From: Cyanophora paradoxa CCMP329
Taxonomy: Eukaryota; Plantae; Glaucophyta
Length of the DNA stretch: 64,000 nt
Direction: 5' to 3'
Assembly: GCA_004431415.1 (NCBI GenBank)
Contig: QPMI01000625.1
Coordinates: 1-64,000 of the forward strand
Part shown: positions 1-64,000 of the stretch, in pieces
How positions within the stretch are numbered: the stretch's first letter is position 1
Layout: each line of letters opens with the position of its first letter
Program-made: the position numbers and the translations under genes
Notes under the pieces: generated by a model
Databases searched by the model: none
Seen by the model: only the letters and a program-made list of their open reading frames with translations
Told to the model about the DNA's origin: nothing

Positions 1-3000
1 TGCAGCCGCCGCCGCGCTGCCGCTGCCACCGCCGCCGGCCAGCGGAGGGCGGGCGCCGCGGCCGCGGCCGCTTCTTGGCGGCTGGCGGGCGTCGGACGGG
101 GCGGGCGGAAGGTCTCAGGGGCGGTGCGGACCGGTGCCTTGGGTGCGGGCTTCTTCTTGGGGGCGCTCTCCTCGAAGTCGCTGCCGTCGTCGAGCTCCTC
201 CTCGCTGCCGCTCTCCTCGTCGCTCCCCGCCTTCTTCGCCGCTGGCTTGCGGGGCTTGGCCGCCGGCTTGCGGGCCTTGGCGGCGCCGGCCTTGGGCTTG
301 GGGGCCTTGGCGCCGCGCTCGTGCTCCTCGCGCTCGTAGGCGTCGTGGGCCTCGAGGAAGGCGTCGAGGTCGGCCTCCCACATCGCCGCCTCGGGCGTCG
401 CCTCCAGCTCCGCCAGCTCCTTCTCGTTCCGCGCCTGCCCGCCCCTTCAGCGCCCCCAACCCCGAGCCCGGCGCGGCGCCGGCGCGCGCCTTCTCGTTGA
501 GGAGCTCCTGCACGCGCTCGAAGGTGAGCGTCCACAGCGGCATCGAGAGGAGTAGTCGTACGCCGACCGCTGCGCTCCCGCAGCCCCGCATCACGCCCCG
601 CGGCGGCGCGGCGCGGGGCGGGGCGCGGACCGTGGCGGCGGCGGGGGCCTCCTTCTCCTTGCGGCGGGAGGCCGGGAGGAGGTCGTCGTCGCTGCTCGTC
701 CGCCTCGCGCTTCTTCTTCTTCTCCGCGCTCTCGATGGGGTCGTACTTGCGCGCCTGCAGCTCCGCCAGCAGCTCCGCCCGCTTCCGGTTCGAGACGACG
801 AGCTCGCCGCGCACGACCTGGCGCCGCCTCGGCGGGGGCGGGGGGCGGGAGGGTGGGGGCGGGGGCGCGCACCTCGAGGATGAAGCGGACCTTGTTGGAG
901 AGGCGGACCTGCTGCTCGCGGAGGCGGGCGAGGAGGAGGGCCTTGCGCTTGTGGTAGTACTCGAGGCGCAGCGGGTAGAAGTCGCGGAGGACGTCGAGCG
1001 CGCCGAGCCGTACTTCTTCAGCTTCCGTCCGCGCCCCACAGGTGCATGTTGTTCGTCGAGATGCTGTCCACCAGCTTGAACTTCTTCTCCAGCGCCGCCG
1101 CCTTCTGCTCCTCCGTGGTGGCGCCGGCGAGGCGGCCGCCATCTGCTCCTCGGTCATGTGGACGACGAAGTGGACGTGGTGTCCGTGTGGTGCTCCTTGA
1201 AGTCCTTGATCCAGACGCCCTGCTTGGCGTCGTCCCCCGTGATGGCCTCTCGAGCACCGAGGCCTTGTACTTCTGCGTCCACACCCCGACGGGCAGCTCG
1301 GTGATCTCCACCGTCGTCGCGCTCGTCTGCGTCACCCGCCCGTGCACCGTGTAGCCCTTCGCCGTCGGCGGATGTCCCCGTGAAGCCGCGGTACCACGGG
1401 TGCAGCGGCAGCAGCTCCTCCTCGGGCGCATCGGCCCCAGGCGCATCATCCGCCGCAGGTTCTCGACGAGGTCGCGCGGGTTGTAGCGCGGCACAGACGT
1501 GCTCCAGCCCGTGCCGATGCCTCCGCGCCGTTGACGAGGACGAGGGGGAGGATCGGCATGTACCAGTGGGGCTCGATGGACTGCCCGTCCTCCGTGTTGA
1601 ACTTGAGAGGCGGTCGTCGGCCTCGACGAAGAGCGTCCGCGTCGTCGCGCCAGGCGCGTCGAAGATGTAACGCGGGCTCGCCGCGTCGTCGCCACCCTGC
1701 CAGCCCCCTCAGCCGGCGCCGGCAGCGGCGGCGCTGGGCGTGGCGAGCCATCAGGCGGGTGCCGAAGGTGCCGGACGGTGGAGGAGGTTGACGTTGTTGG
1801 AGCCGACGAAGTTCTGCGCGAGCCTGCGCCGGCGTGAGCGGGGCCGACGGCTGCGGAAAACGCGGGCGCTTGATCATGGTGTCCATGAGGGAGACCTCGC
1901 CGTGGTGGTAGGCGGAGTGCTCGAGATGTAGCCGGCGAGCTGCGCCACCTTGACATCCTCTCGCAACCGCCGCTTGAAGCACGCGAAGAGGATCTTCCGC
2001 TGGCCCGGCTTGAGCCCGTCCACCATCGACGGATCGAGCGCACGTTGTCCGCCTGCCGCCGGCTCGCGCGGGGCCGGCGAGCGAGGCGCGGGCGGCGCGC
2101 CTGGGAGAAGAGGATGAGCTCCTTATCGACGAACTCCTTCAGGGCAGCTGCGAGCGGTTGCCGTGTCGAGGAAGGTCCCCGGCTGCGCCGGCGTCGGAGG
2201 CGGCGCGGCAGGGCCGGGGCGGGGCGGCGGACGGCGCAGTTGAGAGCCACTTCTTGCGCTCGTCGACGCGCTTGGAGGAGAAGGCGAGCTCGATGGCCTC
2301 GTCGTCGTGCGGCCGGTGTGCGCGAACTCGATCCGGTGCTGCCCCAGGTCCGCAAAGTACTCCTCGCCTCCGCCGCCGTGTTTGTGCCAGACCTGCCTCC
2401 CCGTCAGGTCCTGCGGCACGAAGGGCGGGGCGGGGCGGGGGCGGGCCCTTGTAGTACTTGACGGACCAGCCGCGGGAGGCGGGGCTGTCCCGCCACTTCT
2501 CGTACTCCGGCATCGTGTAGAACGCGATCGTCTCCTTACCCTTGTGCGCCTGCGACGAGGCCTCAGGGGCCGGCCCGGGGGCCGGTCGCGGCGCGGGGAG
2601 GCCGGGCTCGCCTTCACGATGGGGGTGATGAACTCGCAGAGGAAGCCCGGGATCTTGAGGAGGGAGGGCCACTGAGAGTGGATGAAGTTGATGAGGAGGC
2701 CCTTGATGTGCGACCCGTCGTGGTCCTGGTCCGTCATGATCATCAGGTGCCCGTACCGCAGCGACCGCGTGTCCTCGTAGTTCTTCCCGTGCTGGAAGCC
2801 CATGATCTGCGCTCCTCCGTCAGCCCCGCCCGCCCCCGCCCGCCCCCGCCGCGGCGCTCGCCTTGCGGATGGCGTCGATCTCCTTGTTCTCGGAGAGCTG
2901 CTTGAACGTCGCCTCGCGCACGTTCAGCAGCTTGCCGCGGAGCGGGAAGACGCCGTAGCTGCGGGGCCGCGTGAGGAGAGAGGGGCGGGGGCCGAGGGCG

Positions 3001-4617
3001 GGGCGGACCGGTCGCGGCCGACGACGGAGAGCCGGCGACGGCGAGGCCTTGGCGGAGTCTCCCTCCGTGAGGATCAGCGTGCACTGGTCCGCGTTCCGCC
3101 CCCCGCGTCGTTCGCGTCGTCCAACTGCTCCCGCGTCGGCACCGGGGGCGAGCCGGCCGCGCGCGGCGCTCGGCGGGCGGACCTTGTCGATTCCGACGAG
3201 GCGCTGCTTCTTCGTGCCGTCCTTCTTCTTAAGGGCGTTGCTCTGCTTGAATTTGGCGAACTCCATGAGCTGGTCACGATTCCGGACTTCATCACTGCGC
3301 CCGGCCGTCACGCGCGGGCCGCCCCGCCCGGTCCCTCTGCCCGCGCACCCTTCTTGATGATGTCTTCGCTGAGCTCGCACTTGGAGCCGAACGAGCTCGC
3401 CTGCGGTGGCGGGCGGGGTGAGCGCCCACGTTGAGCGGGCAAGGGGCGGCGGACCTTGAGGGTCATGTTCTCCTTGGTCTGCGAGTCGAACGCGGGGTTC
3501 TCAATGAGGCAGTTGATGAAGACGAAGAGGTAGTTCTTAACCTGCGCGCGCCACCCGCGTCAGGAGCGGGCGAGCGCGGCGCGAGCGCGGCGCGCACTTG
3601 GTGGTTCTTGAGCTGGATGCCCTTGACCTTCTTGTTGACGGCCTCGAGGAGCTTGCCGGTGACTTGGTCGGAGACGTAGTTGACGTGGGTGCCGCCCTTG
3701 CTGGTGCTGATGCTGTTGACGAAGCTGACCTGCTGGAACTGGCCGTCCGAGACGGCGACGCAGACCTCCCAGCGGTCGTTGACCTTCTCGTAGAAGCGCG
3801 GCTGCTCGCCCTTGTCGCCCTTGAAGTAGAGACTGACGTAGTCCTTGAAGCCCTTCACGGAGATGCGCGTACCGTTGAGGAAGACCTTGCAGCTCGACGT
3901 GCCCGCCACGTCGTACACGCGCTTCGTGAAGAGAGCCACAATGTCGTCGTCCAGGCCCTCCATGTGGAAGCGCCGCAGGTCCGGCACGAACGAGATCGAC
4001 GTCCAGTTGTCCGACGCCTTGCAAGATTTGATCTCCGGCTCCCCGCGGTCCTGCATGTTGTTCCGGAACACCTGCCGGTAACGCCGCCCGCGGCCGCCGT
4101 CGGCCGTCTCGACGATGAACTCGCGCGAGTAGATGTTCGTGAGCTTCGCGCCGTATCCGTTGCGCCCGCCGACGACCTTCTTCTCGTTGTCGTCGTAGTT
4201 GCTGGAAGTCAGCAGGTGCCCGAAGATCATCTCAGGAATGTAAATCTGCTCCTCCTTGTGGATCTCGACGGGGATGCCCGACCCGTTGTTCCAGACGCTG
4301 ATGCGGTTGTTCTCACGATCGATCTCAACTTTGATCGTGTCCATGTTCGCGTCGCGCTGCTTGTGGTCTGCAGCGTTAACGAGGATCTCGTCGAAGATCT
4401 TGAAGAGCCCCGGCGAGAAGGTCACAGGCCTGAACACCATGCCCTTGTCTCCGTCAAAGACCCAGAGCGGCAGCGACTGCTTCTCTGTGGACCCAATGTA
4501 CGTGTCGGGCCGCAGGAGGATGTGCTCAAGCTGCGACTTCTTCTGATAGATCTGCTCCAGCGTGCGCCCGCCATCGTTGCCGCCCGCAACGCCAAGAGCT
4601 TTCTTCGTAGTAGCCAT
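1..4617 (-). CDS. TOP2: DNA topoisomerase II (type IIA), multi-exon, 3' end runs off the window; many apparent single-base frameshifts in ~300-3300
   Basis: ATG at 4617 (MATTKK...). Motifs: YQKKSQLEHILLRPDTYIGS, FKIFDEILVNAADHKQRD, GGRNGYGAKLTNIYS, LILTEGDSAK, YGVFPLRGKLLNVRE, IMTDQDHDGSHIKGL, DGLKPGQRK, YHHGE, ITELPVGVWTQ, then a Lys/acidic C-terminal tail. GT-AG and GC-AG introns. Confidence 0.97.
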
Positions 4618-5029
4618 TCTGCTTACCTGCGTGCTGCGGGCGCTCCTCGCTCGCCTGCGCGGAACATGAGACCGCGCAAGCTCTCCAGACGCGGAACGCC
4701 GCCGGAAGGCGGTGCAAGCGGATGCTGGGGAGCGCCGCACCTGCTTGTCAGTCCAAACGCGGCCGCGCTCGCCGCCGCCGGACTGCGACCGTTGTTGGAA
4801 GACACGTACCCTGAGTTCGTCCCCCCTCGTCCGAAATACTATACCCACACACTCTCTGCGCCGCCTGCGCGACAACAACCGGCTCTCCGGCAGGGCTCTC
4901 CGGCAGGGCCACGTGCTCCGGTGCCTGCGGCGCCAGCTCCAAACCATAAAGTAGCTATTCAGCGATTCAGGCGCCACGGTGCTAGCTTCCACGGTCCACG
5001 AATCGAGCGGGGGCTAGGCCCAGCTGGGG

Positions 5030-6777
5030 ATGCGCCGGGCCGGCAACGCGGACCGGCTCGCGCCGCCCCCGACCCCGCCTCCCGGCCCGCTCGTGCGAGC
5101 ACCGTTTGCGACGGAGGCGGACGAGCTTGAGCGCGTCAGCCTCCCGCGCAACCACGGTGAGGCTGCTGAGGGTTCGGTTGCTTGTGTGCGCGTCGATCTG
5201 GGCCGCTGCGCAGGTCCCGGAGACGCCCGTACGCGGGGAAGGGCGAGCCGCGGCAGCCGCACCGGGCCCGACGATGAGGACTACTGCTACAAGGCCCCGT
5301 CGAGCTCCGGGGGCGCGTCGCTGTACGCTCGGCCTGCGCGGAGCGGGCAGGAGCAGGCGATGGTGGCGAGGCCGGGGAGCCGGGGCGGCCGCTCGGCGAG
5401 CTTCGCGGAGGACGAGCCGCTGTACCGCCAGCCGCGAGAGCGCGTGGCACGGGACGGACCGGAGCCGGCCCAGACGCGAGAGGAGCGCCTGCGGGAACGG
5501 CAGGCCCGGCGCACCGCCGTCCCCACCCCCTCGCAATCGACATGTGCGCGGGCGCCCCGCCGCAGCCGCGCCCGCGCGCCCACAAATGGTCGTATCCACA
5601 GCATCGATGGGGTCGTCGCGGCGAGTGAGCGCCCTGAGGAGGAGCGTGATCGACGTCAGGCGACGGGGCGACGGGGAGGAGGTCGAGGAGGGGTCCCCCG
5701 AGGGCGGCGTCCGCTGGCGCGAGGAGGAGGAAGAAGAGGAGGAGGAGCCCGAGCGGGCGCCCTCCCGGGCCTCGTCCCGGGCCGAGCGAAGGCGGGAGGA
5801 GAAAGCGGGCGGGGCGCCCTGGTTCCCGTTCGGGAAGGGCGGGGGCGGGGCGGGGGCGCCGCTGCGGGACGAGGAGGGGGAGGCGGTGGCGGACCTGAAG
5901 GGGCTGCGCGGCCGGAGCATCACGCGGCACGACGAGGAGGAGGACCCCGATGAGAGCCTCCTCCGCACCCGTTCCGCCCGCCGCTACCGCGCCGATCTCC
6001 AACGCCAGATTCGCGAGAAGCAGGAGCGCGCCGCCCGCCAGAAGCAGGTACGCCTCCGCCCGCCCCGCCCTGCGAGGCGGCGGCGAGCGGGGCGGCGGCA
6101 GGAGGAGCGCGAAGACGACGCGCGGCGAGAGCGGCAGCTCGCCGACGAGCAGCGCGCCATCGCCGCGCGCGCCGCCGCCGAGAAGGTCCGCCCGCTTCGG
6201 CCCGGCCCGGCCCGCCCCGCCCGGCCCCTGACCGCCCGGCAGGCGCGGGAGGAGGCGGCAACCCACCGGCGGCGGGAGCGGGGCCGGCGGCGAGGCCGGC
6301 GCCTTCGTCGCCGGCGGCGGCAGGGGACGAGGCGCGGAGGGGCGCGGAGGCGGAGCGGGGAGGGCGCGGGGGCGAGGAGCGGGAGCGCGGCCCTGCACGC
6401 GGCGCGCACGCCGCCACGCGGGCAACCCCGGAAGATCGCGAGGAGGAGGAGGAGGAGGAGGAGGAGGAGCGGGGCCGGGGCCGAGGCCGGGGCCGGGGCG
6501 GGGGCGGGGGCGGGGGCGGGGGAGGGTCGGAGGCGGTGGCGCTGCGGCGGAAGCTGGAGCGCTTGGAGGAGAGCATTCTGGGGACGAACGCGATGCTGAG
6601 CGTGCGATGCCCGTGCGGCTCCGCCCTCCGCATCCGCGTCATCGCCTCGGCGCTCGAGGAGGACGGTGCCCCACCCGCCCGCCCCGCCCCCGCCCGCCAC
6701 CGCGCCCCGACCAAGGCCGCCGCCGCAACGCAGGCACCGTGCGGTGGAGCGCCAGCGTCGTGGGCGGCGTCACGTAG
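5030..6777 (+). CDS. CSPP1/CCDC66-like centrosomal or ciliary coiled-coil protein
   Basis: WFPFGKGGGGAGAPLRDEEGEAVADL followed by YRADLQRQIREKQE resembles the CSPP1 'GKGGGGAPLRD..G..I.DL' motif and helix. Exon structure and the stop at 6775-6777 are inferred. Confidence 0.55.
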
Positions 6778-6987
6778 CGCCACCAATCTGCTCCCCACTA
6801 CAGCTAGGCTTGCCCCAAGTAGCTTACTTGAGTTTTCGTTCAGACTCCCTGTTCAATATTCAAACTGCACTAGATCGCTATCTGGCCTGCACTATCGATA
6901 ACAGTAGACTAGCTGCAGCGGAGCGATCCGAGGAGGAAAGGAGCGAGAGGGGAGAAGGCGGCGATAGGGTTGGTGTCGGGGCGCGGG

Positions 6988-9786
6988 CTAGGAGACGCGG
7001 GCGACGGGGGGCGTGGGGGGCAGGATGGGCTGCGCGGCGGCCGTCGCGAGGACGGAGGAGGCGACGGTGCCGCGAAGGTAGGCGTTCTCGCGCTCGAGCT
7101 CGGCGGCGCGGGCCTGCAGGCGGGAGACGAGGTCGGCCTCGCCGTCGGCCACCTGCTCCGCGCGCAGCCGGGCGACCTCGGAGCGCAGCTGCCCCGCCTC
7201 GGAGCGCAGCTGCCCGAGCTCGCCGGCCATCCTCCGGCCCTCCTCCTCCTGCACCGCTAGGCGCGCGAGCTCGCCCCGCATCGCGTCCACCTCCCCCGCC
7301 AGCCGCCCGTTCTCCGCTACCGCCCGCTTGAACTCGTCCCGCAGCCGCCCCAGCGCCTCCGCCTCATCCGCCCCGGCGCCGGCCGCCTCCGCCGCCGCGG
7401 CCGACGAGGACGAGGCGACGGCCGCGGCGAGGGCGGCGCGCAGCTCCTCGTTCTCTTTGCGGGCCTCGACGACCTGCCGCGCGAGGCGCTCGGCGATCTC
7501 GCTGCCGGCCTTGGTGATGCCGACGTGGGCCCCCTCCGCCGCCTCGATCGCCCCCAGGATGCACGAGAGCACCAGGTTCTCCGACATCAGCGCCGCGTCG
7601 CCGCTGGCGGCCTCCGGGGCGGCCGCGGCACGGGGCGCGTGCGGGAGGCCGGTGAGGGCGGCGGAGAGGTCGGCGGCGAGGCGGTCGCGCTCGGCGGTCA
7701 TCGCCGCGAGCTGCTCCTGCAGCACCGCCTTCTCCTGCCGCAGGCTCTTCAGGCCCTCCGCCGTGATCCTGCCCCTCGGGGCGTCAGCGGGGCGGCAGGC
7801 GGGGCAGTTGGGGCTGGGCGGGGCGGGGCGGGGCGCGGGGCACCGCTCGAGGCGCTCGACCTTCTTCATCCCCTGCTTCTCGAACGTCGCGATCCGCTTC
7901 TTCAGCTGCGCGCCCATGAGCGCCGGCCCGAGCGGCCCCGCAGGCGGCGCACGTTGATGTTCTCCACCCGGAGCGACACGAGCAGCGACTCGATCATCTG
8001 CACCGCCGGCGGGACTGCGCGGATGCCGTCGGCCCCCCTGCCACGCGGGCCGGCGGCGGCGGGCGGCGCGCACTGTTCCCGTCCTTATCGCGGGGGAGGA
8101 CGAGGGCGGGGATGTGCGCGTTGGGGTGCGTTGGGTGCTGCATGAGCATCACCTGCGGGGCCGGCGTCACGGGGGAGCGGGGGCCGGGCGGGGGCGGGGA
8201 CGGGGGCGGGACCTGGGCGCGCTGCATGTCCTGGGGGGCCCTGCCCTTGCCCTTGTCCTCCTTGGACTTCTCGGGGGCGGCGGGGCTCTCGAAGAGGGAG
8301 ACGAGGAGGAGGTCCTTGAGGTCGCCCTTCTCCTCCATGAGGTACGCGAAGGCCCGGCTCATCGTCGCCAGGTCCGACCGGCACGTCTCCATCGCCTCCC
8401 GCAGCCGCCCGTTCTCCTCCTCCGTCCCCGTCTTCGCGGCGCTGAAATCGTCGAACTTGGACTGCAGCGTGATGTACCGGTTCTGCAGGTCTGTGTGCTG
8501 CACGCACGCCAGGTCCAGCATCTTCTTCGCCTTGTTGTACTGCGACTCCAGCTCGTTCTTGATCTTCGTGAAGCTCTCCTGCATGTTCGCGTTCTCCTCG
8601 TACGCCAGCGTCAGCGCCGCCTCGATCCCCGTCCGATCCTGCTCCAGCTTCATGCAGTGTTGCTCGAGCGCCTTCATGTACTCCTTCATCTGCTCCGACT
8701 CTTTCGTCGTCCGCTCCAGCTTCTCCGAGACCTCCTGCACCTTGATTTTCGTCACCACCTGCTCGTCCGGCTCCGTGTTGCAACCCACGTGCTTCATGTC
8801 CGCCAGCAGCTCCTGCATCAAGCTGCCTCCGCCGCTTAGCACGGCGCCTCCCGCTAAGGTCGGCCGGGCACAGACCTCGATTTCTTCTTGATCGAGTCGA
8901 TGCGCTGCCTGGAGAAGCGGTCGATGCCGTTCGCCACGATCTTGCCAACGCGGTGCAGCTCCTCGATGATGTAGAACATCTGTCGCAGCATCAGCGACAC
9001 TCCAGGCGCAAGCCGGGCGGCCCGCGTGTTGAAAAAAAGGTGCGGAAACGGATGCTCGGACAAACCTGGTCTAGGCTCTGCACCTCGCGGGTGAAGTACG
9101 TGATGACCTAGAGCGGCGCAGCGGTCAGCCGGGCAGGCCAGATGTGGTTTTGCGACTGCGTACTTGTGCACGCTCCTGCTCCCACTCAAGGCAGTTCGCG
9201 TACTTCTTCTGCTCGAGCGCCCGGATCTGCGCAACCCCGCCGCGGCCTAAGACCTTCACAGCTGAGAGCGCGGCGGCTCTCGGACCTGCTGCTGGAACTC
9301 AGCGTGCCAATGTAGCTTCTCGAGCACGGACTCAGGCTGCTCTACCGGGCTGGAAGCGCGGCTAAGCAGGTTTCAAGAGGGGGTTCGAAGGAGCCAGCGG
9401 ACCGGGTCCGGAAGCAGCCTGGCAGCCAAGTCGTCGGCGACGGCGTAGCATCGTCTCGGAGTGCAGCTGCAACGATGAAACGCGCAAAATCAGGGGTGCG
9501 GTGACCGGGGCTGCTCTTAGTGGGCCGCCCGAGCCAGGGCTTTTGCGCGGGCCGTGGGCCGGGGGGCTGGGGCTGACGAGTGCAATGACTGCGGCTGCTC
9601 TAAATCTCGGGGGGCCGTCTGTGCACCTCTTACGTTGTTCGCGTTCCCTGGCTGGACCTTGTTCGTGCGCGAGGTCGCACGCTTCAGATCGTCGTCGCTG
9701 TCAAGCGAGTCCGCGAACTTGACCTTCGCTGCAGGGGCGAGGACGCGGCCGCGGTCAGCCTGGCCGGAAGACCACAACTCAAGCAT
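6988..9786 (-). CDS. Long coiled-coil protein, function unknown (5' end uncertain)
   Basis: Heptad-rich exons (EVSEKLERTTKESEQMKEYMKALEQHCMKLEQD..., LRDEFKRAVAENGRLAGEVDAMRGELARL) separated by short introns; stop at 6988. Confidence 0.6.
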
Positions 9787-10283
9787 CGAGGCTCCGAGCC
9801 AGGTGCCCCGGCAGCGACGGGCAGGAAACTATGGCTAGAGTGTGATACAAAGAACGCACGCTTCGGGGCCAGCATCGTGCGGGTCTGCGAAGCACGCGGC
9901 GGGAGGCTCTTAGCCCCTTTGAGGGGGTACGTGTCCTTTGAATCGGGGGATACCTTCGCTGCCTCAGCTGGCAGTTCCGCCCGTCCGGGCCCGTTCCGAG
10001 CCGCTGAGCCTTCAGGGCCAGCGCATATATAGCTAGTACTAATCCCTCTGTTCACAGCATCCTTACGTGCACGTACTACGGTAGACGCGTGTCGACGTCG
10101 GAGGTCGTGTGGATCGTGTTTGTTCAATGCGTCTATATCTGTGTCACCGTACGCGTATACGTATGCGGCGGCGTGCGAATCGGCGCCCGGCGACGCGGCG
10201 ACACTAGTACTAGTATACGTACTGCGCATGCTGAATCGATTGAGCGTGTGTTTTTGAGCATGTTGGAGGTAGCGGCGCGTGCT

Positions 10284-13200
10284 TCAGCGACAAGTGAGCG
10301 GGCTACTCTCGGAGAAGCGTAATTTCAAGGCGCCCGGGGGGTTGGCGTCGGGGTCGAGGGAGCAAGGGGGCGCGAGCTCGAGCTCAGGGCCGGCGGCGGG
10401 GATCCGGACCTGGACGCTGTGTGGTCCCTGGGCGATGGTCGCGTGGGCGGCCGGCAGGGGGCTCGCCGGCCCCCCTCGAGGCGCCGGGGCGGGGCTGGCG
10501 CGGGGGCGGCCGTGGGCGGGAGGGCAGGGGATGCGCGACGTGGGGGCGCAGGCAGCGACCTCCTCGACGAGCTGCGGGGGCGTCGGCGCGGGGCGGTGGG
10601 GCGGGGTGGGCGGGGCGCGCCTGGAGGATGCGCCGACTGCGGGCGCCGTAGTCATCGGCGAGACGGGCGCGCTCCTCGAGCTTTCCCGCCAGCGCCGCGC
10701 TCCGCTCGATGAGGCCGCGGTTCTCCTCATACAGCAGCTGCCGCAGCGCCCGCGTCACCGCCCCGCCCCGCCCCGCCCCCGCGCCAGAACCGGTGCCACC
10801 CACCTGCACGAGGAGCAGCAGCTTCCTGTGGAGCGCCCCCGCCGCCTCCCCCGCCTGCCGCTCCCCTGCCGCGTGGCGCGCCGTCAGCGGCGCCGGCGCA
10901 CGGGCTGGCGTTCAGGCTCACTCGCGGCCCGCTCCTCGTTGCCGGCGAGCGCGCCCGCTTCCTGCCAGGCCCATCAGCGTAGGGGCACACGGCACGGGTC
11001 AGAAGGGCGGGCCGCGCGCCTGCTGCTGCCGCAGGCGGCCGAGGCGGGCGTCGGCGGCGTGGAGGCGCCAGGCGGCGCAGATCGAGCGCCGGATGCGCCG
11101 CTCGCCCGAGTCCGCGACGATGCGCTCGAGCGCCGCGAGGCGGGCCGCCCGCCGCGTGTGCGAGCGCCAGCCCAGGAAGGCCCGCCGCGCCGCAACGAGG
11201 GCGCATTTCCTTGCGAGGCGCTCCTGTGACGGCGCGTCGGGAGAGGCCAGCAGGACGGGAGGGGAGCGGGGGGCCGCACGGCCCGGCGGGAGCAGGCGCG
11301 AGAGGCGGCAGCGAGGTCGTGGGCCGAGGCGAGCCAGAGACGGGCAGCGTCGCGGGCGGCGTGGAGGCGGCGGTGGCGGGCGGCGAGATGCGCCTGCCAG
11401 ATGCGAAAGACGCCCCGCAGGCGCTGCTCGTCCCACCGCTGCCGCTGCGCCCCGCACGCAGCCGCCAGTCGTCTCCGAACTTCGACCGCTCCCCGCCAGG
11501 CACGCAAGGCGCGCCGCTGCAGCTTGCGCAGCGGAGCGCCGGCGGCCTCAGCGCGGGCGAGGCGCCAGGTGGCGAGGGCCCGCGCGACGAGGCGCCGATC
11601 CAGCACACGCCGCGCCGCCGCGAGGCCCCTTCGCCCCTCCGCCGCCCGCCTCGCGGCGACCCGCCACGCCCGCAGCGCCCGCCTTAGAGGCACAGCCCGG
11701 ACGGGGGGCGGCGCCCCCCGGGTCCGACCGCTCCTTTCAAGGGAGGCCCACCGCCAGAGGCCGAGGGCAGCCTCGAGGGTCCGGCGGCGAAGACGCGCAT
11801 CAACTTTGGCTCTGGCGGCCTCGAGTTGCCGCGCCCTCCGAGCGGCGGCGCGCATTGCGAGTAAGGCGTGCCGCAGGGCCCGCCGGCGATCGACCGCAAC
11901 GAGGGCGGCGGCCGCCGCCCCGCGCGCCTTCCGCCGTCGCTCCGCCGCTCTGCAGGTTCGCCAGGTGAGGGTACGGGGCGTGGGAGGGGGAAGGGCGCGC
12001 ACTGCTGCCAGAGCGAGAGGGCGCCGAGGAGCGCCCGCGACGCGTGCCGGGCGAGCGCGGCGCGCAGGAGGACGGCGCGCCGGGCGCTCGCCGCCGCCCA
12101 TGCCCGCCATTGGCGGAACGCGCTACGCGCGGGCGGGGGGGAGGGCTCCGAGGGCCCTACCCAGCACCGCGACCGCCTGCGCAGGCGTGGCTCGGCGGGC
12201 GGCCCGGCCCGGGCGCTCGCCACGCGCACCTGCTTCCGCCGCTCGGCCGCCCCGCGCCAGAGGGCGAACGCCGCCCGCGCGCGGTGCGCGGCTTGCCACG
12301 CGCTGAGCCTGACCGCCGCCTGCCTTAAGCCGATGCCCCGCTCACGGGCGCCTTGCCAGCGAGACCATGCGCCCCGCAGCGCTGCCCGGCGCCGGGTGCC
12401 CAGCGCGAGCTGCACGGCCGCGTCCTGCGCCGCGGCCGCCTGCACGGGTGCGACGCTCCGTCAAGTGGCGGGGGCGGGCGGCGGGTCGCGCGCACGTGGC
12501 GGGCGGAGAGCGCGGAGGCCGTGCTCAAGTCCTCGACGCGGCGTTCGGCCGCTGCCAGCGCCTGCCGCGCGGCGCGCAGCTCGCCCTCAGCCGCTTCCCG
12601 CCCCGCGACGGCCTCGCTCCGTTCGCCCTCGAGCATCGCCGCGTTTCGCTTTGCCTGCACATGGGCGTCCGTTGCGATGGAGCGAGGGCTGCGCGAGGCG
12701 GTGCACCGCTTCGGCCTCCTCGCGAACGGTGAGTAGCTGGAGCTCGGCGGCGGCGGCGGCGGTGGCGGCGTGGCGACCTGCCTCCTCGGAGGCTGACATC
12801 CACGCACGCGCCGCCTCGAGCTCTGCCCCCTGCTGCCGCCCCCGCTCCGCCGCTTCCGCCTGCCCCGAGCGCACCGTCAGACGCCCCGTGAGCCGGGCCC
12901 CAAGGCGGTGCACCAGCTCGCGGGCTGCCGCGTCGAGCTCGCGCTGCAGGCCGGCCGCCTGCCCAGCGAGCTGCTCGCAGCGCGCGCGGCTGCGTGCGGC
13001 TTCTCCTCGTGCCTCCGTCAGCTCCGCGGCGAACCGCGCAGCCTCGTCCTCGGCCTTGGCGGAATGGCCGCGGGCGTCGGCAAGGTCGGCGCGGAGACGC
13101 TCGAGCTCCGCCTCGGCCCGCGTCGCCTCCACCAACGCCGCCGCCAGCTGCTGCCCGACTCGCGCCGCCTCCGCCCTCGCCGCCGCCAGCTCCCCGTCCG

Positions 13201-14287
13201 CCTCCTCCCGCTCCCTCGCCGCCCGCGCGCGCGCCTCGGCGAGCTCCGCCCGCAACGCATCGAGGCCGCGGCGTCCCGTCGACAGCGCCTCGCGGGAGGC
13301 CGCCCGCACGGCGTCCCGCTCCCCCGCCGCCCGCGCCCGTTCCTCCCTCGCCCTGCTCGCCTCCTCGCGCACCGCCGCGAGCTCCAGCCGCAGCGCCGCG
13401 GAGACCTCCTCGGCCGCCGCCCTCGCGGCCTGCTCGCGCTGCAGGAGCTCGCTCCGCTGCGCGAGCTGCGGGTGGTGCGACCTCGTCAACATTTGATTTC
13501 GATTTTTGTCACGAGGGGGCGCGCGGATGCCTCGACCGAAAGAGTACCGCGCTCCGCAAGCAGCTCGGTCACCTGCGCGGCAGCGAAGTTCAAATGAAAT
13601 CTCGAATGGCAGCCGTCGGCGTCATCACGCTCACCTGAGCTTGCAATTCCCCTCTCGCTCGATCGACGCTCGCCTTCGCAGCTGCGGCCGCGGCGAGCAT
13701 TTTTGCCAGCGCCTCCCGATCAGCCTTCGCCACACTTGCCGTCTCTTGCGCCTCCTTGCATCGAGCGATCTGGTGCTGTCGTTCAAGCTCCGCCTCCTCC
13801 GCGCCCCGCTCCGCCTGCACATGTGCGTATGTTTTTCTCGAGCGAGTGCTGCCCCGGGCAGCGCACCGCCTCCAAGCGAGCCCGTGTCTCCTTCAGCTCC
13901 TTCTCCAGAACGCCGACCACGCGCTTCTGCTCTTTCAGATCACGCGCCAGGTCGACCTTGAGCCGAAATGCTTCCGAAAGCGTATTTTTCGTATGCGTGA
14001 GGACAGTATCCGCGCCCAGCAGCTTCTTCGATAGGACTGAGAGGCGCTGCCGCACGATGTCGCTCTCGTAGTTACGCTCCTCCCCCGGATCTAGGAGCTG
14101 CGGTCAATCGACGCGGACGAGGCGGGGGGGGCGGTGAACCTTCTACTGTCGTATTAGGATCGCCACGGCTTATCCGCGTACAGGCTTCGAATTTCCATGC
14201 GCTGGCGCTTGTGTCCTCACCACCCGGTGTGCGCTCGGGGTCGGGAAGCGCTAGATCCATCTCTTCAACGCCCGCCGGCGCCTGCAT
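10284..14287 (-). CDS. Coiled-coil protein with Sfi1-like (centrin-binding-type) L/FxxW repeats
   Basis: N-terminal coiled coil, then repeated RRALRAWR / RALATWR / RGVFRIWQ / RAAFALWR / RSAFRQWR motifs spaced like Sfi1 repeats. Termini inferred. Confidence 0.55.
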
Positions 14288-14454
14288 CTCTACGCTTTGC
14301 GACGCCTGTGGCGGCGCTAGAGTAATACCGCCGAGTGTGCTGCTCGCGGCGCACGGCCTATGGACTCGCCCAGCACACTTTTTTGCCGCCAACAAAGGGT
14401 ACGCTGATCTGCCGACGCTTGTCTCCAGCAGCGCCTTTGGATCGGCGCAACGCG

Positions 14455-15641
14455 ATGGGAGGGACGTGGTCGAACTTTATGGGAGGAGTGGAAGAGTCCG
14501 TGGAGGAGATGCTGGAGTTTCGCGACGTTCTCGATGGCGCAGAGGACTGCCGCCTTGCCGATGAGGTACAGTGGAAGTGGGTGTGTCTGTACATCCGATC
14601 CCGCGCCTCACTCGCGCACCCCGCCCGCAGGAGGTCGGCCTTGCACGGCGCGCGCTCGAGGAGCGGTTACTTCCCCGCAATGACCACTGGCACAGCGAAA
14701 ATTCTGTGCTCACAAAGGACCTCCCCTCGGGATTCCGTTATCTCTACTACGTGTACACGGGTGCGCGCGTGTGGATGGCGACACGCTTGAGCGCATCCAA
14801 CTTTCGCGCGCGCGCGCTGGGGACGCTGCCGCGCAGACTGGTGCTTCCGACAGTTTGTTGGAATTACGTCCATACCCGAGCTGCCGCGCTACCTCGCCAA
14901 GAGCGAGCTCGTCCGCTGCAGCATCGACAAAGTCGAAGCGCGCTTCCACAGAGGTCGCCTCCCGCCGCCGCCCGCTTCTCGCCGGGGGACGCTCACGTCG
15001 CACAGGCTTCCTCTTGCTCGCGATGGAGCTGTACCACGAGCTGAAGGAGCTCGCCCAGGCGGAAATCCCGCTCACTCTCTCGGGGTTCGGCGGTGGCGGC
15101 GCCGTCGCCGCCATCGTCGGCGCTCTGCTCAAGGCTGACGGCTTCAACGTCTCGGAAGTCTACACCTACGGGCAGGTCCGGCCAGCGCGGCGCGCGGCCG
15201 TGGCCGCCGGCGGCTCACACGCGGGCCCGTCGCCAGCCGATGTTCACGGACGGGCGCGGGGCGGCGCTGTTCGACGCGTCGGGGATCAAGCTGTACCGGG
15301 TGAAGGCGGAGGGGGATCCGCTGCCGCAGCTGCCCCTCGAATCCGACGGCTTCGCGCACTGCGGCGCCGAGGTCGCCCTCCTCGACGGGCCCCGCTTCGC
15401 CTTCCGGCCCCAGCGCGCCGCCGCCGCCGCCGCCTCCCTGGCCCGCTCCCAGGCGCCCCCCTCCCCCGTCGCCGCGGAAGCGGTGCCCGACGGGGCGCGG
15501 CGTGCGTGGGCGGACCTGACGGGCCACAAGCAGAAGCTGGCCCTGTACCCGCTCTCCGAGTACGTCCGCCTCATCCGCGGCAAGCTCGAGAACGCTGTCC
15601 GCGCGAGCCCGCCCCCCGCCCCCCAGGCCCAGGGCGCCTAG
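14455..15641 (+). CDS. Class 3 lipase-fold protein, predicted catalytically dead
   Basis: Spliced RFHRG|FLL, LTLSGFGGGGAVA, VYTYGQ|P, RVKAEGDPLPQLP, FAHCGAEV, YPLSEY follow the Lipase_3 motif order. Begins MGG. Confidence 0.75.
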
Positions 15642-15732
15642 AGCCCGCCGCGATCTTGTTGAATTCTGGGCTCTCGCATTGCACGGCTTCAGGATAAGCA
15701 ACAGTGCTACGTTTACCTGACAGCCATTTTAG

Positions 15733-16458
15733 CTAGTAGTCGACGGAAAGAGCTGCCGCGCGGCGTCGGCCTATCGTGGAGGGGCGGACAGAGGGCAGCT
15801 CCCAAGGCGAAGGGAGCTCCCTGACTTCCTCCCGTGCGCTCGCGAGGGCAGGGGTGCGGTGGTGGGGGCTCGGTCGGGGTGATGGAATGGTGATGGAGAG
15901 GGCAGGGAAGCGCCGCGCCACGCCAGCGGCGCCTCTCAAGGCCGGCGCGGCGGCCGCCTGGCGCCCCTCGAGCGTGCACGTGCACGCAGACCGGTCGCGC
16001 TCCAGGGCAGCCTGAACGCGCAGCGTGACGTAGCGGAGCTGCATGACGCAGTCAGTGCCGCGACCTCCCGGAATCCGGGGGCCCAAGGGAGAGGCACTTG
16101 GTCTTCAGGGAGAGCTTCATGTGCGTCGGAGAGCAGTTTAGCCAGCAACGCCAGCTCCTGCGCCGCTGAATATGCTTAGCTATAGCGCGATTCGCTTGCG
16201 CTCGAATCCAGACAGGCGCGCAAAGCTGCCGCGAGACCAGCAGCGCGTGGGATTCACTCGCCTTGCGCGATTCGCTTGCGCTCGAATCCAGACAGGCGCG
16301 CAAAGCTGCCGCGAGACCAGCAGCGTGGGATTCAGAATCTGTACCAACTGCGCAGGCATGTGCTAGCGCAGCCGCGCGCGCGAGCGCCTCTCGCTGCACT
16401 TCACGGCGCGTCAGTTACCGCTGGCGGACGACGGCAACGGAAACGCACGGTGCAACAT
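15733..16458 (-). CDS. Small hypothetical protein (multi-exon)
   Basis: In-frame splicing gives MLH|LQREALARAAAL...SESRK|ELALLAKLLSDAHEALPEDQ|LRYVTLRVQAALERD. No recognisable domain. Confidence 0.35.
16185..16334. repeat. Near-perfect ~70-bp tandem duplication with an 80-bp period
   Basis: gcgcgattcgcttgcgctcgaatccagacaggcgcgcaaagctgccgcgagaccagcagcg...gggattca occurs at 16185 and 16265. Confidence 0.95.
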
Positions 16459-16621
16459 CCGCACGGCGCGAAGATAGGGACCTCCGAATGCAAGGCGTGG
16501 TGTCCGCACGACGGCCCCCCCCCCCCCCCTCCCCCTCCCCCCCACGAACCTTTCACGTACCCCTCGGGACGAGCCCGGATTGCCAAGCAGAAAGGCACCC
16601 GTCCAGCGGCTTCGGAAATCG

Positions 16622-18510
16622 ATGAGTGGAATGGAGGATGACGGAGGGGCGATGTCGGATATGAGTGCTTCGCTGGAGCCAGCGAAGGAGGGCGGCAGTG
16701 GGACACCGCAGAAGAAGGAGCGCAAACCGCGAGCCGATAAAGGTTAGCCGGTCCCCTAGAACCCATTTCCGATCAAGAAAGACCCCGGTTGCAGGGAAAA
16801 AGCGAGGTCCCTACAAGTCGCGGAAGTCGGCCGGCGAGTCTTCGAGTGGCGTCCCCACTCCGAAACCGGCCAGCAAGCCCGCGTCCGTCCTTTTCATGTC
16901 CGATCCCTTCGCCTCGCTGACGGAAATCCAGCTCGGCACCAAGGAGTCGGGCTTCGGCGACGACGAACTCGATTCAACACATACCGCCTCCTCAAATGCT
17001 CGCAACGCATGGATCCCTGATGCGCTGGGGTCCCGATATGGTCCGTGACTTCACTGGGGTGCTCGTGGAGGCTGGTACGTAGCCAATCACGTCCTTCAAG
17101 TTCGAGCCGTTTCACGAGCCTTGGGCAGGGCTCGACGCCCTTCGCTGCGGCATGCTCTTGCACCGTATTCACGAGGTTAGTTGCTTTCCGGTCTCGCCTG
17201 CCGCGCCTTCGTCTGACAGTGAACAACAGCTGTACGGGCCGGACGGGCACCCGAAAGAGTTCCGACAGCTGCGGCAGGAGGGAATCGTCTACACCCGCCT
17301 GTTGGGCAGTCTTGCGCAGCAGACTCTGGATCCGCAAGTGCTGCAGGCGCTGCCCGTGATCGAGAACCATGTAACGATGGCAGCCCGTCTCACGGGCATC
17401 GAAACAAGCTCCCCGGCTTCCCCTTCATGCTCCAGCGCGTCGCTGCGGTGCGCTCTCTGTTTCCGATTTTCTCAAAGAGAGCTCTAAGCACCACTGCAGA
17501 CGATCTTGCAGCCGGACAACCCTCCGCGAGTGAATGTGTGGCCAGCGCCGGAGGTGATCCAGCTGGCGCGGGTGAGGCAGAGCGAGGGCGTGCAGCAGGC
17601 GTGGTGGAACACGACTTGCGATGACCTCGTCCTCGAGCAGGTGCCCCGGTCCCGCCCCTGCTGCTCGCTGGCGTGCTCGCTCAGGCCTTGCAGGCATCCC
17701 ACCTGGGGATTGGGGACGGCTCGTGCCTGGTGCTGCTGGCGCGGCTTCGGCGGGTGCTGTTGGCGCCGCACGCGAACGCGGACAAGACGGGGGTCAGCGC
17801 GAAGGCGCTCCCGTGGTGCGTGCCGGTCGTGCGGGAGCTCATGGGGGCGTGCGCGGAGCTCTCCCTCGACCCCCTCCGCTCCGGCTTCCTCGTCCACCGC
17901 ATCCACGAGGCCTGTCCCGCCCGCCCGCCCCGCCGCCGCCGCGCTCACGGGCGCCGCAGTTCTTCGCGGGGGAGCAGGTCCTCCTCCCTTCCCCCGCTCC
18001 CGCGATCTGGAGCTCCAGAGCCGCCTCGGCCCTCCCCCGCCGACCGCCCAGCACGCCCACCCCGAACCTCGGACGGCGCCGCGGCTTCCTCCGGAGGGCG
18101 CCCCTCGCCCTTCCGGCGCCCTCGCAGGGCGGAGCGGCCGGTGGCCGGCAGGATGTGCCCTCCTCCTTCGTGCCCCCCGTGGGCGAGGAGGACGGCGAGT
18201 CGGCGGCCAAGCGGCACCGGACGAGCGACGGGCGCGACCACGGCGGGCGCCCCGGCGAGGGCTCCGCGCCCAACGGCCAGCGCATGATGCAGGGCCAGCG
18301 CCCCGCCGCGTCGGGCTCCGGCACCTACCCGGGGGCGCCCTACGCGTCGTCCTACAACCAGCCTTCGCCGGCGTCGGTGCGCGGGGCGGGGCGGGGGCGG
18401 CGGGCGGGGGCTGAGGGCGGCCGCAGTTCGCGCTCTTCTCGAGCTACACGTACCCGCAGTCGACGATGCACGGCGGAGACGAGGGCGAGGTCGAGTCCGT
18501 CGGCATGTGA
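16622..18510 (+). CDS. Hypothetical, probably nuclear protein
   Basis: Spliced KKERKPRADK|GKKRGPYKSRK basic motif, a folded-looking middle region (LGIGDGSCLVLLARLRRVLL...PWCVPVVRELM), stop TGA at 18508-18510. Confidence 0.6.
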
Positions 18511-18625
18511 AGCCGCCCCGCCGCCCCGCCCCGGCCCCCGGCCCCGTTTGCACAGGTCTTGTTTTGCAGTGCATGTAAGAGAACCAGAGTAGGAGCAGCC
18601 GGCGCGAAGGGGCGGGGGAGGGGCG

Positions 18626-21600
18626 TTACGGGGCGCGGGTGCCGTGGAGGCGGCGGGAGCGGGAGGCGGTGAGGGTGGACGAGAGGGAGGGCCGCCCCCG
18701 GGTGACGAAGGAGGCGCCAGGGCCGGCGTGCAGGGGTGCCCCCGCCGCGGGCGCCGGGCGCCGGCCCGCTGTTCGGGCGGAGAGGCGCTCCTCGAGGGCC
18801 CCCGGCACCGCCCGCAGCGGCGCCTCCTCCCGCATGGTACGCGCATCAGCCGCCTCCCGCGGGCTCTGCGCCGCCCCCGGCTCGGTTGCGCGGGGGAGGG
18901 CGGGGCGGGCGGGGCGCACGACGGTGGCGGAGTCGCGAAGGAGGTCGGAGAGGGCGCGCTCTATGCGCGGCCGCCGCTCGAAGTAGGCCGGGTACCGCTT
19001 CTGCAGCGGCGACGGGTCCCGCGCCGGCCGCGGCGGCGAGATCGAGGGCCGCGCGGCGCCCGCGTGTGCTGGTACAAGTCCTCGATCGACTGCAGCCGCC
19101 GCCTGCCCGCCTCGCCGCGCCACCTGCCGCCCCTCGCAGCCGTCCCTCGCGGCGCCGCACGGTCGGTGTGGCACCCGTCGGTGGCAAGGCGGGACTGGGT
19201 CGCTCCGCGTGGCGGGCGGCTGCCGGAGGCCTCGAACTCGGCGTCCGCCCGCGCGAAGGCGTCCCCCCGAAGCTGCCGGAGACACGCCGCGCCCCGTCGG
19301 GGCGCGGCGCGGGGGGCGGGCGTCGCGGAGCGCGGGAGGCAGGAGCTCCTCGCCGCGGGCCGCCTCCTCGCGCCAGGCGTCCCCCTCGAGGTCGCCCGCG
19401 CCCCGCTTCCGACCGCCCCCGCGCCGCCTCGACCCCCCGCAGCCGCGCCACCGACCCTGTGCTCAACGCCGACACCCGCCGCCGGCCCGCCCCGCTCGGC
19501 CCCGCAACGTCGGCGTCGGCGTCGGGGGCGGCGGCGGCGGCTGCAGCCTCCTGGGCCTTGGCGGCCTCGCGGACGCGGGCGACTTCGGCGTCGCGGGCGG
19601 CAACTGCGGCGCGGGCCTCGGCGTCCGACGCGAGCGCCGCCGCCTCGCCAGCCGCCGCCCGCACGGCGATGTACTGAGCAGCGCGTCAGGCGCCGCGAAG
19701 CCGTGCCCCCGCGCCCCCGCGCGCCTCGGGCTCGTTCTCAACGTCCACGACGCCCCGCGCGATGCTCGCGCTCCGCACGAGCTGCCGACGCCGCTCCGCA
19801 CCCCGCGCCCTCGCCGCCGCCGTCTCCGCCGCCGCCGCCTCGCTCGCAGCCCGCGCGGTCGCCCGTTCCGCGGCGGCGCGCGCTTCGAGGAGCTGCGGAA
19901 GACGTGAGCGCTCCCCAGGCCGCGGGCGCTGCGTGCGCTTCGCGAGTCTCGCCTCCGCCTCCGCCTCGAGGAGCCGCGCCTCCTCGGCCGCCTCGGCGCG
20001 CTCGAGGGCCTCCTCCGCCGCCGCCCGCCGCGCCGCGTACTGCGCCGGCCCGTCAGAGGCGCCCCGACGGCGGCCGCGGGCGGCGCGCCTCTGCCTCGGC
20101 GTCGACGTCGGCGCTCGAGCGGAGCATGCTCGCGGTGCGCCCGAACGGCCGCCGGGCCTCCTGCTCCGCGTCCTCGCGCGTCCGCGCCATGGAGGCGCTC
20201 CGGCGGGGGGGCGGGCCTCCTCGCGCGCGGCGCGCGCCGCCTCGTCGGCAGCGCGCGCCGCCTCGGCCGCCCGCTCCTCGGCCGCCTCGGCCGCCTCGAC
20301 CGCCGCCTCCGCCGCGGCGCGCGCCGCGATGTACTGCGGGGCGGGTGAGGGGCGCGGGGGCGGGCGCCGGCCCCGCGCGCCTCCTGCTCGCTCTCGACGT
20401 CCTGCACGCCCCGCGCAATGCTCGCGCTCCGCTCCAGCGTCCACCGCCGCTCCGCCGCCCGCGCCTCCGCCGCCGCGCTCGCCGCCGCCTCCGCCGCCTC
20501 CTCCGCCTCCTGCCGCGCCACCATGTACTGCCGGCGGCTCAGCGGGCCCGGCGGGCCTCCGAGGCGGGGCCCTCGAGGTGGGGGTGCTCGCCTCGTGCTC
20601 GGCGCTGACGTCGGCTGCGCCGCGGAGCATGCTTACGCTGCGGAGCGGAGTGCAGGCCGCCTCGGCCGTCCGCGCAGCCGCCGCCGCCTCCCGCCTTATC
20701 GCCGCCGCCCGCTCCTCGGCCGCCTCCGCCGCCTCCACCGCCGCCTCCGCTTCCGCCCGCGCCGCCGCGTACTGCGGGCGCCTCGTGGGCAGCCAAGGCG
20801 GGGCGCGGGGCGTGCGACGCGGGCGGCACCTTGTGCTCGGCTTCGACGTCGGCGGCGCCGCGAACCATGCTCGCGCTCCGCACGAACGAGGCCCTTCGCA
20901 GCGCCGCGCGCGCCTTCCCCGCCGCCTCCTCCGCCTCCCGCTCCGCCGCCTGCTCCGCCATCGCCGCCGCCGCGGCGCGAGCCGCCGCGTACTGCACAGG
21001 CGCTCAGGGCAGGGGGCGCTCGGGCGCTCGGGAGGGGGGACCTCGGCCTGTGCGTCGACCTCCTCCCGGGAGCGGACCACGCTCTCCGACCGCTCCAGCC
21101 CGCCCCGCGCCGCCGGCGCCGCCCGCTCCGCCGCCGCCCTCCGCCCATCCAGCTCCTCGGCCGCCTCCGCCCGCGCCACCGCCTCCTCCGCGGCCGCCCG
21201 GCTCGCCAGGTACTGCGCGCCCCGTCTGCGCGGCGGGGCGGGCGGGCGGCTCGGGGCGGAGACCTCGGCCTCGGCCGCCGCTGCCTCGGGCGTCCGGTGC
21301 ATGCTCGCCGAGCGCCCGAACGGCAGCCGCGCAGCCGCGCCACGCCGCGCCTCCTCGGCCGCCCGCGCGGCGGCCTCCTCGGCCGCCTCGGCGCACTCGA
21401 GGGCCTCCTCCGCCGCCGCCCGCCGCGCCGCGTACTGCGCCGGCCCCGTCAGAGGCGCCCCGACGGCGGCCGCGGGCGGCGCGCCTCTGCCTCGGCGTCG
21501 ACGTCGGCGCTCGAGCGGAGCATGCTCGCGGTGCGCCCGAACGGCCGCCGGGCCTCCTCCGCAAGGCGCAGCTCCTCCACGCGGCGGGCCGCCTCAAGCT

Positions 21601-23999
21601 CCGCCTCGAGCGCCTCTTCCTCCCGCGCCGCCGCCGCTGCCCGAGCTGCAGCGAACTGCCGGCCCCGTCGCGCCGGCACCCGCGAGCTGGCGGGCGGGGA
21701 CCCGCACCTCCGCCTCCTGCTCCGCGTCCTCGCGCGTCCGCGCCATGGAGGCGCTCCGGCGGGGGGGCGGGCCTCCTCGCGCGCGGCGCGCGCCGCCTCG
21801 TCGGCAGCGCGCGCCGCCTCGGCCGCCCGCTCCTCGGCCGCCTCGGCCGCCTCGACCGCCGCCTCCGCCGCGGCGCGCGCCGCGATGTACTGCGGGGCGG
21901 GTGAGGGGCGCGGGGGCGGGCGCCGGCCCCGCGCGCCTCCTGCTCGCTCTCGACGTCCTGCACGCCCCGCGCAATGCTCGCGCTCCGCTCCAGCGTCCAC
22001 CGCCGCTCCGCCGCCCGCGCCTCCGCCGCCGCGCTCGCCGCCGCCTCCGCCGCCTCCTCCGCCTCCTGCCGCGCCACCATGTACTGCCGGCGGCTCAGCG
22101 GGCCCGGCGGGCCTCCGAGGCGGGGCCCTCGAGGTGGGGGTGCTCGCCTCGTGCTCGGCGCTGACGTCGGCTGCGCCGCGGACCGTGCTCCCCAGGCGCG
22201 AGAAGCGGCGCCGCCCCGCCGCGTCAAGCCCCGAGCGGGACGACGGCCGCTCCTCACCCCACGCAGGCGGCTGTCCGACAGCGGCGGGGGCGGCGCCCAG
22301 CTACGGGGCGTCTCGCTCAGGGAACGGGAGCGGGCGGCAGGTGAAAAGGAGCGCTGCACCTCGCGCTCGTCGGCCGCGCGCCGCGCGCCCTGCTCCCCCT
22401 CCGCGCGCCGGAACGACTCCGAAGCGGCCGCCTGCGGAGCGTCGGCCAGCGCCGCGGGGCGGAGGTGCTTGGCGCACCGCGAGGGGCCGGCCCTCGGCGA
22501 CGGAGGCTAGGCGGGGCGGGACGGGGAGGGCGGCGCGCCGCTGGCGCCCGCCGGCGGCGGCGAGAGGGCCCCGCTCGACGCTGCCGGCTCGAACGAGCGC
22601 CGCCTCCCCTCCGCTTCGGGCGCCGCAGCCGCGAGACTTGCGCCGCCGTCAGCGGGGACGCCGCCGGCTCCTGGCGCCGGAAAGAGGCGCGGACGGTGGG
22701 GTTCGGGTCGGCGCGGAAGGAGGCCTGGAGGGGCCTCGCGGGGGAGGCGCCGGCGCGGAAGGACGCGCGCAGCGGCTCCTCCGCCGCCTCCCGCGCCCGC
22801 ATGTACTGCGCCCCGGCTCGCCCTGCGCCACCCCGCGCCGCACGCGCGCGGCCGCACCTCGCGGTGCTCCTCGTCGAGGCGGGACGCGTCGGCCGCCCCG
22901 AAGCCTCCCGCTCGGCCCCGCGCTGCAGCTGCGGGGCCCATCAGGCGCCGCCGTGGGCCGCGGGGCGGGCGCGGGCGGCGGGCCTGGAGGAGGCGGTCGC
23001 GGTGGCGGTAGAGGTGGCTCCAGGCGGCGGAGGCCCGCGAGCGCGCCTGCCAGTCGACCTCGGGCCGCTCCACCGCCCACTCCGCCGACTCCCGCTGCCG
23101 CCAGTACTCCGCCTCCGCCTCTCGCCGCCGCTCCTCCGCGCGCTGCTCCGCCCGCAGCGCCGCCGGCCCGTCCACCGCCCACCGCCGGAAGTTCTCCTTC
23201 AGCCTGCGGAGCGCTCGGCCGGCGCGCAGCGGGGGGGCGGGCGGGGCGGGCCTGAGGAGGTGGCCGCGGGCGTCGGCGAGGAACTCCTCCTCGCGGCGCC
23301 GGTGCATGTACTCGTTCAGCTCCGCCAGCCGCCCCGCGTCCGCCACCTCCCGCTCCACCGAGAGCGGCCCCGCCTCCGCCGCCCCGCCACCCCCCTCTTC
23401 CTCCGCAGCCTCCTCCTCCCCCTCATCCTCATCATCCTCATCCTCCTCCTCGCTGCCCTCCTCGTCGCTCTCCTCCTCGCTGCCCGATCCTGCACCCGCG
23501 CGTCGGCTCCCCTGCGTCAAGCGCATCGCTTCACGCGCACCGGAGCCTGAGCGCGAGCCTGACTCAGACTCAGACTCTTCGCCGCTCCCGCTCCCACTCC
23601 CGCTGCCGCTGCCGCTCCCGCTCCCGCTCCCGCTCCCGCTCCCGCTCCCGCCCCCGCTCCCGCTACCGCTCTCGTCCGCGCTGCCCTCCCCGCTGCCGTC
23701 TTCGTCGCCGGATCCTGCGTACGGTCAGATCAGCTAGCATGGGCAACGGAGCTAGCTGTGGAGCAGCGGCAACGCGCCCGCCCATGCGGAACGCCGTGGC
23801 GGGACGCGGGAGGGAGCAAAAAAGCTAGAAGATAGAATGTCTTTCCATCGCCTAGAATGTTATCCGCTGAGCGCCGGCCGGCGACGCGCACCGGAACCGC
23901 TGCGCTCGGACTCGTCGTCTTCGGAGTCTGCGCAACACCGGCGTCGATCAGCACGCTCGCGCATCGCTTGCGCGGCGCCCCACGCTCACCGGACGCCAT
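18626..23999 (-). CDS. Acidic/GS-rich N-terminus plus ~12 exon-encoded helical repeats (Y-x-A-A-R...R-S-x-S...E-x-E)
   Basis: MASDSEDDES..., (GS)n, an acidic tract, then repeated exons such as YAARRAAAEEA...PFGRSASMHRTPEAAAAEAE bounded by phase-0 introns. Termini inferred. Confidence 0.7.
19978..22182. repeat. Recent intragenic duplication: ~19978-20626 matches ~21373-22182, introns included; the first copy lacks ~160 bp
   Basis: Near-identical nucleotide sequence in exons and introns. Confidence 0.9.
23583..23670. repeat. (CCCGCT)n hexamer encoding a Gly-Ser repeat on the minus strand
   Basis: Directly visible tandem hexamer array. Confidence 0.9.
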
Positions 24000-24386
24000 C
24001 GAATTCCAAACCGGCCTTCGAATCGTGGGGTATCGCGTTCAATTCAAAGTCACAGTCTTTCCGAGGTTCGAATTCCGCCTCGCGCCCGCGTATACGTACG
24101 CGTCATTCGTTTTCTTCCCGCACGTGTATACGTACTTCGTTACAAGAACATCGCGCGCGTTGCGCCTCTTCTCCTTCGTGGATGCAGTGCCGAGCTCGAG
24201 GCTGATTTGAAGCCCATGCCGCTCACTCCCGGCGCTGCCAGTGGCTCCGGTCCCGCGGCCCCGCCGCATCGTAGTTTTGTAGGGCAAGAGGATCGCGTGC
24301 GCCAGGCCCCTTCAGAGGGCCATGTGCATGCTGCAAATTACATGTCATCTACACGAGGCCCCGGAGGCCGTAGCGGCAGCGCCGTG

Positions 24387-26781
24387 CTAGTCCTCGTCCG
24401 TGTCGGGTGCCCCGGGGACAGTGTCGCACTGGAGCTCGACGTGGGGCAGCGCGGAGCGCAGGAACTCCACCTTCTCGTTGTCGAGCCCCGCGCACACAGC
24501 CTGCGCCGCGTCGGCCGGGGGCGGTGCGGGGCTCGGAGGCGGGGCGGGGCGGGGGGCGGGCCTTGCCGAGCTCGAGGCGGTGGAGGCGCTCGAGGGCGGT
24601 GGCCATCTCGACGTCCTCGCAGATGCCGCACTCCGACTCGAGCCGCAGCACCCGCACCCCCCGCGCCTCCCGCGCGATGCGCAGCGCCAGGCCCGCCGGG
24701 ATGCCGCCCCCCTCGTTGTTCTGCGCCGCCTCAGGGGTGCGCGGGGCGCGGGGTGGCGGGCGGAGCGGGCTTTGAGGGAGACGGTGCGGAGGTTGCGCCA
24801 GGCGACGAGGGGGCCCTGCGCGAGCGCCCCCATCGTCGCCTCGTTGCACAGCAGCGAGAGCGACTGCGCGCGCGTCAGCCACGCGGCGCGGCGCGCGAGG
24901 CGGCGCGGCGCGCGCCTCGAGGTTGGCGAGCTGCCGCAGCGCGTCCGCCAGCCGCTCGCACCCCGCTGGCGTCATTCGAAAGCCCTGCCCCCGCCCGTGA
25001 GGCCCCGCCGGCGCGGCGCGGCCCGGGTGCGAACCTGCATCCAGAGGAGGCGGAGGGTGCCGGCAGCGGCGGCGAGGGGGCCCACGTCGGCCGGCTGCGG
25101 CGAGGTGGGCTGGAGATGGCTGGCGAGGGGGCGGGGCGGGGCGGGCACGGCAGTGACGTGGATGGAGAGGTCGTCGAGCTTCGGCAGCTGCGCGACGAAG
25201 GCGAGGGACTGGCAGTGCGCCCCGAGGTTCAGGCCCCGCAGGTTCGTCAGGCCGCCGATCGGCGCCAGCTCGGCCTCCCCCGTCGTCAGCACCGCGTACT
25301 TGCCGCTCGGCGACCGGAACTGCACCTGCGCCGGCCTCGGACCCGGCCCCGACCCGAGGCGGCGGGGCGGGGCGGGGGCGTGCCTCGAGGCGCTGGAGAG
25401 AGCGCATGGAGCCGAGGATGCGGAGGGCGGCCCCGGCGCCGCTCTCCTGCTGGCCCACTGCTGCGGAGTGAGGCGACGGGGGCGCGCCGGCGGCTCTCTT
25501 GTGGGCGGGCGGATCACCGTAAACGTGGACGAGGAGGACGCGGAGGGCCGAGATGGAGGCCAGCGCCTGCAGCTGCGGCAGCTCGAGCGGAATGTGGTTC
25601 CTGCCGCCCCTCAGCGCCCCCGCCGGGGCGCGGCGGGGCGCGGCGGGGCGCGGCGGGGCGGACAGCTTGATGGTGTCGAGAAGGGAGAGGCGCGAGAAGA
25701 GACGGAGCGTGCTCTGCAGCGACTGCGACCGGAAGCGCTTCGACTGGGGCGAGCGCAGCAGCTTCTCCGAGACCTGCGGGGCCCGGTGGGCAGCCGGCGG
25801 CGGCGGCGGCCGGGCCTCCGCACCCAGAGGGCGAGGATGCGGAGATTGTGCATGCTGCGAAGCACGGGGAGGGCCTGCGGGGGAGGTGGGCGGGAGGGGC
25901 CTCGGGGCGGGGCGGGGTGGGGCGGACGGCGAGGGGCAGCTTCTGGACCTCCTCCTCGGGGAAGGAGATGGTGAGCGACTCGAGCGTCTCCGCGAACGCC
26001 GGCGCCAGCTCCCGCAGCGCGTTCACCTGCCGCCCATTAGCGCCCCGCCCCCGCCCCAGCGCCCCCCGGCGGCGGCGCACCCCGATGCGGGCGTCGATGA
26101 GGCCAAGGCGCTTTACTCCGCGCCGCACTTCGGGCGAGAGCGACGTCAGGTACTGAAGCGCCGTGTCCGTCGGGCCCCGCACGACGATCCTGCGCCCCGC
26201 CGCCCCCTCAACCGCCGGCGCCGCCGCGCCCCTGCGTCGGCCTCACCGCTCCCAAATCTCGGGCTCCATGGCGACTCGCTTGAATCGCCGGCACACCAGG
26301 CGCAGTTGCACCAAGCTCCTCAGGTCAACGTCGCTCGGCGCATCGCGCTCGTCCTGTCATCTCGGCGTCATCATAAGCGCCCTCCCCTCGCGGGGCTCAG
26401 CGGACCAAGAGAGACACGCGGTCGGGGTGGATACGCTTCCACGTTCTTCCGGCTGCGATGCACAGGATGCGCGCCTGCGAGGGGTGCGGTTGGCGCGGTT
26501 GGCCCGCGGGGCGCGGGTGCAAAACGAAGACAGCCGCTTACCAGGAGGGCATCGGGAAGGCAAGCAAAGATGTTAGCGGTCTCGCCTTGCGCAAGCGACC
26601 GGGAGACAACGGATGATGATGCAGACGAGGAAGCGGAGGGACGCCCATCGCCGCCACTCAACGGCGACGCATCCGCTGACCCTGCAGAGAGAGCGACAGG
26701 ATCTTAAGAAGCAGGAGCGGCTGGAAGAGACTGGAGCGCACCCGCGGAGGTGCGCTGCCGCTTGGCGGTACGCGTGCTCAT
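24387..26781 (-). CDS. F-box / leucine-rich-repeat protein
   Basis: Spliced FACLPDALL|ARIL...DLRSLVQLRLVCRRFKRVAMEPEIWER (F-box), then LRRs (LTNLRGLNL, LPKLDDLSI, WRNLRTVSL, LERLHRLEL). ATG at 26781, stop at 24387. Confidence 0.85.
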
Positions 26782-27267
26782 CTCTAGAGGCTACTGTGGC
26801 GCAGGGCTGCTGGATTTTCGAGCAGTATGTAGGCTTGCTTGTTTCCGACGACCCCCCGCAGCTTTAGTGCGAACGAAGGTTAGGGGGATCAAACCAGAGG
26901 GGGGGATAAACCAACGGGGGGAGAGGGGAGGGGGGGGAAAGCGGGGACCGCCGCACATTTAAGCTTACAAACGGCCGATGGCGGTTATAAGGCCTCTGGT
27001 TGACGTCCTGCGAACTCGACATTTCCACAAAAAAGCCGACGACAACGCCGCGCGCCCCGACGCCGCCAACACGCACCGACGCCGCCGACCGACCGACGTC
27101 GAAGTCGCCGTGAACTTTGAACCATGCCTCCGATCGCTGATATCGCTCCGCACGCCGACGCGCTGCTGCACGGGCCCGTCAAGGGCGGGTCGATCGTCCC
27201 GGAGAAGCGGTAAAAGCGCCTGATCACGCGCGCGTGCGCGCGCGCGACTCGCGTCCGATGTGGCCGC

Positions 27268-30200
27268 ATGCGCAGAGTGTGGGCGTTCGGCCCGGGCTTC
27301 TCCGCGCCCCCCCTCGACCGTACTGTACTCGGTAAGTATTTCGTGGCCCCGCGCGCGGGCTTCGTTCGAATTTCAAATCGACGCACGCTGACATTGTCCG
27401 GCATCCTCGCGCTCCACTGCCAGGAGGCAAGGGCTACGGGGTGGTCCGCACGCGCCCTTGAAGTGTCCCTGCAGCCGACTGACGCTGCACTGCGGCAGGC
27501 TCAGATGAGCGCGGTGGGGATCCCTGTGCCGCCGGGCTTTATTTTGCAGACCTCGGAATGCGCCCGCTACAAGGTCCGGTCCGGATTCGCGCCGGGCGGT
27601 CGGCCCCGGCCCGCGGCCCGACCGAATTGACTTTTCACGTGCCTCGTGGTCGCAGGCAGCGGGGCGGAGGCTCGACGAGGCGTTGCGAGCGGAGGTCCGG
27701 GGGGCGCTCGCGGCGCTCGAGGGGGCGATGGGCCTGCGGCTCGGGGACGCGGAGAGCCCGCTGCTCGTCTCCGTGCGCTCGGGGGCCCGTGTCTCCATGC
27801 CCGGCATGATGGACACGGCGAGCAGCGCCGGCCGCGCGCGCGGGGCGCCGGCGAGAGGGCTGAGAGCGGGGGCGGGGGCAGGTGCTCAACCTCGGGTGCA
27901 ACGACGCCTCCGTGGAGGGCTTCGCGCGCGCCACCGGCAACGCGCGCCTCGCCTGGGACGTGCGCCACGTGCCCGTCGGCGTGCGGCGGCGGGGGCGGGT
28001 GGCCATGAGCGGGGCCGGGGCGCAGTCGTACCGGCGGTTCGTGGAGATGTTCGCGGACGTCGTCATGCACGTCGAGCGGGGGCCCTTCAAGGAGGCGCTG
28101 GACGAGCTCAAGGCCGCCGAGGGCGCCCCCTTCGACGTCGACCTCTCCCCCGACGCCCTCCGCCGCGCCGCCGCCACCAACAAGGCCATCTTCCGCCAGC
28201 ACGTGCGCCTTCCCGCGCCGCCGCGCGCCTCCGGGCGGGGAGCTTTGCGGGGGCCGAGGGGCGGAGCGGGCAGACGGGGCGGGAGTTCCCGCAGGAGGCG
28301 GAGGAGCAGCTCTTCGCGGCGATCGCCGCCGTCTTCGACTCGTGGGACTCCGAGCGCGCCCAGGTCTACCGCCGCCTCAACGTCCGCCCCCGGCCCCCCG
28401 CGCCGCCGCCGCCGCCGACGCCCCGGCAGGCCATCGACGACTCCTGGGGCACCGCCGTCGTCGTCCAGGCGCGCTGCGCTGCCGGCCCCGCCCCCGCCCC
28501 CGCTCACTCCCGCCCCGCAGGCGATGGTCTTCGGCAACCGCGGCGCCACCTCCGGCACCGGCGTCGCCTTCGTGCGCCGCCGCGCCCCGAAGGCCGCGCG
28601 CCCCGCCCACCGCGCCCCGCCGCCAGACGCGGAACCCGATGACGGGCGAGGAGCGCATGTTCGGCGAGTTCCTCATCAACGCCCAGTGCGTCCGTGAATC
28701 CATCATCGCCCATTCTCTCGGTCCGCAGCTCGAACCGGGTGTTCCCGCGCTCTCGCAGGGGCGAGGACGTGGTGGCGGGGACGAGGACGCCGTTCCCCCT
28801 CACCGTGCGCCAGCGGGCCGAGTCGGGGGCGGAGCACGCGGGGCTGCCGACGCTGGAGGAGGCGATGCCGGAGGTGTACGAGGCGCTGGTGAGGACGGGC
28901 AAGGCCCTCGAGGAGCACTTCGGGGACATGCAGGACATCGAGTTCACCATCGACGCCGGCCGCCTCTTCCTCCTCCAGACGCGCACGGGCAAGCGGACGG
29001 GCTTCGCCGCCGTGCGGATCGCGGCGGAGATGCTGCGGGCGGGTCTGACGACGGAGGCGGGGGCCCTGCAGCAGATCCAGCCCGACCAGCTCTCCCAGGC
29101 CCGCCCCGCCCCGCCGCCCCGCGCCCCCGCCCCGCCCCGCCTGACGCCGCCGCCGCGCAGCTGCTCTCGCCCGTGTTCGACGCGGCGGCGAAGAGGGCGG
29201 CGGCGGGGCGCAGGGCGGCCAAGGGCTTCAACGCCGGCCCCGGGTGCGCCCCCCGCCGGCCCCCCGGGGGTGGCGGCGGCCGCTGAGGGCGGGGCAGGGC
29301 GGCTACGGGCGTGCTCGTGCTCTCCTCGGAGCGGGCGCAGGAGTGGGCGGCGGCCGGCCGCAGGGTCCTCCTCGTCCGCGAGGAGACCTCCCCCAACGAC
29401 TACCCCGTCCGCCCCCGGCCCCCGCGCGCCGCCCCGCCCCCAGCTGAGTGGCGCGGGGCAGGGGATGGTGGTCGCGCAGGGGATCCTGACGGCGCGCGGC
29501 GGCTGCACGAGCCACGCGGCGGTGGTGGCGCGCGGCATGGGCAAGCCCTGCGTCGTCGGCTGCTCCACGCTCTCGATCGACGAGGCGCGCGGGGTCGTCA
29601 CGGCGGGCGACACGGGCCTCGAGGCGCGCGAGGGGGACCCGATCGCCGTCGACGGCTTCACGGGCGAGGTCTTCTTCTGCCACCTCGAGACCTCCCCCTC
29701 GGAGGCCCGCCACCCGCCCCGCCCCGCCCGGGCCCGCGGCGACTCGGCGCGCAGATCGTGCAGGTCCTCATCAACAAGAGCCTCGCCCCCGAGGACTCGG
29801 CCCTCTTCCAGGACTACCAGGCCCGCCCGCCGGCCCGCCCCGCGGGGGTGCGCTGCGGGGGCCCTGAGGGCTCGCGGGCGGGGGCAGTTGATCATGGAGG
29901 CGGCGGACGGGGCGCGGCGGCTGCACGTGCGGACCAACGCCGACACGCCGCGCGACGCCGCCATCGCCCGCGCCTTCGGCGCCGAGGGCATCGGCCTCGT
30001 CCGGTGCGCCCCGCCGCGCGCCGCCCCGCCGCCGTTGCCTTGCTCTGAGCCTGGGCGCTGGGGCGGGGCAGGACGGAGCACATGTTCATGGAGCCGCAGC
30101 GGCTCACGGACGTGCGGCGCATGTTCTTCTCGCGGGACCGGGCCGAGCGGGGCCGGGCGGTGGAGCGGCTGAAGGTGTACCAGCGGGAGGACTTCGTGGG

Positions 30201-31286
30201 GATCTTCGAGGCGATGGCGGGCCTCCCCTGCAACATCCGCCTGCTGGACCCGCCCCTGCACGAGTTCGTGCCGCACTCGGACGAGGAGCTCGCCGAGCTC
30301 GCCCCCAAGCTCGGCCTCTCCGAGCGCGAGCTCCGCGACATGCGGGGCGCCCTCGAGGAGAGCAACCCGATGCTGGGGCACCGCGGCTGCCGCCTCGGCA
30401 TCGTCTACCCCGAGATCACGACGATGCAGGTGCAGGCCATCCTCGAGGCCGCCCTCGAGGTGCCCCCGCCCCGCCCCGCCCCGCCCCGCCCGCCCCGCCC
30501 GCCCCGCCCCGGCCGAGCGGCCGGGCGGGGGGCCAGGTGTCGGCGCGGGGCGTCGAGGTGCACCCGGAGATCATGGTGCCGCTGGTGTGCCTGGCGCGGG
30601 AGCTCGAGCACCAGGTGCTCCTCATCGAGGCGACGGCCGAGGCGCTCTTCGCGGCGGCGGGGCGCCGCGTCGCCTTCACCGTCGGAACCATGATCGAGCA
30701 GCCGCGCGCCGCCCTGCTCGCGGGGGAGGTGAACTAGCTGTTTCTTCATCTCGTGCAGTTCGCTGAACTCTCGTGGTGCAGTTCGCGGTGCATGCGGCCT
30801 ATTTCGACTTCGGCACCAACGACCTCACGCAGACCACCTTCGGCATCTCCCGCGACGACGCCGCCCGGCCCGCCCGCCCGCTCGCCCGCCCCGCCACCGC
30901 CACCGCCGCCCCGCCCCGCTGACGCGGCGCGCAGGTTCCTGACGCCGTACATGGAGGGGATCGAGCACCCGATGCACCCGAACGAGCTGATGGTGATCGT
31001 GCAGAGCGACCCCTTCCAGAAGCTCGACCAGGAGGGCGTCGGGCAGCTCATGCGCATGGCCGTCGAGCGCGGGCGCGCCGTGCGGCCGGACCTCGCGTGC
31101 GGCATCTGCGGGGAGCACGGGGGGGAGCCGAGCTCGGTCAAGTTCTGCCACCGCATCGGCCTCGACTACGTCTCCTGCTCGCCCTTCCGCGTCCCCGTCG
31201 CGCGCCTGGCGGCGGCCCAGGCGGCCGTCGAGGAGCCCGGCTTCGTCTCCGACTCCACCTCCGCGGGCGCCAAGACATGGCTCTAG
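27268..31286 (+). CDS. PPDK: Pyruvate, phosphate dikinase (20 exons, no obvious transit peptide)
   Basis: [31 protein letters not shown]|[42 protein letters not shown] (phospho-His), [55 protein letters not shown]. All 19 introns splice in frame. Confidence 0.98.
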
Positions 31287-31379
31287 ATCTAGATCCGAGC
31301 GGCCCCGGCCCCCGGGCGCTCCGTGTGGATTCCATTTCCCTTTTTGCGGGCAACTGATCAGGGTTTGGTGTACCTTTAT

Positions 31380-32520
31380 GCACACCGTGGCACGTGCACG
31401 CGTACGTGTACGGTATACGTAGTACGTGTTTCAAGTTTTTCCTCGGCTGTACAATTTTGGGACGTCGACGCTTATAACTTATAGTTAGTGATTAGTGTGC
31501 AATTTTGGGGCATTCATGTTCAGTGGCATTTTCAGCCGGCAGTTTTGTAGCAAAGTCGGGGGCCGGAGGGTTATGATCAGTATACGTAGCTTGCGATTGT
31601 GCAAATGCCTGCGATGCGGGGTTTTCGAATTTTCCGCTCTTGATCATCGCGATCGGGTTCTTGATCATGATTCGATGATCAGCGACTCGTGACTAATACT
31701 CGCGATCGGTGAGCTCCGAGACCAGCCTGCAGCGCCACAGCTGCAGTACTAGTGCCACGGTGCACGTGATCATGATCATGCATATGATCACGATCGCTTG
31801 TACAGTAGATGTACATGTAGTACAACCGTGAACTACCTAGTGCCCCAGGCCTATAGCTATAGCTACGGGGTCACGGTCGACTCGGCGATTAGGCAGTACT
31901 ATATATAGCTAGTCACTGAGTGTGAATATATCTCCCGGGTCCGAGTGCCACTGGCCACGCCGTAACGGTCATGAAGCCATGGCCCCCGCCATGGCCAGCC
32001 GCGGGTCGTGCCCGCCGGGCCGCGGGGCGGGGCCCGCGGCCCTTACTAAGTAACTAAGTTAAGCTTCAGCCGCCGGACGTCGATGGAGCCTCGGAGGGCC
32101 GCCGGGCCCCCGGGCCCCCGGGGCCACTACTATAGCTAGTATACGTAGTACTAGGCCAGCGCGTGATGGGGATGCAGGGCATTCGCGATCGATGCCATGA
32201 TGCCATGATGATCTCAGAGTCTGGGGGGCCTCGGGAGTCGGGCCTGGCCAATTGCCGCAGTGGCAAGAGGGATCCGGATCCGGATCATCATGATCCGATG
32301 ATCATTATGCCATCATTGGACCCGGGATGGCATGGCTGGCTGCCATTTCAAAAACTTGAAAGTTTCAAGTTCGAATTCAAAGCTAAACTTGAAAGGTTGC
32401 CATCTGCATTCAGACGCCTGACTCTTGATCATTGAGCCCGATTTAGCTTGTGTGGCACGACTCGCGATAGGTTGCAATTGAAGCTTCGAATTCGAATTCA
32501 CGGGAAATAATCGAATTCGC
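31380..32520. repeat. Intergenic spacer made of overlapping short palindromes
   Basis: Examples: cacgtgatcatgatcatgcatatgatc, ctatagctatagct, gggcccccgggcccccggggcc, gatccggatccggatc, aagcttcgaattcgaattc. Confidence 0.8.
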
Positions 32521-32524
32521 GCGC

Positions 32525-35500
32525 CTAAATGATGTCGTCCTTGGCGGGAGGGGCCGGGATCGGCGGCGCAGCGGGCGGCGCAGCTGGGAGGCGGGGCGGG
32601 GGAGGGGGCGGGGCGGGGGCGACGTGCGGGGCGGGGCGGGCGGGAGTCAAGGGGACGTCGAAGCTGGGGGCCGGGGTGGAGGGGGTGCCGAGCGGGGCCC
32701 CGCGGGGGGCTCTGCAGCGGCGTGCCCCGACGTCCGCGAGCAGCGGCCGCGCCGGCGTCTCCAGCCCCGCCGGCGACGGCCGTCCGGGCTTGGGGGCGGC
32801 CCCGCGGGAGCCCCGGCCCGCCTGCGGGGCCGGGCTTGGCAGGGGCGGGGCCGGGGGACGGGGCGGGGGCGGGGGCGGGGCCGGGGAGGAGGAAGCGGAG
32901 GGCGGGGGCGGGGCGGACGAGGCGGGCGGCGACGAGGCGCTGGTAGCCGAGCACCAGGCCGCTCCCCGTCCAGTACACCTGCCGCCCCTCAGCGTCCCCT
33001 CCCGGCCCCGCGAGCCCCGGGGGGAGGCCCCCGCCCCGCGCCGCCGCCACCAACCCCCTTTCTGCCTGGCCCGACCTATCCGAGCAAATTTGTTTTTCCC
33101 GCGCCGCCGCCACGCACCGCGAAGAGGACGCAGAGGAGGATGCCGAAGATGGTGCCGCCGGAGAGGGGCGGGGCGGGGCCGGCGCAGCCCTCGCACACGG
33201 CCGCCAGCGCGTAGACAGTGTCGGCGGAGGCCCAGCACGCCGCCGGCGGGCTCGCCACCGGGGCCCCCGCGGGGGCGGAGCAGAGGAGGAGGAGGGCGGA
33301 GCAGGCGGCGGGGACGGCGAGCTGCGCGCGCCCCGCGGAGGCCGGGGCGGAGGGGAGGAGGACGGCGGCGCGGGGGGCGAGGGCGGCGATGGCGGCGCGC
33401 GGGTCGGCGCGGACGTTGGGCGGGAGGCAGAGGTACTCCACGCGGACCGCCGCCTGGCCCCCGAGGGCCCGAAAGGAGACCGAGAAGCGCGCCCCCGGCT
33501 CGGCGCGCAGCACCCCGGGCGCCGCCGCCGCGCTCAGCAACGACGGCTGCGCCCCGAAGCCGGGAAGCGCGTAGAGGCCGAGGGTCTGGGGCAGGCCTGG
33601 GGGCGGGGGTGAGAGGCGGGGGCGGGGGCGCGGGGGCGGGGGCGGGGAGCGGGGACCGGCGACGGTCTCGCCGAGCTGGGCGGGGGCGTCCCAGAGGAGC
33701 CCGAGGGCGCCCGTGTCGTACACCACCCCCGTGTGCAGCGCGCCCCGCGCCAGGCCCTCCCGCGCCCGCCGCACCGCCCCCGCAACCGCCCCCGTCCCCG
33801 CCACCCGCACGCCTCGTGGCACGGCGCCAGGTCGGCCGCCCCGCCGGCGGCGCCCATGCTGGTGGAGGGTGGGCGGGGCGGAGGGCGGGGGCGGGAGGGG
33901 CGGGCGGACCGCGAGGTGCCGTTCCTGAAGAGACCGACCTGCAGAGGCCCCGCTCAAGATCGCAACCCTCGCGATCTCGCATCGCGGCTACCGTCGCGAG
34001 GGCGATCGAGCGCCGCACGGCCGTCTCCGTCCGCTTCAGCGCCGACGAGAGCAGCCGCCCCGCCCCGGGGGCCCGGCCCCCCTCGAAGCTGCCCCGCCCC
34101 GCTCGCCGCGGCGCGGTGGGGCGCTGCGGCGGGGCGGGGCGGGAGCTGCGCGGCGCGCACGTCGTCTCGTACTCGTCGGCGTCGACGCCGATGACCCACG
34201 CGGGGGCCCCCCGCGCCGACGCCGCCTGCGCCCCGTCAGCCTCGCCCCGGCGGGGCCGGCGGGGCGGCGGGGCCCACCGGATGGCGGCGGAGCCGGCGCT
34301 GCCGGCGCAGCCGAACACCACATCCGCCCCCGCCCCGCGGCCGCCTCCCCGGCCGCGGCCCCGGCGGCCTGGGGCGGTGAGGGGCGGGACGGGCGCGGGG
34401 CGCGGGGCGGGGCGCGCACGCGGTCGGAGAAGGAGGGAGGGACCGGGTGAGGACCGTGCAGGCGGGGCACGCGTGGGCGACCCCCCGCGCGAATCCTGCC
34501 ACCGCCCGCCGCACCGGCAGCACCCTCACTGCCGCCCCCGTCAGCTCGAGGGACGGGGCGGGGCGGGGCGGGGCGGGCGCACGGGGCCCGGACACGACAG
34601 CGACGGTTCTGGCGCGGGAGACAGCGCCGGCGAGGACGCCGGCGAGGAAGCCGACCTCGCCATCGGCAAAGGCCGCGCCCTCGATGTTCGGCCCCGCCCC
34701 GGGCGCCACGTGGTCGACGAACGTGAAGAGCAGCCCCGCGTACCTGCGCCGGCGGCCCCTCGCCCCCCGCCCCCCCCGCCCCCCGCGCGGGGCCGGCGGG
34801 GCGCACCGGGAGCGCGCGCAAGCGTAGACGGCGGCGGTGAAGGCCTGGGGGAGGGCAGGTGAGGGCGGGGCGGGGGCGGGGCGGGGCGGGGCGGGGCGGG
34901 CCTCGTCGTGGGAGGCGAGGAAGACGTGGCGGGCGCCGGCGGCGAGCAGCGCCTCGAGGGCCGCCTCGACGTCGGCCGCCCCGCTCGAGGCCGCCCTCGC
35001 CAGCGCCCGCGAGACCCCGAGGCCCGTGAAGCCGCCCTCCCAGATGTTCCGCAGGTAGACCCCCTCCTCCACGCTCTCCCCGGGGCCCAACAGCAGCCCC
35101 GCGCGCCACGGCACCGGGAGCCCCGTCGCGGGGTCCACGCCCGTGCGCATCGCGCCGGCGGTGAGGAGGCCGCGGTAGCGCTGCGGGGCGGGGGCTGAGG
35201 GGGCGCGGGCAGGGAGCGCGGCGCGGGGCACCTCGAGGGCGGCGGGGGTCTGCGGCGGGAGCTTCTTGCAGGCGAGGTAGCAGGGGGTGACCTCCACGAG
35301 CCCCGCCGCGAGGCCCAGCGCGACGACGCCGCCGGAGAAGGGCCGCCGCGCCAGCGCCCGCGCCGCCAGGTCGTACCGGATGATCACCGAGGCGAGGAGG
35401 TTGGCCGAGCCGGCGAGCGCCCCGCTCTGGTAGGAGCTGTAGAACTCGTCGATGCCGGACTCGATCACGAGGAGGCCGGCGGCGGCGGCCCGCGTCGAGA

Positions 35501-36815
35501 CGTCCACCCCCGTCGCCGTCGCGAAGTCGCTGTTGAAGAGCACCTCCGGGCCCTGCGCGGCCTCAGGGCGGGGCGGGGCGGGGCGGGGCGGGGCGGGGCG
35601 GGGCGGACGGAGGCGATGGCGGCGCGGGCGGCGGCGGCGACGGCGGCGTCGTACTCGGGGCGGTCTGCGTACTCCTCGGGGAGCGCGAGGGCGAGCACCT
35701 CGCAGGCCGCCTGCACGCACGCCACCTCCACCCCCTTCCGGAAGCCCTGCGCGCCCCGCCTCGCCCCGCTCGCCCCCTTGCTGACGCCGGGGGCGGCGCG
35801 GGCGGTAGGAGGGGGATGGGGAGGGGGGCAGGGGGGGAGGGGGGGGAGGGGGGAGCGGGGCGGGGCGCGCGGTCTGGACGGCGAGCATGGCGGGGTCGGG
35901 GGCCTCGTAGCCGAGCATGCCGATGCGGGAGACGCCCATCGAGGCGGCGAGCACCTGCCGCACCCTCGCCCCCCGGGCCACGCGAGGGCGGGGGAAGGCC
36001 TGCGCGCGCCCCCGCGAGGAACCCGAGCTCGTCGAGGCGGTAGGCGAGGCACTCGAGGTTCGCCGCCTGCGCCCCTGCCTCCGGGCACGCATTCTGCAAG
36101 ATGCTGACGTTCATAGCCGGCGTCGCCCGCGCAAATTCGTTCACCGCCCCGATAAACTCCCTGCTGCAGAGGTCAGCAGCTGCAGGATCAGGACGTCGAC
36201 GGCGGCCCCTCCCCGTCGGCCGCGAGCAGTTCCCCGCCGCCGCCGCCACCGCGCCCCTCTTCCCGCCCCTCGTCTAGGCCTATTCCAAACCGCAGCTAGC
36301 CTAGGCCTAGTCCTATCCCCCGTCCAACCTATCCCTCCCCTGCCCTTCCCATCCGGCACCCGTATCGCGCACGGGTGGTTTGCCCAGACGAAGATGCGGG
36401 AGACACCGCTGGCTGTCAGCCGCTGCGCCGCGGCTGCGAGCGCGGATCAGCGAGTTGCACTCGAGCCCGCAAAGCGAGCACCTAGGATAGAGGTGTAGTC
36501 ATCGTTGTCTGGAGTTTCGACCCGTACGGGCTGCTGAATGGCCGAAACCAAGAAAGACTGATGAACGTAGCTTAGCTGCGGTGTGCAGCTTAGCTACGTA
36601 GACAGGGCGCGCACCAATTCGTATTCCTGCTCAGATGTGAATATGATGCGATCGTGCACGCACTACAGCGCTCGCGCTGTACGCACTTCATAAAAGGGCT
36701 CGTGAAGAAGACCGACTGTGGTGGTGGCCACCGTTGACCCTGCGGAGCTTCCGCAGACCAGCGCCACAACCATCACCAGCGCCAGCGCCAGCGCGCTCCC
36801 GCGCGTGGCCTGCAT
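32525..36815 (-). CDS. Signal peptide + two Bmp (basic membrane protein / PrnA-like substrate-binding) domains + TM + Pro-rich tail
   Basis: MQATRGSALALALVMVVALVCGSSA signal peptide. Domain 1: ELGFLAG|VLAA...GFRKGV...VIESGIDE...LLASVIIRYD. Domain 2: FADGEVGFLAGVLAG...FARGV...ADVVFGCAGSAG...WVIGVDADE...LLSSALKRTETAV. TM: LSGGTIFGILLCVLFA|VYW. Confidence 0.8.
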
Positions 36816-36928
36816 TCTGTGCCTTCGACGGCTGCGCCGATTCCGAGGGTACCGGAGCGGCTAATTTTCCGAAGCCCCACGCACTTTACAGCAGCGCTGC
36901 GATTCATGTATCGAGCGGCTCCTGCGTG

Positions 36929-38897
36929 ATGCTTCTGACGGTCAACTGCGCGGACCGGCGCTTCCGGGTGAAGGTGGAGCCGTCGGAGAGCATCGCGCAG
37001 CTAAAGGTGCTGGTGCAGGCGGCGCTGTACGAGCTCTCTCTCTCCGAGTGCAGGGACGAGGTCTTCGCACTCGAGGATTCCGAGCGCCGCGGCCTGCCGT
37101 CCGCGCTCGCTGCTGGCGACGTGCTCGTGGATGGCGACGTCATTTTTGCAGTCCTCCGCGCGTGGACCGCGGCCAAGGAGGTGGGCGCGGCTCCTGGAGA
37201 GGCGGGCGGAGAAGAGGGCGGGGCGACGCTGCGGGCGAGCGTGGCGCCGGGGGCGGATGGGATCGCGCGCCTGAGGGCACTCTGGGCGGCCCTCGAGGCG
37301 GCCACGGCGCGCGAGCTGCTGGCGGCCTGCGTGACCGAGGAGGGCGCGAGCCGTGTGGCGGGGGACGGCGAGGCGCTGCGGCTGCTCGGCGCGTGCGCGG
37401 AGAGCGGCGATGCGCCCGTCCGCCTCGCTGCCACGCGCGCCTACCGCGCCCTTGCCGAGGCCGGTCCGCCCCCGCCGCCGGCGCGCCCCACCGGCCCACC
37501 GCCCCCGCAGACGCCGTCGCGCTGCTCCGCTCCGGCGCGGGGCGCGCCGCCCTCGGCCTCGCGCGGCAGCTCGCCGGCGACGCCGAGGAGGATGCGGCAG
37601 CGCTCTGCGCGGCGCTGGCCGGCGCGGCGGAGGGGGCGGCGCTCGTCGTGCAGGAGGGGCTCTGCGGACCGGTCGTCGCCTGGCTGCGCCGCGGCGGCCC
37701 TGCGCGGCCCCGCGCGCTCCGCGCCCTCTCCGCGATCGCCGCCTCCCGTGCGCGCCTCTGCAGCCGCACGCGCCTCCCCGAGAGCGGCGGCGCAGGTGGC
37801 GGGCGGGAAGCGCTGCTGCGGGCCGGCGCCGCCGGCGCCCTCCTCGCCCTTTTCCAGGTGGGAGTCCTGCCGGCCCTCCCCGAGGCGCCGTCGAGCGGGC
37901 CGCAGGAGGAGGCGGAGGAGGCGGTGCGGGGCGCCGGGGGCCGGCCGGTGGCGGGCGGGGCGGGGCTTGGGCCGGAGGGTGCCCTGGAGGCCCTCGTGCA
38001 CCTCTCCGGCAGCCATGCGAAGGCGCAAGGGTCCCCAGAGGGCGCCGCCGTGCGGCTCGCCCCGCCCCGCCGCCCTTGCCGCCAAGCGCGACGAGGCCGG
38101 CGGCGCAGGCGGCCTCCGGGCAGACGCCAGCGGCGGGGGTGGAGGAGCTGGTGCGGACGTGGGCGGCGCTGGCGCGGCTCGAGGGGGAGCCGGCGGTGCA
38201 GGCTCTCGCGGCCGGCGAGCTGCAGGCGGCGGCGCGCGAGGCGGGGCCCCGCGCGAGGCAGTCGCGAGGCACGCGATCCGGCCCCTCCTCCGCCTCCTCG
38301 AGGCCCCCGAGCCGGCCGCCACCGTGCGCCCCCCGCCCGGCGCCCAAGCGCCGCCCCGCCCGAGCGGCCCGCAGGCGGCCGCGGCGGCGATCGCGCAGGT
38401 TGCCCTCTCCGAGTACGGCAAGCGGAGCGCCGTGCGCGGGGCCGGGGTCCGGGCGGCCCTGGGAGCCGGCCGAGGGCGCGCGCAGATGGAGGCCGGCGCG
38501 GGCAGCGCGCTGGCTGGGGCGCTGCTGGCGCCCCGCGGCCTCGCCTTCCAGCAGGTCGCGGCGGCCGCCGCCGTGCGGACCGCGCCCTGCCTCACGCCCC
38601 GCAGGAGGCGCTGCGGGCCCTCGCCAACCTCGCCGCCCTCGAGGAGGCCCGCCTCCAGCTACGCCGCGAGCGGCGCGCCCTCCTGGCCCCGCCACTCGCG
38701 CCCGTCACGGCCCGCGCAGGCTGCTGCAGGCGCTGCTGGGGTCGGGCAACGCCCTCCACCGCGGCGACGCGCAGGTGGACGCGTACCTCTCCCTCGTGCG
38801 CTGCGCCCATGGTTGCGCGCTCGCGCGGCTCGCCTCGCGCCTCGGCTGACGCGCCCTCGTCGACGCTCAGCTGAGGCGCGCCCTCCAGTCGAGCTGA
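36929..38897 (+). CDS. N-terminal ubiquitin-like domain + ARM/HEAT repeats
   Basis: MLLTVNCADRRFRVKVEPSESIAQLKVLVQ...DVLVDGDVIFAV (beta-grasp-like), then ARM-like repeats (GALEALVHL, AIRPLLRLL, AAAAIAQVAL, ALRALANLA). Confidence 0.65.
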
Positions 38898-39139
38898 TCA
38901 CGAGGCCGGCGCGGCTGACCGAGGCGAACTGCACTAGTAAGGGTCGCTTCGGCCCGTCCCTTCCTCAATTCGTCTTCTTAATAAGTACAGCCCTGTTCGC
39001 TTCGAAAAGGGGCCCTGGTCTGTTTTGCCCACCGGTAGTCTCTTTCCGCAATCCCATAGAATTCGGGGTCCATCGATGCAACGTGCCGAGAAACAAAAGC
39101 GGGGGGGGGTTTGCAGGGAAGAGGGCGCGCGGCGGAGGC

Positions 39140-42100
39140 TCAGGGCTCGGGGGCGATGTAGAGCTCGTCGAGGGCGGGAGAGGCGCGCAGGCGCAGGCCG
39201 CGCTCGTTGGCGAGGTGGAGCAGGCACGCGAAGAGGACGCCGGGCGCGAGGCGCCCCTGCGCGGCGTCCTCCCGCAGCTCCCCCGCCAGCCGCCGCACCG
39301 TCCCCTGGAAGGAGCAGCCCTCCTCCCCCTGCAGCTCCTGCGCCGCCTTTCGGCGGGGGCCCCGGCGGGGGCGTGCGGGGCGGGCGTGCCTGGTCGACGA
39401 TGGACCACATGGAGGTCTTGAGGCGGCGGACGTCGATGACGAGCGGGAGGCGCGCATAGGCGACCCGCACGCGCTCCGCCCGGCGCGGGGCGGCGACGAG
39501 CACCAGGCCCTCGTCCGCGCCGGCGCCCTCGGCGGGGCCCTTGCCGAAGCCCCCGAGGTCGCCGAAGTCGGGCCCGAAGCCGAGCCCGCCGTCCCCGTCC
39601 TCGCCATCCTCGGCGCCGCCGCCGGGCCCCTCCTCGCCCTCCCCGGCCCCCGCCTCCCCGGGGTGCGCGCGGCGGCCTTCCTCGAAGGCCGCCACCAGCT
39701 CCGCGCACTCCAGCCGCTCCTCCGGCACCCTGCAAGGCCCTCGCGCCCCGCCCGCACCGCCCCGCCCCGCGCCCCCGCCGCGCCGCACCACTGCGACTCG
39801 TGCAACGGGTAGTTGAACCATTTCAGCAAGTACTCCACTCGCCCCTGCGCGGGCCTCAGGCGCGCCGCGGGGCCGGGAGGAGGGGCGGCGCCTTGCGCTC
39901 GCGGGAGGCGAGGATGGCCTCCACTTCGTACTGGTTCTCGCCCACGAGCTCCGCCCCCCGCTCGCCGCGCAGGAACGTCGCCCCCAGGCTCCCCGCGGAG
40001 TACGCCTGCCGCTCTACGGAGGGGGTCAGGGGGGGCGGAGCGCCGGCGCGGCCCCTGGCGGCGCGCTTTTGCGGAGGACCGTCGCGTGGCTCGAGGAGGG
40101 TCCCGCCCGCCTGGAATGCCGCGTCGGGTGCGTCGGAGGTGGGGCGGGGCGGGGCGGGGCGGACGGGGCGGGGCGGCGGGGCTGGCGCGCGGCGAGGGCG
40201 AGCAGGGCGGGGGCGGGCCCTTCCCCCGCGAAGTCCACGCGAAGAGCGCCCCGCCGCGCCCGCTTCGGCCGCTCCTTCGCCGGCGTCTCCCCTGCGCGCC
40301 GTCAGCCACCGGCGGGCCAAGGCGGGGCGGGCGGCGCTGGCCTGTGTGGGCCGCGAGAGGGAACTTCCAGAAAGGGTTGTGCTGCCTGAAGGTGCGTCGC
40401 AGCTCGAGCGGGAGCGCCTCCACCGCCGCGGGGCCCGGCCCGCGCGCCCCCGCCTCATCGTCCGAGCCCGCGCCGCCCGGGCCGTCGGCGTCGGCGTCGG
40501 CCTCGGGCGGGGGCGGGGCGTCGAAGTCGGGCAAAGGCCCCGCGCCGAAGTCGTCCAGGGGCTCCCCCTCGGGGTCGAAGAAGGCCTCGCCCCCCGCCGG
40601 CCCCCCGCCGGCACCTTCCCCCAAGCCCGCCCCGGGGGGAAGCGAGGGCGAGCGCGGCGCCAGTTCGACTGGCGGGCGCGGCGCCGGCTCCTCTTCGTCG
40701 TCATCGTCGGTGGCGGGGTCGAAGCGGCCGTCCCAAGGCTCCTCCTCGCGCAGCGCTTCGAGGCCGGCCGCCTCGAAGAGCTCGCCCGGCGTCGCCGGCC
40801 ACAGGCCCCACCCCAGCGCCCCCGCGGGGAGCAGCACTGCAAACCCGCCTGAGGTCGCGCGGGGCGCACGGGAGGGGACGGGGCCGAACCGCGTAGGGGG
40901 ACGAGGTCGAGGGCCGGGGCGGGGCCGGCGGGGCCGGCGGCCACGTGCGGCGCCTCTGCCGAGTCGAGGCAGAGCTGCCCGTCGCTGCGCACGCCGAGAG
41001 AGCACAGCAGCATCCCTTTTGCCCCGCCCTCGTCGAACTGCGCGCCCTGGCCTTCACGATCCAAGTCCAGGGCGCGCGGGGCGGGGCGGGGCGGGCCTTG
41101 GCGGCGGCGACGGAGAAAAGCGGGTCGGGGACGGCGGCGGCGCGCTCGGCGCCTTCCATCCCGATCTTCTCCTCCTCGCCCTCCTCCACCAAGAACGCCT
41201 GCCCGCCCCCACGTTAGCCCGCTAGACCGCCGCATTCCGCCCCCGCGCACCCGCTCCGCCTGCCGCGCCCGCCGGCGCTCGGCGGCGTTGCCCGCGGAAG
41301 CGCCGGGGCCGTCCAGGGCCTGGGACTGGCGGGGCTGGGCCTGGCCCTCGGCGGCGGCGACGAGCTGCGTGAGGCCAGACTGCGTGCGAAGGATCCAGGA
41401 GTGGAAGACGTCCACCCGCACACTGAGCCGCTGTCGGCGAGGGTGCAGGCAGGGGCGCGGGGCAGCGCCGCGCACCTGTAAATCCTCGCGCAGGCGTCGA
41501 CCACGACGCCGGCCACGGCGAAGTCCACCGTCACGCTCCCGTCCGCCGCCGTCACCGCGAGGGGCGTCACCTGCGCCTCCTCGAGCCGCCGGCGGTCGAC
41601 CCGGCCCCGCGCCAGCGCCTCGACGTGCTCCGTCAGTTGCAGCTGCCAGCAGTTCCGATCCGAAATCCGCTGCGCGGTGCGTCACGGGCCCGGCGGGCGG
41701 CCGACGGGCGGGGCGGCGCACGTTGTCGGCCGCGGCCTTCATCGTCACTATGAAGGCCATCGCGGCGTCAACGCCTGCGGTCAGCGAGCCCTGCAATGCC
41801 CTCGGTGAGGTGGGGAGCCGCAGCCCGGCCGCCGCACGGCGCGCACCTGCGGCCCGCGCCGTGGCTGCTGCTGCTGGGCTGCCCGTAGGACAAGGGCAAC
41901 GGAGGCCGGGGCGGCCTGCGTCCCGAGCCGTTCCTCGGCGTCTCGATCTTCCGTAGCCGGCTCAAACGCGCCGGAATCCGCCGCGACGATCCTCCGCCGC
42001 TCCGCCGGGCGCTGGGGCGAAGCGAGCATTTCCATTCCCGCCGCAGCCCGCTGACGCTTACGGGGCTTTGCGGCTGCGGGGGCCGCGGAGGCTTGGCCGG

Positions 42101-43116
42101 CCTGCGTCGCGAGCGGCGGCTCTTCCTCCACGGCCTCCAGAGAGCGCATCGGGGCCGCGGCGGCGCGGCTCGGGCCCGGCGCGCCGTCCTCGTCGCGCTC
42201 CAGCACCGACAGCTTTAGGGGCTGGGGGCTCACTGCCGCGCGCGCCGCCGCCGCCTTCTTCTTCTCGTGCGCGGCGATTCCTGTTGGCGAGGGCGTCGAG
42301 AGTTGTGCTGCCAGGGGCTTCCGCTTGTGCGCGGGGTCCGCCTGCGACTGAAGGTTCCCGAGAGGGGAGAAGGGGATCCTTGACATTGATGTCCTCGGCG
42401 CCGTCTTTGCGGACGGCTCGCCGAATTCACTCGGATCATTCTCATTACCGCCCACGCTTGGCCGGAGACTGGGGCGAGCTGCCGAGAAGTGAGACACGCT
42501 TGAGACACGCCTCATGGAGGAACAAACCCCTTTGCGTGACAAGAGCATCACGCGCGCGCCCCTGGCCCCTGATGGCCGCCTTGTTTGTGGGGTCCGCATC
42601 GAGAACCTGCCGAGAGAAACTCGTGGGGCTGTACCGCACAAAGTCTTGGCGAGCTGCGGACCTTCTGGTAGTACTTTATAGCTTGGTCGTTGTCACCAAG
42701 ACCGGCGCACACTCGGCCGGCGAGGATCAGCTCCGGGGCGGCTCGGCTATCGTTGACCCAGCCAGACAACTGCGGAGACCTGTATCTGGCCAAGTTTGAA
42801 CGACAGTTGCACTTGGATCAAGCTCTCACGTCACTGTACGCGTCGCAGTAGCGTCCCAGTTTCTCGTACACGACAGCGCGATTGAAGAGGGCTGGGAGTC
42901 CTCTCAGCACATGGCATCGGTCGCTGGAGAAGCGGCCGCGGGCGCACCGATCTTGGAGTTGGGATCGAGTGCGAGCGCTGCTGAAAAGTGCTCTATCGCC
43001 GCTAGCAAGTCTCCTGACTTGAATGCTGCCAATCCGCGGTTTCCAGCATCGGCGACCTGCCCGCGTTGCTCACGCCCGCCTGCAGCACGGATGGCTGCAT
43101 GCACAGCCGCGGCCAT
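39140..43116 (-). CDS. NCAPH: Condensin I kleisin (CAP-H/Barren/Cnd2) with an internal chromodomain and a probable N-terminal TPR module
   Basis: Kleisin N: AADN|RISDRNCWQL...DFAVAGVVVDACARIY|SVRVD. Middle: DPLFSVAAAK|FDEGGAKGMLL. C-terminal: VAYARLPLVIDVRRLKTSMW...FACLLHLANERGLRL. Chromodomain at 39678-39930; TPR exons at 42528-43116. Confidence 0.88.
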
Positions 43117-43662
43117 AGGATGCCGCGGCTCTGAATCGATGTTCTGGTTGCTAGCTGGTTTACGCCGCGGCCGGCGCGGCGCAGCGAGGGTGCACGCAGG
43201 CCGTTGTTTTCAAACCTGACAAGGAACGAGGGGTAGTGTATTTTAGACTCATAGGCGTCGACGCGGACTCGGACCGGACGTCGACGTCGATCGCGAGCTC
43301 GTCTACAGCTATACTAGTACTATATATATATATATGATATCGCTAACGTTAACCATGCCGATGGACTCCGGACCGTGGCATGATATCGATCACGGGCGGT
43401 TTTGCGCCAGCAGATCTGAGTTATCAATGGAATGTCAGAGTTAGAGCCAGTATCGATCGACGTCGACGTATGCGCATGCATGCATGCGAATGCATAAGCC
43501 TCAAGCTCGAGGGTATAGGGGCTCCCCCCCCAAAACGCGCCCCATGCCAGGCTCGCATGTGCACACGCGTGTAAGGGTGCTCAACGTTCTCTAAAGCATT
43601 GATCGGCCATTAAAAGCCTCAACCTGTAACTCAATCAAAATATAGGAGCCGAGCACTGGATG

Positions 43663-46385
<2,723 letters not shown>

Positions 46386-46658
46386 GGCGTCGGGAGGGCG
46401 ACTGATCTACCCGCCTGCAGAACACGCTTTCACTCGGGCTAATCTGCTGTTCGAACCGGCGCTCCCGGCGCTCGCCGAACCGAGAGGGCGCGCGGTGAGA
46501 ACCCGGACAGAGTCGCGAACAAAGTGATTATCGTACCCCTTCGAGCAGTAATACACAATATAGATGTCAGCCAGGATCGTGTAGATTCCCACATGTACAT
46601 GTACACTACTACTACAGCTAGTATACGTACTTGTAGTAAGTACGTTTTCGTGTAAGTA

Positions 46659-49414
46659 CGTGTCCAAATGCGCGGATGTACCTTGACCGCAAGGCCCGCG
46701 GCCCCCTAGGCCTTGCAAATTAAAGCATAACCCGTGGCAACCCCCCCTTGATGCTAACCTTGAGCGCCTCGCGATCGCCACCTTGCAAGCTAATTATAAG
46801 CTTAAGATCCTCCCATACCAAATTTTCACCATACAAATCGAGCTGTGACGTTCTGAAAGCTGTTTTCCACCAATATACTGCATACGTATACGTATACGTA
46901 TACGCATACGTATATATACTGCCGACGATCGCGAGGGGGGCCGGGCCGGGGCTACCATGCATGCCGCTCCCATACAAAAATTTTGTATATATATATATGG
47001 CAGCAGCTTAAGCTTGCGCCTTATATTAAGCTTGCCTTGAGCACCTTGCCACCTTGGCAAGCTTAGCTTAAATACCCGAAAGTGCGCATGCACCTCAGGG
47101 CCTTGAACTTCGGAACGCAAGCTGCTTCGCCGAGTCGGAATTCCTTGCAAAGCAGACCGTCGCGATCGGACGGTCATGAAGCGCATGCATATGCTGGTCA
47201 TGATTTTATGCGCAGCATGGCATATATAGCAGGATCACTGAGTCAGGACGTCGACGCACTGCGCATGCGGCACACTAGTACTGTGACTCACTGAGTCAGT
47301 GACATGTGCTACGCGATCATCGGATTGTAGATAATGTTTTTGGCAGATTTAGACGTACACGTTCGTTTGAATTCGTGTCCAAATGCCCGGCCGCGGATGC
47401 CATCCGACCCCATTCGGGCCCATTGGCAAGGGGGGGTACGCATCGGCATAGTTTGGAGGGATGGGCCGCTCTCGGTCGAGGTCCCGCAGCCCACGGCGGC
47501 GCTCCCGGAGCCGCAGCCGTGACCGCAGACGGGACGATCGAGACCGGTATGACTACGACCGCCGCGACAGAGATTACGACCGCAGGCGCGACGATTACGA
47601 CCGTAGACGCGACGATTATCGCGACCGGTTCGAAGACTGCGCACCTTCTACTTCTTCCCCTCATGTACATTAGGCGGGACGACCGTGGGCGAGGTGCTGG
47701 CGCGTACGGATCGGCACGCGCGGCGACCTGCAGGTTCGTTTCATCGCTTTTATCGCTCCAGGCACGCCGAAGTCCTCCCGCCGGCCTTGCTGCCGAGCGC
47801 CTTCGGACGGATGGAGAACGCCGCCCATCGCACTCCAGAGCGCCCCGAACGCGGCTGACGCTTTATCCTCTCCAGCCTCTTTGTGGGGAATCTGAGCTAC
47901 AGCTGCAAGGCGGAAGACCTTGAGGATCTCTTCCGCGAATGCGGGAAGCTTCGCTCCGTGTCCATTGGTGCGCGGCTGGCCCTTCTGCGGCATTTATGCA
48001 CATTTTTGAAGTCGTAGCTGCGTGCAGGTATGAACAAGCAGACGGGTGCCAGCAAAGGCTTTGCGTTCGTGGAGTACGAGGTACGTGCTCACTGTGCGGG
48101 CACTGAAACGGAGTGCTGAGAGCCAACTCTTTTTTCTTAACAGGATGTTCGAGATGCTGAGGAAGCAATGCGGAAGTTCAACGGTTACACCTTCGAAAAC
48201 CGGCGCCTGCGTCTGGACTTCGACATCGGCCTCGGCGCAAAGAACTTGGGGCCTGGAAAACGGGGCGGAGGCGGTGGGGATCGCGAAAGGGAACGCGAAC
48301 GTAGCCCCCGGCGAGACCGCAGTCGGAGCCGTGACCGTGGCAGCCCCCGTGGCAGCAAGGACGAGGGCACCAAGGAAGGCGAGGAGAGCCGCAAGCGGGA
48401 ATCTTCCCGGTCTCCAAGCCCCAGCGCCAAGCGCGCCCGCGAGGAAGGCTCCTCGTAGATGCCGGTGTAGCTCACCTTGAGGTCGGTCGTAATTAGGACG
48501 TCCTACTAGCCTATCTATAAAGCTCACCTTGATTCCCGCAAGAGCCTTCACTTTCGTGTCAAAGACGTAGACAGCCAAGGTGCAGTTGGACTCGAGCTCA
48601 CTTTCGTGTCCTGGAAAAAAAGCTTCAACAGCACAGTCGTTGTGAATGAGGACGTCTCGTAATCGTAACTAGGGTTACGATCTGCGATTACGATCGTAAC
48701 TAGGACGTCTTAGCTTTGATCTGCGATTACGATTGGGGCAGCACCACGCTGTGCGGGCACCTGTAGCTCTAGCTAGCTATATGCGCTATAGCCAGAGTGT
48801 CCGCGGGGAGGCGCATTACTCTCCTTAGGGGGCCTCGCAGGGCCCGGCCGGCCAGCTCGCTGGTGGGCTGGGCCCGCGGCCGCGCGGCGGCCGCAGTGTA
48901 CATTCCCACACTTGTAGCCCGGTCGGACGTCGACCTGCGTTTTAGTACGTGTCCAAATGCGTGATGGACTTCGATTCCAGGGACTCATGATCAAGCTCTA
49001 GCTATATAGATCGATATATATCGATATCGGCCGGCACCAGTAACGTCCCGAGTCCTTCATTTTAATTTTTGGTCGGACGGGATTTCGACCACCTGAGCGA
49101 TTTCGGTACAGTTCGCTGTGCCTGCGCCACAGCCTGGCAGGGCATATGTGCATGCATGGTCCTATCGATATCGTTCGGAGCCCGCGGGCAAAGTTTGCTA
49201 TCCACATGCGCAGTGTACAGTTTGCTATGCCACATGCGCAGAGTACATCCCACACCTGTAGCCCGAACGGTGCGATTTAGTTCGTGTCCAAATGCGAGTA
49301 CAACTACATCGTGTTCAATGAAGGGGATGAGAGGAGAGAACATGAGAGGAAATACTGAAGGGGGACTGCAGGGCTGCAGGGCTGGCGCTTCCTCTGGAGT
49401 ACGTGTCCAAATGC
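46659..49414 (+). repeat. Dispersed 13-mer CGTGTCCAAATGC (5 exact copies, same orientation)
   Basis: Copies start at 46659, 47374, 48948, 49283 and 49402. Confidence 0.85.
47461..48458 (+). CDS. SR-type RNA-binding protein (RS/RD - RRM - RS; Tra2-like architecture)
   Basis: MGRSRSRSRSP..., RNP2 SLFVGNL, RNP1 KGFAFVEY, RRLRLDF, C-terminal RS tract. Confidence 0.9.
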
Positions 49415-49538
49415 GAGCTAGTCACAGGTATGAAGAAGACTGAATTGAGATGGGGGACGGGCAGAGGCGAGCGGGGGCGGCAGGGGCAAGAGTGTGGACG
49501 ACTGTTCGAATCACTACCACGCTCTCCTCTATCCAGGA

Positions 49539-51300
49539 CTAGCTCATTTTTCCGAGCCTCATCTTTTTGACGATTGTGCGTTGACCATAGAAGAGGAAGG
49601 AATCGATAATGCCCGCAACCGTAAAGACGCCTCCAACGATAGCACACACAGATGTAAGGAACTGGGAGAAGGAGCGGTACGAATCCGAAACTTGAACCAT
49701 CAGGGGTGAAAGGTCATAGAAGAAGAAGACACCTGTCGATGAAAACACTACATCAGCCGAGTTTCACTTTCAGGAGAGGAAGAACAAACCGGGCAGAGAC
49801 CGTGTTGCTCCATGGGCATCAATATTCCGGAAGTGCTCAGTGAAGGCGAACTGGTTGGTGCTGATAACCTTGCCATCCGCTTTTTGATACTTAGTGGGAA
49901 CGACCTTGATAAAATACTGAAACATCCCAGAGGCTGTATGCAGGGAATCGAAGGCTGCACCACAAGCAGCGGTGTGAAAAAAACACGCACTGGCAGAGAC
50001 AATGCGCTTCTGACCATCCAGAGGGTTCACGATCCCAGGAAACTCCTTCCCGAAAGAAAGCTTGTGCACGATGTGGCTCACATTGAAATCTCGAGATTGG
50101 AAAGGCATTAGGTCGTGCACATGCATGTGCGCCTGCCAAGAGTCAGCCGCAAGTCCCGGATCTGCACTGCATAAATGCTAAAAGAACCTGCTGGAACGAC
50201 TTCCCGGGAGCGAAATGAAAGTTGCCCGCGACCTGCGAAACCATCAACAACCTCGATGTGGCGGAAGATCTGTCTGGACTAACCTTGTTAACTTCAAGGG
50301 AGCCATGTACACGACACCCCTCGCCCGCCGTGTTCTTGAGCTTGTTCACGAATCCCTCACGCACGCACTGCTCAATGTTCTCCGCCCCCGAGAAAGCCCA
50401 GCCACGGCGACGGTACGCTTCCCGAACTTGGTCGCACGTGTTGCAGCACGGTGGCTCCCCCTCTTTTGGTTCTTCGGCACCGTAGCAACTGCCGCAGTAG
50501 TTTGGATCTGTTTCATTCTTGAGGGCGGCGTCGGGTATCGCCTCGTGCTCGCCAAGCTCTGAGTGCGGGAGTCAATGCGGAGGCGCAGGTGCAGCACCAA
50601 AGAGCTCGGGGAACCTTTTTCTTCTTTAGCTTCGTCGATGGGCTCCCCTCTGGAATCTATTCGAGTTTTGAATACGTTCACGAACACATCAAGCTGGTGC
50701 TCGCCGGAGATGTCCATAGCGTCCAACGATAGCACTGCGGAAAAGGGGTGCGGGAGTGCGCGGCGGTAAGCGAAACGAAGGAAACGACATCTGAACAGTG
50801 ACAAGGGCATCCGCATGCACCTGAACATGCCATGCTGTCGCAAGCGATTTAGTTTCTCGCGTGCGTACGCCGGAGCGAGAGCACGAACCCAGTGAATGTA
50901 ATGTCCATATTGATAGCTAGCTTTTCTCCCCTGCTCGTATCGACGTAGAGTTCGTGCTTGCGCTCCTGCGACAGGTAGAACACGAACTCCGACATGAACA
51001 GGTAGAAAATGATGATACCGCTGATGAGCGAGACTGCACGAGCATTCGGCCGGCGTGAGCATTTGGCCGACGTCGGGCTTCGGAGCGCCGGCTTGAAAGC
51101 CGAGCGGCGCATGGGAAGATACCGCACCGGCGCCTCCGAGGGCGGTCTTCTGCCTGTAGTCGTCGTGCGTCTTTGGATACGCATCGAACCTCTGCGCGCC
51201 GCGCTGTCGTCCGACGTCCGATGTGCAAAGCGCGCGGCGCGGGCACCTTGAGCTTGCCGACCAATTCGTTCTGCTGCAACGCAGCGAGAAACGACACCAT
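49539..51300 (-). CDS. ERGIC3: ER-Golgi intermediate compartment protein 3 (Erv46 family)
   Basis: FDAYPKT, LSLDAMDISGEHQLD, YCGSCYGA, CCNTCDQVREAY, EGCRVHGSLEVNK|VAGNFHFAPG, FQYFIKVVPT, PGVFFFYDLSP, FLTSVCAIVGGVFTVAG, C-terminal LGKMS. Confidence 0.97.
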
Positions 51301-51775
51301 CTCGCTCCAAAAGCACGCGCGCTAGCTGCAGCTGGGGCTCTCCTTTTCAATGAGCTGCGGGGGTACAGCGGGGGTACAGCGGGGCTCTAGATCTGCAGCT
51401 GGGGCTGGACTGGTACCGGTGCTCCGGGATCCGCCAGGCTGGCCATGGGCTTGGCTGGGCTTCGAATATTAATATCAATTCGAATTCAAGGCTTTAATTC
51501 AACCAGGTTCTCAAAGTCCCTACGCCCTGACATAGCATGTGGGGCCTTCAACACAGATTTGCTCGAGGAGTAGGGGTGGGGCTCGTGATTTGGGCTCTCA
51601 CTGCCATGCAGATCAGCCTCGGGTCGGCCCGAGCGGAGCAAGGGTAACGACCCGAGGTTCTACTTTTTACACTTTAGCAGGCGTAGTTCACAGATGCAGC
51701 TAGCTAGCCGCTAGCCTGCGTGTCTATGCTGAACGCATTGCAATTGAATCTGTGATCGGTTGAAATGAGGTACCC

Positions 51776-54158
51776 CTACTTGCCCGTCCCGAGGAGGAGG
51801 CTGAAGGGGGGCAGGCCCTCGAAGAAGGAAAGGAAACGGAGGGCGCGGCAGGCGAGGGAGAGGGCAACCCGGACGGAGCAGTCCACGACCCGTGAGAAGG
51901 CCGCCCGGCTCCCGGGCGTGTGCTCCTCCGCCCGGCCCTCCACCCGCCACCGCCTCGTCTTCCTGAAGGGAAGGAGTTGGGTTTGCTAAATATAGAGCGA
52001 GGAAAAGGGGCGTACCGGTGGAGCTCCGGGAGGTCCCAGGGGGTACGCACGCCGAGGCCCTCCACCACGTCGAAGGCAGCGGCGAACCTGCGGGGTCCGA
52101 TTGAGATCCGGTCGCCTCTGAGCGGAGGGGTGGAGGCCGTACCCGTCCTCATGAAAGCCGTATCCCACCCAGGCGCCGCAGAACCAGGTCCGGTTCTTGC
52201 CCTGGATCGTGGATAGCCTTCGCTGCAGCAAAAGGTCACCCGGTTCTTAACACAGGACGTAGACCATGGTGGGGGTACCTGAGCGTCCATGGCCTCCATA
52301 GAGAAGAGGGGATGCTCATACTTGAAGCGCGCAATGACAAGGTCGGGGGCGGGTGTAACGACGGGGTTCAGCGAGACGAAGAGGGGGAATGACTTGTCGA
52401 TGTTCTGCAGGCGGTTCATCCAGTACGTCACTGAGACGTTGCAGTCGCGCGCGTCCTGCAGCGGATCAGTCCCAGGCACCCGAGCCGGGGGTCGCAAGCG
52501 AGGGAGGCACGGCGGTCGGAGCAGTCTGGTAGTTCCATGAGGCCCAGATCGTGTCGTCGCGCGGCATCAGGGCGGGGTCCGTGTGCAGCACGGCCTCGTT
52601 GCTGGCGAGGCGTCAAAGGAAAGGGCGGGACCGTGCCCCCCCCAGGGGCCGCGCACTCCTGGTACCGGAAGCAGCCGAGAACGCTCCGCTCGCCCGCCGT
52701 CGCGTCGCTCCCGAGGATTTGCAGCGCCTGCCCGGCGGCCAGGCGGCTTCAGAACGGGGGTACGCGAACGATCGACCGAGGGGGTGTGCGTGCCTGGTCG
52801 CCGTGGGCGGCGAGGATGATTTGGTCGAAGCGCTCGCTCTGCCCGCGCTCGTCCCGCACGATGACGCAGTCCGCCCGCCGTTCTACACCAGCCACAGCGG
52901 TCGAGAGCCGCACCTTTCGGAGGTGAGGCGGGCACAGGGACGATTGGGAGGGGGTACCTTGTGCGCGAACTTGGCGGTGATGAGCTTCACGTACTCGCGG
53001 CTGCCGCCCGTGACCTGCGCACGCGTTGGCGGGGGCGGGCGAGCGCGACGTCTGGGCGGCGCCTCACGGTGCGCCAGGCGGGCCGCTCGAAGATCTGGAG
53101 CATGCCGTGGTTGTTCATGAAGCGCACGATTGTCGCAACGGGGAACGATATGATCGTCTCCATCGGCGCCGACCAGATGGCGGCGGTCATGGGGAGCAGG
53201 TAAAGGCGCCGAAAGTGCTGCGAGTAGCCATTCTGGTCCAGGTACTGGCCGAGCGTGAGGCGGGACTTGGAGGCCGGGCAATCAAGCGCCAGCAGCCGCG
53301 GGGCCTCCCAGTTGAAGCGCATCATCTCCATGAACATGCTCCAGAACGAGGGCCGCAGGAGGTTCCTGGGGTTCGGAATGAGGCGCGCGGGCTGGGTGCG
53401 CGCACGCGGGTGGCCAGTCGTACCGGCGTTGTGCGAAGACCGTGCTCAAGCTGTCTCCAGCCCACTCGATTCCACCCCGGCCGAGCACGCTTACCGCGAA
53501 AGACATATCGCTCGCCTCGGTGCGCACGCGCAACGTCCGGAAGAGGTTCGTCAGGTGTGGGTAATTGTGCTGCGGGGTAGGAAATCGTTCGTCAGATAGC
53601 GATGCAGCTATCCCGACGCAAGAGCTTGATCAGGAAAGCTCTAAATAGTACGGATCTCTATATCCTAGCCGGACAAGGACCGCTGGCCGCCGCGAGGGGC
53701 GCCAGCGAGCCGCACGCAGGGGCGCCGGCGAGCCGCACGCGTGGACCGGACGCGCTGGCGGGCTGCTGGCGCGCAGGTAGGCCATGGAGACGAAGGCGCA
53801 CCTCATTGTAGACGATAAAACCTGACACGTTCACTATCAGTGGGCGTCGCGTTTGGACGGTACTCTCAAATCCTGTCACCGAGGACGCGGGCCCTGCCCT
53901 CGAAACGAATGCTAGGTCCGGAAGCTAGACGCATCTCTCGCGCATACGCGACCACGCGCGCAAGCGCTGTCGCGCACCGGTATCGACAGGCTGCTTCGCC
54001 TCGGGATTGGAGCGCGTTGGCCGCGCAACATCCACGGTGTTCGAGTGCCCCCCGATGTAGTCGTCCTTCTCGTACACGATTACGTCGTGCCCGGCTTCGT
54101 CCAGCATCCACGCGGCGCTGAGGCCGCTGATTCCACTTCCGACAATTCCTATCCTCAT
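51776..54158 (-). CDS. FAD-dependent oxidoreductase, COG2907 / amine-oxidase-like family (related to the N-terminal domain of plant cyclopropane fatty acid synthases)
   Basis: MRIGIVGSGISGLSAA, GGHSNT, VDTG|FIVYN, SDMSF, PMTAAIWS, FMNNHGML, WRT|VTGGSREY, LHTDPALMP, WASWNY, VTYWMNRLQ, YEHP, WFCGAWVGYGFHEDG. Confidence 0.9.
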
Positions 54159-54365
54159 AGCGACGCTCCACGCGAGCGCGGGGACTCGCTCTCAGCGACC
54201 AACCGGCGCTGCTTCACAGTACCCCCTTCGGCACGAACTTGCCACGAACTTAGGCCGCAACGCTTGCTCAAGCCGATTAGGGTTTCTCGGAGAGCTCGGC
54301 CTCCGCGACCCGGCCTCCGCGAACGCCGGCCGCGGCCCAGCTCCGAGCCTCCGACGAGCCCGCTC

Positions 54366-57300
54366 ATGGCCGCCCGCGGGGCTGCCCTGGCGGTCGCTGT
54401 GTGCGTGTTCACGCTGCTCGTAGCGGCGGCGGCTTCGCGGGGTGCTGGTGCGAAGCTCGGAGGCGCGCTAAGAGCTGGAACGGCTGCGAGCCGCGGCGCA
54501 CACGGACCGGCCGACAAGCACAGCTGCGGCCACGAACTGATATCGAGGAACGAAGAGCGCTGGAAGCTGCGCGAGAGCCCGCAGGAGTACGTTTCGCATC
54601 CTTGGGACTCGAAGCGCGCCGGCGGACGGCGGAAGCTGCACACCACGGATTTCCAAAATATCCGCATACACGTCGACACCTCGCAAGTGTCCGTCGAGGA
54701 CCGCGTGAAGCGCGAGATCCTGCTCAACTTCCTGATCCCTAACTGTCAGTTCCCACCCTGGGTCGCCCGCTCCGCGCCCGCCGATCGCTCCGCAGCGATC
54801 GATTATTTGCAAAAAGCCCTCCGAGTCGTCCCCATCTCCGGCAAGCTCAAGCTCTCTTCGGGCGTTCGCTTCGGCGGATTTTTCGACACGCCCGGCTATT
54901 GTGGGGACGCGCGCGTTCCAGACGAGCACAACACCGGTTTGTGAGATTCTTTCGCGACTCCTCGCTTCTGCTGAGTCTTGCCGACCAGTTGGTGTCGATG
55001 CGGACTTCGTTCTTTACGTGACGACCATGTCGACGGAGGTTCGAACACTGGCTTATGCGGCGGCGTGCAGGCAGGACCAGGTTCGCTCTTTTCCTGAATA
55101 CCTATGTGTCTGAATATAGCTGAATATATTTTCCCTTCGCCTCCATCCCTCTATCTCACAACGCGCTTCCAGTATGGTCGGCCGATCGCAGGAAATATCA
55201 ACTACAACCCCCTGAAAATTCGTACGGGCATTCCAGATCGGGAGGATGTGCTTGCAACCACCACGCACGAGGTCAGGACCCTCGCTCGAGTGGCACGTGT
55301 CGCACTCACGAATCCATGGTATTTCCGTAGATCATGCACACTCTAGGCTTCTCCGACGACATGTACGGTTCTTTCAGGGATGAGCGCGGCGAAGTTCGCG
55401 GGCGGTACAATGTGAGTTTCGACCTAGCTACCACAGCCTGACTCTGATCTGAGATGGCTTCCCTGCAGGTTGTTCGAGTGAATGCGTTCGGGCGTGCAGA
55501 GATTGTGCTACCCACTGTAGTGAAAATGGCGAGAAATTATTTCGACTGTCCCTCCATGACAGGAGCACCACTTGAGTCTCAAGGAGGTTTTGGTACCGCG
55601 GGGTCGCACTGGGAGAAGCGTGCCTTCATGGTATGCGATCTAGCTGTGATCCCAGTTTTCTTTTCTTGACAATCGTGCCAGAATGAGCTCATGACGCCGA
55701 GCAAGACACTGAACCCGATCTACTCCAGCTTCACTGTGCGTGCTCCATCTTCTACGAAATGGCGTCCTGCTGCTAACCGGGCCGTGCATCCAGTTTGGCC
55801 TGCTGCAGGACTCGTACGTGCACAAGCGCTACTATTGACTGATGCCTGACTCTTCCATTCAGGGGCTGGTACATGCCGGACTACCGATACACAACGAGGC
55901 TAGAGTGGGGCCGTGGCGCAGGCTGCTCATTCCTTTTCGACGTGTGCATGCGGGATGGTAATAGCACCAATCCAAAATGGTACGAAGTACTCTGATGCAC
56001 GTCCACTTCGCTCTCAGCTCTCGGATAGGTTCTGTGACCGAGAGAAGACGATGCAATGCACATACGATCGTGTAGCCAAGGGCTATTGCTTCATCAAGAA
56101 GTACCCACAAGAGATACCCGCTGAGTATCAGTACTTTGATGATCCAACCAAAGGTGGCGGTCTGGATCTCGCAGACTACTGCCCTATCATGGCGTTCTAC
56201 CAGATTATGGGGACGAACCGAACTACGGACTGTCGGCAGCCGGTGAACTTCCCAACCCAGAAAAACTTCTATGGCGAACACTACTGCACAACGTGCCGCT
56301 GCTTTGAGCACAACCGCATGGCAAGAAAGGGTGTCAAAACTAAGATGACAACGGTGCATCCCTGCGTCATCCATCTCTATTGACTTCGATGCTGATGCTT
56401 TCGCTTTCCGAAGGGTTGCTACCTTCCGAAGTGTGATCAGGCAAACCGCACCTACCAGGTATTTGAAGCCATAAATTGATGATATTTTTAGACCCTCAAT
56501 GTGCTCTGCCAGGTTCTCGTGGGCCGCACGTGGCTGCAGTGTTCCTCAGAGGGTGGTACCATCGAGCCTCCCGTGGGGTATCAGGGGACGGTTCGCCACT
56601 ACCTGGCTTTCTGTTATCGGCGTGTCCGGCTCATCTGAACTCTGCAGTTCGAATGCTCTCCCTTTGACACTATATGCGGTGGGCCAGCTGCCACATGCCC
56701 CAGTCAGTGCTCAGGCCGAGGAAATTGCGTGGACGGAAAGTGCTATTGTGTCCCTGGCTGGATGGGTGATGACTGTGGTCAGGGTGCGGGTGTTCGTTTT
56801 CAGCTGGCATTTTTCCTGCATTCAGTCGTATCACAGAAATCTGCCCCTGGAAATGCTTCACTGAGGAGGGGAGGGGTCAGTGCGTGTCCAATGGGCAGTG
56901 GCCCCCCAAGTGCGAGTGCAACACCGGCTACACTGGCGAGTCTTGCCGAGGTGTGTCATTCCCCAGAACACTACTGCTTTTGAACTGATATTGGAGCCTT
57001 GTAGATGAGGCAGGTGTCACGGGTGCCAGTACAGGATTGAGTGAGGTTTCTGATGGGAACGAGGACGAGACAGACCCCGATGAGGCAGACTTTGATGACA
57101 ACTATTGGGACACAATCATGCAACAGGCAGTTGGCCCATTTGGCGAAGACGGTCCGAACCATGTCGAGCATTCTTGCGGATGTTCTTGTGATTCTGTGGG
57201 GCAGACCAGTACCATAGTGAGAGGGCTGGCGAGCAGAACGTCATGGAGCGGCATTCAACTGAGATCACCGTAGCAGGCCAACAAATCCCTGGTGGCTCGT

Positions 57301-57552
57301 TCACCCTCATTGCCTTACTGGTGACACCATCATTTGGGAGCTCCCTGTGCTTGAACTGACTGGGGCAAGCAGGTACTTGTCGGGTGTGTCGTCCTTGGGG
57401 TTGTCATAGGCACTGTCGTCTTTGTTTCAAGGCGCAGGGCCAAGCAATCAATGCAGGCCCAGCTCCAGTCTCTGAGCCTGGGCGACCCTCTCTCGGAACG
57501 CCGGTCCTCCCCTTTATCCCCATTGTCCTCCCAGCCGATGGTCTCTCTGTAG
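54366..57552 (+). CDS. Leishmanolysin/GP63-family (peptidase M8) metalloprotease with EGF-like domains and a C-terminal TM helix
   Basis: Signal peptide, propeptide CGH, DADFVLYVT, LAYAAAC, GRPIAGNIN, HE|IMHTLGF (HEXXH), LESQGGFGTAGSHWEKR, NELM, DYCP, EGF-like CSGRGNCVDGKCYCVPGWMGDDC, TM VLVGCVVLGVVIGTVVFV-SRRR. Confidence 0.92.
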
Positions 57553-58673
57553 AGTCTCAGTGTCACGCGTACCAGGAAGTGATACGTATAGACAGGAAGT
57601 CATATCGGTGGCGCGGGGTATAAGTACGTATACAGATGCATTCGGGTTACGGTGGCACGAAACAAACTCGGAGAAAGTTGGTGGCCTGCGGCTGAAAGTT
57701 CGGCGCTGATTTCGATGGTTTGATCATGATCATGAGCAGGGGCGCCGCGGCCGGCGCGGAATTCGAATTCGAGAGAGAGAGAGCAATCAGACTTGGGTTT
57801 CTTAGTTTACTAAGGACCCAAGTCTTCTATGTTCACAAGTTTGGTGGTGGGTTCATTCCCCCCCTAAGTCCCGGGGTGTTGGATTCGAACCCGAGACCCA
57901 ACCCGTCAAACCTGTTTCCTGAGCAATCCAGCAACCGCGCTCTCTTGCTTCCATCGGCAAAAGTGAGCTCCAAAGCCGCGCGCGTCCGTTGAGCTTGCAA
58001 ACGCGACGGCAGGTAGCTTGGTTGCCGAGATCGAGAAGCCTTCAAAGCTCCCATACAAACGCACAATCATGTTTTCCGGGCAATCCGGCGACCGCGCTGG
58101 CTTGCTTCCTGAGAAGAAAGTCCGCTATGCAGCAAAGCGCATCCGTCTTAGAAGCTAGCGCAAGGGCAGGTAGCCTGGTTGCCAAGATCGCAAGGTTCCC
58201 ATACAAACATGCAATCGTCTCCTGCTCCTCAGGGAGCGCGCGCGCGGTTCCGGTTTTCAAACCAGTTACAGGGTGCATCGAAGCGGAATAGGAATAGTTA
58301 TTCGAGAGAAGAGAGAGCAAGTAAAAGACACTCCCAGGACTCGAAACCAGGAAGTGATGTCGCGGGGTACTCGAAGTTGAAAACAAACGCATCAGAAACC
58401 TTGTCGGACCGACAAAGCTCCATCGCTCTGGCTCGAGCTCAGCGAGTTCGAATTCCAGCAGGCACGACATGCATCGGTTGACCTACTAGGCTATGAAACA
58501 CGATGAGCAAGAGGCGAATCTCAAAGGCCGAGCTCGACGACGAGGGTCCAGGCGAGAAGTTGCCTGAGTGCGGGCTCAAGCGTGCGCCGTAGCATTCCGC
58601 TTGCCCTCGAGCGCTTCTACGCAATGAACTGATTGTGAAATGTCGAATTCTGCGTATGCGCAGCGCCTGGGTT

Positions 58674-61292
58674 ATGGGTAAGCTAGTGCGACTCGTGTGC
58701 CGGCACCGCTTGACTTGCGTTAGGTGGTTTTCGCCACTGCGACTGGCAACGCGGAGAATCTCGCGCGCCAAGCGGTGGATGCCGTCGCTGAGCGGAATTT
58801 ATCCGCGTCTATGTCCTGCCTTGGGGATTACGCGTCCTTCAAAGCGCTAGGGCGATCTCGGGTGCCTGTGGTCTTCTTCATCTCCACGTACGCGGACGGC
58901 GAACCGCCGGACATGGCGAAGCAGTTCTTCGTGCGCGGTTTGCGAAGGGGAGCCCTTCTCTTGTTGACCCCGCTCGGATCAGGCGTGGCTCGCTTCCGAC
59001 GACCGAGACCTTGAGCGCCTCAAGTATTGCGTGCGCTTGTAGCTCACTGCGTTAGCTGTTCAGCTCTGGCGACGTGCGGCCTCGTCAGGTTGTCGGTCTT
59101 GGCTCCAACTTCTACGAGCGATACCAACGCGTCGGAACGCTGGCGCGCCCCGCGCCTTCCGCCCGGCTCCCTCCTCGGCCGACGCGTCTCGCAGCTAGAC
59201 GAGCGGCTCGCCGCGCTCGGCGCGACCCGCCTACTTCCGCGGGCAGAGGTCGAGGACTCGACAATGGACGAGGATTTCCAGCTCTGGCTTTCGCAGCTCT
59301 GGCCGGCCCTCGACGCGCACGCCGCCGGCCTCTCCGAGGCAGGCTTTGGGGCTGCCCACACCTTCTCGCCGATTCCGCCGTCGCCGGCCGCTGGCCAGGA
59401 GACACCCATCCCTGAGGAGGACTTCGAGTGCCTTTCCAAGTGTTCCGAGTTCCGGCTTGCCTGAGGCTGCCGCCGCAGGAGCGAGCTTCCTCGAGTTCCT
59501 CAGTGGGGCTGTGTGCTGCGCCCTCAGCCTCCGGAGGCGGAGGGCGGCCCGTCGGGAGACCTCTCGCCACTGCGAAGTTTGCTCGGTCTCCACGTTGAAA
59601 GCTCCGCACTGCGCATGCTGCCTTGCACAGTCAATGAGGTAATATTTGGCACCCGCCGCCGCCCCTCGCGCCTAATGCAAGGCAGGAGCTCTTTTCTTCT
59701 TCTGAGCGCTCATGCCGCCTGATCTCCTTCCCCCTCGCTTCCGCTGGCCTTCAATACGAGACGGGAGATCACCTTGCCGCGCGCACCTTGCTGAATCACT
59801 CTTAAGGGGCATCTAATCCGATCATCTACAGGTGATGCCCCGGGCTCCCCTGGAACTCGTGCACCGCATCTGCGCCCGTCTGCGCATTGTACCCGAGGCG
59901 CGATTCACCGCCGAGCCGGCCGCGGTGGCGGAGGGCGTCCCTCGGCGGTCGCAGACTCCAGCGTCGGGCCGCCCAACTGCTCCGTTTTTGGGTGATGCGT
60001 GGACCCTTGAACAGGCATTTAGCTCTTTCGTGGACATCGTCCAACCACCGACTCGCAAGTTGCTCGCGGAATTCGCCCGGTGCGGCGGCAGCCTCCTCCT
60101 TGCGCCTCGCCGCACGTCAACGAGCACCCCAGGCACGCCAAGGACGAGTCCGAGCGCACGCGTCTGAAGGGCCTGGCGATCGGAGAAGAAGGGGGGCCGG
60201 AAGGCTACGCGGCGTGGGTGCGGGCTGCGGAGCGGAGCGTCGTGGAGGTGCTTGAAGCCTTCCCCTCGGTGGACCTACCCCTGGAGCGGCTGTTCGCGGG
60301 CCTGCCGCGCCTGGCCCCGCGGTGCTTCTCCCGCCCGGCGGCTTGCACGCGACGGCTCACGCACGCAGGTACTACTCGATCGCCTCGGCTCCCGCGGCTT
60401 CTGCGGGGGCCGCCGAAATCGTTGTCGGCGTCGTCCGCTACACGACCCCGGCCGGCCGAATCCACGAGGGCCTCTGCTCCTCCGCCCTTGCCCGCCTCGT
60501 CCCGGGCGCCGACCGTGCGCCCTCCTTTCCACGTCGTGCCCCTTTCCCCGCTTCTGCAAACCATTCGGACAGAGGTGCCGATCTTCGTTCGCTCCTCGAC
60601 CTTCCGCCTTCCAACCGAGGCCACGCGCCCGATCATCATGGCCAGCAAAGCGCCCTTCGCGACCGCTTCGTTGCCTGCCTGATGGTCTCGCTGTAGGTGG
60701 GTCCTGGCACGGGTCTCGCCCCCTTCCGGGCGTTCTTGCAAGTGCGCCCCCTTCTGGGCGTTCCTTCCGGGCTTTCGAGCTGACGGCGCGTGGGGGCTCC
60801 ATGGCCAGGAGATGGTTGTGCGCGGGGCTGGGGCGCGCTGCGAAACACACCTGTACTGCGGGTGCCGGACACGTGGGGAGGAGATATTTGCGGACTTCTT
60901 TGAGGGTCTGCGCACCTCGGGCCTTCTCACCGCGCGCCGCGTCGCCTACTCCCGCGAAGCTGTACGCCTGTCTCAGCGCCGGCGATTACTTTATTGAACG
61001 CTGAACAGGAACGCGTCCACGTTCAAAACTGCATGCTGGATGACGGAGAGACGCTTTGGAATCTCCTTGCGGAGCGAGGAGCTCACCTTTTCGTTTGTGG
61101 CGACGCCCAGCGCATGGCTCCCGCTGTGCACAGCACGGTTGTGCGCATCGTTGAGTTGTACGGGGGTCTCGGACACTCTGCAGCAGAGTCTTTTGTAAAG
61201 TGCCCCAACGCCATCCCCTCCTCTGACCTTGGCTAACCCTATCTTGCAGGGGCCTAGTCGAGTCCTCCCGCTACCTCAGCGATGTGTGGTGA
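58674..61292 (+). CDS. Diflavin NADPH oxidoreductase (cytochrome P450 reductase-like: FMN, FAD and NADPH domains)
   Basis: VFATATGNAE, STYADGEPPD, VGLGSNFY, YETGDHLA|V, PR|YYSIAS, GLCS, FRLP, IIM|VGPGTGLAPFRAFLQ, LYCGCR, AYSR, FVCGDA, RYLSDVW*. Confidence 0.93.
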
Positions 61293-62095
61293 TATAATAC
61301 TTTGCAATTGCTCAGAGCTTCCTTTGCTCGGTGATATTTATGGCGCAGTATACTGCCATGTTAACGTTATTATTGCAAAACGAAGCCAATTCTCTTTCTA
61401 CGCTACGGGCGCGCCGGACCTCCTACCTACAGCGCTTTAACTGTACCCGTGCTGTTAGGGATAGAGCGTAACCCGCAGGGACTGGTGCCCTGATGGGGAA
61501 AAGGGGATGGGAGCCTAGCTGGCTACGAGCCGAGCAGGCGCTTCGCGTCCACGCCCGTGCCGTAGCGGATGAAGATGCTCCTGCGAGAGGTTCGTGCGGT
61601 CAGTACGATTACGATTGCGACTGCCGCCCCCAGAACAGGGAATTTCCTTGAAGAACAGGGCGCCATGGCAATGACTGTACGTATACTGGTGGGCTAGCTG
61701 GGCGCATCTCATCTCACGGTACATACGTTACATCTCACGTGCACACTTATATATATAGCCCGGACGCGTACATCGACTAGAACTAGTACTTGCGGTTTGA
61801 AGTAATATTCGTCACACGGTGTGCACGTGTCGGACGTCCAAATATTAATGCATGTTATAAATGCGCGCGGGCCAGCCGGGGCCGCATGCGCAGGCCTATC
61901 AAATGCAATGACCGTCGACGTCAGACTCAGTGATTCGAATATTCGCGCGATCGCCGCCCTATAGCTAGCGTAAAACATGCATGCAGCAAGAGCAAATCGA
62001 AGTGGGGTACACGATACTGCAGAAAGGAAGCCGTTGAAACTTTCCGGTCGCGTGCGCGCTGCACATCTCAAAAAGCGAAAATAGAGCCCGATAAG

Positions 62096-63150
62096 ATGTC
62101 CGTATCTCCCTCAACTTTTCTCGTGGTGCGCCCCTTCTTGCAACGGCAGCCCATAACGGCCGCACGCCGCCGACGACTTCCAATTCTGCCACATCTGCCA
62201 CATACGCACACATTGATGGAGGATGATCGCAGGTAAATATAATCAGTGCCGAGGCGCCCGAGAAGCGTAAGCGTCTCATCGGGTGCACATTGATAACACT
62301 GGCATACTAGCCGTGACGTGACGTGACGCGCTGATTGTGTTCTTAATCTCTGTTCTTCTAGGTCACGCCGCTGTCGCTACTTCGTTGTCTGCCAGGTTGG
62401 CGTCCCCGCATCCTCGTGTCTGCACAACTCGCAGTAATCGCCTGTGCAGTACGGATCGGACAGCCGCAATGCGATTCGTACAGCAACGCTGCCGGGCGGG
62501 CCCAATATTCCCTACAACCAGTCTTTCCGCCTCCAGCTCGACGGTTTCTCTTCCACTGTTCAAGTCACGCTAATGCGCGAGCGTAAGAATAAGGAAGCAG
62601 TCGCCATGGGCGGAATCAAATTTAACATCGACACGAACCTGGACAAAGCCACGGCAGTCGAGAAGACTTACAGCGTTAGCCCGGGCTGCAGCCTGCGCGT
62701 CGCATTCCAGCCCGAGGTGCCGCCGAAGCCGGAGCCGGCAGCGGAAGTGTACAGCTACCCGGAGGTTGCCGTGCCCACGGCCGTGCTGCCGGCGGATCCC
62801 GAGGCTTATTCGAATTCGGAGACGCCAAGGGGCGTGTCCCGCAGCAACTCCTTCGACCAGTTCCAGCCCCCGCAACAATTCGATTTCTCATCGCCCATCT
62901 CGTACGCCCAGCAGACAACACGTACGCCCTTTTCCACTTCCCGTTCCCGTATCTCAAACTCCGTGCAGAGGAGGACGAGCCGCCAAGGCCGCCGTGTTAC
63001 GCGGGCATGCTCTCCTTCCTGACCTCCGGATGCGAAGCTCCCGTCGCTAAGGCCCAGGATTACAATGTGGAGAGCACCAGCTGGCGCTACATCGATTCCA
63101 AGCCGCAGGGCTGGCGCTCTGCGTGGGGCTTGTGGGACGTTGAGCTGTAA
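62096..63150 (+). CDS. C2-domain protein
   Basis: Spliced FLV|VNIISAE...YFVVCQ|YGSD...RTATLPGGPNIPYNQSFRL...VQVTLM...MGGIKF matches the C2 strand pattern; low-complexity C-terminus. Confidence 0.7.
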
Positions 63151-63594
63151 GATTCATGTACACTTCTATACATGTAAGATCTCTAAAGATCTACAAGCCA
63201 TGGGTTAGTGCACGACCTCGATATATTAGTGCATGCAGTTCGAACGCCGTATTAATATTCTTATAAATTACGCGTCCAACCTCAAATCAAAGTCCCCACG
63301 GGCTACGCAGACTACAAACACGCATGACCGGTACCGGAGCCCGGATCACTGCATGACTACAGCGCTAGCTATAGCTAGCTATATAGCTAGTATACGTACT
63401 GGTACCGGGACGGTACTGTACTACTAGGCTAGCGACGGAAGGAGGGGTACGCATTTCGGACCGCCAGGGCTCGAAGGAGGGCGCGAGGTGCCGGCGAAAT
63501 CAGCCGCGAGCTGCAGCGTTGTCCAGCGGCAAAGGCAGAAATCCTAGTCGGCCGGCGATCAGGCTAAAGAGCCGCCGGACCGCAGTCGGCTAGC

Positions 63595-64000
63595 ATGGGT
63601 CGGAGAAGAGAAAACGTCGGGTTGGCTGGCCCGGCGGGAGGCTTGGTGTTCGCTGAAGGGCACGTTGTTTCGCGATCTCATGCTGCTAGCTATAGGCGCC
63701 CGCGAAGCCGAGCAAGGTCTGACCAGGCTCGTGCAGGTACTTGCACAAGAGGGCAGCGCTGGGTCGATGGAAGCGGAAGTTCTTCATCATCAAAGGGAGC
63801 TCGCTGTTGTGCGGAAGAAAGCCCGACGTGCGCACCCTTAGCCGTCGCGAACCGCGCAAGAGCTGGAGCTAAGAGCCTCTGCGCTGACGCGGGCTCCTGC
63901 GCGGCTGGCGGACTCCTTTCCGCAGAGCACGAAGTTCAAACCGATGACTCTGCCGAGCGATATTCCAGCGCGGATCATTGGCGGACTCTCGCAGAAGGGC
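63595..64000 (+). CDS. PH-domain protein, 5' part only
   Basis: Spliced ENVG|YLHKRAALGRWKRKFFIIKGSSLLC matches PH strands 1-3. Confidence 0.65.
   Translation, partial: MGRRRENVGLAGPAGGLVFAEGHVVSRSHAASYRRPRSRARSDQARAGTCTRGQRWVDGSGSSSSSKGARCCAEESPTCAPLAVANRARAGAKSLCADAGSCAAGGLLSAEHEVQTDDSAERYSSADHWRTLAEG

What the first reader, a model, noticed from the sequence alone, without database searches (positions are those of the whole stretch)
39678..39930. Chromodomain inserted inside a condensin I kleisin (CAP-H): a possible histone-mark-reading condensin
Seen: removing two introns (39845-39891 GC-AG; ~39730-39788 GT-AG) gives YEVEAILASRERKGRVEYLLKWFNYPLHESQWVPEERLECAELVAAFEE. This is a canonical HP1/Polycomb-type chromodomain with the three aromatic-cage positions (Y, W, Y) intact. 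Its last exon runs without a break into the kleisin C-terminal motif (VAYARLPLVIDVRRLKTSMW...CLLHLANE), and kleisin N and middle motifs lie upstream, so it is internal to the gene. Known: characterised CAP-H/Brn1/Cnd2 proteins have no chromodomain. The kleisin motifs are also divergent (DFAVAGVVVDAC versus the usual NFQxASCTLD). Inference: a specialised condensin paralogue targeted directly to methyl-lysine chromatin (H3K9me or H3K27me), linking heterochromatin marks to loop extrusion.
Basis: partly seen in the sequence, partly recalled or inferred. Interest (0 to 1): 0.88.

Follow-up and report, generated by a model that had tools for sequence, protein, structure and literature searches.

The report
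Condensin kleisin with built-in chromodomain
The alga Cyanophora paradoxa expresses a condensin "clasp" protein (CAP-H type) with an HP1-like histone-mark-reading chromodomain built into it and a TPR module at its front end, a design seen in only one other organism, so chromosome folding may here be wired directly to heterochromatin marks.

Summary
On the minus strand, 39143-43116 is one 17-exon gene of Cyanophora paradoxa. It scores 50 bits against Pfam Chromo, its Y/W/Y aromatic cage is intact, and an AF2 model fits the HP1-H3K9me2 structure 1KNA at 0.8 A.

The chromodomain lies between the kleisin middle motifs and the C-terminal winged helix of a CAP-H/Cnd2 protein (Pfam Cnd2 E 5e-41). Intron-free contigs in three runs from two studies carry these exons in frame. 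The ORF is 1038 aa: TPR, CAP-H N-terminal part, chromodomain, CAP-H winged helix.

A search of 1.84 billion representative proteins found one other protein with this architecture. It is a polyadenylated MMETSP transcript (1068 aa, 26% identical) with the same domain order and insertion site. That sample also encodes a canonical CAP-H, so the fusion is a paralogue there. Eighty-one other CAP-H proteins have Cnd2 only. No paper found describes it.

Methyl-lysine binding, assembly with SMC2/4 and heterochromatin targeting are inferred, not shown. Verdict: a real, expressed, conserved new variant of a known kind.

The parts
39143..43116 (-). Whole coding region: 17 exons, 16 introns of 47-60 nt (10 GT-AG, 6 GC-AG), ORF of 1038 aa, stop at 39140-39142
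   Evidence: Joints in spliced contigs of runs X1/X3/X7. Splice-site fitting and local translation. Identical to public model P0001 except for an 18-aa retained intron.
42528..43116 (-). Exons 1-4 (42948-43116, 42830-42891, 42662-42769, 42528-42606): N-terminal three-repeat TPR domain, start ATG at 43114-43116
   Evidence: Pfam TPR_1 E 1e-14 and related families at residues 26-130. Joints 42891>42948, 42769>42830, 42604>42660 and 42478>42528 splice these exons onto the kleisin. The orthologue P0013 has the same domain.
41847..42478 (-). Exon 5: low-complexity basic, Ser/Thr-Pro-rich linker between the TPR domain and the kleisin
   Evidence: Translation. Covered without a break by contigs X1 record 1, X3 record 12 and X7 record 15.
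41251..41790 (-). Exons 6-8 (41722-41790, 41476-41669, 41251-41422): kleisin N-terminal domain (...NCWQLQL..., DFAVAGVVVDACARIYSVRVD...)
   Evidence: Pfam Cnd2 profile 68-262. Aligns to yeast Brn1 residues 34-56 and 64-221 in cryo-EM entries 7Q2X/6YVU.
40890..41198 (-). Exons 9-10 (41097-41198, 40890-41037) with the DPLF...FDEGGAKG motif. Between them lies a 59-nt GC-AG intron, 41038-41096.
   Evidence: Pfam Cnd2 E 3e-5 on this exon alone. Brn1 alignment. Intron length agrees with record numbering (249 nt of record for 308 genomic).
40067..40836 (-). Exons 11-13 (40342-40836, 40165-40291, 40067-40110): acidic linker, HNPFWKF and basic-RVDF motifs (counterparts of GPxHWK / IDF). The in-frame 54-nt intron 40111-40164 is retained in model P0001.
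   Evidence: Alignment with 9 canonical CAP-H proteins. Joints 40290>40341 and 40013>40067. The 54-nt intron is inferred from record-length accounting.
39892..40013 (-). Exon 14: degenerate end of the LPxDxHY...LFLKP motif, then chromodomain strand 1 (YEVEAILASRERK, 39892-39930)
   Evidence: Joints 40013>40067 and 39843>39891 in three runs.
39845..39891 (-). Chromodomain intron 1, 47 nt, GC-AG
   Evidence: Joint seen in X1, X3 and X7, absent from DNA run X12. Splice-site fit.
39789..39844 (-). Exon 15: chromodomain strands 2-3 (GRVEYLLKWFNYPLHESQW) with cage residues W and Y
   Evidence: Pfam Chromo E 4e-4 on this exon alone. HP1 alignment.
39730..39788 (-). Chromodomain intron 2, 59 nt, GT-AG, phase 2 (splits the Trp codon). 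G-rich repeat, masked by the reads tool.
   Evidence: Sequence. Exon edge at 39730 in contigs of three runs, plus record-length accounting.
39390..39729 (-). Exon 16: chromodomain C-terminal helix (39678-39729), Gly/acidic linker, then kleisin motif PRR...VAYARLPLVIDVRRLKTSMW
   Evidence: Pfam Cnd2 E 2.5e-8, profile 640-682. Continuous in contigs of X1, X3 and X7.
39143..39337 (-). Exon 17: C-terminal winged helix (…FACLLHLANERGL…), preceded by the 52-nt GC-AG intron 39338-39389
   Evidence: Pfam Cnd2 E 1.4e-8, profile 707-763. Aligns to the Brn1 C-terminal domain of PDB entries 6QJ2/6QJ4. Joint 39336>39389.

Best explanation
This is a lineage-restricted paralogue-type member of the CAP-H/Brn1/Cnd2 (condensin I gamma-kleisin) family in Cyanophora paradoxa that has gained two modules.

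Shown:
- One spliced mRNA encodes, in order: a three-repeat TPR domain; a basic Ser/Thr-Pro-rich tail; the kleisin N-terminal domain; the FDEGGAKG motif; the HWK/IDF region; an HP1-like chromodomain; an acidic/Gly linker; and the kleisin C-terminal winged helix.
- The chromodomain has an intact Tyr/Trp/Tyr cage. It is inserted directly after the last middle motif.
- The same order and the same insertion point occur in one distant orthologue.
- The chromodomain is the best conserved segment between the two proteins (about 51% against 26% overall).

Inferred:
- The protein still bridges SMC2 and SMC4 through its N- and C-terminal domains.
- Its chromodomain binds a methylated lysine on a histone tail, most likely H3K9me2/3.
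- This would give a condensin-type complex that is recruited to, or anchored on, heterochromatic nucleosomes in cis, rather than through a separate adaptor protein.
- The domain sits next to the region that in yeast forms the kleisin/CAP-G DNA 'safety belt' (established knowledge). It is therefore well placed to hold the anchor side of the complex on marked chromatin.
- The TPR module probably docks a regulator or chaperone. Its partner is unknown.
For: Gene structure and expression:
- Contigs without introns in X1, X3 and X7 (two studies) show 14 listed joints at canonical GT/GC-AG sites. DNA run X12 has none of them.
- One 5068-nt contig spans 39000-43211.
- The fitted exons give an open 1038-aa frame.

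Domains:
- Cnd2 141.8 bits, Chromo 50.3 bits, TPR_1 53.9 bits on P0001. Exon-by-exon hits agree.

Chromodomain:
- Best PDB sequence matches are CBX5 (E 6e-14) and Drosophila HP1 (E 2e-12), with the Y, W and Y cage positions aligned.
- The AF2 model has pLDDT 89-95 over the core.
- It superposes on 1KNA (HP1 with the H3K9me2 peptide) at rmsd 0.8 A over 52 residues, TM 0.94.

Kleisin ends:
- They align to Brn1 34-221 and to the Brn1 C-terminal domain.

Conservation:
- P0013 is 1068 aa, from complete polyadenylated transcripts in two MMETSP samples.
- It has TPR, Cnd2 (E 2e-71) and Chromo (E 3e-12) in the same order, with the insert at the same alignment position.
- The two proteins are sister with SH-aLRT 99 on columns that exclude the TPR and chromodomain.

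Rarity:
- Only these two of the 150 best representatives carry both domains.
- 81 other CAP-H proteins carry Cnd2 only.

Paralogy:
- Canonical CAP-H P0153 comes from the same sample, with the same GC and codon use.
Against: - No binding or complex data exist.
- Both chromo-kleisins sit on very long branches (about 1.3-2 substitutions per site). Their pairing carries a long-branch warning.
- Cyanophora's middle motifs are degenerate: DFAVAGVVVDAC for NFxxASxTLD, and a weak LPxDxHY motif. Loss of some canonical contacts is therefore possible.
- A second, canonical CAP-H was not found for Cyanophora. The searches were insensitive, so it is open whether this is a specialised copy or the only one.
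- Chromodomains can also bind non-histone methyl-lysines, RNA or DNA.
- The runs are only guessed to be RNA. Contigs also cannot exclude minor isoforms that skip the chromo exons.
Confidence: 0.55

Rival explanations
1. The architecture is real, but the chromodomain is not a histone-mark reader. It would bind a methylated non-histone protein (for example another condensin subunit or a regulator), or RNA/DNA, or act as an intramolecular switch. It would then regulate the complex rather than target heterochromatin.
For: Among the structural matches, CBX7 was solved with a SETDB1 methyl-peptide (4X3S) and MPP8 with a DNMT3A methyl-peptide (3SVM). No ARKS/ARTK-like histone mimic was found in the protein itself. 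That neither helps nor excludes a partner acting in trans.
Against: The closest sequence and structure matches are HP1-class domains solved with H3K9me peptides, at 44-48% identity and 0.8 A. The cage and the flanking acidic residues are conserved in both orthologues.
Confidence: 0.2
2. The protein is a fast-evolving former kleisin that no longer closes an SMC2-SMC4 ring. It would work as a chromatin scaffold (TPR plus chromodomain) independent of condensin.
For: Branches are long, amino-acid composition is unusual and the middle motifs are degenerate. A canonical CAP-H in the sister organism could carry the essential function.
Against: The N-terminal domain, the FDEGGAKG motif and the C-terminal winged helix are still recognised by Pfam Cnd2 and by Brn1 structures in both species, after divergence to 26% overall identity. 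This is the pattern expected if the SMC- and HEAT-binding sites are under selection.
Confidence: 0.15
3. It is a gene-model or assembly artefact: a separate chromodomain gene, or a retroelement chromodomain, wrongly merged into the kleisin.
For: GC-rich DNA gives very long stop-free frames by chance: 637-701 codons here. The public model does contain one error, a retained 54-nt intron.
Against: Precise splice joints flank the chromo exons in three runs from two studies. An independent full-length polyadenylated transcript from a 47% GC organism has the same architecture. No retroelement domains appear in the Pfam scan.
Confidence: 0.03

Closest known systems
Canonical condensin I kleisin CAP-H / Brn1 / Cnd2 / Barren (Pfam PF05786)
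   Same: N-terminal domain, FDEGGAKG motif, HWK/IDF region and C-terminal CLLHLANE winged helix, in the same order. It aligns to yeast and Chaetomium Brn1 structures.
   Different: It carries an N-terminal TPR domain and an internal chromodomain that 81 other family members lack. It evolves much faster, and its middle motifs are degenerate.
HP1 / CBX chromodomains (PF00385), e.g. Drosophila HP1 in 1KNA and human CBX5
   Same: 44-48% identity, a three-strand-plus-helix fold at 0.8 A, and an aromatic cage Y/W/Y.
   Different: There is no chromoshadow domain and no hinge. The domain is embedded in an SMC-complex subunit rather than in a small adaptor protein.
Adaptor-mediated or HEAT-mediated reading of histone marks by condensins (Drosophila Cap-H2 with the chromodomain protein Mrg15; condensin II subunits with H4K20me1), as reviewed in PMC5784890
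   Same: The same logic: a methyl-lysine reader directs a condensin to particular chromatin.
   Different: Here the reader domain is part of the kleisin polypeptide of a condensin I-type subunit.
Kleisin paralogues that define specialised condensins in Tetrahymena (PMC6724606)
   Same: Extra CAP-H-type paralogues beside a canonical one give specialised complexes (here; for the MMETSP organism).
   Different: In that paper the only chromodomain protein mentioned is the separate protein Pdd1. No kleisin chromodomain is reported there.
Three-repeat TPR domains of Hop/STIP1, SPAG1, RPAP3 and PP5
   Same: These are the best natural PDB matches for the N-terminal domain of P0013 (E 3e-26 to 1e-12).
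   Different: It is fused to a kleisin. Whether the chaperone-tail-binding residues are kept was not assessed.

Membership tests
CAP-H/Brn1/Cnd2 condensin I kleisin | Matches Pfam Cnd2 (PF05786) above the gathering score | tested here: met
   141.8 bits against a cut-off of 29.8 for P0001. Three single exons score 23-34 bits each.
CAP-H/Brn1/Cnd2 condensin I kleisin | N-terminal helical domain homologous to the SMC2-neck-binding part of Brn1 | tested here: met
   Aligns to Brn1 residues 34-56 and 64-221 of 7Q2X/6YVU, E 1e-8. The sequence is divergent (DFAVAGVVVDAC).
CAP-H/Brn1/Cnd2 condensin I kleisin | DPLF...FDEGGAKG motif (the CAP-D2/Ycs4-binding region, from established knowledge) | tested here: met
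   Present and aligned.
CAP-H/Brn1/Cnd2 condensin I kleisin | GPxHWK, IDF and LPxDxHY...LFLKP motifs (the CAP-G/Ycg1 'safety belt' region, from established knowledge) | tested here: inconclusive
   HNPFWKF and RVDF are recognisable. The LPxDxHY block is weak in Cyanophora and clearer in P0013.
CAP-H/Brn1/Cnd2 condensin I kleisin | C-terminal winged helix (CLLHLANE) homologous to the SMC4-head-binding domain | tested here: met
   Cnd2 profile 707-763. Aligns to the Brn1 C-terminal domain in 6QJ2/6QJ4, E 4e-8.
CAP-H/Brn1/Cnd2 condensin I kleisin | Physical assembly with SMC2, SMC4, CAP-D2 and CAP-G | not testable with these tools
CAP-H2 (condensin II kleisin) | Matches CNDH2_N/M/C Pfam families above threshold | tested here: not met
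   CNDH2_N scores only 18.4 bits against a cut-off of 32.3. There is no CNDH2_C hit.
Chromodomain (PF00385), HP1/Polycomb class | Full-length match to the Pfam Chromo profile above threshold | tested here: met
   50.3 bits, profile positions 1-52 of 53. P0013 scores 46.8 bits.
Chromodomain (PF00385), HP1/Polycomb class | Three-stranded sheet packed against a C-terminal helix | tested here: met
   AF2 model has strands 22-31, 34-41 and 50-53 and helix 60-72. rmsd to 1KNA is 0.8 A, TM 0.94.
Chromodomain (PF00385), HP1/Polycomb class | Aromatic cage of three residues (HP1 Y24, W45, Y48; numbering from memory) | tested here: met
   Y, W and Y align column for column with Drosophila HP1 in both orthologues.
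Chromodomain (PF00385), HP1/Polycomb class | Methyl-lysine peptide binding and its specificity (K9 or K27) | not testable with these tools
   Needs peptide binding assays.
HP1 protein family | Chromoshadow domain C-terminal to the chromodomain | tested here: not met
   No chromoshadow family appears in the Pfam scan. It has an HP1-like domain but is not an HP1 protein.
Co-chaperone-type three-TPR domain | Three TPR repeats matching TPR profiles | tested here: met
   TPR_1 53.9 bits plus several related families at residues 26-130. Nearest natural structures are Hop, SPAG1 and RPAP3.
Co-chaperone-type three-TPR domain | Residues that clamp the Hsp70/Hsp90 C-terminal tail | not tested
   Not assessed residue by residue.

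The most novel reading that the evidence does not exclude
Cyanophora and one other protist have a dedicated 'heterochromatin condensin'. This would be a condensin I-type SMC2/4 complex whose own kleisin reads H3K9 methylation through an embedded HP1-like chromodomain placed beside the DNA anchor site. Loop extrusion or compaction would then be seeded or anchored directly on marked nucleosomes. An N-terminal TPR module would add a second, regulatory docking site. That would be a natural reader-extruder fusion with no described counterpart.
Probability: 0.4. Interest if true: 0.85.

Novelty: new variant of a known kind. Interest (0 to 1): 0.72.

Why it matters
How SMC complexes choose where to act on chromatin is an open question. 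Known links between condensin and histone marks go through separate adaptor proteins or HEAT subunits (PMC5784890). Here evolution has put a histone-reader fold into the kleisin itself, kept it in two very different genomes, and kept it better than the rest of the protein.

This gives a simple, testable system. A 60-residue domain can be expressed and tested on peptide arrays. The full protein can be tested for SMC2/4 association and for co-localisation with heterochromatin. A methylome of C. paradoxa already exists (PMC12344493).

The finding also corrects the public gene model by removing a retained 54-nt intron. It shows that the TPR-kleisin join, which could look like a prediction artefact, is supported by RNA and by an orthologue.

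Tried and rejected
1. Gene-model artefact: rejected by spliced contigs and by the orthologous transcript.

2. Second CAP-H in Cyanophora: two word-indexed searches and a look-up by sequence in earlier findings found none. One search also failed to retrieve P0001 itself, so this negative is weak.

3. P0252/L019 (a 973-aa, GC-rich, Cnd2-only protein) was considered as Cyanophora's canonical CAP-H. It was dropped. It lies on an intron-free contig with AT- and GA-rich spacers, and codon use did not discriminate it from an unrelated GC-rich control.

4. The metagenome scan with the chromodomain-to-winged-helix alignment gave 14 loci, all chromodomain only. None has a kleisin C-terminus nearby.

5. 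The ESM Atlas search returned only ordinary kleisin clusters, all scoring 0.80 or lower.

6. Species of the MMETSP samples (IMG 3300017104 and 3300017186): not recoverable here. A paper search for the Logan run id of L019 (SRR23378604) found nothing.

7. The AU test on the 71-row mixture-model tree did not finish. A 30-row LG+G4 test did not reject a clade of the two chromo-kleisins with the same-sample canonical CAP-H (p-AU 0.45). This leaves the time of the duplication open.

8. Two further joints (40610>40763 and 41715>42235) have only 20-21 nt on one side, come from other contigs and are missing in X7 (and 41715>42235 in X3 too). I read them as repeat mis-joins.

9. Complex prediction was not used, because no SMC2/4, HEAT subunit or histone sequence of this organism was available.

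10. Handling of the spliced model: no self-joined spliced protein was sent to any search tool. Exons were searched one by one by reference. The full-length searches used the public model P0001 by id. Exons were joined only inside local scripts, to check the reading frame and composition.
Full report
**What is in the sequence**

The window is very GC-rich (0.55-0.83) and eukaryotic. On the minus strand between 39143 and 43116 the three frames hold a chain of short exons.

- ...YEVEAILASRERK ends at 39892.
- A 47-nt GC-AG intron (39845-39891) follows.
- Exon 39789-39844 reads GRVEYLLKWFNYPLHESQW.
- A 59-nt GT-AG intron (39730-39788) splits the Trp codon.
- Exon 39390-39729 begins VPEERLECAELVAAFEE. 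It then runs in frame through a Gly/acidic linker into the kleisin motif VAYARLPLVIDVRRLKTSMW.
- A further 52-nt GC-AG intron (39338-39389) separates this exon from the last one, which holds CLLHLANE.

Scanned one exon at a time by reference, three exons hit Pfam Cnd2 (E 3e-5, 2.5e-8, 1.4e-8). The 19-residue middle chromodomain exon alone hits Chromo (E 4e-4).

**The public model and the organism**

A search with the last exon found the genome's own predicted protein, P0001. This is EukProt EP00741_Cyanophora_paradoxa_P022031, tig00021433_g21267.t1, 1056 aa. An earlier follow-up note of this scan also names the organism as Cyanophora paradoxa.

Because P0001 has an id, the whole spliced protein could be scanned without typing it. 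Results were Cnd2 141.8 bits (E 4.7e-41), Chromo 50.3 bits (E 2.2e-13, profile 1-52 of 53, residues 847-895) and TPR_1 53.9 bits with related TPR families at residues 26-130. CNDH2_N was far below threshold, so this is a CAP-H-type kleisin and not CAP-H2.

**Expression and splicing**

Seven of the runs guessed to be RNA hold about two thirds of the stretch's words. I laid three of them (X1, X3, X7; two studies) and one old DNA run (X12) on 39000-43300.

- X1, X3 and X7 hold contigs with precise gaps at 39336>39389, 39843>39891, 40013>40067, 40290>40341, 40836>40890, 41197>41250, 41422>41476, 41669>41722, 41789>41846, 42478>42528, 42604>42660, 42769>42830 and 42891>42948.
- X12 shows none of these joints, and one of its contigs covers 39722-40131 unspliced.
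- All these gaps fit GT-AG or GC-AG on the minus strand within the stated ambiguity.
- One X1 contig of 5068 nt runs from 39000 to 43211 through all of them.
- Three introns lie in masked (CCCCG)n-type repeats, so their joints are not listed. The contig's own numbering requires them: 246 nt of record for 459 genomic bases between 39731 and 40189. That equals introns of 59, 47, 53 and 54 nt. Likewise 249 nt for 308 between 40890 and 41197 gives a 59-nt intron.

Joined in a local script only, the 17 exons give an open frame of 1038 codons. It is identical to P0001 except that P0001 retains the in-frame 54-nt intron 40111-40164, which adds 18 residues.

So transcripts include the chromodomain exons in frame. 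Two limits remain. The RNA label of the runs is a guess, although splicing shows a cDNA origin. Contigs also cannot exclude rare isoforms.

The same contigs splice four upstream exons (42528-43116) onto the exon that holds the ATG at 42386. The frame stays open from an ATG at 43116. The protein therefore starts with a three-repeat TPR domain. This could be taken for a merged neighbour gene, but the joint 42478>42528 is seen in three runs, and the orthologue described below has the same domain.

**The chromodomain**

Against PDB sequences the best matches are human CBX5 (E 5.8e-14), Drosophila HP1 (1.7e-12), mouse CBX1, then CBX8 and CBX7. The Tyr, Trp and Tyr of the HP1 cage align column for column (the HP1 residue numbers are from memory).

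An AF2 model built on a 20-sequence alignment has pLDDT 89-95 over the core and the expected three strands plus a helix. Foldseek places it on 1KNA (HP1 with the H3K9me2 peptide) at rmsd 0.8 A over 52 residues, TM 0.94, 48% identity. CBX1/3/5/6/7 complexes with H3K9me3 or H3K27me3 follow closely.

There is no chromoshadow domain. These data cannot decide specificity between K9 and K27. One survey found no core PRC2 genes in Cyanophora. It used the older assembly, and the authors caution about annotation (PMC5405695). This makes H3K9me the more likely target. DNA methylation on repeats has been mapped in this alga (PMC12344493).

**Position in the kleisin**

- The N-terminal domain aligns to yeast Brn1 residues 34-56 and 64-221 of the cryo-EM entries 7Q2X/6YVU. 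This includes DPLF...FDEGGAKG.
- The C-terminus aligns to the Brn1 C-terminal domain of 6QJ2/6QJ4.
- In a MAFFT alignment with nine canonical CAP-H proteins (plants, holozoans, an amoebozoan, a fungus, a haptophyte and unnamed environmental sequences), the chromodomain fills a gap. The gap comes directly after the LPxDxHY...LFLKP block and before the acidic linker that precedes the PRR...VDV..LK..W motif.
- From established knowledge of yeast condensin, that block belongs to the region where the kleisin wraps DNA on the CAP-G/Ycg1 subunit. The reader domain therefore sits beside the DNA anchor. That last step is inference.

**Is the architecture known or widespread?**

A phmmer search with P0001:780-1056 against 1.84 billion representatives gave 2431 hits. 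The best 150 were returned. Local phmmer on those 150 shows 139 with a chromodomain and 13 with a kleisin C-terminus. Only two have both: P0001 and P0013.

P0013 has these properties:
- It is 1068 aa and is encoded by complete transcripts (ORF 80-3286 of 3592 nt, poly(A) end, 47% GC) in two MMETSP samples held by IMG.
- It has TPR, Cnd2 (E 2.3e-71) and Chromo (E 2.8e-12) in the same order.
- It aligns end to end with P0001 at 26% identity.
- Its chromodomain is at the same alignment position, with the cage conserved.
- Its chromodomain is about 51% identical to that of P0001, so this segment is better kept than the rest.

A word-indexed search with P0013:400-1068 returned 81 other CAP-H proteins from animals, fungi, plants, diatoms and others. 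All are annotated with PF05786 only. A scan of JGI metagenome contigs found only free-standing chromodomains, and the ESM Atlas gave only ordinary kleisin clusters. Full-text searches for condensin or kleisin together with chromodomain found only trans-acting cases (Mrg15 with Cap-H2, H4K20me1 with condensin II, Pdd1 in Tetrahymena). None describes a kleisin with its own chromodomain.

The architecture is therefore rare and, as far as these sources go, undescribed. Both proteins do already sit in public databases with precomputed Pfam hits.

**Paralogue or only copy?**

In trees built on columns that exclude the TPR and the chromodomain, P0001 and P0013 are sisters (SH-aLRT 99). Both have very long branches, so there is a long-branch caveat. 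The shared TPR and the shared insertion site are independent support for common origin.

The canonical Cnd2-only protein P0153 (706 aa, Cnd2 E 1e-120) is encoded in the same MMETSP sample as P0013. It has matching GC (46-47%), GC3 (0.43-0.44) and codon frequencies (r = 0.81, against 0.07-0.13 for a control). That organism therefore has a normal CAP-H plus the chromo-kleisin.

An AU test does not reject a clade of the three (p = 0.45), so the age of the duplication is open. For Cyanophora no second CAP-H was found, but the searches were insensitive. The species of the MMETSP samples could not be recovered. It may or may not be a glaucophyte.

**Mechanism**

Shown: the gene, its splicing, its domains, the fold, the cage, the insertion site, the conservation and the rarity.

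Inferred: the protein still closes an SMC2-SMC4 ring. Its chromodomain binds a methylated histone tail, most likely H3K9me2/3. This brings or anchors a condensin-type complex to heterochromatin in cis. The TPR domain, whose nearest natural structures are Hop, SPAG1 and RPAP3, docks an unknown partner.

Rivals: a non-histone or nucleic-acid ligand for the chromodomain; a former kleisin that has left condensin; and an artefact, which is essentially excluded.

No self-joined spliced sequence was sent to any search tool. Exons were searched by reference, and full-length searches used P0001 and P0013 by id. Joining was done only inside local scripts, for frame and composition checks.

Noticed in passing
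window 40111-40164 (minus strand): The public model P0001 retains an in-frame 54-nt GT-AG intron, adding 18 Pro/Ala-rich residues. RNA contig length accounting indicates the intron is spliced out.
   Followed up: partly
window 39143-43116: All 16 introns are 47-60 nt long. Six are GC-AG, with donors such as GCGCCGCC, GCGCGCCG, GCACGCCC, GCCAGCGC and GCCCGCCC.
   Followed up: yes
window 39741-39791, 40132-40189, 41067-41104: Three introns of this gene carry (CCCCG)n / (CGGGG)n pentamer runs. The reads tool masked them as repeats, so their splice joints are not listed directly.
   Followed up: no
window about 42000 (compare 1-42000 with 42001-64000): GC content drops from about 0.77 to 0.55-0.65 inside this gene. 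GC3 is 0.67 in the TPR exons against 0.92-0.98 in the kleisin and chromodomain exons, so the gene straddles a compositional boundary.
   Followed up: partly
window 38400-39143 and below: The 5068-nt X1 contig continues 1716 nt beyond position 39000. The transcript of the convergent plus-strand gene, whose frame ends near 38850, therefore seems to overlap or abut this gene's 3' end. Contigs here can bridge neighbouring genes.
   Followed up: no
L017 (IMG sample 3300017104): The MMETSP organism that has the TPR-Cnd2-Chromo protein also expresses a canonical 706-aa CAP-H (P0153). Its nearest sequences in the trees are holozoan and amoebozoan, so that organism's taxonomic position is uncertain.
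   Followed up: partly
L019 (Logan SRR23378604): A 973-aa Cnd2-only kleisin lies on an intron-free, GC-rich contig with GA- and AT-rich spacers. It comes from an unidentified organism and was the closest in identity to the Cyanophora protein in one tree. It is probably unrelated to this genome.
   Followed up: partly
window 43310-43340: A short (TA)n run and lower-GC sequence lie about 200 nt upstream of the start codon, in an otherwise GC-rich region. This may be the promoter region.
   Followed up: no
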